This document shows, piece by piece, positions 1-64,000 of a DNA stretch of 64,000 nt. The translations under genes and the position numbers were made by a program. Every line of letters begins with the position of its first letter. Within the stretch, counting starts at the first letter, position 1. The notes below the pieces were generated by a model. That model was not told the origin of the DNA. It was given only the letters and a program-made list of their open reading frames with translations, and did no database searches. This stretch comes from Basidiobolus meristosporus CBS 931.73 (Eukaryota > Fungi > Basidiobolomycota). The stretch lies in NCBI GenBank assembly GCA_002104905.1, contig MCFE01000441.1, positions 1 through 64,000 of the forward strand, written 5' to 3'.

Positions 1-1190
1 TGATAAGGACATATGTATATATCAGCCTGATGAGCTTGCTGACCAAGATAACCCCCATATGGTATGCAAGCTGAAAAAATCTCTATGTAGTCATAAGCAA
101 ACTCCAAGAGTCTAGATTTGCATGATAAACTCTTGTATGTGATCCCTGAGTTTTCAAAGAAGTACTACAGACCAGAGGACCTATTATAAGCCAGGTAGAG
201 CAAATTCAGCACATTGGGTGAAACATAGGGGCTGCTTTGCATGAAAATGAAGAACTATGCTTCACACTCTGTGGCCAAATTTAGGTCTGCAATGCCTCTC
301 TGGCACACAATGGCACTATTTGGCACTCATGGCTCCATATGGCACAATCCAACAGAACAAGTCTGATACCTATAGAGACAGTTCTTCATGGACAGAAATA
401 CCCATAAAATAACCCTAAGTCAGTCCAAGTATATTCAAGATAAACTTATGAAGTGCCAAATGAAAGAGTGTAAACTGGCAGCTACCCCAATGGAAACAAA
501 CCACAACTTGTTCAAAACTTAACTAAATCAAGGGTTCTTGGTGCCATCTTAAGGCCCAGATTTGCCTTACCAATATATGAATGACAGTTTGATGTATATC
601 ATGCTATGAGCATGTCAGGGTATCTCATATTCAGTTTGAGCTTTCAGCCACCATAGCCAGATCAATGGAACCAATCATATTTCATCAGTCAAGCCCATTT
701 TAGATACTTAAAGGGGACTGCTGATATCTGCTTAAAGTGTGCTTATAAGGGCTCCAAAAAGGATCTGATGCTGATTGAGGCAAAATTTAGAAAACATAAG
801 ATCCACTACTGGATCCTCCTTCTTTTACTGTGAAGGAGCAACATCATGGAATTCAAGAAAGCAACCAATTGTAACCCTAAGCAGAGTTTAAGGTGGCCTA
901 TAAGGCTACAAGTAAAGCATTGTGATTGAGAAAGCTCCTTAAAGACTTGGGCTCATATCAGAAAGCCCCTACTACTTTATTTTATGATAATCAGGGATGC
1001 ATGCAATTATGTAGAAATCCAACTTTTCATACCAGAGCTAAGTGCATAGATATTAGACATCCTTTCATATAGGAAGCTATAAAGGCTAGCTTAGTTGCCT
1101 GTCCTACAGATGAAATGATTGCAGCAATATCTAACAAACCATTAGCCAGAGACAAATTTGAATATCTCATATCTCTGATAGGATTAGTTA
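1..1190 (+). mobile_element. Degenerate Ty1/copia LTR-retrotransposon pol remnant (RT C-terminal part + RNase H), multiple stops and frameshifts
   Basis: Hand translation gives copia motifs: MKECKLAATPME (~460), PYQYMNDSLMY (~560), RYLKGT (~700), GATSWNSRKQPIVTLS (~835), ALWLRKLLKDLG-like (~915), YDNQGCMQLCRNPTFHTRAKCIDIRH (~985), KPLARDKF (~1137). Interrupted by stops, with essentially no CpG. Confidence 0.85.
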
Positions 1191-1239
1191 ATATAAGTAT
1201 TTAGCCAAATGGAAGTGCTGTAATGTTTGTACTATATCT

Positions 1240-2570
1240 AAATACTCCCCTAGCTTAGTCACTAAAATCAATACACCCAAATCTAAGAGAACTTTTATCA
1301 GATCCATGCCAGAACAAACACATAGAGTATGCTTAGAAAGGCTGCAGGAATGTATGGGTAAAGCTTGAGGCTGTTTGGACAACTTCTCAAAATTTCATGT
1401 TCTGGATACCTGACATTCTGATGATAATGTTCCAAGTAGATCTCAGCAAAACCATGCAAAGATGCAAGTACTACTTTTATACTGAATCAATTATGGTATG
1501 AAATGCATATAGTTTACTTGTTCTCCCAATCACTCCCAACATCTCCAAAACTGTCACAATATTATTGAATGTAGAAGTAGAATTTTTATTTTTGCATGTT
1601 CTTAGCAAAAAAAGCGCATAGAACATTCTTATGAAGGCTCCAAGAGCATGTGTGCAAAGTTTGGGGCTGTTTGGACAGCTTTGAGAATTTTCATGCTCTG
1701 GGTACCTGATGTTTTTGTGAAATAATTTGAAGTAAGTCCAATTAAAGAATTTATACAGAACTCTCTAAGCTTTGTAGGCAATGAGCAAAGTGACTAAGAT
1801 GGGCAAATATTTAGATGTAATTACAAAATTTATAACACTGAGTACCTGATATTCTGGTGAAATATTCCAAGTAAAACCCAACAAGGAACCTGGGCCAAAT
1901 TCTCCAAGATTTGTATACACTGATCAAAGTGTGCTGCAAAAATTTGGAATTCCACCTAGATGTTCACCTAACTTAGTCACTTAGATCATGACCTACAAAT
2001 CTTAGAGAATTCTGACCAAATTCCTTGTTGAGATTTACTTCAAATTATTTCACAAAAACATCATGTACCCAGAGCATGAAAATTCTCAAAGTTGTCCAAA
2101 CAGCCCCAAACTTTGCACACATATTTTTGGGACCTTCCTAGACATACTATATGTGTTAGTTATGCCAAGACCATGTAAAAGTATAAACACTACTTTTACA
2201 TTTGATAAATCATTAAGTGAAAACCACATATTCAAATTGTTTGCCCAATCACTTCCAATATCACCAAGATTCTTACAGCACCAAGAACATGTGGGCAAAG
2301 TTTGGGGGTGTTTAGACAACTTAACAAGACTTCATGTTCTATGTACCTAATATTTTGCTGAAATATTCCAAGTAAGTCCCAACAAGGAATTTGGTCAGAA
2401 TTCTCTAATATTTGTAGGCAATGCCCAAAGCGACTAAGTTGGGCAAATATTCAGGTGTAATTACGAAACTCACAACACTGAGTACCAATATTTCGGTGAA
2501 ATATTCCAAGTAAAACCCAACAAGGAGCCTGGGCCAAATTCTTCATGATTAGTAGAGTGCGATCAAAGTG
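1240..2570. repeat. AT-rich complex repeat array: direct copies (~1345-1440, ~1641-1930, ~2281-2570) and an inverted copy (~1965-2122), with a ~138-140 bp subunit
   Basis: GCAAAGTTTGGGGCTGTTTGGACA at ~1654, its reverse complement at ~2094-2117 and a variant at ~2298. AAATATTCCAAGTAA..CCCAACAAGGA recurs at 1860, 2361 and 2499, with a variant at 1720. Confidence 0.8.
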
Positions 2571-3036
2571 AACAAGTTGAGTGAGTTTTAGGTGTAACTA
2601 CAAGATTTACAACATGAAGCGCCTCTTCTAGACAGCTGAACATGGCATGTAGGTGGTTTCCATCACTTTGCATCCAGCTTACCAACTTCCAGGACTTGAC
2701 TAATTCTAAGAGTTGGCCAATATCTTATGAGCCAAATCTCAAGTAAGTAATCCACGACTTAGCAATAAGCTAAATAGAATCTTTAGTTATATGAATGGTT
2801 TAGGTGTGAACTCATGGAAGTGGGAATTTTATTTTAGAATACTAGCTGGGACTTCGTATATTAAATGGACATCAAGCTGTGAGGTATATTAACCCTAACT
2901 GCGTGAGGTGAGGTGGATTTGGATCTGCGGTTGTTATTATTATTCACATGGGGTTTATTAGGGGAAAGCTACATACCAAATGAAACATGTTGGATGAATA
3001 CTACAAATGATACAAGGGTCTAGGAATGATCACTCT

Positions 3037-4104
3037 CTAAGGGAATGCGCTGTTCATGGCTTGTTTTTGTGCGGCGGTGAGGTGGGAGGGGAAACGGACG
3101 TTGAACTTGACGATCAGGTCCCCCTTGCGACCGGGCTCCTTGGACTTGGGCATGCCCTCCCCGGTGATTCTCATCTCCTGTCCCGGTTGAACCACCGGCG
3201 TGGGGTTCTGGACCTTGAGGGTACGGCCGTCGAGGGATTTGATCTCTTTGGTGAAGCCTACTAGCGCCTCCTTGATGCTCAGATCTACGTTGGCGATGAG
3301 ATGCTCCGCGTCGCGCTTGAATGTGGAGTGTGGCTTCTCATCCAAGAGGAACTCGATATCCTGTGCACCGCCTTCTGGAAGCTCGTCTCCTTCGTTGGCG
3401 AACCGAATCTTCGTTCCTTTCTTCCAGCCTGGCTTGATGTTGATGGTGAGGACCTTCTCGCGGGTGGAGCCGTCCAGCTGACGTCTGGTGACCTTGAGTC
3501 GCTTCGTAGCACCTTTGTAGAGGTCCTCCAAGGCGACGGCAAGGGTGCGTTGGATGGTGGGTTTGGCCCTTGGCTGTTTCGGTCTGCCGGCGGATCCGGG
3601 GAAGTTGCTAAAGGTGAACCCGTCATCTTCGTCATGCATCCCCATGAATGGGTTTCCTTTCATGCCGGCCCCGCCTCTGCCTCCACCCGCGCCGCCCATT
3701 CCACCGAAGCTGAAGAATTGGGAGAAGATGTCGTCCGCATTGCTCGGGGTGAACGGGCGGAAGCCACCGCCCGGACCGCCTGCGCTGGTAAATGTGAAAG
3801 TGGTGCCGCCACGGCCACCAGGGAATCCTTGGAAACCACCGGTGGGATCGGGCCCCGGTCCACCACCGGGCATACCGCCCTTGAGACCCTCTTCGCCGTA
3901 CTGGTCGTATATGGCACGCTTGTTCTTGTCACTCAAGACCTCGTACGCCTCCGAGATCTCCTTGAATTTCTTTTCGGCCGTCTCCTTGTTGTTGGCGTTA
4001 CGGTCGGGGTGCCACTTCAAGGCCAGCTTGCGGTAGGCCTTTTTGATGGCGTCTTCGTCGGCGTCCTTGGGGACCCCGAGGATGTCGTAATATTTTCCGC
4101 TCAT
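3037..4104 (-). CDS. SIS1: Type II Hsp40/DnaJ co-chaperone (Sis1/DNAJB-like), intronless
   Basis: J domain with HPD (KWHPDRN), G/F-rich linker, C-terminal [10 protein letters not shown] and GEGMP..K...GDL.V.F motifs; 355 aa ORF. Confidence 0.95.
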
Positions 4105-4218
4105 TGAAACGTCTATTGTGGTTTAAAGGGGGTCGTAGAGGAGGAGATGTATGTTACAAGAAAGTGGATTTGTTGCGGAAAGTGGATTCTGATGGCGTAG
4201 TGTGGGATTGATTATACA

Positions 4219-4311
4219 TTTATACCTTCGACGCATCCCTCCCCAACACGGACCTAGATGGCATCCTACTGGCGAATCGACTCGAATCCACCACAATATA
4301 CCAGAATATTC
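4219..4311 (-). promoter_or_regulatory. SIS1 promoter: TATA box (4219-4224) and phased heat-shock-element-like GAA/TTC units
   Basis: TATAAA on the minus strand ~115 bp upstream of the ATG. GAA at 4274, 4284 and 4304 with TTC at 4309 (AGAATATTCA). Confidence 0.5.
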
Positions 4312-4542
4312 ATCTCGGCTCGTCGAATCCACACCCGACCTCATGGAATCACGTCACTCAATGGTTGACGTAGTGTCAACGTCAAATAGATTCGAATAAC
4401 ATTGGACTACTCTTCAGGTGATTGGTGAAAATCTCAGCCATACGCTGTCCGGTAAAGGGAATTCGGCTCGTCAGGGAGATCTAGGATAAGGCCGATTCGG
4501 CCGGATAAGGCATTCCTGTAGTGTAGTGGTGTGGTGGTTTGG

Positions 4543-4557
4543 AGAAGGTTCTAGAAT
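4543..4557. promoter_or_regulatory. Perfect three-unit heat shock element nGAAnnTTCnnGAAn
   Basis: AGAAGGTTCTAGAAT, ~440 bp upstream of the SIS1 ATG. It also lies just 3' of the PEF gene. Confidence 0.45.
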
Positions 4558-4610
4558 GATGGAACAAAGCAGGTTTATTGGGTTTCGGATCACCACCGTT
4601 AGGTGGACAG

Positions 4611-5399
4611 TCAGTGCATATTGGAAGTGATCAGCTGAAGGTACTGCTCGTAGCTAAGGGTGACTTGACCGTCCAGGTCTCCGTCAAATTGCTTGAACGA
4701 GTCGGTAAGCATCTTCACGGTGATGCAGGTTTTCAGGAAGGTCTCGAAGTTCACCTGGGAGGCCTGGGTCTGGTTCGGGCTTTTGACATCTAAAGAGAGA
4801 GGCAGTTTACCACAGGGACCAAGTGAAGTAATGAAATAAAAGTTGGGTTACCATGCTTGAGGAATTTCCTAACAATGCTCTGGATGGAAGGGAGGGTGAG
4901 GTTATAACCAAAGGTTCGCAACGCAGTTTGCAACTCGTTGAGCTCAATGAAGTTGTTACGGTTGACGTCGAAGTTGACGAAACACTTTTGCCAGTCACTG
5001 ACGTATTGCCATAAACCAAAGAACTCGTTCAGCTCTATGGTTCCTGTGTCATCCTTGTCGAACATGTCTATCATCAACCGAACGGTGGAGATGTGGAAAC
5101 GGCTCCAGTCCCCTGGAAGAGAAAGTTGAGTGGTGATAGGTAAGAAGCCTCGTCATTCAGCAAGGTACCGTTGAGCAAGGCTTTCTGAAGCTCCTCAGCT
5201 GAGATCCTCCCACTTCTATCACTAAGCGGACGGCAAAAGCAACGAGTGTGAGTGGATTCGCTCGACTCCAACACCCCACGCTCTACTTACGTGTCGACCT
5301 GTTGGAAGAATTGTTGGACTTGGCTTTGATCTTAAAGGAAGGGCTGGCTTTAGTATGGCCTGAGAGTAGGCTTGGTGGGGTTTGCTTACTTATGCTCAT
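4611..5399 (-). CDS. Penta-EF-hand Ca2+-binding protein (Pef1/ALG-2/peflin family), multi-exon
   Basis: Spliced reading MSINQSQVQQFFQQVDT|DRSGRISAEELQKALLNG|...MIDMFDKDDTGTIELNEF..LWQYVSDWQKCF.NFDVNRNNFIELNELQTALRTFGY...FKQFDGDLDGQVTLSYEQYL; GT-AG introns. Confidence 0.85.
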
Positions 5400-5645
5400 T
5401 GGAAAGGATTCACTGGGATTTACTGAACGCTGAGTGGAACACACTCAACTTTATCGTATTTAAGTTGGCATCACATGAAATGGTTTCATTGGGTAATCAA
5501 ATGACAGTATCCATCCGTGGTAACCTAGGTAACGGACCCTTGATAGGGCGAATGTGTTTATTATCTTAGTTTAGTAAACTAATGGGTGGATGAGTGAGAA
5601 TCTAATGATTGTAGGCAAGGGAGGAAAGAGAAGGGTGGAGGGAGC

Positions 5646-8600
5646 TTAAGCTTCAATGTTGCGGAAAGCGAAGGATGGCTCACCAGGGATTGAAGCCTCA
5701 GCAGCCTTCTGGTCAGCTTCCTCAATTTGTCCATCAGTGCTGATGATCTCGACCTCATCGAATCCAAGGCACTTCTTAAGGTAGGTCTGAACCGAGGTCA
5801 AGGTGTCAAATTCCTTGAACAACAGAGTACGATTGAATGCTTGGGGACCAAAGGCCAGGACTCTCTTCTTGATCTCCTGGATGAATGGCATCATCTTCTT
5901 GTCCTTGAGCAAACCTTGCTTGGCCAAGGTTTGCTTGACCATAGCATCATCGACACTGGCAGTCTCGGTGTTGTAAGCCTCTTGGAGGATCGAGATGCCG
6001 GCGTCTTGCCACTCGGGGAACTTGGAGGCAACGAAGATCTTGAGAAGCTTTGGCTTGGTGGGATCGTAGGTGTCGGCGTTCTTACCCTTCTTACCCTTCT
6101 TCTTGTTGAGGGCGATCTCATTGTCACGGACGGTCTTGATGAGTTTACGGACATACTCGGCAGCCATGAGGACGGGCTCGTCGTTCTCCGCAGGAACCTC
6201 TGGCCACAATGACTCGACAATGGGTTGGGGTTTCTTCAAGACGTCGGTCCAGATGTATTCAGACCAATGGGGAGTGATGGGGGAGAGAAGGAGAGTTTGA
6301 AGCTCGATGAATCTCATGACGAGATCGTGGTGCATACCCTCGCTGGCGGTGGCCTCACGATACCAATCACGAGCGGTTTGGAACTCGTAGAAGCCGTTCT
6401 TCAAGGCCTCACGGAACAACATGTTGGAGTAGGCAGCATCAGTGAGATTAACAAGCTTGTTCATCTCAGCCAAGAAGACACGATCATGGAAGGAGTCCAT
6501 AGGTCCGGTGCGGAGCTCGCCAGCCTTGGCAACGACTTCCTCAATCCACTCCATCAATGTGTGGAGTCTCAAGATAGCGGCGTTAGCGGTAGCCTCCTCG
6601 AAGTTGGCGTCTTCTACACTGTCACCAGCATCAGCCAAGGCAAGACGAGTGGCATCGGCACCGAATTTTTCCAGAGCATCGCTCAAAGTAAGGAAGTTAC
6701 CAGTACTCTTGGACATCTTCTCTCTGTTCAACAACAAATGGCCGTTAGCTCTGATACCCTTGGGCCAGTTGTGCTTGGGGAAGATGGCAACGTGGTTGTA
6801 AATAGCGAAGGTAAGATGGTTGGGAACAAGATCCTTGCCGGAAACACGGACATCCAAAGGATAGAAGTAGTCAAATTCACGCTTCAATGCCTTCAAGGTC
6901 AGCTCGGGGATTTCGGTGTCGGTGGGCATGGGGGCATCACAGAAGAGGTAATCCCAGACAGAGTCGGTCAATTGCTCAGGACGGATTTGGGCAGGACCAA
7001 GCTCAGTGCCTCGGAGGGATCCATTATGCAACATCTGAGCCACTGTGTAGTAGGCCATGTAGATGGTCGAGTCGGAGAGAGATTCGATCAAAAATTGCTC
7101 ATCCCAAGGAAGCTTAGAACCAAGACCGAATGAACGAGCACAAGCCCATTTGTTGAGCCAGTCAAGAGTCTTCTCGAATTGGTTACGGGTTTCCTCGCAG
7201 TAGGTGTTCATTTTGCTGACACACTCTTCGGCTTGAGCCTTCCAGGCCTCCTCTCCGTAGTCCAGATACCACTGGTCGCACAAGTTCACGACACACTCGT
7301 CGCCAGAGCGAGAAATGACCAGACCCTCGGGTTCGTTATAGACGAAGCCTTCGTTTTGAGCAACGAGGTAATCTCTGATAAGTGGCTTGGCTTGTTGGAC
7401 GGTGCGGCCTTTGTATTCACCAATCAACATAACGCCGCTATAGAAACCTTCCTTGTAAGCAATCTCCTTGGCCTCGGCAAGCTGGACCTTGTCCTTTTGG
7501 CTGTTGATCTTCTTTTGCTTACAGATGGTGGGGGCACACAAGTTACCGAAGTTGGGGGTTTCGATGATGGGCACGGGTTCGAAGGTCTCGACCCAAGAAG
7601 GCTCGATCTTATAATAAGCAGGCTTCTTGATGAGATCTTGCAGAGTGGCGTAGTCGTCAGGGGAGTCGGATGGGACGGAGGTTACGACACCAGTACCCTT
7701 GGTGGCCAAGACATTCTCCATTGGAAGAACATACACATGATCGTAAACAGACAAAGGAGCCTTGACCTTGGTGCCGACCAATTGCTCGCCCTTAATGGAG
7801 CCGAGTTTAACGTGGACGCCCTCCTGCTTGGAGAAGCCTTGGAAGCACATGTTACGAGCGGCGCGTTCAGTCACAACAAAGACATCGGTGTCGTTCACTT
7901 CGAAGAAACCGTACTCAAGTTCGGTACCAACAAAGCAGTTAGTCTGGCCGTACATGGTCTCGGGTCTCAAGGTAGCAGCAACCAAGAAGATGTTCTTGCC
8001 CTCCAAAGCAGGGTTAGACTTGATATACTCCTTGGCGTTGTCTCCGAATTCAACAACACGCATCTTGATACCAGTGTACTCTTGTGGGCCAACACCCTCA
8101 CCACTAGCACGGTCGTGGTCCATACAGGGCTGTCCATCCAATGGAGAGTAAATGGTGTAGCGCTTGCCAAACTTGACCTTTTGGAGCTCCTTGAGCTTTC
8201 TGAATTGCCATCTGGCGAAGGAGTCATAGAATGGATTGGCATCGGTGGTAAGGAAGGAACGACGCCAGTCAACCTTACAACCCAAAGCCTTGATGTCCTG
8301 GATAGCCAAAGGTGGGAAGTAAGAGAGCCAGTGCATAGGATCGGCGAATTTGGCAATCTCCTCGTTGGGAACGCCGTTGGATCTCATGATTTGATGCTGG
8401 TATTTGGCACCGGTAGACTTAGCAGCCACCTTTCCGGGCTGTGTTCAGAATATCGGGGTTAAACTAAGGGGCGAGAACTATGCTTATGTCCGAGTAAACG
8501 TACCTTCTTGACAACCTTCTCATCCTTCAAGGAAAGGTTTTGGACGTCGTTTTCTATTTCTTCAAGCTCAAAATTAGCACTTGGATCAGGGAATGAAAAG

Positions 8601-9151
8601 TACTGTGGTCATCTACCTTCAGGGACAATGAATTCAGGTCCGAATTGCTCAATTTCACGGGCGAGCTTATCAGCGCAGGCCTGAGGTAGAGAGGTACCAT
8701 GGTTAGCCGAGGGAACAAGGAAACACTAGCTGGGCGTTGGATTTACCTTGATTGGCATACCAGTACAATGGAAACCGAAGGGGAACAGAGCTCTACGTCC
8801 CTTCAAACGCTCGTAACCGGTAGCGAATTCAACTTTGGTGAAGGTAAAGGTATGTCCCAAGTGGAGACGACCATTCATGTAAGGATAAGGGAAGGTAGCA
8901 AAGAATTTTGGGTATTTCTTGTGAAGAGCTTCCACATCCAGATCAGGCTCCTCTTCGATGGTAGGAGCATTCACCTCAAATGAGTGTCTCTCTTCCCATA
9001 TTTTCTGGGCCTTCTGTTCCATGGAACGAAGAACATCCCTTTTCAGGGTCTATATGTTTGGGATGAGTCACTGGGAACAATGGAAACTGATCATCAATAC
9101 AATCTCTACCTTCTTGGGTTCAGTATCGCTTGCCGGAGGTAGAGCAGACAT
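5646..9151 (-). CDS. CDC60: Cytosolic leucyl-tRNA synthetase, multi-exon
   Basis: HIGH-like [16 protein letters not shown]1 editing domain ([15 protein letters not shown]), KMSKS motif. Exon 1 [14 protein letters not shown] spliced to [13 protein letters not shown]. Confidence 0.97.
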
Positions 9152-9543
9152 AGTGAATGAGGAGAGGTTCCGGTGCTGCTGGGCACACTTTGATCAATCC
9201 GATTTTTTTTTATCAAATCAAGTTTGATTGGCAATTTGTAATTGATTTTTTGAAGAGCACTTATTGTTGCCTTTATCGTCGAGATCAAGTGAGAATTTCC
9301 CTCGGCCTATCACTTTACTCAGGATTCTTGGTTCTGGTTAGCCCATTTCCAAACGGAACTGCAATTTTTTGGCGATTAGTTTATGAATGAAATTTGTCAA
9401 AGTGAGCCAAAACTGGTCAATAACGTGTAACCAATTGAGATTTCGCTCCCCTATCGCTCGAATTCTGTCACCAGGTATAAATTCGTTGCCATGTGAAGAT
9501 TACGAGGTTGTCGAATTGTCGTTTTGTTTTTAAAAGTAGAGAT

Positions 9544-10669
9544 ATGACTCAAGCTAACTTTGCAAGAATCACTGTCCCTTGCACCTCAGCTAACATTGGC
9601 CCAGGTTTCGATGTATTGGGGCTTGCCTTATCCTTATATTTAACGGTTGAAGTCACAGTATATCCCCCCTCGTCTGAGGGCTCGGTAACAGTCACCTACG
9701 AAGGAGATGGTGAAGAGAACATGACGCTGGAGCCCAAGAAAAATCTGGTTACAAAAACTGCTCTGTACGTACTCTCTTGTTTCGACAAAACTTTCCCCAG
9801 CCGGCTGTCGATTCACATCAACAATCCCATACCCCTGGGCCGCGGTTTGGGCTCTTCTGGATCTGCCATTGTTGCTGGCGTGGCTCTCGCAAACTTTGTA
9901 GGTGACCTTAAGTTGTCCAAGGACAGAATGTTAGATTTCATTCTACAGGTGGAAAGTCATCCTGATAATGTCGTGGCTGCTTTGATGGGTGGTTTCGTAG
10001 CTGGCTATCTTCGCAACCCCCCGGCCTCACTTACCAAAGAGCCACCTGTGGGCGTAGGCTCATACGCACAGTTGGGATGGGCCAAGGAGATCAAAGCAAT
10101 CGCCATTATTCCTCAATTCGAGCTATCCACCGAGAAAGCCCGCAAGGTTTTGCCTCAGGAGTATGTCAAGAGTGACGTCGTAAGTATATTGGGTCAATTC
10201 AAGCCTCTTTGCTGGCCACTAAAGATTTTGCCTGGATAGATTCATAACCTCCAACGACTGGCAATCCTCACCACAGCCCTGGGCCAATCTCCACCAAATG
10301 CGGAGGTGATCTACGAAGCGATGCAAGATAAACTGCATCAGCCATATCGTAAACATCTGGTAAGCACACTAGTGCGTACATGTGGCGGGTGAGCATATAT
10401 TAACGATGGATTGCTAGATTCCCGGCCTTCCCGAGATCATCTCCACCATAACACCATCTTCCCACCCGGGCTTGGTTGGGATCTGTCTGAGCGGAGCTGG
10501 CCCTACCATGCTAGCCTTAGCTACACATAACTTTGACAAGATCGCCGCCGACGCACAGGCAATATTTGCTCGCCAGCCCAACGGTGGCATTGATACCGTC
10601 GTCAAAGTGCTCGATATTGTAGAAGGGGGATGCCAATGCCATGTTGAGCAAGTCGAACTTGAGCTATAG
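9544..10669 (+). CDS. THR1: Homoserine kinase (GHMP family), multi-exon
   Basis: VPCTSANIGPGFDVLGLAL, PLGRGLGSSGSA, ESHPDNV, KLHQPYR, CLSGAGPTMLA. Confidence 0.95.
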
Positions 10670-11753
10670 ACCATTCGTACTAATTATCTCGGTGCAGCAT
10701 GATATTTCCTCATTCAAGTTTCTAGATAGTCATTGTGTGACAGAAATCCCCTCCTGTTTGGATGACTCATTCTTAGTAAAATAGACTATATATGACTCTA
10801 CCCATGGAAATTGGCTCATGTGATTAATTTCGAATTGCTTCTTGTTAAACGTATTATCTTGTGAGATCATATTGAAGCTAGCATACCGATCGGTGACTAT
10901 AAAAGCGTTTGCAAAGGATGGTAACACTAATTGGATATCCATTCTTCATTTCGTAGTAACCCTCCCCGGTTGCACACAGCCTATTGGTTTCTATGCATTT
11001 GGGCTTATCGATCCTATGACCACCAATCATTAGTCACCGTTGGATTCATGCCTGTTAGAAATAAGGTTCATCACACCTGCGATGAATATATCATTATGCT
11101 AAAGTGAGTTCATCTAAACCAACTGGTGTGCCTGAAATCTCAAACTGTGGCTTAGCCTCATCTTACGATTGGACCAATCCACCTTGGATTGCACACCTTT
11201 GCTGCTACCTGAGATTTGGCCAATAATTGACCAAGTGTCTTAAACCACACTAGATGTTATAGATAGTAGCAGGTCCACGTCCTAGAGCAATGGGAGCGTG
11301 AGGCTTCATAAGTGGTTAAATGTCTCTTCAAATTATGTGGATGTAGTTAGAGATAAACAATATCTTGAGAGATTGACTAATCAACCCGTCTTGCAAACGA
11401 GAGTATGTTCGACTCGCGGGCAGTTCTTGGCGGCAATCTCCCTTGAGAGGGGCCAAAAGAAAGGGTAAAGGCTTCCTTGGGCATTAGTGGACCTAAAGAA
11501 AGCGGAAACAACCATCTAGTCGCGCTCTAGTGACGTGCGTTATCCTATTAAAACATCCAGAACAAATTTACGAAATGCGTGACTGCTAGAATTACCTTAT
11601 CCAAACAAAAAGATTCCCGGCTATTTTTTCTACTTAGTGCGATGATATTTAACCGTCCACGTTTTCCTTTTGCTATCTCATGGTAAAAGTTGACTTCCTT
11701 ATCGTCCCTCCAAAGATAGCTTCTCAGAATCCAAATCCCCAACTATTTGATTA

Positions 11754-14700
11754 ATGAACGAATTCTCCACGTTTGAGCGTTCCCTCTGCGATGCCTGCTT
11801 GCTTCTCATTTATTCGGAGAGTCGCGAACCGCTAGAGTTTCTTGATATTTGCGTGCAGTGTGCTCCAAAGATAGTACCAAAAAACGTCTGGCCCCCCTTG
11901 TTGAAAAATATTCAAGCTCCCACCGGAAAGCGGAAGAAAGCCGCGAAACCCATTTTTTCAAGAAGCGAGCTCGAGTCCGGGGTGTGTGACTGCTGTTCTA
12001 AAAACAGCTTGGTCCAGTTTATCGGGGAAATACCGCTTTGCCATGAATGTTCCACAACTTTCATAGCTAGCAGCGCTTCATTAAGGTCAGGGCGTCTACC
12101 TACCTTTGCGGAGACGAAGGATATAGTCGGTCGTAAAACTGCTTCCTCAAAGACTATCTGCTATTTCCCCGAGTCTTCTGACACAGACACTGACGAGCAA
12201 TTATATGAAGAGTGCCTGGAATATAATTATTCGAGGCTATTCAGGGATATTGCTCAGGAATACCTCGAAGAAAACGGTCGAGATTTTGAGGACTGTTTGA
12301 TGGCTTGCGGGCTGCTTCCTGTCGTATTCAAAAGTGATAAGGTGAAGGATGAAGTGGCAGAGACAAGCCTTAACCATGACGATATATTGCCTTCCGATGC
12401 GTATCTTGATAAATCGGGATCACCATCAATTCCCGAGCATTCAGATCTGGCGGTTGGTTCTCAGTGTACAGCAATGGCGACTACCACCGATGAGCTAACT
12501 GTTGAAGAAAATTGTCCAGAGGAGACCGATCCGCGTTCTCCCATGAATGTTGCGGAGAATAGACCAGAAAACGATAGTGAGAGTTACCTGGATGACGGAT
12601 TGGTAAACTTTGTGAAGATAGAAGAGGGCGCACCAAGTTTTGAGGGGCAAATTCAAAGTGAGGCCTTCATAGATTCAGAAGAGTTGCCTGCCATAGCGAA
12701 ACCGAGCACTCCCTCTTTGCAAGATAATCACGAGCATACTTATGTCGGTGCTGTGGATATATCTGAGCTTCCTGAAGGCGTAATCTCAGTGGAACCAGGG
12801 CCAATTCCAACAGAGCCTGCGGTACCTTTGAAAGTAGAGAGTCCCAGACCTTTAGCATTGGAGCCAGCCGATCTCCATTGTAATTCATGGACACAATGTG
12901 ATGCAACGGATACTGAGAATAAACCATTCCACACTACACCCTCAACTAGTGTTCAAGTAACCCCGCGAAAACGAGGCAGGCCGAGGAAACATCCGATCAT
13001 CGAGCAAAACACACCTCTTACCACCGGGGTATCAACAAAAACTGCCGATTCTGTGAGTGGCAACAAGGAACCACTAGACAACGATTCAACACTACCCACT
13101 CCACGAAAAAGAGGGAGGCCAAGAAAATATCCCGTCGCGGAAAATCCTGTCCCTAAAAGACCACGAGGGAGACCAAGGAAGTATCCTTGCGGCGATAGTT
13201 CCAATCCACGCGTATCATTGGACATCACCGCAGGTGGCTCAGCAAAACAACCAGTGCCAAGAGAGCGTCCACAGGTGGCATCAGCTCAACATCCCCTTCC
13301 AAGTTCTCAAAGCAAGGCCACAGCTAGTTGTTTCTTGACAAGAGGAACAACCAGCAAAATATCGAAACTGGTTGAGAATGAGCTCGACGTGCATCGTTTC
13401 GAGAAACATCGCAGGGTCAAAGTGCTATACAATGACGGCATCTGGTATATCGGTAGAATGATGGAAATAAGCCATGGTAAAATCCGCATACATTACGATG
13501 ACTGGGATGAAACTCATGATGAATGGATCGACTCTCACAGCAAACGGATCTATATTTTTACTAGCGAAGAGGATGAAGGGCCTGTGAGCCGCAGACAAAA
13601 GCGATTGGCAATCCAGAGTGTGGTCAAGCTTGAAGACATGAATGAGCTGGCTTCCCTGGTAAAGCAGGAGCCCATCATTCCAGAAATTCGTAACTACGAA
13701 TCAACCGGCGCAGATCAAGGGATAGTCGAATATATTGAGGAAAGAACTAGAGAGAGATCAACCATCTCTGTCTCCGCGTCCAGTGTTGATGAGTCGTCTC
13801 CTCTTCCCGAAGAGCAGCTTGAGGAAGCAAGTGAAAAATACAATGCACCAGGCTCAATAATGCTATACGAGGAGCACAGATCGATCAGTCAAGACATAAA
13901 TGAGCCAAACTTCATAGACGCGTGGAGAGACTCTGCGGTAAGCGAACAGGATATGTCGAAGCAGAAAGTCCCGGGAATCGCCGATCTTTCTCGTGGGTAC
14001 AACCTCCGGAGCTCAATGAACCTGGATACAGAATCGACTGTAGATAGCCCAGAGAGCGCTACCGCAAAAGAGTCCAAAAAACGCCGTACCTCTCACAATA
14101 TATTTAAGGACCGGTTCAAAGTTGGATCAACTCTTGAGGTCAGAGATCGTCTGAAGGAATGGTGTACTGGGGTGGTTATGGCAATCAAAGGATACCGTGT
14201 ACTGATCCATTACGAAGGTTGGCCAAGCACACACGATGAGTGGATTGAAATAAACAGCAAACGTTTGAAGCCCAACACTGTGATCGAGAAACAGGAGAAA
14301 TTCGAGGAGAAGGAGTTGGATCGCTTGGTTGAGGAGCAAATTGCCGACATCGAAAAGAGGGTAATTATCCGAAGGAAGAAACCAGATCAGAAAGAGGAGC
14401 CTGTTCTGATGGCTGAATATTTCGACGAATCAAACATCGTTGAGGGAGTTGGTGAGTACCCATTGGTATGGCATACTTGGTTACATTATTGAGCATTATC
14501 ATTAGAAAGCGAGAAATGGAAGGTCTACTGCAACCAGTGCAAGGTAGTAATCAAACAGATAAGGTAATGCCCAGATCTAGTTGACCTCTGTCCAGACTCT
14601 GATTAACCCTCCTACTAGATATTACTGCACCTACTGCGAAAATCCATCCGAAGGTTACGACTACGAAAGCTTTGACCTATGTTTATGGTAAATAGTGAGG

Positions 14701-17700
14701 TTGACTCCCTCCCCCGTAGGCCATTGACCAATTTTCTGCATAGGTGCTTTTCACGAAAATTCCCAAGGAAACACCAACACCCGCGCTCCTCGTTCGCTGT
14801 GGAATACATCATGGAAGATGCCAACATCGAGCTGGCTCCCATCATCGGGGAGCTGGTAACGAAGTACGAAAAGGATATCTTTGATGAAAGCTACACGGAG
14901 ATAGATGGGAAACCCTACATGCAAGCAGTCTGTTGTGAGGAAGATAGGAGTCATATTTCCTTATTGAAATGGAAAAAACGAAAGATCTGCGCCTTCTGTA
15001 ACGACGAAGACCCAAACATACTGGGGGGTTTCATTGGCCCTAAACCTTTTGTATACATCAAGGTAACCAACGAGGGAAACAAGAAGAGAAAGAGCTTCTG
15101 GACCCATGATGCGTGTGCTCGATATTCACCTGAGGTGGTTCAGACCAAAGAAGGGGATTGGTATAATGTCAGCATGGCATTAAACAGAGGAAGAAAGATG
15201 GTTCGTACGGAATTGTAACCAAGTGCTACACTGAACGGCTTTCTAACAGGCTCAATAGAGGTGTGCAGTTTGCAAAGAGAAAGGAGCCACCATCGGGTGT
15301 TTCGAAGCCAAATGTCCAAAGAGCTATCATATTCTGTGTACCAAAAAGCCCATGCCACACTTCGAAAAAGGGGTGATATTCTGGTGCCCTCAGCACGAGT
15401 CAATAAGAAGCAAAAAAGGTAATAAGTAATGAACGTCCTAAACCACTGCGTCACCCTCTTAAACGCTGCCTACTTGCTAGAAAAATACAACGACGTATTC
15501 AGCTGCGATGTATGTAATCGAAGCTTTCAAGATGACAGCTGGTTCACATGCATTCCTTGCAGTGACGACTACTTTTCATCCTACGATCTGTGTACCGAGG
15601 TAATTGACTTTGTCGGAGCGCATGAAGGAATATCTGTTAAGGCATTTGTAGTGTTATGAACAAGGTTTTCCCCAATCACACCCGCATCTACCGGTAGATT
15701 TCAAGAAAACTTGTAAGGAGATCAACAACTTGTCGTCACACTGTAGGCTAATCATATCCTTCTAGGCTTGAACGACATACTCGAGGCCCAGGCCATTGAG
15801 GATATCACGAAAGGAAAGAATGAGAAATCATGTTTGTACCTTACAGTTGGAGAAGCTTTATCCAACCATTCGCCTAACATCCTGTCCATAGCACGGAAAA
15901 AGAACTTCACTCCCAAGCACTTGCGTCGCGGGGATAAGATATGCTCCTATTGTTCATCTACAACTTCATCCGTTTGGAGAAAGGGTTCGATTTGGTTTTA
16001 TTCTCATTGTGCTCTACGTTTCTGGGACTCAACTCAGTTTCCGGATAGGCTTTAACGGGGTGCTGATGTGCGGAAATTGCTTTCAATTATCCCATGTACA
16101 GAACAACCATATTAAATCCGAAGCCGGGGCTATCTCTGTGGAAGAATACACCAGCCAGCTGTGCAACTACGAGGAGTGCGTTGATGACTACACTCACAAT
16201 CCATATTTAACCAGAATCGCTTGTACGGATACTCTTTTCGACAACAACATCAAAACCCTATACTTGGATAGTTACGCTCCAACTGAATGCCATCTGTTCT
16301 CCCTCACCATCGATAGCACCTACTACGATGTCCCCGGAAGAGCACCAAGATGTAAACGAGTCTTCATACTTTCACTCAGGTAGCCACTAACGCTCGACAC
16401 CTGTAGGGGCTACTCACTCTGGCACGGATTATCATGGTTGGTGGTATTGATTTCGGTTGCTTGGTATCTGTATGTAATTAACCTGGATTCCAGGAACCTG
16501 GTTGCCTCAGAGCGTCAGAAGGTAGTCTACGCAATCCCTTTCTCATGCCATAGGACAGACTGTAACGTCAGCAGAGCATTGCAGAAGTACACGCGGCCCA
16601 ATGAACGGATTCTATCGAACTTTCTTGGACGAGGTACTGGGCCACAACATTAAATATTTGGAGAGGTTATCAGGCTTAACAAGAAATTAGGGACCGACGC
16701 CATCGAGAGTTTTTTACTCGCAAGAAAGTATGCTACCATAAACTTATCGTCATTCGCTGGCCTGAGCTAACATTAGATACGTGGTAGATGCATCGGACTA
16801 GATATCAATCCAGTAAGTGGACATGTTGTTCTGGTGCTGCGCTGCCGATACTCAATGATTTCTAGGCTGCCGTAGCACTCTCAAGAAGAAATTGCTCGTT
16901 CGCCATTCCTCCCGATCTTGGGATCACCGCCGAGCATCGACCCACTGTTATGCAGGGCGACTCCCGATATCTAGTTGGGCCGCTCTTTGAAGATGAGTCG
17001 TTTGATCACGTGCTTTCCCACCCACCATATAAAGATTGTGTAGCATATTCTACTCACATAGAGGGGGACTTGTCTAGGTTCGCCTATTCTGAAGATTTCT
17101 TGATAGAATACAGCAAAGTCGTGGATGAGACTTGGAGGTGAGCACTGAGTGACCTGATTGTGCCAGCATACTCAACCTCGTTCAACAGGGTCCTAAAGAT
17201 GGGTCGTCGCTGTACTTTGGGAATAGGCGACAACAGAGAGCATTGCTTCTACATTCCAGTAGGATTTCGAATGATAAGCAAGTACATTGAGCGTGGCTTT
17301 GAATTGGAAGAATTGGTAACCGTACGACAAAAAGTTCCTCTTATCTCTCTTCACTGAAGCATGATCTGTTAGATTGTCAAACGACAACGATATTGTTCCG
17401 CTTTTGGGTTAGGCACCTATCTCTGCGTCCAGTATGATTTCCTGATATTTACCCATGAGTTTTTGGTAACCTTACGGAAAATAGACCCTGAGAAAGTGCA
17501 CACGCCAGCTGCATCAGGTTTAAGACGAGTTGGTGTATCCGTTTCGTGAGTGGTGGCTAATACTCATACTCTTAGATGATCAGGATGGTATTCATGAGAT
17601 GACCATCACTGAGACTGTTCGTGGCATCCCATATTGCCCCATTGCTAGGAAAAGTGTGGTGATGGGGACAGTTTGGACATTTAAGCCATCAGCCGAGTTC

Positions 17701-18640
17701 TCATTTGTATCACTCTGTACATCCAGGATGGTAGAGAGGTTCGGAAAAAATGGGTACAACTGGGAAGAAATCCGGATTGAGTTTGCCAAACAAAACGTGA
17801 TCCCCCTTTGTTCCTGAGAATTGTCTTTAAGCATCCTAACAAGAATGTGATCTAGGACCGCCTTCAAGAGAGTCGCATGGTGGAGACACAGAATGGTATT
17901 ACCATATCGCGTCTTTTGTACAATCTCTTGACTAACCCAATCTTTTCAGAAATCTACTCGGAAATGGAAATGTCTCCCTACGAGAGGAGTCGTCTACGAA
18001 GGATCCAGGAGAACAACCAGAAGTTGCTGGCCTTGGTAAGCCTTGCTAGTCCTTACCGCATTGTCTACGCTTCTCATTCAAAAGCCGATATTTAGGGGGT
18101 TATTTCGGACTTAAGTGAAGAATCTGATGACATTTCACACTGCGAAAAGTTACAAAATCTTGAACCTCACCCTCCGCCTGCGCCCTTACTTCTGGTTGTT
18201 ATTCCTCACATACCTAGTACGGTGATCCTTGAAAGCCAGCTATCGGAGTATCGAGCAACCATCCTGAGATGTGCTAAACAAGCGGTAGAAAAACTCCCAC
18301 CATACGGCGATTTGATTGTGGGGGCTCAAGATGTCCGCTTAGAACAAGACCGGCTGTATCCATTGGGAATCCGCATCATGGAAGATATTACAAACAACGT
18401 CCCGGAATTTCGCCTGAAGGAGCTTATCGTGACGGTTCCGGACGGATACGCCAAAGATCGTCGTAAACAATGCAATTGGGAGGAATTCGAAGATCAGAAA
18501 TGCGCCTTGGAAGAGGCAGTGGAACATGTACCAATAGTTCATGTAAGTGCATTCAATTGGAATCTATGAAGCATTGTGCTAAATCGCTGGTTGAATAGGC
18601 ATATTATTTAGTGTTTATGAAAAGACCCGATATAAGTTGA
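11754..18640 (+). CDS. Large multi-exon chromatin-reader DNA amino-methyltransferase: Cys-rich N-terminus, 3 AT-hooks, 2 Tudor/chromo-barrel, ZZ, extended PHD, ZZ, GATA finger, N6/N4-MTase, KRI-like helix, degenerate second MTase
   Basis: RGRP hooks at ~12970, 13110 and 13165; ...IHYDDWDETHDEWI and IHYEGWPSTHDEWI barrels; CNQC..CTYC..DLCLWC; HDACA...CAVC..GATIGC..C..SYH..C; CSYCSSTTSSVWRKG..MCGNC. MTase motif I NFLGRG (~16618) and motif IV VLSHPPY (~17010). YERSRLRRIQENNQKLL at ~17980. Exons join in frame via GT-AG introns read by eye. Confidence 0.85.
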
Positions 18641-18832
18641 ATTAAGTAAATAAAAGCCAATAAATATTGTCACCATTGAAAATTTTCCACCAATAAACGG
18701 AGAATTTCTTTCTGGGGTACCCTGAAGAGGTTTCTAATAAAATTGGCCGGAACACCCGGAGTTGCACACTACCCTATCCTCTAATGAACTAGACATCTAG
18801 GTAAGCCTTCGAGCAATGTTTCTTATTTCCAC

Positions 18833-18920
18833 TTTACATGATGCTTAAGAATCGCTACACTGAAACTGACCTGGTCAGTCATGTTGAGTCGCCCTTGTGG
18901 CACTTTTTTCCCTGATACTT
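18833..18920 (+). ncRNA. Box C/D snoRNA copy 1 (snR50-like guide)
   Basis: C box ATGATGC 18838-18844, guide AGAATCGCTAC 18848-18858, D' CTGA 18860, stem ACTGAC/GTCAGT, C' ATGTTGA 18881, D CTGA 18912. Confidence 0.7.
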
Positions 18921-19041
18921 CTCATTTATTTCCAAATGACAGCATTCATCTGGCCAAATCTAACAGCAATTTCTGGATTAGGTACCGTAAGTCATCTGGA
19001 GTAATGTATATACTATGGTAGGTAACAGTCGTGTACTTGTG

Positions 19042-19147
19042 GAGTCGCTGATGATGGTATAAGAATCGCTACACTGAAGTGCATCGATCTGCTTTGTTGG
19101 ATCGATCCGATGTAGATATTGGCTTTGCCAAAACACTGAGGCGACTC
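19042..19147 (+). ncRNA. Box C/D snoRNA copy 2 (snR50-like guide)
   Basis: Perfect 7-bp terminal stem GAGTCGC (19042)/GCGACTC (19141), C box TGATGA 19049-19054, guide AGAATCGCTAC 19062-19072, D' CTGA 19074, internal stem ATCGATC/GATCGAT, D CTGA 19136. Confidence 0.85.
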
Positions 19148-19254
19148 GTTCTTCATTTCAAGAATCCCATTTCTAACAGTTGAACAACTTCTAGATGAGG
19201 CCGATTGTAAATACGTTAAATAAATAAAACCGCCAATTTCTAAAAATTCCCTGT

Positions 19255-21022
19255 TCAGTTCCATATCTTTATTCTACCATCCCAACCACAACTAGCCACG
19301 ATATCACCTCGAAGCGGGTGCCAAACCACATCAATGGCTGCTTCACGATGGGCATTCTTGATGATTTTGAGAGGTCTCGAAGTGCTCCAATCGTAAAAGT
19401 AAAGTGAACCGTCGGCCGATCCTGTTGCGACATATTTTCCCTTTAGGGAGAAGTTGCACTGAATATGATATCCCGACACCTGGTGCCCCTCAAAGCGCTA
19501 AGAAGGTCCGTTATATATGGAATCCAGCAAATTCTCCGCCTAATTTCATACCTTACGCTGATTCATCTTCCATGGCTTTTCCATGTTGAAGATGGCGATG
19601 TAATTTCCATTGGTTTGCGCAACAAAGCAGTGTTGATTCGGGTGGATGCTCAGGCACGTGCAGGAAAATCCCTCCTGGTATATTTGATTAGAGTGAACGG
19701 TCCCCTTGGAAGTATGTGTCAGTCAAGACTCCAACCTCGTGAAATACCCTTGGTAGATGACTTACCGAATCGTAATCCCAAACAACGATTGATTTATCTG
19801 AGGCGTTGCGCAAGACAAAATCCGAGCAAGTCATGAAAAACTTGGAATCGGGCAGAAACTGCAGATCTTGCACTTGGCCAAAGAATCGCGAATACGTTCG
19901 AACAATCCTAGAAACCACACGGTGAATACGTTTCCACATGACCTCGATACATATCCTTGTCCTTACTGGTTACTACGAATATCCCAGGCCAGGAGTCCCC
20001 CTTTAAACATCCCCGACAAGAAGACGTTCGGATCAGTGGCGTGAAATCTCGTCGTGGCTATGTATTCTGGGTGATCGTAGGTCTACAAGTTCGGTTATTC
20101 GAAAAGATCTAGGATTCGAATGGTCTGAAGAAGCGCGCTGTAGACTCACTTGAGTTACTGTTCCAGTTGATATATCGGAAAGGGTAACTTTTTTATCAAA
20201 TCCACCGGAAATTAATCGATGTCCATCATGGTTCCAATGGCAGTCCTTGACTCCTCCTTGTTGGTTTGAACATTTTCAGGAATAGAGTCTTTAGTGGCTA
20301 TGCTGAACAACTGTTGTAAATACGCACCCGTATGGTTAATGGAACAAAGTGCTGATTTTTCGCGGAACGCGTCGTATATCTTAACACTTCCATCCATGGA
20401 AGCTGACGCGAGCAAGTGAGCTAAAATCAGTGAGAAGAGTTGAAAACTCTGTGTAAATCCAATTACGCATCGAGAGTCGGATTAAAAAAAACATACCGTA
20501 TTGCTCATTCCAACGCAACACGTTTATCCCTTTCGTATGATCATCGAATTGAAGTATAGTTCGAGAGGGTATTCGCTCAGCAGAAGAGTTGGAATGTAGT
20601 TCTTCCGGCAGTTCGAGTATCCTTTTGGAAGTAAACATTTCTGCCGAGATGAAGTCAATTCAACCACTGATTCCATCGTTGGAGTGAGAATCTTAGAATA
20701 AGCTACCACTAACTAGCATCTCTATCCTAGTGCTCTGCCTTGCGCTACCCTCGTCAGCGGAGGATTGCCTTTTCCTTTTGGAAACATAAGGTCTGCTAGC
20801 TTTGAGATTACATTTCAACCGTTTCACAGGAAAATTTTCACCGGTTACATGCTGCAAGTTGACAGCCAAGAATAGATTAGAACAAAATCCCGATTGTCAC
20901 TAAGCTACCAAGAGGAAAGTTACATCCGTAGCCTTCTCTAGTTTCGGGGGAATATTTGGCTCGATCTCTACTTCGTCAACCGTTTCTGAATCACTGGAGG
21001 AATACACAACGAGTGAATCCAT
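19255..21022 (-). CDS. WD40-repeat protein, WDR25/Prp17(CDC40)-like, multi-exon
   Basis: MDSLVVYSSSDSE start; HTKGINVLRWN, LASASMDGSVKI, GQVQDLQFL, DKSIVVWD, SGYHIQCNFS...VATGSADGSLYFYDW, DVVWHP..VASCGWDGRIKIWN. Confidence 0.85.
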
Positions 21023-22492
21023 CAAATACTGGATGTATGTGTGGGGATATAGAGTCGGGGGAATATCAATATGCTCAAGGTAAGCGAGAGTTAGAATTCC
21101 ACAATGATATATTCCGAAATAGGAGTTCAGTTGCAGAAAAAAGTGACAAGTATCCACGGGATATTCAAGTTCATTCAATCAGAGTGTATCTTGGGAAAGA
21201 ACATCAAGCAATGGATAAAAATAAGGATAAAAATGTGAATTCCATCTCATCTGATCACCTAACCACAAACATGTCCAATTGCTAACACAAGTCGACAATT
21301 TGAGGCGAAATAGACTCCTAATCAGTGGTTTACCCCTAGTGCTAGCTTTCCCTATTATTACTTGTTTTGATGTTTAAGAAACGATCATCTTTAGTCAGCA
21401 TCCCCCACTCCCCAGTTCAAGATCACTTGCATGCTGGTTTGTTTGGTTGGGTTTGAATACAGCGGCAATGGTTCTATTGGTGAGCTTAAAGAAGTGGACT
21501 ATATGGAGTCAGCCTTAGTTTTACTACAATCTCGATACTTCAAATAAAAGGATTAAAATTAACTCTGCCTCTGTCAGCCATGGTGATGAAGGCCAGAAAT
21601 ATGAACAAATTGGATTGGTACGCTCAGGAGAAGCAATAAAATTCCAAATTCGAAAATTTGATACTGTGCGAATGGTGTTTGTTATCAGCGTGCTCCATCC
21701 GTGAGATTTCTTGTTTGCGTAGCCTCGCCACATGTTCCCGTGTTTAAGGGGATCGGTTCAGCGACAACCACTACAAGACATGAGCAAAGGGATATTAATT
21801 TGTTATGGTATACAGTTCAACTGATCGAGTGATTCTGTATCAAGGAGACTTTACAGCCACTGTTGACTTTGAGAAGCGATGTAGCTAGCCTGAATCCAAA
21901 CAACCTCTTGCTAACCTATGAATGATTGGTTGGGTTCTGGAGTAATTAAACATAGAATTTTCTTTACAAATAAGATTCCGCTACCGAATGGCCGAATCTA
22001 GAGCACATTTTTATATAGACAGGCAGTCCAAGGGAGAAGTGGAAAGTTTAAGGGTCGTGGATACCAAAAGTGGCGCATCTCATTAGTTATAGCAAATGGA
22101 GTCAAGTTGAAATCCAAAAGAGCTAAATCTACGAGAGTTCTAGAGAAGCAGCGTTCTACTGAATCTAGACTGGTATTAGGGAAAGTGCCATATCCACACG
22201 CTCAGTGCTGGAAATCGGTATTTTTACGCACAATTAATTTCACGTCGTGACTGGAACTATTTTTGTGACCATCATGATTCTACTCAAAATAGCCTAGTTT
22301 CAGATTTGATGAAATCATCGTCTCCTCAAATACTAAGTATTACCATAGCGATCATTTCTATTTGACGATTGGCCAAGTCGGCCAAGAAAAGTAACCTGTG
22401 TAGACATATAAATACCCTGCCTCTCCTCCGGGTAGTCCAAGTTTATCTATTCATCCTTGCCCTTGGTATTTGCCCTATCGATTCATCCACCC

Positions 22493-23439
22493 ATGGCAAG
22501 CTACGAAGTAGATTGGGTAGCTCCTTTGGCTGGTCCAATACATCCACCTAAGCACATCAGCCTTCCCCCGGCATGGCGGAAGCGTGAAGCAGTGAACCAT
22601 GGTCGTATGCGTAAATCCAAAAGCCAGTACCTCCCGGATGCACACATCCGTTGGTCCAAAGCCGGGGGGTTCAATGATGAGCCCGCCGCGCATCCGGAGA
22701 AAAGCAAAACCAACCGCTTTTCGACCATCATACAATCCATGGGCAGTAAGTACGCATGCAGCACTCGTGCTAGAAATTCATCTAATCTGGTTACTCCATA
22801 GATCTTCTGAAACGAAGCAGGAAGATGGACATCTCATCGCCCTTCAACTTTTTACATTGTGGCCATGCAGGCGTTGACCCAATCACGCAAGAGATTGTTG
22901 TAAGTGAAACTATACGGATGGTCAAATTTCACACTGACTAATTTGGTTGTCGCTACATAGGGATTGCCTACGAATTCATTAAACCTGGTTCCACTAGATC
23001 AAATCACAACCTCTTATCTTGACGATAAGCCACTCCCACCCACACCTGACGAAAGCGTGACGCCGAGGACGAGCACACCTACGCCAAAGTCTGGTGTACC
23101 GGTGTACGACAGAGCAAAGCTGAAGCGGAGCACAACATGCATCAATAGCCCTTCGATTCAAAGAGACTCTGGCGTTCGCTGGTCTCTCCAATCCAATCGC
23201 GATGAAAGGCAATTACGAAGAGCTTCCAGTCTTCGATCGAGCATGTATTCCCCCAGAAATCGCAAGGTACATTCCCATATTATCTCTGTACACTTCCCAC
23301 GCGCTAACTTGCTCCAAAGAATTTGGAAATCTCGTCCCCCTTTAATCCGATCCATGTCGCCCACATTTCGTTCACAAAGGAGGGAGCGTTGGTAGCTATG
23401 CCGCTGAACTGGAGACAGAGCCTAGCATACGAACTATGA
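22493..23439 (+). CDS. Small Cdc42/Rac effector-like protein with two CRIB/PBD motifs and no kinase domain (4 exons)
   Basis: Spliced: ...KMDISSPFNFLHCGHAGVDPITQEIV|GLP...DKPLPPTP...RNRK|NLEISSPFNPIHVAHISFTKEGALVAMPLNWRQSLAYEL*. Introns have GTAAGT/GTACAT donors and CTAAC/CTAAT branch sites. Confidence 0.75.
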
Positions 23440-23868
23440 TTTTTCTACTTTAACAACGTCATAGTAGACTATGTTGTGTAACCACTCAGAATGTAGATAT
23501 ATCCGTACGAGAATTGAATGAATCAAGTGATCCGATTTCAACATGTATAAATAAACCCAGTTTAACCAGTACGCAAGCAAATACTTGTCAATGGTCGATA
23601 TCGTCCTACTTTGGGATATGGTTGCTTTGAATGAATGGACTTTATATCCAGTGTGGGGCAAAGCAAGTTGGACAAAGCTTTTCATGCGCCTTGACATCAT
23701 TGCAGCCTTAACGGTCCATTAGACATGCCGGCAGGATATTCGATTCTGGATAGATTTATTAAGATCAGGAATGCCACGACCAATCCAGGGTTTCCGAGCT
23801 TTCAAGGTACCCAAGTGGTGGATCCTTCCATGGATGCGCTTGATGAGTAAATATGTATATATAAATAT

Positions 23869-24801
23869 TCAATGCTCTGGAGGACCGAAGACCACTCTGC
23901 ATTCATTGCCCATTAGATAGTGTCGTTTCAGACCATCACCCCTGGCAAAGCTCTTACGACATGTCGTACACAGATACGGCTTCTCCCCCGTATGAATACG
24001 AAAGTGTCGTTGTAAATCGTGCTTTCGAGAAAACGATCGTGTGCATTTTTGGCACTTGTATGGACGGGTATCTGAATGGGTTTTCAGGTGAGTTTTCAGT
24101 GTACTCTGCCGATGAAAGGTTCGTGTACACATAGGGAACTCACATTTGAATACAAATTGGCCATTCGCCCTTTTGGTCTTGGGAAAGTCGGTGTTATCTG
24201 GAAATTGGACATAGGCGACTTTCTTCTCTTGACTACAGCGGGGTTGGTATACTAGTTGTGCATTAAATAGCGATCCAGATAGATCCCCCGACCCAGTTGA
24301 TGTTGGTATTTGTGGAATATCGTTGACCACTGAGTTTTCTAATATGTACAATGCAGCATCGTCTAGGAGCCTTGCTGGTAAAAGTGTAGGGTCCAGAAGG
24401 GCCATTTCAGCATTAATGTCATAACCATCCAAGTAAGTGATTGGATGGCCAATTGAGTACAACGGAGCTTCAGTGGATAAGTACGGACTGCCAACAAATT
24501 TGTCACATTGATATGGGTCTCCTAGAGGACGAAATGAATTACTGCTCTCCGTAGGCGGGTAAATAGACATCGAAGTTGTAGGTTGTGTTGGTGACACACT
24601 GTCAAATGTAAAGATCGAAGGTAAAGAGGAGAAATCATCTGGAGGATCCTGTGACTTGTCGCTTGCTATGAAGTTTGGATGCGTGGTGTTATCTTGTAAG
24701 GCTACCGGAAAGTGGGAAAGAAAATGCTTGCTCGTGTCTTGGATTCCCTCACTCTCTATATTGGTCGCTAAGAAGGAAATACTATCTGCGTAGTAATCCA
24801 T
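23869..24801 (-). CDS. C2H2 zinc-finger transcription factor (3 C-terminal fingers)
   Basis: FKCEFPMCTRTFHRQSTLKTHLKTH, YKCQKCTRSFSRKHDLQRHFRIHTGEKPY. Start placed at MDYY, downstream of a TATAAA at ~24855. Confidence 0.85.
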   Translation of the reverse strand: MDYYADSISFLATNIESEGIQDTSKHFLSHFPVALQDNTTHPNFIASDKSQDPPDDFSSLPSIFTFDSVSPTQPTTSMSIYPPTESSNSFRPLGDPYQCDKFVGSPYLSTEAPLYSIGHPITYLDGYDINAEMALLDPTLLPARLLDDAALYILENSVVNDIPQIPTSTGSGDLSGSLFNAQLVYQPRCSQEKKVAYVQFPDNTDFPKTKRANGQFVFKCEFPMCTRTFHRQSTLKTHLKTHSDTRPYKCQKCTRSFSRKHDLQRHFRIHTGEKPYLCTTCRKSFARGDGLKRHYLMGNECRVVFGPPEH

Positions 24802-25194
24802 AAAGAGTATACTAGGGTAAGATGTTTGTGAACCAGTGTCGAGAATAGCCGCTTTATATGGAATCCATGGCATGTCTGTGTACCAAAGGCTTATACTGAA
24901 TTTGAAATGATTAAGCTTCATTCGTCAAATTCATGTGCTCTTTGTTTGAATGGTAATGCACACACACTTTAGTAACACCGGTTGCCATTTGATCGAGATT
25001 CCTCGATTTCCCCTCAAACCAGCAGATCCGTCGCATGCCTCCAATGGCCGTAGAAACTATCGTGCGAGGGAGTTTTCTTGGCAGTGATACCCACTCGCAC
25101 GAAAGAACTTCCATCCGAAGTGGGTTGGGAAATTGCTTTGATAGAATCCATTTTACTCTTTTATGTATAATGCTACAACAGGCTTGAATTGCAC

Positions 25195-26079
25195 TTAGAC
25201 ATCGACTAAAGCGATCTCGCGTTCCACATGTCTACCGTATATCACAAACAATCCGAGTTGCAATCCTGTTAGCAGTGTCCCAAGTGAATTGGGAATGATT
25301 ATAAAATAATTTACAAGAACAGATCCATACGTAAGCCATAGGATGCAGTTGACAAATGAAGTTGCAGATAACGGAAGTGATAGCGATATGGTGGACTTGG
25401 TTCTGATAACCTCAAACTAGAAGCAAGTATTTGGTTACAATGGTCCTTAGATGAAAAAACTCATTTAGGAACCTACCACAGTTACCAGAGGCGCTGCGTA
25501 CATACAAACTGAAGCACAGGAGGAGCATAACCCCAGAATATATGTAACATTGTCCGAGGCTAAACTCTTGATTAAAACTAAGCCGCTGAAAAGGAGTATG
25601 GCTATGAGGATAAGTGTTTTTCCGAGTTTTCCCTGAAAACCAGTATTGTCAGCACACACCATGGATGTCGAACTTGGTAGGTAAAGCAAAAATACCTTCT
25701 CTTTGGCATAATGGTAGTATACAAGAATACACATGCCTGAGGTTGAGATGCCGACAGTGCTAACAAGGGTAAGAACTACATCTCCTATTAATATACCATA
25801 TTGTAGCCATAATAGAGAGCTACTCACGTTAGTAAGAAATTCAAAAGGATAGTTAAAGTGTATAATACCTGACAAAGGTCGAAATAAAGGGGTACACTGA
25901 TACTGAGCCAGTTTTCTTTTCTTTCACAAATCGCCAACAAAGGGATCTAAAAGATTTATAGACGCTTGTGTTAGGATCAGGCCATTTCACGGTTGTATTT
26001 TGATACAGGGGATTTACAGGCTTGAAAAGAACATGGCAAGATTGAAAACGGTGGTTAGGAAGGACAGGATTAGCAGCAT
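25195..26079 (-). CDS. SWEET (MtN3/saliva) sugar transporter, multi-exon
   Basis: KKTGSVSVYPFIST..S.LLWLQYGILIGD; MYAAPL; VIRTKSTISLSLPLS...ILWLTYG...IIPNSLG. Confidence 0.9.
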
Positions 26080-26340
26080 TTTGATACCACAGTTAGATTT
26101 ACAGGTGCTAAGTTGACAAGAAGATACTTCATAGCCCAAGTTAGCAAAGCCATTGACACGATAGGAAGAAACCAAGTTTGGAAATAGCAGTAATCATTAT
26201 GTCATTCAACATGTATCAGTATTAGATAGGCAAAAGCGTGCCTAGCCTCTGATTCCAGGTAATGATAATCTCGCTTCCATTGATATATCTTCATCGGTCT
26301 TAAAAACTGACCGTAAGAATTGACCAGTTGAATCGTAACA

Positions 26341-27369
26341 ATGGCCTCACCCAAGTTGCGAACTGCGGTTGACCATATCCTTCGTCATCTGCCCAAACCC
26401 GGAAACCACAAGCAATTACCCTTGGTTGTTGGATTGTGCGGGCCACAGGGAAGTGGTGTGTATACTTAGGCTGCATTTTCTCTGCACTTCTCCAATATAA
26501 CCAGTCTTTTCACCCGTTCAATAGGAAAAACCACGTTGACGCGTCAACTGGTCACTACTCTTCAAGGCTCACCATACAACCTCAATGTGGTTTCCTTTTC
26601 AGTTGACGATCTGTACCTACCGTTCGAGCGTCAATGTGAGGTAGCTTCCAGCAATCCCAAAAACCGACTTCTTCAGTATCGTGGTAACGCAGGAACACAC
26701 GATCTTGATCTTGGCCAACTCACATTCGAAAGACTGCTCAAGTCTCACGATCAGTACGTTCGAAAGCACATTGCGGATCCAGTTCCCATTCCCCAATATA
26801 ACAAAGCCTCCCGCAATGGGCGAGGGGATCAAGAACCCTTGAGCAATTGGCCGAAGGTATCCCCGCCTTACGACATTATCCTGTTTGAGGGTTGGATGCT
26901 AGGCTTCAAGGCACTACCTGAACAAGAGCTTCGGAACATTTATGCGCGGTCACCGGCGAACTCGCATGTTCGAAAATTTAATATTGAAGAAATAATTCCA
27001 GTGAATGATTATCTGAGATCATGGAGCCTACAAGTCTATTCCTATCTTGATGTCTTCATTCACATCGATACCGAGGATATCGATTTTGTGTACGACTGGA
27101 GATGGGAGCAAGAAGAGCATATGAGAAGCGTGGCCAACAATCGAAACATCGGTCTGACTAGCGAAGAAGTGAAAGATTTTGTGGATAGATTCATGCCAGC
27201 ATACGAGCTGTACCTACCCAGGTTGCGAAATACCAATCTGTTTGTCGATTTGCCTGAACCCAACCGCTCCATCAAAACACAGCCATGGGGTAGGCATTTG
27301 AGGCTGCTAATCGACAAAAACAGAAACATGCTAAGCAGCACCTTAGTGGACGGGAAGAGCAACCTGTAA
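26341..27369 (+). CDS. TDA10: P-loop kinase, D-glycerate 3-kinase/Tda10-like
   Basis: GLCGPQGSG|KTT Walker A across an intron; SVDDLYL, YRGNAGTHD, IILFEGWMLGF, VYDWRWEQE, FVDRFMPAY. Confidence 0.9.
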
Positions 27370-28380
27370 TCGAATGGATACCAAAATAAACACTCTGCTG
27401 CACAGGTGGAACAAAAAGCCCTTAAACAGTAGTATGCAAGCAACCATGTCATCCAGACTTGTAGCGGATCCGAACGAAATCACATACCTATGTCATAATG
27501 TGCAAGACCAACCGCTATCTTGCTTTGGATGTTGGGATTGCAACAAGCTTGACTTCATGCCACAAGACATATATCGGGGATTATTCTCCGCATTCAGGGT
27601 CGAAAACCTGTATCCCGAAAGATCTCTGAATCGTCGATCAAGCATTCAGTCAGAATTCTAACGGCAACACTGATTGCCCCTCCTTTTATCACTGAGTTTG
27701 AACGTCGTGTGATTGGTTTGTTTGTTAATTGGTTCCAGATACAGCGCTTAGGCCAAGCCTAGGCCTCGCCTCTGCAAGGCTCAGTAGCATTGCAGAAGGC
27801 ATACACCATACAAATCCAGGACATGTATTCTTCGGCTGACCCACGCGCAATCTCCAGTGCCCAAGGCATCAGCGTAAGAGTGGAATGAGGAAATGGCTAT
27901 GCACTTGGGAATATGGATTGTATGTAAGAGGAGGGGACATGAATCTTATGTATGAGTAGGGAATATGGATTGTACGTATGAGGAGGGAGCATGAGGAAGG
28001 AATATGATTTGAAAGCTTTGGAAGGAAGAAATGACTATTCACTTGGGAATATGAAACGTATATATTGGATATAACTTGTATGGATCGCGGAGGCTTCCTC
28101 GTTTAACCATATCAGTTCATCCATCGGTCGATTCAAAGGAGTCTGAGAAAAATATATAGTTATAATTATCAGGATTGGACAAACATGAGATGCAAAGATC
28201 AAGCAGGCCAAAAATGGGGATTTATGGGGAGGCACCGATAGTGCTTTGGCTAAGGAAACACTGGGGAAACATGCACTATGCAGACAAGTGGTTTAGAACA
28301 ACTTGGAAAGACACTGGGTGGTTGGTGAATATAAAAGTGGCTTCAAGTACGTTTTCATCCCATCAATTTTAGACTCAATC

Positions 28381-29163
28381 ATGGACAACCCACTCATCCC
28401 CTCCACATACATTTCCAAAAAGCGTAAATACTCCGCCGAGTATAGTGACTCCTACTTTCTCGACACCACCTCGCTCATCCCCACTCCCCCACTCACCCCA
28501 ACTGACATCCCGAGCAATTTACCTGAGCTAGAGGAAGACTTTGGTAGATTTCCATGCCAAACACCAATAGAGCCTATCTTCCACATGTCCGATTTACTTG
28601 CAAATCACTCTACTCTTGTGGCAAATCCTTTAGAATATGGCCTTTTTGGAGCTCCTGACGAATTTCCAAGCGGTGACCTGGCACTCTTAGAAAACCCAGA
28701 TTCTTCCTTCCCTAGCAATGATCAAGGGTGGGTGGCATTTCCATATCAGGCTGACCTGGCGCAAGCTCTACAACATCACTTGGCTTCACCACACCACATT
28801 TTTTCTGAATCTCCCTTGGCATACTACCCAGTAAGTTATCTGTATCATCAGCAAGGTCTGTATATGCCAAGCCAGCCCTCCACTCCCAGCCCATACATGG
28901 GATACTCTGGAAACAAGGATGAGGACTACTTTCGCCCAAGCCCTTCTCGCCCATACCAGTGCGGCTATTGCTCAAGGTCTTTCGCACGCAAACACGATCT
29001 CAGACGCCACACCCGCGTTCACACCGGCGACCGTCCATATAAGTGCCGTAGCTGCGGCAAAGCGTTTTCTAGAATAGACGCACTTAAAAGACACTTGCGA
29101 ATGGAAGTCAAATGCTTCAAGGTTCTGGAAAAGTCCGAATATTATCCAAACTCGTGTTCGTGA
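28381..29163 (+). CDS. C2H2 zinc-finger transcription factor (2 fingers)
   Basis: YQCGYCSRSFARKHDLRRHTRVHTGDRPYKCRSCGKAFSRIDALKRH; TATAAAA at ~28330. Confidence 0.85.
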   Translation: MDNPLIPSTYISKKRKYSAEYSDSYFLDTTSLIPTPPLTPTDIPSNLPELEEDFGRFPCQTPIEPIFHMSDLLANHSTLVANPLEYGLFGAPDEFPSGDLALLENPDSSFPSNDQGWVAFPYQADLAQALQHHLASPHHIFSESPLAYYPVSYLYHQQGLYMPSQPSTPSPYMGYSGNKDEDYFRPSPSRPYQCGYCSRSFARKHDLRRHTRVHTGDRPYKCRSCGKAFSRIDALKRHLRMEVKCFKVLEKSEYYPNSCS

Positions 29164-29891
29164 TGGAATCCATCGGTCGAACCTCCACAATTACTTAGAA
29201 TAGACGAACCGATGTAACTAATATTTTAGAGATTTTGTATTATTATTAATTACCGTTGTATAATAGACCCCGTCCCAACAGCAAATAAACGGCTTCCTGA
29301 TGTGGCAAATATCGAGTTTTGCAACGCTGCATTTGGCCTGAGCGGCTGATTATCGAAGTGGCACTAGCATCAGTCTATCACAACATACGAGTTGTTGTAA
29401 GAATTGGATCACAAAAGGGGTCCGTAAGAGCTTCTCTACATGATACTGCCAATCTCTAATTTATGTAGGGGGATGGAATCGCGCAACTGGATAATGTATT
29501 TTGTGCCTCTCCTTGACAGCATTGGGAAATACCAGGGTTGAATGTTCCACCCCCCAAGACTAGAATATAGCGATCGTGGAATGCTGCTAGTACTAGTGAG
29601 TTCGAAGTATTATCCCGAATCATCGTAACATTTGCGTCAAAAGCTCCTAACATTCGGTTTATGTTAGGAACGAACATCCAAACACAATGAGCACGATGCA
29701 AGCGCCTTCCGTTGAAAAGTAATTGGTTGCGGATTTCGTTGCTTTCTTGAACAATGACAAAGCGATGCAGGAGAGCGTCGCATCTTATTTCGTGCGTTCA
29801 ACCTCGGCGAATGCCAAACCTTATTTGGATGGATATATATATACAGCCCTGTTGGCACTACTGTCACGGGTAAATTAAAGCACTAGCAAAT

Positions 29892-30573
29892 ATGACGTTT
29901 AATCACAAAATAGTAACTCTGCTCCTGTTGCCATTATTGGTATACTCCCACATGGAAATGAAATCCCCACCTGCCAGACATTCAGTCTTCAGCAAATATT
30001 ACCGCGACCATGACCCAGATTGGGACATCACATCACCACTGGGTGGTAAACGGGTATGTTCAACCAACATATTCGCCACAATCACACTAGCTTCTAACAT
30101 GCAATCAGACATATCCCTGTCAAGGTTACAAGAAGGGGCCCATCCAAGGTACTTACAAAGCCGGACAATCCATCCCTATCGAAATCGTTGGTCCAAATAC
30201 CCACAAAGGCGGGCACTGTCAATTTAGCATATCATTTGACGACAAGAAATTCGTGGTGATCAAGGATGTGATGCACACCTGCTTGACAAAGAGCGGAACC
30301 AAATTCTCCATCAAGTTGCCCTCCTCGAGCCCCAACAGCAACAACGCCACACTAGCATGGTCGTGGATTAACGCCGAGGGGAATCGTGAGTATTATATGA
30401 ATTGTGCCGATATCCGGATCACTGGTGGAAAGAAAGATGGCTATATCAAAGGACCCGAGCTCCTGGTTGCCAACTACAAAGGCTACCCAACAGTCGGCGA
30501 ATTCTACTTCGAATGGGAAGATGACGGCCAAGATAAATTCGACAAGCGGCGAATCATAACCATCCGTGCGTAG
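29892..30573 (+). CDS. Secreted AA11-like lytic polysaccharide monooxygenase (His-brace)
   Basis: Signal peptide ending VYS followed by HMEMKSPP; YPCQG, HKGGHCQFSISFD, LAWSWINAEGNREYYMNCADI; one intron. Confidence 0.8.
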
Positions 30574-30800
30574 AGCATTCAACCTGCAGAAGCCGAATCA
30601 CCCGGATACCCATCGGCTTCTATCATTTTGCTGGCAATGACCATGATTAACAAATATATTGCACTGGATAGTCTCCATTCCTCATAATCAACACCTCCCC
30701 TAGTAAAGAGAAATAAAGTTATGGCTAAAAAGATTTATTGTCGAGTTCACTTGGCAAGCTCTAGGGGAATCTAGTGAAACCAAATAGAGATAGCACAAAC

Positions 30801-31340
30801 TTACAAACGACGACCACGACGACCACCCTTTCTACGAGTACTGTCAGTGGGGATAGGAGTAACATCCTCAATACGGCCGATTCTCATACCAGCTCTGGCC
30901 AAGGCACGAAGAGCCGATTGAGCACCAGGACCAGGGGTCTTAGGGCCGTTACCACCAGTAGCACGAATCTTAATGTGAAGGGCAGTGATGCCAAGCTCCT
31001 TGCAGCGCACAGCAACATCTTGAGCGGCCAACATGGCAGCGTAAGGGGAGGATTCGTCACGATCAGCCTTCACCTTCATACCACCAGTGACACGGACCAT
31101 AGTTTCACGACCAGTCAAATCAGTAACATGAACAAAGGTATCGTTGAAAGAAGCGAAGATGTGAGCAACACCGAAGACGAGTTCACCTTCGCGAACTTGA
31201 GGACCAAGGGAAATTGGTTCCTGGGTTTTCTGTACTTTTCCGGCTTTCTTAGACTAAACATTACAAATAGATTGAATACGTTGTCGAAAAGCGTTGTCAG
31301 GCGGAAAACCTTTCTCTGTTCTATGCGTACTACTTACCAT
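30801..31340 (-). CDS. RPS14: 40S ribosomal protein S14 (uS11); ATG-only first exon
   Basis: [63 protein letters not shown]. Confidence 0.97.
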
Positions 31341-32221
31341 GATTAGATGGATGCCAACCTGTCAGCAATATGGATAAGGAAGGGGAACCAAAAGGTGCAA
31401 GAAGGAGCCCGAACCTCTGTGTAAATTTGGTAATTAAGATTACCCTCACTTAACGTCCCCCAAAATATAGGGATCTCTTGCTATTATATCCTTCTCAATG
31501 ACAACCGACTGCCTATATCTGATTGGACCACCAGAAATATTCAACGGGTATACGTATTAATAATGCAACACAGTAACATAGAAAAAGATCGCTCCTCTTC
31601 AACAATTGGTGGGCTAAAGTGAGGATAAGAGAACATATTCACGAAGCAGCTGTGAATGTATTCTGAAGCTCAGCTTCAACCTAGCGTTTGCATACGTATA
31701 TATAGCGATCTGTATGGCCAATCAACGCGCGATATAGTTTCTCCTTTGAAGCAGATATCAACACTCTGGTGAGGTAAGCTTGAATCAATGCAAATTTTTG
31801 GTTAAGAAACAATAAATTTCAGGAAATCTGGCTATTTTTAACCAATAATATACCGGGTTTTGTCACATATTAGGGCGTACTCTAATGCATTAGAATCGTT
31901 GAATGGCGTGGTGCCATTAAGACTTCAGGATTGCTTCCCCACTTAGAAATCCAAAAAATTCTATAACTACTTTTCTAACGCGTGGAGATAAAGTTACGCT
32001 GTAACGATCTTGGCATCGCCGACCGCTTTAAACGCTTCAAAACTATCAAACGCGAACGTCAGATATATTTCTAGCGATCTACCAACCTAGTTCGGTCGAC
32101 TTCATACCGCTAGTCTAGAATATTTTATTCTATATATTTCCCGTCACTCATTCAATTCCGACCCGAGTGATCTACAACCTATACTACCAAAGGAGACTTT
32201 GTTTGGCGATTGGATCCAAGC

Positions 32222-35200
32222 ATGTCGACCTCACAGCCTCCTACTAATCCGAATACAGAGAGCCTTGGAATGCTTGTCGACCCAGCTTACGAGCGAACTT
32301 TGCAAAATCGTGTTAAAGATTTACTCGGCTGGCGACATGATAAGTAGGTTTTTTCCTTTTGGCTCAAGACAGAGTCGGTTTTCTCAACTTTCTTGCTGGA
32401 AACAGTTTCCCTGGCAGTCAAGCATCTTACTTCGAAACTGCTCACCTAGAATATCTTAAAAGCGAAGATTACTTCGTATGTGAGCAAAACGACGGAATTC
32501 GTTGTCTTTTATTTACAACAATCACACCCAAGGGCCCTGCTACCTTTGTGGTAAGTCCAAAGCCAAACTATACTTCATTATTGTCATCAATCGTCCAATT
32601 GGAATTCATTTCTTTATTCCTCCGAAGATCGATAGCAAGAATAGTTTCAGGTATTTGTCTGCAGGCTTGCCTGTCAGAGATCAGCCCACTTTTCAGCATG
32701 AAACTTTATTAGATGGGGAACTGGTGATTGAAAAATCTGGTGATCAGGTTTGCCGTATATTCATTCTCCTTGTTACCATATTTTTATTCACCTTGTCTTG
32801 TTATCTAGAAGCTCTACCGATACCTCATTTGTGATCTAATAGTCCTCAATAAGGTTTTAGTTGCGCACAAATCTTTCAACAACAGGCTTGGGGTATATCT
32901 ACATTATGCTCTTCTATTTTAATTATATACTAATATTATCGAAAAGATGCTCAACCAAGAGGTGATACTCCCCTTCAATCGGATGATAAGTAACGACCCA
33001 AGTAAACGGCCACCATTCAAGTGAGAAGATCAACCTCGAGCATTTTTAATGTGCAAGTTCTGATTTCCATTTTGATTAGACTGGAGCTAAAGAAGATGGA
33101 GCGATCATATGGCCTCAAGGTTGTATTAGAGCACAAAAATAATGGGCTTCTGTTCACACCAGTTCGATCTCCATATACTTGTGGTCTGTCTCGGAAGCTG
33201 TGAGTATACCTACAAGGAGATAATGCGCCAATGACCCGTACTAATCAGATGTCCTATTAAAGTCTCAAGTGGAAAAACCCTCTATCTTACACGGCAGATC
33301 TCAAAATCAAAGTGACATACAACGTTGACCGGAAGCCAATTTATTCAGTATTAGCGACGTGTAATTTGAATCACAAATTCTTGGATCACTTGCAGCTTGA
33401 ACCTAGCTTGTTCACTGAGTATGTCACATGTTCTTATATATTAATGTTGATGTATTCATATTGATAATGTTTAGATGGCGCTCCTCACCTCCAGATGGAC
33501 GGATCGCAGAGTTTAGGTATGACTCGACGTTACTTGCGTACATAACTTTCATTTGATGCTTACATATGAATGTAATGTTAATTTAGGTGGGACTCACAAT
33601 GGCCAGTGACTATTTTTGAGAAGGGCTACGCACCAAAAACTCAGAAAGGCGGTTGGAGGTAATACCTCATGGGTATAATGCGAGTTTAGGTCATTAACCC
33701 GATTCTAGATTTGTCCGTTTCCGAGACGACAAAGATACTGCGAACGAGGAGGAATTCGCCAAATTGGTTAGAGAAGGGATGCCAAACGCCGTACCAAGAG
33801 ACGTGGTTTGTATAAAGATAGCATAAGCTTTTTTGAAATGATACTAAACGGAAAACGTCAAAAGCTCGAAAAACAGGTCGAGGAGATCCGTAGTAATTGG
33901 AAAATCCGCGAAAAATCTGGTATGCATCCGCCTAGCGGGCAGAGTGGAAGTTCGCACAGCCAACAAGCTTTACACGGATCCCACGAACGACGCCCTTCTT
34001 CAGATATTCCTGGTAACATTCCAAGAGAGTCCCCCTTACCTTCACCTCGACACGATCAGGGATTCAATCGTAGAAAAGGTTCTCATGATTCATCGCGAAA
34101 AGGATCTCAAGACTCGGTCAGTCGAAAAGGTTCACAAGACGAAACGGCTAAGAAAAGCTCGCCTCCTGAGGATCTTAATACTGGTGACAATGTAGCCCCA
34201 TCGGGCTCTTCAGGCATCCCACCGGAGTCTCTAAAGCCAGAGAAATCTCCTACCAAACTTGTATTTCCCACATCTACGGAAGTTTCTCATACGCAAAGTG
34301 AGACCAAAAGCCCTAACGACGTCCAATTAGATCAACCAAGCGCTGATCTTCCGCCACAGCAAGGTGAAAAATCTTCTCAGTTGCTGCCTAAAGCTCCAAC
34401 ACCCGGTTCAGAAGCTCATTTGGAAGAGCAAAACGAGAAAGAATCATCGACTCTAGCCACTGATATTGTAACCCAAAATCCAGATACGAATGCTACGATA
34501 CAGCAAAGTCAAGATGCCGAGGTTACGAAAAAACCATCATCACCTGAAGTAAGTACGCAATTCTGTGCGCATAATCTTGCATACAATCATTTAAAGCGTA
34601 TTTTTTTTTAAATTTAAGCCATCCGCGTCCAATTCTGAGGTTGTTCCGCCACAGGGCATTAGTAAAAAAGAGGACGAGGCAATAATTCAAAGTTCTGACG
34701 ACAAAGAGCTTAAGCCTGCCAAAATTGAGGATGATTCGTCCCCTCAACTTCAATCCGATTCAGTCTTGAAGCCGACTGAGAGCAATACGCTGGGTAAAGA
34801 CAACTCTAGCCAGGAAGTTGCATCAAATGACAAGTAAGTTGCCGAACATTCTTATACAACATTCTTTTTGGATTCATATATTTATTAACCCATTGCAGAC
34901 AACTAGCCCCTTTGGTAGTACGGCCCGAGAGTTCTGATAGCGTCACTGCACCTACAAAGGTGCAAAACCTAAATGCAGAGTCTACAGCTGTTGTTGAGAC
35001 TATTTCAGCTACTGCGGAGAAAGATGCTTTCGAGGTGCTAGCAAGCAATCCAGAGCATCTTAAAGCCGTCCACGCAGTCGAGGCAAACGGTAATAATCAC
35101 TTACCTGAAGTTACAGGTATTGCCGTTAAAAGGAAAAGCCTGGGAAACGAGAATCAGAATGAGCCACAAAAGTAATTGCCCATGAGATGATGCACAAGTA

Positions 35201-37119
35201 TTGTAATTGTTTTTAACTTTAACCCCAATAGGCATAAGAAATTATCTATCGATTCATCTCCTATTCAACGGGAACATACTAAGCAACAGCTGCAAAAAGA
35301 TCCTGATCAGCGAAAGCAACAGTCTTCAGCAACATCTCTTTACCAAAGCCCTATGTTCCAGCCGCAATTACAACCGATGAACCAAACGCAAATACAGCAG
35401 AATCAACAACCCAAAATTATACCAAATCAAAAGCAAGATCCAATGTCAGATCCACATCATGGTTTCAGTAGAGTCGAGCCAGCAAAGATGGCGCAGTCGC
35501 CCAATCAGCGACCCGTAAGTTCTGCCGATACTCCAAGCACCAACACTCGTATTTTTTCGGGACCACAAATTCTTTCATCGCGCGATCATGGCACCAAGAG
35601 TGAAGCTAATGTTGTTTCTGTTCAACCTGTTCATGAACAGACCTCGGCTACTACAATTCCCCCGACTAAATCTGCTGTTTCATACGATACTCGCATTCAC
35701 GGTGCCTCGCCAAATCTCTCAAGCCGCCCTTCGGTGGAAGCTCATTCTGGATCTGCCCCAGTACAAGATCCGTCGAGTCGTCGCGCATCAAGTGGAAATG
35801 AGACGTCGCTTCTAGACAGATTGTATAGAGTAGAGCCGTTACCTACCTCGCAAACGAACACTCAGAGTATTTCACATTCCGTGTCTAACCCCGATGCTGC
35901 CCGATTGACTAGGGGTGTTCCAGGAACAGCTCAGCCTATACAAACTGACCAGCCACAAAAGTCTCCACATCAATATTTCTCGAGTCCAAGTCATCCCAGC
36001 TTCCAGCCTGGTGCAAACCTGAAATCAAATGAGCATCAAATCCGTAGAGACTCTGCATCAAACCCCGCATCTTTTGATCGGAATAGCAGCACGGGATACA
36101 CACACCATCCAATTCCTAATTCACAAATCAATCCAATGCAGCCGACCTCAGATGTTCCGCAGGTTACTCCACAGTTGGGATACAATACTCCTAAAGAATT
36201 CCAGAGAGGCTCTCCTCGATATGGTGCAGGTTATGTTGCAAATGACAAGCAACCTCGACACTCGATATCGGACATCCAACATCACCCAGTTCATTCTAAA
36301 GGAGCTATAAACAACGACAACAGAGAGGCCTTGCGCCGATCGATGACATTTCCAAATATCCCAGGTGGATTGAAAAACGACACTTTCAATGCCAGTCCAA
36401 CCGCCGCAAATCAACAATATGGGAAGCAGAGTATTAATATGCATCCGGGTGAAGCGCACGAACGTGATAGCCGAGGATATAGGCCGCCGGTGGATGTCCC
36501 AGCCAGGCCATCACAGTATACTCCAATGATGGATTCTAATTCGCAAGCGTTAGGGAATAGATCACCGAGCCTTCTTCATCAAAACCCACTACCTGGCTAT
36601 CCTCAACGAACTATGGCCGGTCGTTCACAAACAGTGCCCCAAAGCGCCCGTCCCCCAACTCAGCCATCTGGAATACAACATGTTAGCCAATCTAGTGCTT
36701 CTTCACAGTACCCTCCACCGTATGACCAAGCGGAGATACAACGGAGACCACCCGCCCATTCAATGATGGCAATGCCCGGACAGTACTCGGTGTCAGCGTC
36801 GAAGTCACCCGGTTATAGACACTCCATTCCACATTCTCCTGGAGCCTCTGTTCAGAATTCACCTCAATTGGTGCCCACTAGGCAGGAAAATTGGCAGCCT
36901 ATGAAGGATGTTAGTATTGCAGCAGGATATCCCCATCAATCGAACCCACAATGGCCGGGAACGCAATATCCTTATCATCCATCCGTACCAGTGTATAACT
37001 CGCAACCAATTCATTCTACCCCCTCGCAACCACGAAGCCGAACGCAGTCCAAAGGAAAGCTAGATTTTATAATGAATTCTTCGGAAGAGGAGCCAGATTG
37101 GAGAAACACCCGACTATAA
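32222..37119 (+). CDS. mRNA-capping guanylyltransferase (Ceg1)-like domain with degenerate active site, fused to a very long S/P/Q-rich disordered tail; multi-exon
   Basis: FPGSQ, motif I position reads EQNDG, TLLDGELV, motif IV position reads KNNGLLF, LKWK, OB fold GGWR|FVRFRDDK..N, EIRSNWKIRE. Exons continue in frame to ...KGKLDFIMNSSEEEPDWRNTRL. Confidence 0.8.
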
Positions 37120-37518
37120 CTTGTTTGGTCATAAGTATGGCGGATCATATTATAATATTGTGAAAGGAATTTTGTACTTTTATGTAGCCTTCCTCATTCT
37201 TTCTCCAGCTGATTTTGTTCATTTAATTTCTCTCATTTTTGTTTTGAATTTCATTGCATCGGTCGCAGTTGTTAGTTTCTGATACACCCCATGTTAAATA
37301 GAATAGTTATGCCTTTTAGTGTGAAATAGCCCAGCATAACTTATCCTCTCAAGAGTGCGCAGTTTTTGTATAAAAGAGCAAAAGGAGAAATTTCACCGAG
37401 CAGAAGCAAACATTCATTGGAAATTAAATTAGAAGGCAAAAGATAGTCAACACCCGCACTTTTCAGAGACCATTGTCGGTAGTGCGAGATGACGCTTGCC
37501 ACGGCGCTTTTTACTTTA

Positions 37519-38465
37519 TCAAACACAAGGGTTTACTTCACCGGGTGCATCATCCCCTGAACTGACGCTTTGGATATCGAAATTGTTCCAAGCGAATACT
37601 GCGCCCAACCAGTCTATTGACGGCGTAGTAGGTCGCCTGGATGGGATCGTGTCCGATGGCAGCGTCGGAAAGTACTTTCCCATCCACTCTGCGATCAGCT
37701 GCACTCTTATCGATCAGAGAGACGCTGGCGGTGGAAAGGATATCACGACACTCTTTACCCTGTAGGTCTCGATCGCATCCTGGCTTAGACTCTGGTCACT
37801 AGCAAGTGCCAAAAGATCGCGTTCGGTGATCAGCTTTTTGGTGTCCGTAAGCTTCTTGAAGCTGGTGAAGAAGGTTTGAAATTCGGGGTCGTTGAGCACG
37901 ATTGCAAGTTCATGAAGTTTGTATTTGAGCGCATTGCGCCCCGAATGTTTGCCTAGCACCAGATTGTTCGATGGGACGTCTACAAGCTCAGGGGTGCTGA
38001 TCTCGTAGGTTCTCTTGTTTTTCGGTACTCCGTCTTGGTGGATCCCCGATTCGTGGGCGAATGCGCTCAAACCGACGATGGCCTTGTTCGCTTGACTAGG
38101 CATCCCGCTTTTTAATACCACCAGTTGGGAAACACGATATTGAAAGGTGGTGTCGATCTTGTTGAACACTGGATAGCTATTTGGGCGGGTGCGGAGCGCC
38201 ATCACAACTTCTTCCAGAGAAGTGTTCCCTGCACACTCTCCAATCCTATAGATCGTCAATTCCACTTGACGGACCCCATTGGAGATGGCAGCCAGTGTAT
38301 TGGCCGTAGCCAAACCTGGATCGTTCTGGTAATGTGCAGACCAGACGACCTTTTCGGATCCTCGAGTGTTTTCTCTTGGATAGTTGAAGAGCGCGCTATA
38401 CTCCTCCTCTGGAACACAGATGCCGACCGTATCAGGGATATTCAATGTGGCGGCTCCCGCCTTTC
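37519..38465 (-). pseudogene. leuA: 5'-truncated, frameshifted 2-isopropylmalate synthase (leuA-type) pseudogene
   Basis: KAGAATLNIPDTVG, HYQNDPG, IGECAGNTSLEEV, AFAHESGIHQDG, LVLGKHSGRNA. The regulatory domain (DAAIG..PI...VNRLVG; FDIQSVSSG.DA.GEV) is spread over three frames; the N-terminal DRE half is absent. Confidence 0.85.
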
Positions 38466-39259
38466 ACCCACTCTTATTCATCTTCTATCTATCGAAAAAT
38501 CCCACTTCGTAGGGCATTTTGTGAGGGGAAGAGCCCGCCTATAAATAGAAAATGGTGGTAAAGTGATCACGCTAAGTTATCCAAGATCGCTAGTGGAGAT
38601 CAAGATTTGCGGGGATATCGTAACAAATACTAGGGATCTACACTCTTGTTTGTTTATGCTAACCCACCCATCATTCATTGGATTAACTTTAATCGAACAC
38701 CAATCCAAAATGTAGAATCCTGCTTAAGATTGACGTCCCTCCTGAACTCGGATTTTAACTGTTGAACGGATGATTGTGATGAGGTGCCAGGGTCAAGCAG
38801 AGGCAGTAAAATGGCGCCCACACACACACACTCCCACCGACTGAGGGTTTAGAAACGTTGCTCAAGATCCCTCAAAACTTTACCGGCAACTCCGCTAGAT
38901 TCGAAGGCGAAAAAGGAGAAATAAACGTACCACGGAAAATCCGATACTTCGGTTTCTTCAGGATTCACTCATAACTTGAGCCCATTCATTCCGGTGACTC
39001 TTGACCAAAGAAATCTCAACTTAGGAATTCCCATTTCGGTTTCTGTGTAACTCCAGACTGCATTTAACCAACTATGTACCAGTGATGCCATAAACACAGA
39101 AAGTTCATTTGTGCTAGGCAATTTAGCCTTTACTCGACAGAATGCTATATTACATATGGTGATGAACACTACTATCCCTGGCACTCAGAAAACCACTTAC
39201 AGTAAATATCAGGTAATTGGTGTCGAGATAGTTCCACAGCGAGAAATCCATGTAGGGCG

Positions 39260-39700
39260 GAAGCAACTCAACTGTTCAAGAAACCTCTTTGTCGTGCTTG
39301 ATTTGTAAAGCTCCATCGGTATTGATTTGGCCATATTTGTGTGTGTGAAAATATCCTGGATATCTAGACAGACCGAATAGCTGATTCATCTCGTTTGCTA
39401 TCAGCAGGACTTTTCTCCTGCACAAAGTAATTTGTCCCCCTGAAGCGTTGGTGTCCGAATCGCTGCACTTGCTGATCCATGGCTCAAAAACTGCGACCGA
39501 TGAGGGTTGTTACACCCGACATCCTATTGCTCCATGCCCTTTGGACCCTCAAACTCTCCACATATTGTTGCCATACGGAGGGTTATTCATGGACTTTACG
39601 ACATACACTGCATGACCTTGACAAGTGTAAACTTCGTTGGATTTCAGATGTCAACACCGCCACAGAGGAGCCTGCAGCCTCTGTATTGGAGACCGTGAGT
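39260..39700 (+). mobile_element. Highly degraded Ty3/gypsy-type reverse transcriptase fragment
   Basis: Motifs in the expected order across frames: QLNCSRNLFVVLDL, KTATDEGCY, YCSMPFGPSNSP (cf. MPFGLxNAP), LDKC..VNFVGFQMS. No intact YxDD seen. Confidence 0.45.
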
Positions 39701-40050
39701 GTGTGAACTTTCCAACGACCAGTATTGGCTTTGCGTGACCCTTTAACAAGACTTTTTTGGTGGTGTTAGCAAATAACCAATTAGGTAACTGTATCCTCGA
39801 CCCCACATTTGTCGTCACATGCTGTCGAGATGGCTCTTCAATTTGCCACATTTCTTTGATTGTGTGAAGTCCTCCGAAAGTGAGGGCCATCCTCAAATTC
39901 GTTTAAATACGAGACCTTGCCTCGGGGGATGCACCCAAATCTCCATCCGCACCTTCGTGAAGCCATTTTCGAACTCGCCTCTCTTTTCCCTTGCGCCCCC
40001 TCATACCGCCTGAGGTCTCCATCTGCGCCTTTCGAAACAGCAAGGCTAAC

Positions 40051-40743
40051 ATGTCCAGTCAACGTGCGTCGGTTGTTCTGACGCGGCCGTACAAATGCGA
40101 CATATGCGACAAGGAGTTTGTGAGGCAGGAGCATGTACAAAGGCATAGACGAACCCACACCGGCGAAAAGCCATACCCATGCACCCACCCAGGATGCACC
40201 CGAAAATTCTCACGCTCAGACGAACTAACCAGGCATATTCGTATTCATACAAAGCCCATAAATGTACTCGATCGAAAGCCACTACATATCCATTTGCATA
40301 CCCCAGCCAGTCTAAATCCTTCATATTCCATCCCACTCATGAGAGATCCCCATTGTAGTAAGCCCTTCAAGCCAAAGCGCCCTTTGCAAGGGACAGGCAC
40401 CACATTCATCCACCACTCCCACCCATCCCTGTCGCCTGGCAGTGTAGCACCATCTGCTCCATCGAAGGTGCCATCTCGTTTGTGTATATCGCGAGACCGC
40501 CAGCTTCTAAATGAGGCAGAGCCCAGTGTTCCAGAACCCAACCGAAGGCCGCCGCCGAAACGTCCCTCCCCGTTTCCAGAGACGAAGCCAAAAAAATCCC
40601 TCAGACACTCCATCCACGCTAACCTGGATCGGGTATTTCAATCCAGCTGTCCTGAGGAACGAGTCCTACCCCCGCTGTCCGGCGGTCTGAGCCCGCCCCC
40701 ACTCAAAGACAGCACAAGTCGGTGGCTGCCTGTCTCTCTGTAA
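40051..40743 (+). CDS. CreA/Mig1-type C2H2 transcription factor
   Basis: [55 protein letters not shown], matching the CreA/Mig1 finger pair. Start codon uncertain. Confidence 0.8.
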
Positions 40744-41043
40744 ACATTGCTTGATCCATAGAATTGGTCTTGTCGGTCGCAAGCCTGCTCTCTTTGTACA
40801 TTGGTCGCCTGTATACAAATCGACAACGGAGCCTGCTGTGTATACTGCTGGTAAATTCAAAACAATCCTCCTCCCAGATAGGGAATCCTTCATTGTACAA
40901 AGTCCACCACCACCCCTCTGCCTTGTCAAGAACTGGGAGAGCACTCCACCCAGGGAACCAAACCATCCACAGAAATAAAGCAAAAGGTGAATTCAACCGA
41001 GACATTTATTCATGATCCAAGAGATGAAATTTAATGGCTGTAT

Positions 41044-42262
41044 TTAATCGGCACGCAAAACTTCCAAGAACTTCTTGCTGGTGGCGGTGTGAACCTTGGG
41101 TTGGTTCTTCTTGGTCTTGCCCAAGATCTCAGCACGCTTGACAACCTTGGAGTAAGGGTTCAAACGGAGCATGACACCGTTGTTGCGAAGAGGGTTCTTC
41201 TTTTGAGCAACGGAGCGCTTTTGGTGCTTGGTTCCGGCGGCACGGCAGACGGATTGGATCTCATCGGAGTTGATGATACGGGTAACATCGGGGTTGCTGA
41301 TGATGTGAGCAGGAAGATCGTAGTCCTTCTTCAAGGAAGATGACTTCTTGTAGGTACCGAAGAGGCTATCCAAAAGCTCGAAAGCACCTTGGGTCCAGAT
41401 GATGAAACGACCGAGGTGAGCACCAGGAGCCAATTGGAGAAGGTTAAGACGACGAACGTTAACCAACTCGACACCGGGAAGGTTGCGGAAAGCACGGACA
41501 ATACCGTTGTCCTCGTTGTAGACAACAAGGGGACCGCGTCTTTGTCTGTGGCGACGGTTTCTAAGCTTGCCCTTACCAGCGCGGATCTTGCGGCTGTTGG
41601 CAACCTTGACAACATCCTCATAGGCGTTGAGGGCCTTGAGAAGGGTGACGGCGTTCTTGGTCTTGGTGAGGGACTCAGCACCGTTGCCAATAACGAGGGG
41701 AACCTCCTCGATTTGCTCAATTCTGTGACCACGGGCCAAGACCAAAGCAGGGATGGCGGAAGCGGCCAAAGCGGAGGCAGTGGCGAAACGCTTCTGGTTC
41801 AAGTTGGTCTTAACGTGCCACTTTCTCCAGATCTTGGTAGGAGCGAACATACGACCACCACGGCACATGTTACCGAAGGCAGCTTGTCCGGAACGGTGGG
41901 TACCACCACCACCGACACGAGGAATACGAGCAACAGCACGACCAGTACCCCAGGACTCGGCAGAGGTTTGGTGACCAGCCTTGACGGAAACAGCGTAAGC
42001 TTGACGCTTGTTCTTGGCCATGTTGGTGTGGACGAAGCGCACGATATCAGGGCGGATAGGGGCCTTGAAAACGGCGGGGAGGGTGACGTTGGCAATGGTG
42101 CCATTGCCAGACTCGGAGTAGACGTTAATGACAGGTCTAGCGGCCGCGGACTAATGAGCAATTGAAGATTAGGGCATTGAAGAGGAATAGGGAGAGATGG
42201 ATGTGCGCTGAGCTCTATAGATGCAGTGGAAATGTGGCGTGATCGCGAACCATACGTACCAT
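41044..42262 (-). CDS. RPL4: 60S ribosomal protein L4 (uL4); ATG-only first exon
   Basis: M|[10 protein letters not shown]...[48 protein letters not shown]. Confidence 0.97.
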
Positions 42263-43562
42263 CTTGAATCCTTGAGATGACAAAGCGGGTGGAATAAAAG
42301 GAAAGAACCGAAATGACCGTCCAATGCCTATTATACTTGGCGAATGTTGCTCCCTCGAGGATTGCCGCCAGAGCGAGAATGATTGGACGGGCAATTTTGA
42401 TCAACGAAAAGAATAAAATTTTGTCGGGAAAATTTGCGTTTACCCAGTGGCTCATATCATCTGATTTAACCAACATGAATGTGTTTAAGCTAGTATGGTG
42501 CTGGAGTATGAAGGCTACGATTACATATGGTTTCGACTGGTTGGCTGTTGACTAGGCATCACTTGGTGTATCTGGACAGAGACGCCACACTCGAACCGGT
42601 GTCGAGCAAGATTGGCTCGTCCTACGAATATCATCTCTTTAGCACTGACAACTTCAACCATATTTTAGTTCGCATTCACATTGCCATTCGTTTTAAATCA
42701 ATGGAGATCATGGTTGCGGCATTATTTTCCAATCCATCTAATACAATTTTGGAGGTACTCTGATCTCGTTCATGGATCTTGATAGCGAAGAAAATAATAA
42801 TAGGTCGGCGACTCTGGTCAGCGACTCTAAATATATATATATGTGTCTATATCTGCAGATGCCATCGACCATGGATGTGGCTGAGTCGCTTAGGGTCTAT
42901 GGTGGTTGTTGCAGCCAAAACAACATCAATTTGGAGGCAACGGTAGCAAAGGCATTGAGGGAGTTTATATACAGACAGTAGTAAATATTGCCTCGTCATT
43001 TCATGGGAACGCAATCCATAATATAGTGCGACATTTGACCGAAATTTGGAAAAGCATATATTTACGAACACCGGTGGAGCAGATACAATGGAGATGCATT
43101 CAATTGACCTCGGTGCTACTACAAATCAATAAATGAAAAGTCAGACTAACTGCCTGGTTTGGCAGTTGGCTTTGATTTGTGTTCCCTATAGTTGTCTGTA
43201 GATGAAGAACGTGAATGAGCTTGGCCATTGGGCCGTTGTGAATATGACTGCCCTGAATATATTGGTGTAATGCCATTCTTAATGCGTTCAAGGCCTCTTT
43301 GTCCCCCTTTAATTCATATCCGCATTGTAAATCTCTGTGCCTTATTCAGAATTATCAAAGATCCTGGCTCTTGTTCCTCTTCGCTTCCGTTTCCTTGCCA
43401 AATTTCTTGGACTTGAGCTGTTTTGAGCTTTCGTTTCGACCAGACCTCAACAGCCTATATTGACCTCGGATAAAAGAGTGTGCTTCTTGTTCTCACAACA
43501 CTGCCTTCTTCCACTTCAGGACTCTTTGAACCCTTCATTCCCCGGTACAACCGCCACATACG

Positions 43563-46020
43563 ATGTCAACGGTACCCTTGAAAAAAGGCTACTTGACAGT
43601 AAAAGAAGAAGGGATACGCGCCTGGCTATGGTCCAGAAGGTATATGGTCCTTTGGGAGAGATCGCTGACTTTCCACAAAAATGAGGTACAGCCAACAACC
43701 CTCTCCAACTTATTTCATATCCGTCAGCCTTGCTTGGCTTCAAAAACTTTCGTTGTTTTCTGAGTAGTGTTGAGCCTTCCATCGAAATTAGAGAGCATAA
43801 AACTGACGGTCACCTTGGTTTTTGTTATTTCCAATTCATCCAGGAGACGCCGAGTCCGTTGGGCCTCATATTCATGAAGGAGATAGAGGGACTGAGCCGA
43901 AATGAGCTAAAGCCGTACAGTTTCGAGATTGTCACCCGAGACAAGACGTATTACCTTGCGTGTAGAAACGACGAGGAGTTATATTCCTGGATGGACGCCA
44001 TTTATTCGGTAATATGCACAATAGCTAGCATCCCCCACTCGCGCTAACAACATCTCATTCATGATTAGTACTCTCCGTTAATGACCGTCTCGAACCCTAC
44101 CAATTTCCAACATCAATTCCACGTCGGCTTTGACTCGGTTACTGGTGCTTTCACGGTAGATTGGTGTTGTAATGTAGCATATAGATACGGCGAATTTACC
44201 TGAATGTTGACACTAGGGACTCCCGGACGAGTGGACGAGGTTATTGGCTTCATCGGCCATCACCAAGGAGGATTATTCAAAGAATCCGCAAGCAGTATTA
44301 GACGTATTGGAGTTCTATACCGAGAATCAGAAGGAAACTCAAGGTTACCCTGCGCTACCTCCAAACAAGTTGGCAGGGCTACTTCCTCAAGTAAAGCTAC
44401 AGGTGCTATTGGAGTGGAAATCTGTTACTTACCCTATTGATTGTTAAAGCCACCAGGGAATCGACAACCAGCACCCAATCGCTTACCTACTGCGCCCAAT
44501 AATAACAAGATGAACGGATATCCAACGCCGCCATCATCAGTAGGCCAATTCTTTGGGTCTTTCACAAGCGGAGATGTTTTAATGCTTCCTCTCCTCTAGT
44601 TCTCTAAGCCACCCACAGATATGGGCAATGTTCAGATGCATAGACCGTCTCCAAATCCAAATCCGAAACCGATACCAATCAAGCAACTTCCAATTAGACA
44701 GCCGCCTCAAAACCTGGTCCCCAAGCCAATTCCAGTGAGGCAGAATCCACAGGCAATTACCCGAGATGATGTTGACATCAAGCCCAAAGCAAAGCTCAAG
44801 GATCAAAGGTTATCCACGATGACCGAGCCGCAGATTATGGAGAGATTGAGTACGTTGTTCGTGACATGTTCAATAATTCACCGAGGCGTTGTTACGAGCG
44901 AAAAAGGATTTTCCATTTACAGAGTCGATTGTTTCTCGAGGTGACCCAACAAGCATTTATGCAAAGATCAAGAAGATCGGTCAGGGGTAAGGGTTATTGG
45001 CGATTTGCTGGTTCTCAAGCCACGCACTCATGGGTTCGCTTGCTTTAGGGCTTCGGGTTCGGTGTATGTTGCTCGGTCGTTATCTTCAAACCAAAAGGTG
45101 GCGATCAAGCAGATGGATCTTGGGCATCAGCCACGCAAGGAATTGATCGTGAATGAGATTTTGGTGATGAAGGAGGCGCAACACCCAAATATCGTGAATT
45201 TCCTCGACAGTTTTCTCATCAACTACTCGGAACTCTGGGTGGTGATGGAGTTTATGGAAGGAGGCGCCCTCACTGACGTCATAGAGAACAACGCGCTGAC
45301 AGAAAAGCACATCGCCACCATCTGTCTAGAGGTAAGTCCATATTGTCCCAGCATTCTAGTAGCTACCTGAGCTCACCATCTTGTCAGACGTGCAAGGGAC
45401 TGTATCACCTTCATAGCCAAAACATCATCCACCGCGACATCAAAAGTGACAACGTGTTACTAGATGCGCAGGGCAATGTGAAAATCAGTAAGCTTCTTTT
45501 CCCCACCTGGTCCCATCATTGCTAGATATTCATCATCGTTATGCAACAGCTGATTTTGGCTTCTGTGCCAAACTCACCGAGCACAAAAACAAACGGGCCA
45601 CCATGGTTGGAACACCCTATTGGATGGCACCCGAGGTAGTCAAACAGAAGGAGTACGGGGAAAAGGTGGATATTTGGTCACTTGGGATTATGGCTATTGA
45701 GATGATTGAGAACGAGCCGCCTTATCTTGACGAAGAGCCTCTAAAGGCATTGTATTTAATTGCTACCAATGGTACGCCCACTTTGAAAAAGCCGGAATTG
45801 CTAAGCCATGAATTGAAGAGCTTCCTGGCCGAGTGCCTCTGTGTCGATGTGAAAAGCCGAGCTGATTCGGCCGAACTTTTGCGGGTAATGTTGAAAGGGG
45901 AACGATTTTTTCCGGCAATTGATTAACGAAGCCGGTTTACTCTAGCACGATTTCCTTAGAAAAGCCGGACCTCTCAGCCATTTGGCTTCCCTGCTGGCAT
46001 TCCGTAACGCCAATCCTTAG
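43563..46020 (+). CDS. CLA4: Cla4-type PAK kinase (PH-CRIB-kinase), multi-exon
   Basis: PH ([19 protein letters not shown]; WMDAIY), CRIB ([16 protein letters not shown]), kinase (KIGQG|[35 protein letters not shown]). Confidence 0.93.
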
Positions 46021-46420
46021 AAACCTGTGTTTGCTATATTCCATGTCTATTTCTTTTTTCTTTAATTTTTCATTGCGCGTCCATTCTCAGTTGTTCTATG
46101 GTATATTTTCGCATACATTTAAGAAATGAGGGCTGTTTTGAAAAGGAACAAGGGGCTCCAATGGGATATCTGCACTGTATACTTTGTTCTTAACGCCTTT
46201 CTTGGAAATAGTGTCCCCTTCACATCAACTGCATATACATAGCTGCACGCTCTTGACGCTACCAGCCACATCCCACTCCATCTCCCATCCATCTAGTCAT
46301 AAGAGCAATAAAATCTACGGTCTAGGTATTTGCACCAACAGGTTCTTATCGCCGTACAATATTAAATTTCATAAATTTGAAATCGCTGCTTAATAATGAT
46401 TTGAGGGAAACCAAGTATAA

Positions 46421-47924
46421 ATGGATTTTCTGCCTCAAAAACTATCACCACAGTTTGTAAAATTCTTACGCGAGATGGACGTAACCGCGAAGTTGGAAAA
46501 GCTCGATATCTCGGAGGACGAGAAAAAGGCTTTTGAGGAAATCGACACTCCACTGAAGTTTCTGAAAGTTTGTTTCCCCACCTATGACGACAAGCTTTTG
46601 TTAAGTAAGCTAGAGGCCTGTAACGGAGATGTCGAGAATACTGTCGACGTGATATCCAACGATGAACTAAGGAACTTGGAAATGTTCGAGTACGCTTCTC
46701 ATACCCCAGAGGAAACCGTTCCTACACCACCGAAAGAACCAGTAGTGGAGCCTACTAGACGTCAAGTCAACGCTCCGGGGAATTTCAGCAGGGCCCGTAA
46801 GCAACAGCGTGATACCCAACAAAGAATTCGTCCAGTCCTAAAGAAGGATGACTTCCCTGAATTGGTGTCCACTCCAAAGCCTACCAGCAACTCTTCCGAC
46901 TCCTCAAAGCCTCAGCAACCACCTCCACTGCCGCCCCTTCAACCGCGTATGACTATTCGCCATCAGGAGGAATTCGAAGAAGATCTCTCCCACCTAGCTA
47001 GCATTTTCCCGGACCATGATGTATCCGTTCTCTCCGTCATACTTCAAGACTCTACTAGTCTTGAAAACGCCATTGACAACGTGCTGCGAAACGTGGATAC
47101 GGCTAAACCATCCGACAAGACCAGTCGGGGTAGCACCAAAGCAAGACTGGTGTTTAGCGGGCAAAGGAATATTCGGGAGATCCATGATAATCCTGATCTG
47201 GAGATCCAAAGGGCCAAGAACGCGCCTAATCTCTCCGCCTACAGAGTTCAGAGTATCGAGGACCCGGAATATTGCCGTCGGAAGGCCATCGAGAATATCA
47301 CCAAGAGAAACGAGTTTTTCATGAAGGCCGCCAGAGCCTTTTCCGGTAGATCTTACGGTAGTGGTGGAGTGGCATTCTTTTACTCGCAAGAGGTTAGACT
47401 CTCTGTTGGCTATTTGTGCTTGAAGATACTGAGTAGTAATTTGTTATAAGGGCAAGAATTATGACGCCAAAGTCAAGCAATGGAAATCTCGTGCCGCGCA
47501 AGCAACGCTGATGCAGAACCAGTTAGTCTCTTTTCGAGTCGATATCTTCAACATGTGATAGCTAAAAGACTCCATCTATAGGTTGCGAGTCCAAGACCCT
47601 CATACTGTTGATCTTCATGGATTGACGGTTTCTGAGGCGTTAGCAGTAGTTAAAGACACAGTCAATGATTGGTATTCGCGAGAGGAGATGAAGTCAGGTA
47701 ATATTCTAGTGACTGCGTTGTATCTATACCATGTTATTCAATTGTGGTTCCTTGTAGGTCGCTCTTACTTCAAGCCTTTGACTATTGTCACCGGAGTAGG
47801 CCACAACTCGCCATCCTACAACTCTCGCTTAGGGCCCGCCGTAACCAAAATGCTAAACAAAGAAGGCTGGAAGGTGGATGCATCCAAAAAGGGCTTCGTG
47901 GTTGTGAAGGGAGTCAAGATGTGA
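46421..47924 (+). CDS. CUE + DUF1771 + Smr domain protein (Cue2/N4BP2-like endonuclease)
   Basis: Two CUE-like segments (FLKVCFPTYDD; LASIFPDHDV), KAARAF...AFFYSQE, VDLHGLTVSEAL, LTIVTGVGHNS. Confidence 0.85.
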
Positions 47925-48166
47925 TTTCGAAGGTGGAAGTTTCGCGTTTACAGACAGAAAACTCCAACCCGCATTCATGGAGCCAGCACTCACCACGACT
48001 ATTGAGGCATGTACATATGATAGTATTTAGGAATAAATAATTGTTTAAGCCATTAAGTTATGCTTGATTGGACCTTGATTAGTTAGTTTGTATATCAATT
48101 AGTGGAATCTACCTTTTATTTGGGTTCTATCATGGAAATTAAGCTTACATTTAGCATGTGCATGTG

Positions 48167-49015
48167 CTATAGAATAGATTTGGTACTCATGGGTGGAGAT
48201 GGATAGCCTGTATCTATTTCTTCCTCAGTAGGAGCTTCTTTAGCTTTCTCCTGTTGCATCTTGGCCCTCATTTGTTTCTTCAAAGAGGCTATCGAGGGGC
48301 GTTTGATGGTGGTAACAGTAGCTTTCCGAGTTTGTGATTTCTCCAGAGTTTTAAGAGTAATGGGATCCAAGGTGCTTTTAAATGCCACCTCTCTTGATGT
48401 GTTTTTGGTGAAATAGCTGTTATACGTATTAAAAGCGATGTCCCGAACCTCCGGGGAGGCGTCAGATATGCCTGCTGCAATGGCTTTCTCGATCATCACG
48501 AATTCATCACCTAGACGAGACTCCCACAAATTTACCACACACTGCAACCCTTTGATCACACCAAATCTAATATCCTTATTCTCACTCGATTGCTCTTCAA
48601 GGAGGGAGGAGAACCAACTTGTGGGGCCTGACAAGGAGAGAATCTTGATGAGAGAGTCGACAGCTTTGGTGCGTATGATCTTGTTTGTGCGGCCACAGTT
48701 CTTCAGGATTACTGGAAGATAAGCGTTGGCCAGAGGGTCGAATTCAAATTTGAGATGTTGAACGAGCTCTACAATATATTCCATGGCCATATTACAGAGC
48801 TGTGTTCTTTCGCTTTTGACACAGTCTATCACACCTGGAGCAACCACTTTACAAAGCTCCATAAAGTTGCTGTATTTACAAACGTTGGGGAGAGCCTCTT
48901 TCAAAGCAGCCAAAACATCTCGACGCTTTAACCATTCTTCCTCTTCAGACTCGGCAAATGTTCTCGAATAGGAAACCACTTCCTGTTCGTAAGACTTTTC
49001 GCTTGGCCCCATCAT
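48167..49015 (-). CDS. Short CLASP_N/TOG-like HEAT-repeat protein (Stu1/CLASP family fragment-type), intronless
   Basis: ESEEEEWLKR.D.L, SERTQLCNMA, CGRTNKIIR, DIRFG, GISDASPEVR; 282 aa ending in a basic tail. Confidence 0.75.
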   Translation of the reverse strand: MMGPSEKSYEQEVVSYSRTFAESEEEEWLKRRDVLAALKEALPNVCKYSNFMELCKVVAPGVIDCVKSERTQLCNMAMEYIVELVQHLKFEFDPLANAYLPVILKNCGRTNKIIRTKAVDSLIKILSLSGPTSWFSSLLEEQSSENKDIRFGVIKGLQCVVNLWESRLGDEFVMIEKAIAAGISDASPEVRDIAFNTYNSYFTKNTSREVAFKSTLDPITLKTLEKSQTRKATVTTIKRPSIASLKKQMRAKMQQEKAKEAPTEEEIDTGYPSPPMSTKSIL

Positions 49016-49449
49016 GCTTGGGAACTGTTTGTTGTGTGAGGTTTAGAAAATAGGAGCTCAAAGTTGGGATTTTTTCTTCCATTGGAAATCAAGCACTATT
49101 TATATGTACAAACAAGGACAATAAGCATACACCCTACACAATCACTCCCACTGAATCTCCTAAGGATTTTCAAGAATCCCGCATCATCCAGACATGCATC
49201 TCCCGTGGAATTAAGTGCGCGCACTTCAGAAGTACGCTAAATAAACGCCTATTGCTGCACATACATGTGCTTGAGATCTCGTTATTTGTTTAAATTAACC
49301 GCATTTTATGGGGAAACTCGATTTGCTCCATCTTGAATGTTGAGTGGCCCTTCACTCAGGGAATGTTTTTATTTATTGTTGATATTCTTCAACCTTTATA
49401 TTCGGAAAACAACAACACCACACTGAGCTCTCCCCTTGAATACTGCAAG

Positions 49450-49777
49450 ATGCTGACCATTGAAAGAACCACGAACCACTCACAAACCGCTAACTTCCAG
49501 CAAGAGAAAGAAAAGGCTGCCAAAGATATAGCACAGGTGAGCCCATAGTCCTTTCCCCTACGATGTCTCAGCACTGATGTTTTTGGCTTAGGGTTTGGAG
49601 GAGCTAATAACCAATCTGACCATGTTGAATCGAAACCTTGAATTGGTGAATTCTCTGGGCAAGGATTTCGACCAGATGTCTCATCTGTGGTCAGGCTTTC
49701 GCCAGGTTTTTCTGGAGAAGGAGGGTACTGAGGTGGAAGATATGGAAGATGTTACTGTATCGGAAATGAGTCCCTAG
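49450..49777 (+). CDS. DAD1: DASH/Dam1 complex subunit Dad1 (one intron)
   Basis: NFQQEKEKAAKDIAQ|GLEELITNLTMLNRNLELVNSLGKDFDQMSHLWSGF matches the Dad1 pattern LNRxLE..VGxEF..V..LWSxF. Confidence 0.8.
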
Positions 49778-49897
49778 AAAACCGTAATATTCCAATAGAA
49801 TCCAATTTTCGTATTTGTAAAATAAACTGTATACCTTTCCCAACTTATCTTTCCAGTGACGCTCGAATTCAGTGAAAGTTACGGCTGTGAGTTGATT

Positions 49898-49946
49898 CGA
49901 AACACGAAACACGAAACACGAAACACGAAACACGAAACACGAAACA
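49898..49946. repeat. Seven perfect tandem CGAAACA heptamers (six complete CACGAAA)
   Basis: Directly visible (CGAAACA)x7. Confidence 0.95.
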
Positions 49947-50193
49947 TGCCTACGGAGTCTAGATCAAGATCACTGTAAAGGATTTGCCGGGCTTTCTCTG
50001 AAAATCTACATATGTTATAGCTATTTATGGAAAGCCAGCATCACTTCGAACAGGGGAAATGATGTTATTTGCGGTAAGTGGTTTTGCCAGGCCGGAGCAT
50101 TTATACGAGCGATCTGGTCTAGTCTTCAGCGTCTTTCTTTATCTCGTTAATTGTAATCGCTCTCCGCCAACGATCCCATTGAAGACAACGGTA

Positions 50194-51222
50194 ATGGAGC
50201 CTCTTTCAACCTCCGAGGGATTTTTTGCTGCCATTGGACTCTCCAAGTTGGTCAACTACTGGCACGTTATGGTCTTGACTACTGTGGCCTGTCAGCTCAT
50301 TGCTTCCTTCTCGCGCCTTGCTTCTCCTATACTGTTCCCCAAAACTTATGGAAATCTGAAGGGTGTCAAACGTCTTAGTTGGGATATGCATGTGGTTTCG
50401 TTGGTGAACTGCATTGTAGTCTCCGTATTAGCCACCCCAATGCATTGGAACCATAGTCTTCCTCAAGATAAGCTGTTCGGATACAACGACCAAGTGGGCC
50501 TACTTCATTCAATTGCCTCAGGGTAGAGTTGCAAATCAAGCAATGACCGTAATTCTCTTGCTAACATTAATGTTGATCAGATATTTCTTGTGGGATGCCT
50601 TCCATCACATTAAATATGTCAAGGACTTTGGTATTGGGTTCGCCTTTCATGGAGTAGCCTCGCTCTTCTTGGGAGTCTATTCATTCGTAAATACGCTCAC
50701 TTCTTTCTGTATCTTTGTGCCGATATTGACTCAGGTTTATATAGCGACCATTCATTATGTACTACGGATGCTCCTTTTTGATGTTTGAACTCAGCACGCC
50801 ATTTTTGAATTTCCACTGGTTCATGGTAAGATCTTGATGCACTCATATGTTGGCGAGAAGCCAGCTCACCATTTCCCGCAGGATAAACTTGGCTATACTG
50901 GCAGCATGGCGCAGATAGTCAATGGGGTCATACTTGTTATCGTCTTCTTCTTTGCTCGTTTGGTTTGGGGTTTTTGGACCATGTACGATTTGATTGGTAA
51001 GGCCCCGGATAAGATATCCTCCATGATCACCAAACTCATCTTTCCTCTACAGTCACGGTCATTCCTCGCTTAGACCAGATTCCATGGTATGTTACGTTGT
51101 TTTTCGGCATGGCTTTCACGTGCCTGAACTTGTTGAACATCTACTGGTTCCGTAAGATGATCTTATCCGTTCGTGCAAGATTCCTACTCAATGACAAATT
51201 CAATAAGAACAAGAGAGAATAG
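50194..51222 (+). CDS. TLC (TRAM/LAG1/CLN8) domain membrane protein, multi-exon
   Basis: WDMHVVSLVNC, DKLFGY, IASG|YFLWD, FAFHG, ELSTPFLNFHW, NGVILVIVFFFARLVWG, LNIYWFRKMI. Confidence 0.88.
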
Positions 51223-52358
51223 TTGTAGAGTAGATATTGGAGACCAGATATCTATCGATTTTTCCATTCCCCACTGTTTCCCGATTCCAATTCCAATCAT
51301 ATTGGCTTGTACATTAATAATAGTATTTCCGAGATACGATTTATCCGAGTTTTCTTCATCCATATATACCATGTTACTATGTGTTGCGCCAACTAAACCG
51401 AGACGAAGGAGCTACGTGCAACCATACCCACGTGTGGAGGTGCGTAAAATCCTCCTATCACTAAGCAATGTGAATGGTGAACCTATGAATAGAACAGTCC
51501 AGTTTTAGGCAATTTTATTGACAACATAATGCTGATGTGCGAACTGGTAATATGCGAGAAGTGTTGGCAAATCTTATGCTCCAGCAATGTCACGTGATGC
51601 CCAACATTTGTATCAGCAATCATAGTTAATTTATTCGAGCTTTCACACAACAATGGCAAAATAAACAGGATCAAATCAAAAAATATCGTGGCTACAGTCA
51701 ATTCCAATATAGAGGGGTTATGGTTTTCCAGAAAATCGATCCGTCGAATTTCAAGGTATCAGATGTAAAAACAACCAAAATTGGATAATCAGCTTCGCCA
51801 GGAGTAGGCATGGTTGAAAGTCCCGGCTATTAGTTTACCAAGTCAAAAAATCCCATATCAAGAAATTTCCAATGTATTCCACAATACTTGGCAGGGTCGA
51901 TGCACAGCTTTGGGTGGTTTCTATCAGTGGGATCTTTTGGATTGGTGAATTCTAACTTTATTATGGTTAGATTTACTCATCGCTTATTATTCAGGCGGGC
52001 TCCGTTTTTGCGGACAACTCAAAACGGCCGGAGAAACTCCGACTCTGCCAAGGTTGACAGTGAACTGACGGTCGCTGTTAGCAATAACTACTGTAATATT
52101 AGAGTAGAGTGTTTGTAGTTACAATGCCAAGTCCTTCGCCTCAAGCTATTTTCATGCTCGGGCTTTCCGCAGCTCATGGTGAATCCTCACTCAACATGTC
52201 CATGCCATGACCAAGGATTATTGCATGGTCAGTTATAAATATCATTACACTAATCGGGAATTCCGTAGTCAATTTTGTTGACTACCATATTGAGCACACG
52301 CACGAATGATTCCCATAAATACAGGTTGTACAGAGCTTGGTCGTATCCTGCAAACACC

Positions 52359-55300
52359 ATGGCGTCTATTCCTGAAAAACGGGAAAATGAGAACAATGAG
52401 GAATCTACAACGCTAAACGACTTAGAGTTTACAGAGAAGGTGGAAGTCACTCCAAATTTAACCGAAGATGTTCCTGACGAAAAAAGCGAGAAAAAACCTG
52501 TCGAGCCGAAAGCCAGTATGCGAGAGCTGTTTAACTTCGCCACCAAACTCGATCTGTTCTTGATGGTCGTCGGCTTTGTGGCAGCAATTGTCGCAGGCGC
52601 TGGTATGCCTTTGATGACGTTAGTATTGTGTTTCTTTCCATGTTTATACATTAGCACTAACGTTGCGGAAAAATACGGAAAAATAGGGTGATCTTTGGCC
52701 AAATGATCAATATATTCAAGGTGTTCAATGTGAAGGCAGCCGAGGGATATATCTCCCCCGAAGATATCTCCACCTTCCGCTCCGAAATCAACAAATATGC
52801 CTTGTACTACGTCTACCTTTCAATCGGGATTTTCGTCACCACATACGCCTATATGTCTACTTGGGTTTATGCCGGTGAACGTCAAACCAGAAAAATTCGC
52901 GAATCCTATCTCGCTGCGGTGCTTCGTCAAGAAATAGCTTGGTTCGATAAGCTGGGTGCTGGTGAGATTACAACCCGAATCACTAGCGATACTCATTTGA
53001 TTCAGGACGGTATCTCCGAAAAATTCCCTCAGAGTTGCTCTTATGTAGCTACATTCATATCTGCTTTTGTCATCGCATTTACGAGAAGCTGGCAGCTTAC
53101 CCTAGTTCTTTGCTGTATTATTCCCATGATCGCGATCTCAGTGGGAGTATTGAATATGTTTACCAGCAAGTTTGTCAAACGGGCTCTCGATCACTATTCT
53201 ATCTCTGGTACGTTGGCTGAAGAGGTGATATCTTCCATTCGGACTGCAACAGCATTTGGCCAACAAAAGAAGCTTTCAGAGTTGTACAACAAAAATATCC
53301 TCTTGGCAAAGCAGGAGGGATTGAAGAAGGCGTTCTTTTCGGGTGCCGGAATTGGTGTGATCTACTTTATTATTTATGCCGCTTACTCTCTCGCTTTCTG
53401 GTTCGGTGGAAAGCTATTGAACTGGAATGATATTGACGTCGGCAACGTTTTCAATGTCTTCTTCGCTGTGATTATTGGTGCCTTTTCACTTGGTCACGTC
53501 GCTCCTAATCTCCAGGCCTTTGCTTTTGCACAAGGGGCTGCAGCAAAGCTATACGATGCAATTTATCGGGTCCCTGCTATCGACTCCTCCTCCGCAGAAG
53601 GCATCCAACCCACAGAGAGAACTAATGGCCTAATCGAAGCTCGTGATATTCACTTTACATATCCATCCCGTCCAGATGTTCCCATTCTCAAAGGAATCAA
53701 CCTAACTGTAGAGCCAGGAAAGACTGTTGCCTTGGTGGGAACCAGTGGTTCCGGAAAATCAACGATCATTCAGTTGTTGGAGAGATTCTACGATCCACTG
53801 GAGGGTGAGATCCTTCTAGACGGGCGACCTATTAAATCGCTAAATGTTCACTGGCTTAGACGCCAGATCGGATTAGTGTCCCAGGAGCCGACCTTGTTCA
53901 AATGTACTATTGCCGAAAACGTTGCTCACGGCCTGATAGGAACTGCCTACGAAAATGAAAGCGCAGAAAAGAAGATGGAGCTTATCGAAGAAGCCTGCAA
54001 AATGGCCAATGCTCATGGTTTCATCATGACTTTGCCGAACAAATATGACACCCACGTTGGTGAAAGAGGCTTTCTACTTTCTGGGGGCCAAAAGCAGCGT
54101 ATCGCCATTGCTAGGGCTATCGTCAAAGATCCTCGGATCCTCTTGTTGGACGAAGCTACATCAGCACTTGATACTCAGTCAGAGGGTATTGTCCAGCAGG
54201 CTCTGGATCGTGCTAGTTCTGGCAGAACTACCATAGTGATCGCCCATCGTCTTTCGACCATTCGCAATGCCGACCAAATCGTTGTAATGGAACGTGGCCA
54301 AATCATTGAGACAGGCACTCACAACTCTTTGCTTAACGAAAAGGGCGCCTATTATAGACTCGTCGAACTCCAAAAGATCGGTAATCAAGATGAAGAGTTG
54401 TCAGTTGTTCCTCCACCTGAAGACCAAAATATCACTGCTGCTACCACACAAGATTCACAATTGAGACGGCAAACTACACAGCACTCAGTTCTGTCGGTAG
54501 GCAGTAGGAAGGACGTCGAGGAGGGTGCTGAGGCAAAACACTCTTTCCTTTACGTCTGCTACCGCGTATTCCTATTGAACCGGCCGGAGTTGAAATTCAT
54601 GTTCGGTGGATTGTGTGGTTCTATAGTAGCTGGCGCCGTTTACCCCGTTTTCGCTATTATCTTTGCTGAAGTAATTACTGCACTAAGCATCGTGAACGAC
54701 GACGCAAAGCGTACACGCGAGATCAACTTCTGGGCCTTGATATTCCTAATCATTGCGATCGTAATGTTTATCGCCCAAACCGTTCAGGGGACTTTCTTTG
54801 GCATCTCTGGCGAAAAATTGACCGAACGAATCCGTGCTATGTCATTCGCTAATATGCTGAACCAGGAGATCGGGTGGTTTGATCGTGACGAGAATAACAC
54901 TGGCGCATTGGTATCTGCCTTATCCACCGATGCCACGCATGTGCAAGGGGTTAGCGGCTCTACATTTGGCACGATCTTACAAGTAGTGGTCAACATTGTT
55001 GGTGGATTTGTTGTTGGTCTCGCTTACGGTTGGAAGCTTACCCTAGTAGTGATGGGTTGCATTCCCCTTCTGATAGGTGCAGGACTCATTCGGATGAGAA
55101 TGATGAATGGCTATCAACAGAAAACCAAAGCTGCCTACGAACATTCCGCACAACTGGCATGTGAAGCTGCGTCATCGATTCGAACCGTCGCCTCCCTTAC
55201 TCGAGAACAGGATGTGTGCCGGGAGTATCACGCTGAATTGGAGGAACCAGTGAAAGCTGGTAAACGGAATGCATTTGGATCTTCCCTTGTGTTCGCACTT

Positions 55301-56335
55301 TCACAGGCCATTGTGTATCTAGTTAACGCGCTTGGATTTTGGTATGGAGGAAGGTTGTTATCTACGATAACCTATTCTGGAACTACCCCAATCCAGGAGT
55401 ATGATCAGAAGCAATTCTTTGTGGTGTTCATTGCTATTGTGTTCGGTTCCCAAAGTGCTGGTAACATATTCTCGTTTGTTCCAGATCTTAGCAAAGCTAA
55501 ACATGCTGCAAGCAGCATCATCGCCCTTTTGGATCGTCAGCCCCTCATTGATGTAGTTAATGCTCAAGGTGACAGAGTAGAGTCTGTCATGGGGCGTATC
55601 ACTTACCGAGATGTCCACTTTCGGTATCCTACTCGCCCAGGAGTTCCGGTACTCCGTGGCTTAAATATTGATATTAAGCCTGGCCAGTTCGCTGCGTTGG
55701 TGGGCCCATCAGGCTGTGGTAAGAGCACAGTGATCGGTCTAACGGAGCGCTTCTACGATGTTCTTGCTGGAAGCGTTATGATTGATGGAAAGGATGTTCG
55801 TCAAATGAATATCAACGATATGCGCAAGCATATTGCCTTGGTCGGCCAGGAGCCCACGCTTTACGATATGACGATTAGAGAGAACATCTGCTTTGGCTTA
55901 GTTGGCCGTGTCCCTTCTCAAGAAGAAATCGAACAAGCAGCTCGTGACTCCAACATTCATGATTTCATCATGAGTCTTCCTCAAGGTTACGATACTCCAC
56001 TTGGTGGGAAGGGCTCACAGCTTTCTGGCGGCCAGAAACAGCGTATTGCGATTGCCCGTGCACTAATTCGCCAGCCGAAGATATTGCTTCTCGACGAAGC
56101 CACTTCTGCCCTTGATGCTGCTTCGGAGAAAATTGTTCAGACTGCACTGGATAATGCCGCCAAGGGACGAACCACTATTGCGGTGGCGCATCGACTCTCG
56201 ACAATTCAAAAAGCCGATATTATATACGTATTCAAAAATGGAGTTGTTAACGAACAAGGCACTCATGATGAACTCATGGCCCTTAGGGGGCAATACTACT
56301 CTCTTGTTGTCCAACAAGACTTGAGCACCAACTGA
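52359..56335 (+). CDS. Full-length ABCB1/MDR1-type ABC exporter (TMD-NBD)2; one early intron
   Basis: Two Walker A (GTSGSGKST, GPSGCGKST), two LSGGQKQRIAIARA signatures, LLLDEATSALD. Confidence 0.97.
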
Positions 56336-56884
56336 GCTGATGCTTATCTAATACCTTTAGTGTAATATAATCCCCAAGCATATGTGACTTGGAATGCAAT
56401 AATAAATAAGCATGTGACGATAATTGGCTAAATTCTTGTATTGTCAGTAACAGCTTAATATGGTAGTAGATCATTTAATAAAGGCGGAGTTTCACCGAGC
56501 TGGACATCTCATTGTTTACTCGAAGCTGTAGTTCTTCAGATGATACGGTATTTAAAGGAGGGTCTCAAAATCATAATGATTGGTTACATCCGAGTGACAA
56601 CAGATCAATTGTCAGGGCTGGCATTTCTCCTAAATCCACATTCACATCCACACCACTTGCATCATCCGGGCTTTCGATTGTGGGTTTGATTGTGAGTTAA
56701 ACGATGTTCGATGACTCCTGATGAAATGTAGTGATGATGCACACTCGTGGGGGAATTGCTGAATGGCTGAATTTCGGAGCGTGCATGATATAAGCTGGCT
56801 ACCTACCCTCCGCATTGCACGTCCTGGCTGCTTGTCCAGTTTCTTGTCCTATTACTTTCTCAGTTGCTTGTCTTCACCATATAC

Positions 56885-59800
56885 ATGAACCATACATTAG
56901 TTCAGTCAGAGCAGCAATCGCTGCTTGAAGCTCTGTTACTTTCCATGAAGCGAGTGGACAAGCATCCTACATTGCCCGTTATATATTCTTCCACCATGTG
57001 CGCTCTTATGTTTCGATATACCAACTCACAGGTTTTCTCTCTTCATATCGGAAGTGAGCAGTCCCAAGTGTCGATTTCCCTGTGCCCTGATATGTCCCTC
57101 ATGGACCTCTTGAAAGTAACCGAGGATCGAATCGTGACGTCACTTCGTGGAAGACACCTCTCTATTTCTGAGTTGGCCATCCGCCTGTATGTCACGGATT
57201 CATCACCTGTTGTGAATGACAGTTCAGAGATACAAATGCATATTAGTTCCACAACCGGCCAGGTAATCGACAGAATCGGCATCAACAAATCTTTGCTTTG
57301 TAGTGGCACAGACGTTGTAGGCCATTGGAATGAACTGCTGAGGCGTTTTGTTGACCAACCAGATGTACCTATATCCGAAGTTGTCCTACTTCCCCCTGTG
57401 GAAGCGGAGCTTTTAACCTCCGACGGCTGGGCAACCACTTCCTTTGTTACCGATACACTGGCTCCATCCGTTGGAGTTTATCTTCACACGGTTTTTGAAA
57501 ATACCTCCAAAATGTATCCTGGGCGCACAGCGATACTGTTCGAAAAATCAACTGGCCAGGATGAGGTTTTCACTTACCAAGAAGTTGAAGCTATCTCTAC
57601 TACATTGGCCAAATACCTGCATGAGAATCACCCTACAGGACCAGGGGTGTATATTGGCCTATTAATGCCGCAAAAACCGACTGCATATATTGCAATGCTT
57701 GCCATCCTTAAGACTGGTTCGGCCTATGTCCCGATTGACCCAGCATGCCCCTCAGAGCGCATAGAATACATACTCGGCGATTCTCAAGCCGGATTATTGC
57801 TGTGTGAAAGGGAAGCAGTAAGAGATAATCTACCATGCCAGACATTAGCCTTGGATGATTGGCTGGCGGCCCAGTCATCCTTCAGTGAGAGTTTCAAGCT
57901 ACCTTCTGGAGTACTTCAAGTAGCAGATCCGGCCTATATGATATATACTAGCGGAACCACTGGTCGGCCAAAAGGTAAACCCAAGCCTATATAGATACTG
58001 ATGCTGATGGATGCTGACGACTGCATATTACAGGGGTTGTCGTTGAACATCAAAATGTTGTCAGCTTGGTCAACGCAGAGTATTCCATTTTCAAATTAAA
58101 TGCTGAAGATCGAGTATATCAGCAGTTCTCCCTTTCCTTCGATGCATCTATCGAGGAAATATGGCTACCGTTCAGAGTGGGTGGAACCCTTGTTCCAGCT
58201 ACTCAGAAGCCAGGTCCAGGACTCTCGGAAACTCTAGAAGCCAAGGGTGTAACTGTTCTTAGCTGTGTCCCAACCTTACTAACCATGCTGCCGGAAGACG
58301 AGAAGTTGCGAAGTCTTCGACTGCTCATTCTGGGAGGAGAAGCTTGCCCCAAATCCGTAGTGGAAAGATTCGGTATTGGCTGTCGGATTGTAAATAGCTA
58401 TGGGCCGACCGAAACAACGGTAAGTGATTATGCTCGGTCCATTTTGAAATCATAGAAACTCAATTTTGTTAGGTGATTGCGACATGGAAAGAATGCAATC
58501 CAACTGATGATATTGTGACAATTGGACGACCAATCCCTGGGTATTCGGCTTTCATCATGTCAGCACATAATCAACTTCAGCCTGTAGGGGTCGCAGGAGA
58601 ATTGGTTATTGGGGGTCCCGGTGTCACACGGGGGTATCACAACCTTCCCGAGCTTACAAGGAGCAAATACATCAAAAATACATCCCTGGATTCCGAGGGG
58701 CGGTTATACAAAACTGGTGATCTGGCTCGGTTTAATGCTGCCGGGGAAATTGAGTATTTGGGCCGTATCGATACCCAAGTGAAGCTACGTGGCTTTCGAA
58801 TCGAGCTTGCCGAGGTTAGCACCTTTCTGTTGTATGCATGGGATGTTCTGTCGTACTCAAGTACATTTCAGGTAGAATCAGCACTGCAAGCTTGCGAAGG
58901 CATACAGCTGGCTGTGGCTACTGTAGATGTGGATGTATTTAGCATGGAGCATCTAGTGGCATACGTGGTTCCGACTGGCAACGAGGCCTTCTTGGACTTT
59001 CAGGCCATAAAAGATAATCTTCAGAAAAAAATGCCTAGCTTCATGGTTCCCTCCACCTTCCAGGTAATACAAGATGTACCAACTTTGCCAAGCGGAAAAA
59101 TCGATCGCAAGAGTCTACCAAAGATGTCACCTGACGTTGCGGTCTCTGTAAAAGATGAATCCAAACCAACCATTGCCCCGAGAACCCCGACGGAGGCAAA
59201 ACTAGTGGACGTTTGGACCCGTTACTTCAACGGTAAAGCCATATCGGTATCGGATAACTTTTTTGATCTTGGTGGCCATTCGCTCTTTGCTGCTATGCTC
59301 ATCTCAGAACTACGTAGCAGTGAGTGCACAAAAGGCATCTCGATGGGACATATATATCAATTTCCCGTTCTAGAAAACCTGGCTGCCTTCCTTGACACTG
59401 GTTTATCCACTGAGACTAGGCATGTTAGCAAGAACAGTAATATAGATCGAGGAAACAGTGATGTTGAGAAGTTGAGCAATTTGGAGAGAGTTGATTTTCC
59501 ACCTACGCCTAGCTACTTGCATACTTTCGGTCGTATGATCTGTCAGCTCGCAGCAATACTAACGGTTTTCCTTGTAACGACACTACCAGTATCAATCTTG
59601 TACATGTTATACAAGTTCACAGAAACTCCGTTAGCCGTCGTGTTAGTGCTTTTTGCCCTGGATTTTTGTTGGATGGCTGTGATCGTAGTTGCTTTGAAGT
59701 GGATCTTGATCGGGCGGTACCGTGAAGGAAAATGGCCACTTTGGGGGGCCTATTACTGGCGTTGGTGGGTTGTAAGAAGCTGCACAAGAGTGCTCAAGTT

Positions 59801-61975
59801 GTATATCCTCGAGGGATCTCCACTCCTTAACCTTTTTTACAATCTTATGGGAGCAAAGATCCACATGACAGCCTATGTTGGAACCCGCCACGTATACTGT
59901 TTTGACCTCGTTACCATCAGGGAAGAAGCATCTATTGGTCTGAATGCGTATCTAAACGGATACAAGGTTGAGAATGGATGGCTTATCATTGGAGCGGGAA
60001 ACATCGTAGGCGCTGGTGCACGGGTTGGAAATAAGTCGCATTTGGGGCTGAATGCAGAACTCCAAGATGGGGCTAGCCTTGATGACTTATCGGTTCTCCA
60101 AGATGATCAACAAATCCCAACGAACGAAAGGTGGGCGGGGTCGCCGGCAAAGTTGGTAGAGCACACAAATGTCAGGGATAAAGAAGACTCCACATCTCAG
60201 TTGACTATCTGGATATTTTGCCTGTTGCATTTCATTGCCGCCATATTTGTAAACATCGCCTTTGGATTGTTGGCGTCACTCACAGGTAGGTGAATTCCGA
60301 AGTTGGTTATTTATGCCATGTCTCACAAAGCTTTGAATAGGGATCGTCGTGTTGGAAGCCATACCCGTCTTGCTGCCAACTTTCAATCCATATATTACAG
60401 TCATTTTGGCCACTCCGTTTGTTTCAATAATTGCCATGACTCTTTTCTGTCTTGGGGTAGTCTTGCTGAAGTTAATGATTCTTCCCAAGATATCTCCTGG
60501 AGAGTATACACTGAGGGGCTTATTTTACTTACGTAAATGGTAGACTGTCACTATCAAGTATAGCCTCGATCATATTCTCACACCTTTAGTGCTCTAGGTG
60601 CTTAGACATATTGATGCAGATCTCGCTTGAAATGACCAACTCAATCTATGGAACCCTATATGCACCTCACTGGCTTCGCGCCCTAGGTGCAAAAATCGGG
60701 AAAGCCTCTGAGGTTTCCACTATTACATATATATCCCCAGACCTTCTGAGAATAGGAGACGGGTGTTTCCTCGCGGATTCTGTGATAGTTGGCCCCCCAT
60801 ATGTTCGCCATGGGAAACTATCTCTTGACTATGCGACAGTAGAGGAGCGCTCTTTCGTTGGAAATGGCGCACTTTTCCCTGCGGGGGTAACAATGGGTAG
60901 GTTAGATTATTTTATGAAACTGGATGATCATTAACGTGGTTCAGGTAAGGATTGCCTCCTTGGAGTACTCTCAACACCAGGCCACGACAAGAGATCTTTG
61001 GAAGGAAACAGCTCCTGGCTTGGGTCCCCATCCATGTATCTCCCCAATCGACAAGCAGCTACCAAAAATTGGCCGAAAGAGCGTACCTATGCTCCTTCAA
61101 ATAGTCTATACATAGTTCGCTATTTAATGGAACTCTGGCGAGTCTTCTTGCCCAATATGGTCAATATCACGGCTTTCGTCATTGTGGTAATGATATTGGA
61201 GCTACTTTACGAGCGAACATCCAGTCGAAAGATTCTTTCCGTTGCAGATGAATTTATGTTGAGCAATGGTCTTTTCACCAACTTATCTCAAGGAGGTCTA
61301 ATTGCCTCGTTTCTACCAATCTTTCTGATAGTCAATAGTGTTGTGGCTGCGGGTGCTTGTGGGTTCGTCCTGATCATGAAATGGATACTAATAGGCACTT
61401 ATGCGAAGCGCGAAGTGCCATTGTGGAGTTCTTTCGTGTGGAGGTTGGTAATCATCCAGGATTCCCGATAACGTGCTCTCCGTTACTAAAATTCAATTAG
61501 GACAGAGCTAATAACAGCTCTACAAGAAGGAATAGCCAATAGGCAGTTACTTCAAAATTTGCGTGGTACTCCGTTAGTGTGCTTTTGGTTTAGAATGCTA
61601 GGAAGTCAGATAGGTGACCGCGTATGGATGGACACTTTACAAATCACTGAGGCTGACCTGATTCACATCGATGATGATGTCTGTATTGGTGAAGATACGA
61701 TACTACAGGTAGATTCCATATTTGCGTTAAGTGCATTGGCCCAAGATTTAAACAACCGCCATTTCTTGCAGACACATCTTTTTGAAGACCGAATCATGAA
61801 GATGGATAGCTTGAAGATTGGTTGCCGTTCTAATGTTGGCTCATCCTCAGTAATCTTGTATGGGTCTACTTTAGAGGAAGGTGTTTCGATTGGAGCTCTT
61901 TCTTTAGTAATGAAGGGCGAAAGATTACCATCCCATACTGGGTGGAATGGAATCCCTCTGAGCAATAACTGCTAA
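56885..61975 (+). CDS. Epsilon-poly-L-lysine synthetase (Pls)-like single-module NRPS: partial C-like N-terminus, A, T, then three TM + left-handed beta-helix repeats; multi-exon
   Basis: YMIYTSGTTGRPKG, FDASIEEIW, NSYGPTE, LYKTGD, QVKLRGFRIEL, PSGKIDRK; carrier FFDLGGHSL. Three RxLGxxIG-type repeats (LMGAKI, RALGAKIG, RMLGSQIG) and terminal QTHLFEDRIMK. No TE or R domain. Start codon uncertain. Confidence 0.88.
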
Positions 61976-62721
61976 GGGTTTTCGTGTTATATAAGGCTCC
62001 ACATGAATCGCTAGGCATTAATTCGGGTGGTGGTACTATTCGCATTCAAGTGATTATGGTCAAACCATTATGTAAGGCTGGAAATTTATGAACCATCACT
62101 TTATGTCTGGATCGGAAGGACTGTAGTTACATCGAGGAGTTCGATGAACATAAGCCTCGCAATAGGCCTTCTTTACTTACCGGCTATACACTACCTGATC
62201 AACCATTTCCATTTGAAAGCTATATTGGATGGATTCAGCCTAATCCCGAATTATGGAGCCCATAAAAATAAACACAAGTCTGTTCAGCCTGGTAGCTGGA
62301 ACCACCTGAAGGTATTATATAGGCAATACACAAATGCCAAATATGGAGAAATGGTCATTCGTTTTCTAGCTTTAGTATCGAAAATCCCATTTTGACCACT
62401 TAGGGGTTAGGTAGAATTACATCATCAGAATATAGTAATCCAATGGTATTGTGGTGAAGCAGTTACTGAGGCTACTAAACTTGAGAAATCAAAGTGTTAA
62501 GTTGCTTTGTGAATTTATATATACCAGTCCTGTTTGTGGTATTCGTGCCTTGTATTGTTGAAAGCTTTATGTCTTGAACTTCTTTATAGATGTTACTCAG
62601 TTAAATAATAAGTCACATTAATATTGATATCAAAGTTTTATACATATCCGTAGCTCCGAAATTGTACTCTATCTACTCATTTGATTATGCTAGCAATGTT
62701 GAGACCAGTGACTACGATATG

Positions 62722-63059
62722 AATGAATAAAAATCAGGTATTAAGTGCCAGCTTGAACCGCTACGCCAGCAACCCGCTTTCCTTGAGCAAATATGCGTTC
62801 GCGGAGTTTATCATCATAGACACTCACAGTGACGGAAAAGACAGTGTAAGCACCTCGGAGAGCATTTTGGATCCGCGTCTGCTTCTTCCACCTGAGCACC
62901 CTTAGAAGCGAGGACTTATGCGACTGGCTTGGAGGCATTACGAGCAATGGCTCAGACTTTTAACTGGTGAGACAGGTTGGGGTCCATGAGTACATAGTCA
63001 ACGACAGATACGCCTTGCAGGCTGGTGGCACCAAAGACAACGAGGATGTTCTGAGACAT
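62722..63059 (-). pseudogene. NmrA/HSCARG-like atypical SDR pseudogene (N-terminal third only)
   Basis: MSQNILVVFGATSLQGVSVVDYVLMDPNLSHQLKV*AIARNASKPVA*VLASKGAQVEEADAD, frameshift, ALRGAYTVFSVT...QGKRVAGVAVQAGT*YLIF. Stops at 62952, 62916 and 62741. Confidence 0.85.
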
Positions 63060-63414
63060 GATTGGAATGTAGTTGCTGTTGTTTACGGAGTGGGAAGAAG
63101 TAGAATTGTCATATATTGCAGCCGATGTGCGGTTAAAGGAAATCTCGAGTTACTGTGTAAAACAAGCCCTTTTCTGTGCTTGTTACCAGTGAAATTGTCC
63201 GTGCTTGTTACTAGTGAAAACAAGCAGGGTTAGGTTAAGCAAGGATGACTATCTCTACCATTGATACGGATTATCCAGCAGCAGAGTTTTTCCACTGCCT
63301 TGATCTGCCACTGACGGTTAACTCTAGCTTGACACACGCTACCGCTTCAGCTGCATGTAAATCACAAGTCCTATTGATTATCCAATACTTAGTGATGATT
63401 GGTGGAATGATCGA

Positions 63415-63466
63415 GGAACAAGCTAGAATTTATGAGAAAAATCCCGAATTTCAGTTTAATATAAAA
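63415..63466 (+). promoter_or_regulatory. HSP70 promoter: step-type heat shock element (four GAA at 10-bp spacing) and TATA box
   Basis: GAA at 63416, 63426, 63436 and 63446; TATAAAA at 63460-63466; ATG at 63551. Confidence 0.6.
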
Positions 63467-63550
63467 GCTCGCTAGCTCCGAACTGGTTCGACATTCAACA
63501 CATTCTAATACCATATACTATTACATCTATTCTTAATCACATAAATCACC

Positions 63551-64000
63551 ATGTCTAAAGCTGTCGGAATTGATTTGGGAACCACCTACTCCTGCGTTGG
63601 TGTCTGGCAAAACGATCGTGTAGAGATTATTGCCAACGACCAGGGTAACAGAACCACTCCCTCCTATGTTGCTTTCACAGACTCTGAGCGTCTCATCGGT
63701 GATGCCGCCAAGAACCAAGTTGCCATGAACCCCACCAACAGTGTGTTCGATGCCAAGCGCCTCATTGGTCGTCGTTTCAACGACTCCGAGGTCCAATCCG
63801 ATATGAAGCACTGGCCTTTCAAGGTTGTTGAGAAGGACTCCAAGCCCCTGATCCAAGTTGAATACAAGGGTGAGAGCAAGACCTTCACTCCTGAAGAAAT
63901 TTCCTCCATGATCTTGTTAAAGATGAGAGAGACCGCTGAGGCCTATCTCGGTGGTGAGGTGAAGAGCGCCGTTATCACCGTTCCTGCCTACTTCAACGAC
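63551..64000 (+). CDS. SSA1: Cytosolic Hsp70 (SSA type), 5' part, runs off the window
   Basis: [44 protein letters not shown]...[11 protein letters not shown]. Confidence 0.97.

Follow-up and report, generated by a model that had tools for sequence, protein, structure and literature searches.

The locus examined here, in Basidiobolus meristosporus CBS 931.73, raises the question of whether an array of chromatin and DNA reader modules and an amino-methyltransferase belong to one protein, as a sequence-only reading had proposed, or to two adjacent genes, as in GenBank, and what such an enzyme would methylate. The window is the whole stretch of DNA analysed, 64,000 nucleotides long, and all features described are on its plus strand.

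Gene structure and public annotation

The gene is predicted, from homology and sequence logic, to extend over positions 11754-18640 with 21 exons encoding 1,919 codons plus a stop, and we hold its identity and structure with high confidence. Each of the 20 introns is GT-AG and 50-64 nt long, and the phases are consistent with no internal stop. From about 13000 to 18545, across both public models and the gap between them, the product aligns in order with single-polypeptide orthologues from Calcarisporiella, Funneliformis, Geosiphon, Actinomortierella, Dimargaris and Entophlyctis. The earlier proposal of one multi-exon gene therefore holds, since the GT-AG exons and the collinear orthologues cover the whole span. 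Its proposed end at 17480 is too early; the gene continues for about 1.2 kb, taking in a degenerate second methyltransferase domain before it ends at 18640.

In GenBank the Basidiobolus copy is wrongly split into K493DRAFT_340602 (11754-15218; 1,099 aa) and K493DRAFT_340603 (16066-18640; 583 aa). The presence of these two models is what speaks for a reader protein and a methyltransferase encoded by adjacent genes, but such an arrangement is highly improbable. K493DRAFT_340602 runs through the GT donor of the intron at 15201-15258 to a stop in the middle of the extended PHD finger, the remaining half of which lies in frame 58 nt downstream of that donor. K493DRAFT_340603 starts at a Met within the GATA finger and lacks exon 17 (17373-17517), which is conserved and catalytic. 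The unannotated gap of about 850 nt encodes conserved domains, namely half of the extended PHD finger, ZZ finger 2 and half of the GATA finger, so that the breaks and stops of the public models coincide exactly with splits in three zinc-finger domains. Of a dozen orthologues named, six or more have single-protein models with an in-order alignment over the gap.

Reader modules of the N-terminal part

The beginning of the protein is a Cys-rich region (11787-12050), by its sequence pattern a putative zinc finger, with CxxC at residues 12, 33, 78 and 96 giving two CxxC...CxxC pairs (12/33 and 78/96). It has no Pfam match; in the family the region has been termed DNMT3-like (PMC4738411). Three AT-hooks with RGRPRK cores were located by regular expression at 12963-12998, 13101-13136 and 13155-13190, and their match to Pfam AT_hook is weak, as expected with a 13-residue model. 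Both features had been read from the sequence before and are borne out by these patterns.

Two Royal-family barrels follow, at 13389-13568 (Pfam MBT, 24.1 bits) and 14109-14288 (33.9 bits), both exceeding the 22-bit cut-off for MBT. Tudor_4, SAWADEE and chromo-like profiles also matched, more weakly, and below threshold for barrel 1. The two barrels of the earlier reading thus stand, but as MBT/Tudor-like hybrids rather than Tudor/chromo domains, and the residues W/Y, Y, W and H are putative aromatic-cage positions identified from sequence only.

ZZ finger 1 (14515-14780; exons 2-4, with two internal introns) scores 21.8 bits against a Pfam ZZ cut-off of 21.4 bits (P0001:895-965), and the public model that carries it has the UniRef name ZZ-type domain-containing protein. 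The extended PHD finger (14985-15405) has the 15201-15258 intron inside it. By itself, exon 5 covers positions 39-90 of the 91 in the zf-HC5HC2H profile (34.3 bits, E 2.7e-8; cut-off 29.1 bits) and shares 69% identity with its Calcarisporiella counterpart, while orthologues give E 1e-8 to 1e-10 over the complete domain. ZZ finger 2 (15495-15690; exons 6-7), in the unannotated gap, was recognized by its Cys/His pattern; it is split by an intron and collinear with the ZZ region of the orthologues, and Pfam on the half-domain gives E 3.7. The GATA-type finger (15942-16080, with an intron at 15985-16048) has the pattern C-x2-C-x17-C-x2-C, reading CSYC-x17-CGNC, with a Pfam E of 0.15 on the half domain. 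It is collinear with orthologues that carry the domain, of which the Actinomortierella one is named GATA-type domain-containing protein. All four fingers had been anticipated. The HMM search that the earlier reading proposed as a check placed MBT, ZZ finger 1 and zf-HC5HC2H above their cut-offs, but the intron-split ZZ finger 2 and GATA finger fell below as half-domains and are identified by pattern and orthologue alignment.

The tandem methyltransferase module and its relatives

The catalytic domain (16320-17480, exons 9-17) has, by alignment, the motif order I, II, III, IV, with the motifs NFLGRGT, GLDINP, QGDSR and SHPPY. Motif I, the AdoMet loop NFLGRGT, is at 16618-16695 with an intron at 16634-16690 inside it, and the motif IV tetrad H-P-P-Y is at 17019-17030. 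The Rossmann methyltransferase with these two motifs had been reported correctly, except that its motif IV was taken as the S-type SHPPY. An SPPY-like reading is rejected, as the serine is one position before the tetrad; motif IV is therefore not the mark of an N4-cytosine enzyme, and the suggested 4mC product, which rested on that reading, is not borne out. No characterised precedent was found for His at the first position of motif IV. Of the 53 family members checked, those of bacteria among them, 52 have HPPY, and the F-x-G-x-G of motif I is invariant across the family. Together with the motif II Asp these residues are invariant or nearly so in chytrids, Zoopagomycota, Mucoromycota, Glomeromycotina and an ichthyosporean, and the domain is judged from its sequence as likely active.

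The catalytic domain is predicted to have a Rossmann methyltransferase fold. PF01555 matches it in two stretches with the order swapped, and relatives exceed the Pfam threshold. A profile search of PDB sequences gave 2zie, a beta-class DNA methylase, as the best match (E 4e-19) and aTrm11 as the second (E 1e-10, from before motif I through PPY). The nearest collinear solved folds are the tRNA m2G methylases Trm11, TrmN and Trm14 (Z 17-19), a ranking that is biased because the permuted beta-class DNA enzymes fall outside what order-dependent aligners can score.

The second domain (17576-18637, exons 18-21), identified by alignment and hhalign, is degenerate, with no G-x-G loop, PHIP where HPPY is expected and a KRI-like helix at about 17940-18035. 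The core of domain 1 aligned to domain 2 with a probability of 95.7% (E 9e-9, 114 columns), and the tandem module of an orthologue is predicted to fold as a single unit (pLDDT 84, pTM 0.86). Both domains are already present in bacterial relatives.

The gene is the Basidiobolus member of Group-1 Clade 4 of Iyer, Zhang and Aravind (2016), a group of N6A-methyltransferases of basal fungi described computationally in BioEssays (PMC4738411). The architecture agrees with that description module for module: an unpermuted amino-methyltransferase with Royal-family barrels, N-terminal zinc finger, ZZ, PHD, GATA and AT-hooks, an inactive second domain with a KRI insert, and bacterial relatives in DpnII systems. 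B. meristosporus is not among the species abbreviated in that paper. What the earlier reading recognized, an amino-methyltransferase distinct from MT-A70, fused to many chromatin and DNA readers and belonging to a family of early-diverging fungi known from comparative genomics (PMC4738411), is confirmed by the modules and motifs. We found no paper on this family after 2016 and no assayed member in the literature.

One 90-aa exon query recovered 76 relatives, most of them 1,300-2,450 aa long and carrying the methyltransferase towards the C-terminal end, with a Pfam content of MBT, zf-HC5HC2H, ZZ and N6_N4_Mtase. The tree of the sequences shows a single eukaryotic clade, its members on one branch (SH-aLRT 100), as from one apparent acquisition by eukaryotes. 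The ichthyosporean Chromosphaera perkinsii carries a member, which extends the family beyond the basal fungi of the published clade. The tandem-domain HPPY methylases of DpnII-type cassettes in bacteria and archaea (uncultured lineages; for example WOR-3 MEO0265878.1) share the motif order, HPPY, the segment before motif I and the degenerate second domain, but are 470-530 aa long, lack reader modules and a KRI-like helix, and lie beside restriction endonucleases; some have a small N-terminal Cys motif. Identity between the catalytic module and the bacterial DpnII-cassette enzymes is 28-38%, with the regions after motif IV well conserved. Of 80 bacterial and archaeal loci, 9 had a DpnII-family endonuclease within flanks of 5-6 kb at most, as did the further locus L003, mostly directly beside the methylase; about 70 of the 80 showed no DpnII gene in these flanks. 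Three loci are arranged Dam, HPPY, DpnII, and at four the HPPY enzyme is the sole methylase beside the endonuclease.

Classical DpnA (M.LlaDCHIB type), the second methylase in DpnII systems, and the other beta-class PF01555 enzymes (M.MboIIA, M.RsrI, CcrM, TTHA0409) belong to the same superfamily. They have in common with the HPPY family a motif I segment about 41% identical, matches to both PF01555 profile halves and the cassette position, but are circularly permuted (DPPY N-terminal, FxGSGT C-terminal), have Asp rather than His and consist of one domain of about 230-370 aa. Since the bacterial relatives are not of the DpnA type, the single-strand DNA inference of PMC4738411 is not simply transferable. 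New here are the two-domain bacterial relatives, not of the classical DpnA type and some of them DpnII-adjacent as the only methylase, and the ichthyosporean member.

Substrate and proposed function

The earlier reading proposed a DNA 6mA or 4mC writer that histone marks would direct. The likeliest activity, at about even confidence and judged from sequence, is N6-adenine methylation of DNA. A DNA substrate is supported because relatives pass the PF01555 threshold and bacterial relatives adjoin DpnII endonucleases. An RNA methyltransferase on chromatin, making m6A, or m2G as Trm11 does, on nascent or chromatin-bound RNA with the readers only localising it to transcribed loci, is the less probable but most serious competitor. 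The Trm11, TrmN and Trm14 folds and the aTrm11 profile match agree with it, as do the TRM11-family labels given by NCBI to some bacterial relatives and the argument that amino-methylases taken up by eukaryotes often shifted to RNA (PMC4738411). Against it, sequence similarity is greater to DNA methylases, the structural ranking carries the bias noted above, the fused modules are binders of DNA or histones, Pfam finds no RNA-binding domain (THUMP, CCCH, KH, PPR), and the bacterial relatives are in restriction-modification cassettes.

Methylation of protein, for example of histone glutamine or lysine, is quite unlikely. HemK and the eEF1A lysine methylase are (D/N)PP(Y/F) enzymes that shifted to protein substrates, and the build of the protein would suit seating on a nucleosome. 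Protein glutamine methylases belong to the superfamily (PMC4738411) and bacterial relatives have weak NCBIfam matches to PrmC and HemK, but these matches are far under threshold and the catalytic domain retains its likeness to the DpnII-cassette enzymes. No more credible is a catalytically dead module serving as a DNA- or AdoMet-binding part of a chromatin scaffold, which would fit the His where Asp, Asn or Ser is usual, the dead domain already in the protein and the lack in Mucor of a 6mA fraction clearly left unassigned. HPPY and the AdoMet loop are, however, invariant across fungi, a divergence of about a billion years by estimate, and in DpnII-adjacent bacterial relatives that must protect DNA. 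Moreover, the motif published for the family is [DNSH]PP[YFW] (PMC4738411).

In early-diverging fungi two 6mA writers are proven, MTA1c (MT-A70) and MetB, and both occur in the same organisms as the HPPY family. MetB is likewise of bacterial origin, but MTA1c (PF05063, DPPW, permuted order) and MetB (PF02384, type I/IIL kind) lack this reader array, and their function is proven genetically whereas the HPPY family is known from sequence analysis. The bdelloid rotifer N4CMT is also a bacterial amino-methylase fused to a methyl-lysine reader in a eukaryote; it is a permuted beta-class PF01555 enzyme with a single chromodomain, a shown 4mC writer and a separate acquisition. Mucor lusitanicus has an orthologue of the reader-fused HPPY enzyme. 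Its genomic DNA resists DpnI, its symmetric 6mA depends wholly on Mta1 and P1, and MetB is needed for 70-75% of total 6mA (PMC11258239). A role as major 6mA writer is therefore unlikely, at least in Mucor, and little room is left for the HPPY enzyme in its vegetative mycelium.

The explanation we favour, with somewhat better than even confidence, is DNA 6mA targeted by a Group-1 Clade 4 reader array joined to a bacterial tandem methyltransferase. The product would be one nuclear protein of 1,919 residues whose N-terminal two thirds hold it on chromatin, the AT-hooks and GATA finger binding DNA and the barrels, ZZ fingers and extended PHD finger binding histone tails. The C-terminal third would be a two-lobed module acquired whole from bacteria, with an active first lobe built on FLGRGT and the HPPY amino-methylation motif and a duplicated second lobe that is unable to bind AdoMet and probably serves as the partner in a built-in pseudo-dimer. 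Such an enzyme would methylate N6 of adenine in DNA, perhaps with GATC as the ancestral target, and its reader array would confine it to particular chromatin, so that it may account for a minor, targeted share of 6mA rather than the bulk mark.

The gene and its public models

The gene region has a G+C content of about 45% and its reading frames are interrupted by short introns. With splice sites read from the DNA and checked against orthologue alignments, the gene model comprises 21 exons on the forward strand (11754-18640) and 1,919 codons with no internal stop. All 20 introns are of the GT-AG type, 50-64 nt long and consistent in phase. In GenBank the locus is instead represented by two models, K493DRAFT_340602 at 11754-15218 (1,099 aa) and K493DRAFT_340603 at 16066-18640 (583 aa). 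The stop of the former at 15218 results from reading through the donor at 15201, so that its terminal residues are intron sequence. The latter starts at a methionine inside the GATA finger and, by omitting exon 17 (17373-17517), loses a conserved part of the catalytic domain. The approximately 850 nt between the models (15219-16065) carry no annotation, yet are coding. They complete an extended PHD finger that begins at the end of K493DRAFT_340602, contain one whole ZZ finger and encode the GATA finger up to its middle.

Orthologues that are single polypeptides, from Calcarisporiella, Funneliformis and Geosiphon as well as from Actinomortierella, Dimargaris and Entophlyctis, align with both models and the gap in one order. 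Given this collinearity and the open spliced frame, K493DRAFT_340602 and K493DRAFT_340603 are almost certainly pieces of one multi-exon gene, as proposed in the sequence-only reading. The public models at the locus are wrong, and the fusion in Basidiobolus meristosporus would escape domain-based surveys. At the exon 11/12 junction (introns around exon 11, 16437-16571) the provisional GT-AG choice, with donor 16522 and acceptor end 16571, gives one residue more than in the orthologues. The consensus length is kept in the public model, but only with a non-canonical GT-AC intron.

Reader modules and methyltransferase domains

The exons were searched singly, and database orthologues were used for whole-domain analyses. 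Near the N-terminus there are four CxxC pairs, identified by pattern only, and the gene also encodes three AT-hooks with RGRPRK cores. Two Royal-family barrels match the Pfam MBT profile (24.1 and 33.9 bits, cut-off 22) and the first ZZ finger is recognized at 21.8 bits (cut-off 21.4). The extended PHD finger gives 34.3 bits against zf-HC5HC2H (cut-off 29.1) from exon 5 alone, which lies in the gap between the public models and covers positions 39-90 of the 91 in the profile. The second ZZ finger, the GATA finger (C-x2-C-x17-C-x2-C) and the N-terminal finger were all identified by pattern and orthologue alignment only. The list of modules drawn up earlier from the sequence is thus correct, by Pfam matches for the barrels, the first ZZ finger and the extended PHD finger and by patterns and orthologue alignment for the rest. 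Exon 1 as query in the homologue search returned only its own public model, K493DRAFT_340602 on contig MCFE01000441.1 of CBS 931.73, as an identical match, and a spurious AT-hook match, the orthologues exceeding the length window of the search.

The methyltransferase motifs follow in the order FLGRGT, GLDINP, QGDSR and HPPY, and then an LGIGDNRE and a THEF...RK segment. The motif IV tetrad is H-P-P-Y; the serine that had been read as part of it sits one residue upstream, outside the tetrad. A single 90-residue exon as query retrieved 76 relatives from 1.84 billion proteins; HPPY was present in 52 of the 53 checked and F-x-G-x-G nearly always. The single methyltransferase exons, which are too short, gave no Pfam match. 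In the relatives the PF01555 (N6_N4_Mtase) profile is above threshold, as two stretches in swapped order; the domain is therefore related to the beta-class DNA amino-methylases but is not permuted. Against a gathering score of 26.7 bits the orthologues score 27-50 bits and the bacterial relatives 76-84 bits, while the public 583-aa model, with one exon missing, scores 26.5 bits. The PF01555 beta class itself is permuted, with motif IV N-terminal and motif I C-terminal, and has D, N or S first in motif IV; the gene differs in both features, having motif I before IV and HPPY.

The best solved relative in a search with the family profile is the beta-class enzyme 2zie (E 4e-19), followed by archaeal Trm11 (E 1e-10). 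Structure searches with Foldseek and a second aligner, VIA, using two models, placed Trm11, TrmN and Trm14 at the top (Z 17-19), with generic class I methylases barely below (Z 15-16). The substrate is not read from this ranking because these aligners cannot align permuted relatives.

Following the catalytic domain are a conserved segment, a KRI-like helix with the motif YER..RL.RI.EN (17940-18035, from the family alignment) and a region in which PHIP replaces HPPY. This second domain has neither the G-x-G AdoMet loop nor PPY, and is homologous to the half of the catalytic domain that lies after motif IV (hhalign, trimmed core: probability 95.7%, E 9e-9). The two domains form a tandem module at about aa 1370-1919 of the gene model. 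In the Calcarisporiella orthologue this module is predicted to fold as one compact unit (pLDDT 84, pTM 0.86).

Family membership and relatives

Iyer, Zhang and Aravind described in 2016 a family, Group-1 Clade 4, that is non-permuted, had been seen in basal fungi only and has an additional, inactive methyltransferase domain into which KRI is inserted; its prokaryotic versions were placed in DpnII systems, and the family motif, [DNSH]PP[YFW], permits histidine (PMC4738411). The gene is a member of Clade 4 and fits every published point. Its catalytic domain is unpermuted (I before IV) and related to the M.MboIIA/M.MunI group, it is fused to Chromo-type barrels, an N-terminal zinc finger, ZZ, PHD and GATA fingers and AT-hooks, and the inactive C-terminal domain carries the KRI insert. 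The sequence-only reading had referred to reader-fused amino-methyltransferases of early-diverging fungi, and the architecture in PMC4738411 is the same. No experimental work on the family was found in the literature. The study of 6mA writers in Mucor covered metA, metB, metC, mta1 and p1, none of which is a Clade 4 member (PMC11258239), and a review from 2026 on DNA methylation in fungi names MTA1c, MetB and METTL4 only, leaving the family unlisted.

Other assignments were rejected. A 4mC product, one of the two options first considered, is not supported, the tetrad being HPPY. The MT-A70 group (MTA1/AMT1, METTL4) is characterized by PF05063 and DPPW; PF05063 matches no member of the family, in line with the early view of an enzyme distinct from MT-A70. 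Trm11/UPF0020 RNA m2G methylases have a THUMP or other RNA-binding domain, D-P-P-Y-G and PF01170, and the gene does not belong to them: a search for THUMP gave no match, and PF01170 is absent from the fungal proteins and weak in most bacterial relatives, exceeding the cut-off only in one database protein (P0068).

The family extends beyond the fungi, to which it was supposed to be confined. The ichthyosporean Chromosphaera perkinsii has a full member of 1,947 residues (P0055, EukProt) with both methyltransferase domains, the first bearing HPPY, and an extended PHD finger. A tree was made of the catalytic domains of 29 eukaryotic and 87 prokaryotic sequences, the latter picked by similarity to one query. 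The eukaryotes form a single branch (SH-aLRT 100), whose internal order approximately follows taxonomy; the tree as a whole has long branches. The Basidiobolus sequence, a partial one from P0003, groups with the fungal Clade 4 members, amid Zoopagomycota and Mucoromycota, and the long-branched Chromosphaera member is placed outside the fungi. This topology fits one old eukaryotic acquisition. The public model of the Calcarisporiella thermophila protein (P0009) ends C-terminally in a RabGAP-TBC domain (residues 2039-2236), probably because an adjacent gene was fused to it in the annotation.

HPPY relatives abound among uncultured prokaryotes, both bacteria and archaea (at least 581 loci), and the degenerate second domain is already carried by the bacterial relatives. 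A DpnII-family endonuclease gene lies within the fetched flank at a WOR-3 locus (L003) and at 9 of 80 loci, adjacent in most, in agreement with the published placement in DpnII restriction-modification systems. The layout of Dam-type methylase, HPPY enzyme and endonuclease was found at three loci (L037, L039 and L067). At four others (L003, 2175-4589; L036; L050; L077) no methylase other than the HPPY enzyme lies beside the endonuclease, and double-stranded DNA must therefore be protected there by this enzyme. In the Paceibacterota locus L036 (3526-8822) the pair of HPPY and DpnII genes is flanked by genes for a CAP12/Pycsar-type TIR effector and a GmrSD-type endonuclease, and the surroundings look like a defence island.

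The second methylase in the classical DpnII-type cassette of the lactococcal plasmid pSRQ700 (L086, 2137-2946) is reportedly the DpnA homologue (Moineau et al. 1995). It has 269 residues and is single-domain and permuted, with DPPY at aa 47-51 and FVGSGT at aa 226-233, and its alignment with an HPPY enzyme is confined to short motif segments. The gene differs from the classical DpnA/M.LlaDCHIB type, whose DPPY enzymes are permuted, have one domain and measure about 270 aa. Because the plasmid enzyme is of this type, the link of the HPPY family to DpnII is one of gene neighbourhood and not of DpnA descent. The plasmid enzyme is also at odds with the non-permuted group headed 'DpnA' in PMC4738411, and the single-stranded-DNA substrate inferred in that paper does not carry over directly to the HPPY family.

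Substrate and significance

That the motifs are intact and invariant suggests an active enzyme. Its family, its motifs, the cassettes of its bacterial relatives and the modules that bind DNA and histones favour adenine N6 in DNA as the putative target, with GATC as the probable ancestral site. Against a large role of the enzyme stand findings in Mucor lusitanicus, where the orthologue is MUCCIDRAFT_114945; Phycomyces has an orthologue too. In Mucor lusitanicus, genomic DNA resists DpnI, symmetric 6mA depends entirely on Mta1 and P1, and MetB accounts for 70-75% of total 6mA (PMC11258239). If the enzyme is a DNA 6mA writer, its share must be minor, targeted or stage-limited. Less probably, its role may lie in RNA methylation, in protein methylation or in a non-catalytic function.

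A tentative reading, which we consider rather improbable as a whole, is that the family is an overlooked third DNA 6mA writer of early-diverging fungi and at least one ichthyosporean, derived from a GATC methylase and guided by chromatin readers. Since GATC contains ApT, the product of such a writer would be masked by the symmetric VATB signal now ascribed to MTA1c, or else would occur only at certain stages, in certain chromatin states, or on single-stranded DNA in replication or meiosis.

The 6mA of early-diverging fungi is currently explained by two writers, MTA1c and MetB. Conservation of the Clade 4 family extends from chytrids to Glomeromycotina and to an ichthyosporean; its catalytic motifs are intact, and its reader array is among the richest on any methyltransferase. 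With an orthologue and good genetics in Mucor lusitanicus, the question of function can be addressed now. If the enzyme is a DNA 6mA writer, histone state would be linked directly to adenine methylation; if its activity has shifted to RNA or protein, the family would clearly exemplify the repurposing of a restriction-modification enzyme.

Follow-up and report, generated by a model that had tools for sequence, protein, structure and literature searches.

A probable pseudo-guanylyltransferase of Basidiobolus meristosporus belongs to a long-form capping-enzyme paralogue family of early-diverging fungi

What keeps a capping-enzyme homologue in a fungal genome once its catalytic lysine is gone? Capping is commonly seen as the strictly catalytic work of a single enzyme, and the lysine of the KxDG motif is the site of the obligatory enzyme-GMP adduct. 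To our knowledge, in the yeasts studied the guanylyltransferase (GTase) fold is known solely as the essential enzyme Ceg1/Pce1. A sequence-only reading of a 64-kb window from Basidiobolus meristosporus CBS 931.73 (the whole stretch of DNA analysed here) proposed that one of its genes encodes a pseudo-capping enzyme, an interpretation that is supported by the analysis reported here.

The gene, K493DRAFT_340608, has 14 exons (32222-37116, forward strand) and encodes a protein of 1363 aa. The GT-AG splice model gave a clean translation, the first 644 aa of which were those of the public model P0001 (1363 aa). P0001 was found by searching with exon 2 and was the basis of all later protein work. 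The gene had been thought to end at 33920, but the actual model runs approximately 3.2 kb further.

32222..37119, forward strand: whole K493DRAFT_340608 gene; exon chain as in P0001, stop codon TAA at 37117-19
32222-32343, 32406-32550, 32628-32747, 32809-32892, 32947-33020, forward strand: exons 1-5
33080-33199, 33263-33418, 33475-33516, 33587-33658, 33709-33805, forward strand: exons 6-10
33865-34548, 34619-34833, 34899-35171, 35232-37116, forward strand: exons 11-14

Run X3 yielded one 2096-nt contig with 0 mismatches, in which the first 11 introns were absent at exact GT..AG borders. Because this contig lacks 11 introns, the run (the runs are labelled 'DNA?') is considered transcript-derived. 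The intact splicing predicted from the sequence was thereby borne out for introns 1-11. The expression evidence consists of this one assembled contig, with exons 13-14 lying outside it; introns 12-13 are based on the public model and on their conservation in Basidiobolus ranarum. The codon CAA at 32485-87, which replaces the lysine codon, was present in the source run and also in the independent spliced contig, indicating that it is not an assembly error; the assembly error named by the sequence-only reading, with reads showing AAA, can be set aside. There was no second copy of the gene within the window. Rfam gave no match for the conserved 3' flank, whose folding energy was ordinary on both strands (z +0.66 and -0.83).

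The N-terminal part of the protein has the architecture of a capping guanylyltransferase. Pfam models PF01331 (122 bits) and PF03919 (39 bits) both scored above their cut-offs, and the AF2 model of aa 1-370 had a pLDDT of 87.8. The best Foldseek match was 4pz6_A (S. pombe Pce1, E 8.8e-32), followed by 1p16, 3kyh, 3s24 and 1ckm; all of the top 19 matches were capping enzymes. The three approaches agree with the initial view that the whole guanylyltransferase and OB fold is present.

32222..33942, forward strand: NTase and OB domain, aa 1-370 (exons 1-10 with the first part of exon 11)
32476..32502, forward strand: motif I, VCEQNDGIR, with Gln68 (CAA, 32485-32487) in the place of the Lys nucleophile
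32634..32636, forward strand: Ser92, in the column of Pce1 domain-index R91 (invariant Arg in canonical enzymes)
32706..32726, forward strand: motif III, LLDGELV, intact
32821..32844, forward strand: motif IIIa, YLICDLIV, with Cys137 (32830-32832) for the invariant Phe
33126..33134, forward strand: 6-7 residues deleted here, immediately before motif IV (..VVL/EH..)
33135..33155, forward strand: motif IV, KNNGLLF, with Asn203 (AAT, 33141-33143) for the invariant Asp
33198..33281, forward strand: motif V, LLKWKNP, intact, split by intron 6
33618..33653, forward strand: long-family-specific insertion EKGYAPKTQKGG in the OB fold
33654..33745, forward strand: motif VI WRFVRFRDDKDTAN, intact, split by intron 9

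The active site is extensively altered. Gln68 stood opposite the catalytic Lys when aligned with Pce1 (4pz6), Cgt1 (1p16) and Ceg1 (3kyh), a position which was Lys in 225/225 canonical enzymes; the EQNDG motif and the missing lysine noticed at the outset were thus confirmed by the gene model and by the alignment with these three solved enzymes. The gene model likewise contained the NNGLLF previously read at 33141 in place of NDGLIF, and the sequence contained FPGSQASYF where FPGSQPVSF was expected. The short deletion described ahead of motif IV was borne out, the protein being 6-7 residues shorter there than every other displayed sequence, and in the alignment block the deletion occurred in both Basidiobolus long proteins and in 0/16 of the others. 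The loss at the GTP site is wider than had been seen, as it also includes the change of Arg to Ser92 and of Phe to Cys137. The Ser92 column, which we take to be the ribose-contact Arg of the PBCV-1 structure, holds Arg in 100% of the canonical (S) clade and in 89% of the other members of a long (L) clade, and Ser in both Basidiobolus species. Phe fills the Cys137 column throughout the S clade (100%) and in 95% of the other L members. In the conserved side-chain test, motifs III (DGE), V (KWK) and VI (RFRDDK) were kept, while IIIa and IV were altered. Altogether, 13 of the 48 canonically invariant positions were changed in the Basidiobolus long protein.

These losses, with a further one in B. 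ranarum (D70G), are what might be expected of a decaying duplicate, that is, of a transcribed pseudogene, or of a K-to-Q sequencing or assembly artefact. The orthologue in B. ranarum (L001) showed 88% identity in the domain, the same 14 exons and a collinear locus. It carried EQNGG in motif I, so that the motif I Asp was lost too, and NNGLLF in motif IV. In a third lineage (organism C), 32485-87 was unchanged among the first 40 of 294 differences. The replacement of the lysine is therefore shared by orthologues, a point raised by the sequence-only reading, and the altered active site is a fixed trait of at least two, probably three, Basidiobolus lineages. Between B. meristosporus and B. ranarum, introns were 56% identical and exons approximately 80%, and all 14 exons were open in both species at a distance at which introns and synonymous sites are saturated. 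The domain dN was 0.059 in this species pair, compared to 0.103 for the canonical CEG1, a comparison independent of dS; the domain has therefore diverged more slowly between these genomes than the genuine CEG1 did, at approximately half its dN. Domain pS was 0.71 and omega approximately 0.03, a value that is only approximate because synonymous sites are saturated (pS 0.71-0.79), but which indicates strong purifying selection. Together with the spliced contig, this disposes of the untranscribed, neutrally evolving locus that had been named as the alternative. A pseudogene or an artefact is refuted by the open exons, the low dN and the spliced contig, with CAA in the genome run and Gln in the relatives, and its probability is negligible. 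The gene combines the features that define a pseudoenzyme: catalytic residues are lost, yet it is expressed and under purifying selection.

A second, canonical CEG1 in the genome, which the initial reading had suggested looking for, was present: P0269 (364 aa, contig MCFE01000090.1) has intact VCEKSDGVR and SDGLIF motifs. Canonical CEG1 was found in both B. meristosporus and B. ranarum; these CEG1 genes contain an 8-nt micro-exon. In the tree, the long (L) and canonical (S) clades were split with a support of 100/99. K493DRAFT_340608 fell within L and did not group with the Ceg1/Pce1 orthologues, P0269 being the canonical-clade member. A recent duplication of CEG1 was rejected on the same grounds, as the gene belongs to an old long-paralogue clade. 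The Basidiobolus protein retained 19/20 of the signature positions of the long clade. The stem branch leading to Basidiobolus measured 0.75. In the OB-fold insertion, G301, Y302, G309 and G310 were present in 89-92% of the L members, and nearly all S members had gaps there.

Among the sequences examined, the long clade was restricted to early-diverging fungi. Its members consist of a GTase domain, a tail of roughly 400-1800 aa and a C-terminal motif of the LDFILN type. The KxDG motif degenerated at least seven times in the long clade, with the Lys being lost at least four times, compared to 0/225 in canonical enzymes. Basidiobolus is the sole named long-clade lineage with Lys replaced by Gln; Arg is found instead in Rhizopus microsporus/azygosporus, Spinellus and Hesseltinella/Gongronella, Mortierellomycota and Dimargaris kept the Lys and lost the Asp, and in other lineages motif I is fully scrambled (e.g. 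VCDRNFTAR, VCDRNLAAR). Many members have complete KxDG and DGLIF motifs and, judging from these, could be active. A limited literature search found no paper on a second fungal GTase paralogue, on the locus tags or on the terminal motif, nor any pseudoenzyme described among the capping enzymes, a branch of the covalent nucleotidyltransferases; the long-form family of early-diverging fungi is old and apparently undescribed. Automatic annotation calls its proteins 'mRNA guanylyltransferase' or, mistakenly, 'Dcp1p-Dcp2p decapping enzyme complex alpha subunit'.

Could the Basidiobolus protein still be an enzyme, using a relocated Lys nucleophile or a non-covalent nucleotide or cap reaction, such as hydrolysis of GpppN or 5'-ppRNA in the old cleft? 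In canonical enzymes the phosphate-binding side of the cleft is lined by motifs III, V and VI, and in the long protein all three (DGE, KWK, RxRDDK) are intact and the same in both species, in a very highly conserved domain. However, four GTP-site residues (K68Q, R>S92, F>C137, D203N) and a loop are gone, there is no Lys in or adjoining motif I, and B. ranarum lacks the motif I Asp as well. Moreover, motif I is scrambled elsewhere in the long clade, so that the chemistry is arguably dispensable for the role that is retained. We regard residual catalysis as very improbable.

The remainder of the protein is a long tail with a short conserved motif near its end.

33943..37047, forward strand: tail of approximately 970 aa, rich in Ser, Pro and Gln, with no Pfam domain
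34075-34167, forward strand: patch of RKGS-type repeats within the tail
37048..37077, forward strand: C-terminal motif SKGKLDFIMN, common to the long family

The tail (S 14%, P 12%, Q 9%) is predicted to be disordered from its composition and lack of domains. BLAST at E<0.01 matched it to nothing beyond Basidiobolus, and compared to B. ranarum its identity was 18-64%, in islands, with an omega of approximately 0.22. LDFIMN occupies aa 1345-1350 of 1363, and a PDB sequence search with the last 74 aa of the protein gave no match. The LDFILN-type pattern was found in 31/57 long L proteins, each time within the last 60 aa, and in 0/266 S proteins, with an expectation of 0.03 from shuffling; the terminal motif is conserved from chytrids to Mucorales.

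In S. pombe Pce1, the phosphate of Ser5 in the Pol II CTD is coordinated by R157, G164, H201, R364 and Y368 (PMC4066402). At these five positions the Basidiobolus long protein has K150, G157, Y192, R353 and K357, which are also the residues of the Basidiobolus CEG1 and of the fungal majority; CTD docking differs between species. As each capping enzyme reads the CTD differently, a point stressed in the Pce1 paper (PMC4066402), conservation at the five positions is weak evidence for CTD docking. These positions are all that speaks here for the binding roles (CTD, Spt5, RNA 5' ends, triphosphatase) which the sequence-only reading had put forward as possibilities.

The shared docking residues, the intact fold and the expression of the gene are also compatible with a decoy or inhibitor: the dead domain would rival Ceg1 in binding the RNA triphosphatase or Pol II/Spt5 and thereby turn down capping, the tail serving regulation or turnover only. 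The same observations fit an adaptor as well. The terminal motif of the tail is conserved from chytrids to Mucorales and 19/20 clade-specific positions are retained, OB insertion included, which argues for partners of its own rather than mimicry of Ceg1; a decoy is considered unlikely.

The K493DRAFT_340608 product is thus, with good probability, a pseudo-guanylyltransferase, the Basidiobolus member of an ancient long-form capping-enzyme paralogue. Without the Lys no covalent enzyme-GMP intermediate should be able to form, so the long protein presumably does not cap RNA, and what selection maintains would therefore be binding by the folded domain rather than catalysis. Since the long family lost its active site several times, the protein most likely works by binding and not by catalysis, as far as its sequence and those of its relatives can indicate. 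For a pseudoenzyme of this kind, CTD docking combined with tethering by the tail is the mechanism that we prefer, and to which we give somewhat less than an even chance. The domain would remain able to bind the Pol II CTD phosphorylated at Ser5, or some phospho-ligand like it, and motifs III, V and VI, which are retained, might in addition grip a 5' phosphate. Through its tail and terminal motif the long protein would then tether a partner to early transcription complexes, serving as an adaptor or competing with Ceg1.

More tentatively, the scheme may be extended to the whole family. Early-diverging fungi might have a second family composed of GTase fold, tail and LDFILN motif, acting as a non-catalytic reader of the Pol II/Spt5 CTD or of RNA 5' ends that recruits a partner. 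As the conserved job would be non-catalytic, guanylyltransferase chemistry would be dispensable and repeatedly lost, Basidiobolus being the cleanest natural 'K-to-Q mutant', and Dikarya would have lost the system.

A conserved, expressed homologue that lacks the lysine implies that the GTase fold has a selectable function besides capping, and membership in an ancient long-form family makes this function testable. Active-looking and dead natural members can be compared to ask what the non-capping fold does (reading of the CTD or Spt5, binding of 5' ends, recruitment through the tail). There is also a consequence for annotation, as proteins of the long family would count as capping enzymes in comparative genomics.

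Compared to known systems, the long protein shares the NTase and OB fold of Ceg1 (S. cerevisiae), Pce1 (S. pombe) and Cgt1 (C. albicans) (Foldseek E about 1e-28 to 1e-31), as well as motifs III, V and VI. It differs from them in lacking the motif I Lys and the motif IV Asp, in the replacement of the Arg and of the motif IIIa Phe, in the deleted loop, in its separate clade (100/99), in its tail of approximately 970 aa and in LDFIMN, which is absent from 266/266 canonical-type sequences. Its C-terminal helix resembles that of the resident Basidiobolus CEG1, as do the side chains at the positions aligned with the CTD-docking residues of Pce1. Its closest counterparts are the long-form paralogues of Chytridiomycota, Zoopagomycota, Glomeromycota, Mortierellomycota and Mucoromycota (for example, under automatic annotations, Calcarisporiella VTP21DRAFT_8868, Spizellomyces SpCBS45565_g05002 and Rhizopus RO3G_08194), which fall in the same clade and share the OB insertion, the long tail and the C-terminal motif. 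Pseudoenzymes such as pseudokinases offer the concept: a relative of active enzymes that has no catalytic residues of its own, yet is expressed and under purifying selection. Trypanosoma brucei has two capping guanylyltransferases, TbCgm1 and TbCe1, both catalytically active. This pair is a precedent for a second, specialised GTase-family protein beside the main capping enzyme; in Basidiobolus, by contrast, the second copy has lost its catalytic residues.

The gene K493DRAFT_340608 was read from joined GT-AG exons, which gave an open frame (region 31800-34400). In a search of 1.8 billion representatives, exon 2 (window 32407-32550) matched at 100% a protein of 1363 aa (P0001, 'hypothetical protein K493DRAFT_340608 [Basidiobolus meristosporus CBS 931.73]'), whose residues 1-644 were identical to the translated gene model. 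The sequence-only reading had placed the gene at 32222-33920; this interval takes in the folded domain and nothing else of the gene, since exact protein-to-genome mapping of P0001 moved the gene end to 37116.

Features of the window gene (gene span from the mapping of P0001, motifs from the translated model)
32222-37116, plus strand: whole gene, 14 exons, stop TAA at 37117-37119
5' of motif I, plus strand: FPGSQASYF
32485-32487, plus strand: CAA for Gln68, in motif I VCEQNDGIR
Plus strand: motif III LLDGELV
Plus strand: motif IIIa YLICDLIV
33141-33143, plus strand: AAT for Asn203, in motif IV KNNGLLF
Plus strand: motif V LLKWKNP
Plus strand: motif VI WRFVRFRDDKDTAN

The complete guanylyltransferase and OB fold claimed earlier was recovered. 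The first 400 aa scored 122 bits for PF01331 and 39 bits for PF03919, while a Pfam search of the tail returned 0 domains. The AlphaFold2 model of the domain (input alignment of 58 sequences) had a mean pLDDT of 87.8 and a pTM of 0.82, and its 19 best PDB structural matches were all capping enzymes (top Pce1, E 8.8e-32). Gln68 aligned by phmmer against PDB sequences to the catalytic lysine of Pce1 (4pz6), Cgt1 (1p16) and Ceg1 (3kyh). The translated model also bore out the reported EQNDG motif I, the NNGLLF motif IV and the change from FPGSQPVSF to FPGSQASYF, and the deletion before motif IV measured 6-7 residues in the alignment, immediately N-terminal to the motif.

Sequencing runs were then compared with the window. 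Run X1 (source-like) was identical to the window. In X3, another sample from the same study, a contig of 2096 nt showed 0 mismatches and lacked eleven introns at the exact predicted GT..AG borders, among them the intron 34549-34618. X3 is listed as 'DNA?', but as an intron-less contig of the window gene this sequence can only derive from spliced RNA. On this one assembled contig, which is the expression evidence, the locus is transcribed, and the intact splicing of the sequence-only reading holds for these eleven introns. Two runs of a relative, organism C (~88% identical), had 0 differences at 32485-32487, a Q>R change in FPGSQ and none of the B. ranarum exon 2 changes. Organism C differs from both Basidiobolus species and is therefore a third lineage that has Gln as well. 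An assembly error, which the sequence-only reading had named as a possible source of CAA, is excluded by the same codon in X1, in the spliced X3 contig and in organism C.

A second, canonical CEG1, which the sequence-only reading had proposed to look for, exists elsewhere in the genome. With P0132, a short protein of B. ranarum, as query, the search returned P0269 (364 aa, contig MCFE01000090.1; 'putative mRNA capping enzyme alpha subunit [B. meristosporus CBS 931.73]'), which carries an intact KSDG (VCEKSDGVR), SDGLIF and every other motif. Its Pfam scores (170 and 103 bits) are above those of the window protein. For canonical CEG1, the public models yield the annotated proteins only if a micro-exon of 8 nt is included, and its position is the same in the two species (1705-1712 in the B. 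meristosporus locus L002, 1725-1732 in the B. ranarum locus L003).

The B. ranarum orthologue (P0225, 1390 aa), with 88% identity to the window protein across the first 400 aa, shares the loss of lysine. Its locus (L001) has the same 14 exons, and collinearity with the window extends to the HMGL-like gene, which is convergent and lies downstream. In P0225 motif I is VCEQNGGIR and motif IV is KNNGLLF; both species thus share Gln and Asn, and B. ranarum has also lost the motif I Asp. Nucleotide identity was 72-87% in exons 1-10 and 56% in introns. Protein identity was 86-94% over aa 1-350 and 18-64% in the tail, with an increase to 92% at the very C-terminal end. The domain (aa 1-390) had a dN of 0.059 and an omega of ~0.03, which is approximate since synonymous sites are saturated (pS 0.71); the tail had a dN of 0.43 and an omega of ~0.22. 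Canonical CEG1 gave a dN of 0.103 in the same species pair, and therefore the lysine-less domain is under tighter constraint than the genuine capping enzyme. Neutral decay of the window gene, another outcome considered in the sequence-only reading, is excluded by this constraint.

Downstream of the stop, ~265 nt (window 37135-37400, L001 ~5540-5805) are ~90-95% identical between the two species, against 56% in the introns of the window gene, whose synonymous sites are saturated. This block had 0 Rfam matches and an ordinary folding energy on both strands, and is a candidate for an ultra-conserved 3'UTR or regulatory element. It separates the window gene from the convergent gene (~37774-38406, minus strand), which resembles the HMGL-like/LeuA-type synthase adjoining the B. 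ranarum orthologue; the locus is therefore syntenic.

At 42-51% identity, the best matches of the window protein were long proteins (770-2300 aa) of Chytridiomycota, Zoopagomycota, Glomeromycota, Mortierellomycota and Mucoromycota, none of them Ceg1 orthologues. Shorter matches of the long type were also found, some flagged partial; many sequences of the long clade come from automatic gene prediction, and some are incomplete. These species also carry the short canonical enzyme. In the maximum-likelihood tree (domains of 46 long and 35 canonical proteins, LG+C20 PMSF, 423 columns, one holozoan outgroup) the two groups were split with 100% ultrafast bootstrap, 99% SH-aLRT and in 100% of 200 bootstrap trees, and each clade roughly tracked fungal phylogeny. 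There were 0 Dikarya sequences among the named long-type matches; the age of the duplication and a loss in Dikarya are provisional because the outgroup is single. The Basidiobolus pair lay inside the long clade; in a quick tree its stem was long (0.75) and its tips were very short (0.07 and 0.06), against 0.39 for the stem and 0.16 and 0.13 for the tips of the canonical Basidiobolus pair. Of 20 positions that tell long from canonical proteins apart, Basidiobolus retains 19, including the OB-fold insertion E-x-G-Y-x6-G-G. The window gene is a member of an old second family of guanylyltransferase proteins. NCBI records give many fungal capping guanylyltransferases, of the long as well as the canonical type, the name 'Dcp1p-Dcp2p decapping enzyme complex alpha subunit', which looks like a propagated misannotation.

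Guanylyltransferase catalysis runs through a Lys-GMP adduct on the motif I lysine. KxDG was present in 225/225 canonical sequences in which motif I could be aligned; in the long clade, Lys was found in 63/72 and full KxDG in 39/72, with at least four Lys losses and at least seven KxDG degenerations on the tree.

Degenerate motif I in the long clade
Basidiobolus: Lys>Gln
Rhizopus microsporus/azygosporus: Lys>Arg
Spinellus: Lys>Arg
Hesseltinella and Gongronella: Lys>Arg, motif scrambled
Mortierellomycota: EKVAG
Dimargaris: EKAIG
Cladochytrium: KxDG degenerate
Absidia glauca (copy a): KxDG degenerate

Canonical enzymes share 48 positions with an invariance of at least 95%, and 13 of them are changed in Basidiobolus. 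Four of the changes are K68Q, Arg>Ser92, Phe>Cys137 and D203N, which we take from the PBCV-1 and Ceg1 literature to affect the nucleophile, a ribose contact, the base-stacking residue and a motif IV metal/phosphate ligand, respectively. Since the lysine is missing and three further residues of the site are changed, the window protein is very unlikely to perform capping chemistry. A 198-aa fragment like the canonical glomeromycete enzyme (P0069), possibly a pseudogene or partial model, also shows Lys>Gln (CEQSDGTRVLAYIT vs. CEKTDG in P0095 of Funneliformis mosseae).

The pattern [LMW][DEN][FILV][IV][LM][NG] occurred in 31 of the 57 long proteins, once in each and always in the last 60 residues, and in 0/266 canonical-type sequences (0.03 tails expected after shuffling). 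A K-x-K-L-D-F-I-(L/M)-N motif, replaced by WLD(I/V)VMG in chytrids, ends P0015, P0229, P0233, P0234, P0040 and other proteins from chytrids to Mucorales.

Forms of the terminal motif
Mucorales: typically ...KAKLDFILN
Basidiobolus: KLDFIMN (within window 37048-37077)
Dimargaris: LNFIMN
Chytrids: WLD(I/V)VMG

In the tail, shortly after the folded domain, three RKGS-type repeats (KGSHDSSRKGSQDSVSRKGSQDE, window 34075-34167), kept in B. ranarum, look like clustered basophilic-kinase sites.

Selection retains the fold, the long-clade signature surface, motifs III, V and VI and the tail end, and we consider it quite probable that the window protein is a selected pseudoenzyme of the long clade. If so, we favour a non-catalytic adaptor or competitor, which would bind by means of the dead guanylyltransferase domain and exert its action through the tail and its terminal motif; a CTD-adaptor mechanism can be put forward tentatively, at somewhat under even chances. 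The full-text literature searched contained no paper on a pseudo-capping enzyme, a second fungal guanylyltransferase paralogue, these locus tags or the terminal motif. The lysine-less selected form and its long-form clade appear undescribed; the fold and the family are already known. Pce1 holds the Ser5-P CTD via R157, G164, H201, R364 and Y368 (PMC4066402). The window protein has K150, G157, Y192, R353 and K357 at the aligned positions, the same five as Basidiobolus CEG1. These residues are compatible with retained phospho-CTD docking, and no more is claimed because docking modes vary between species (PMC4066402).
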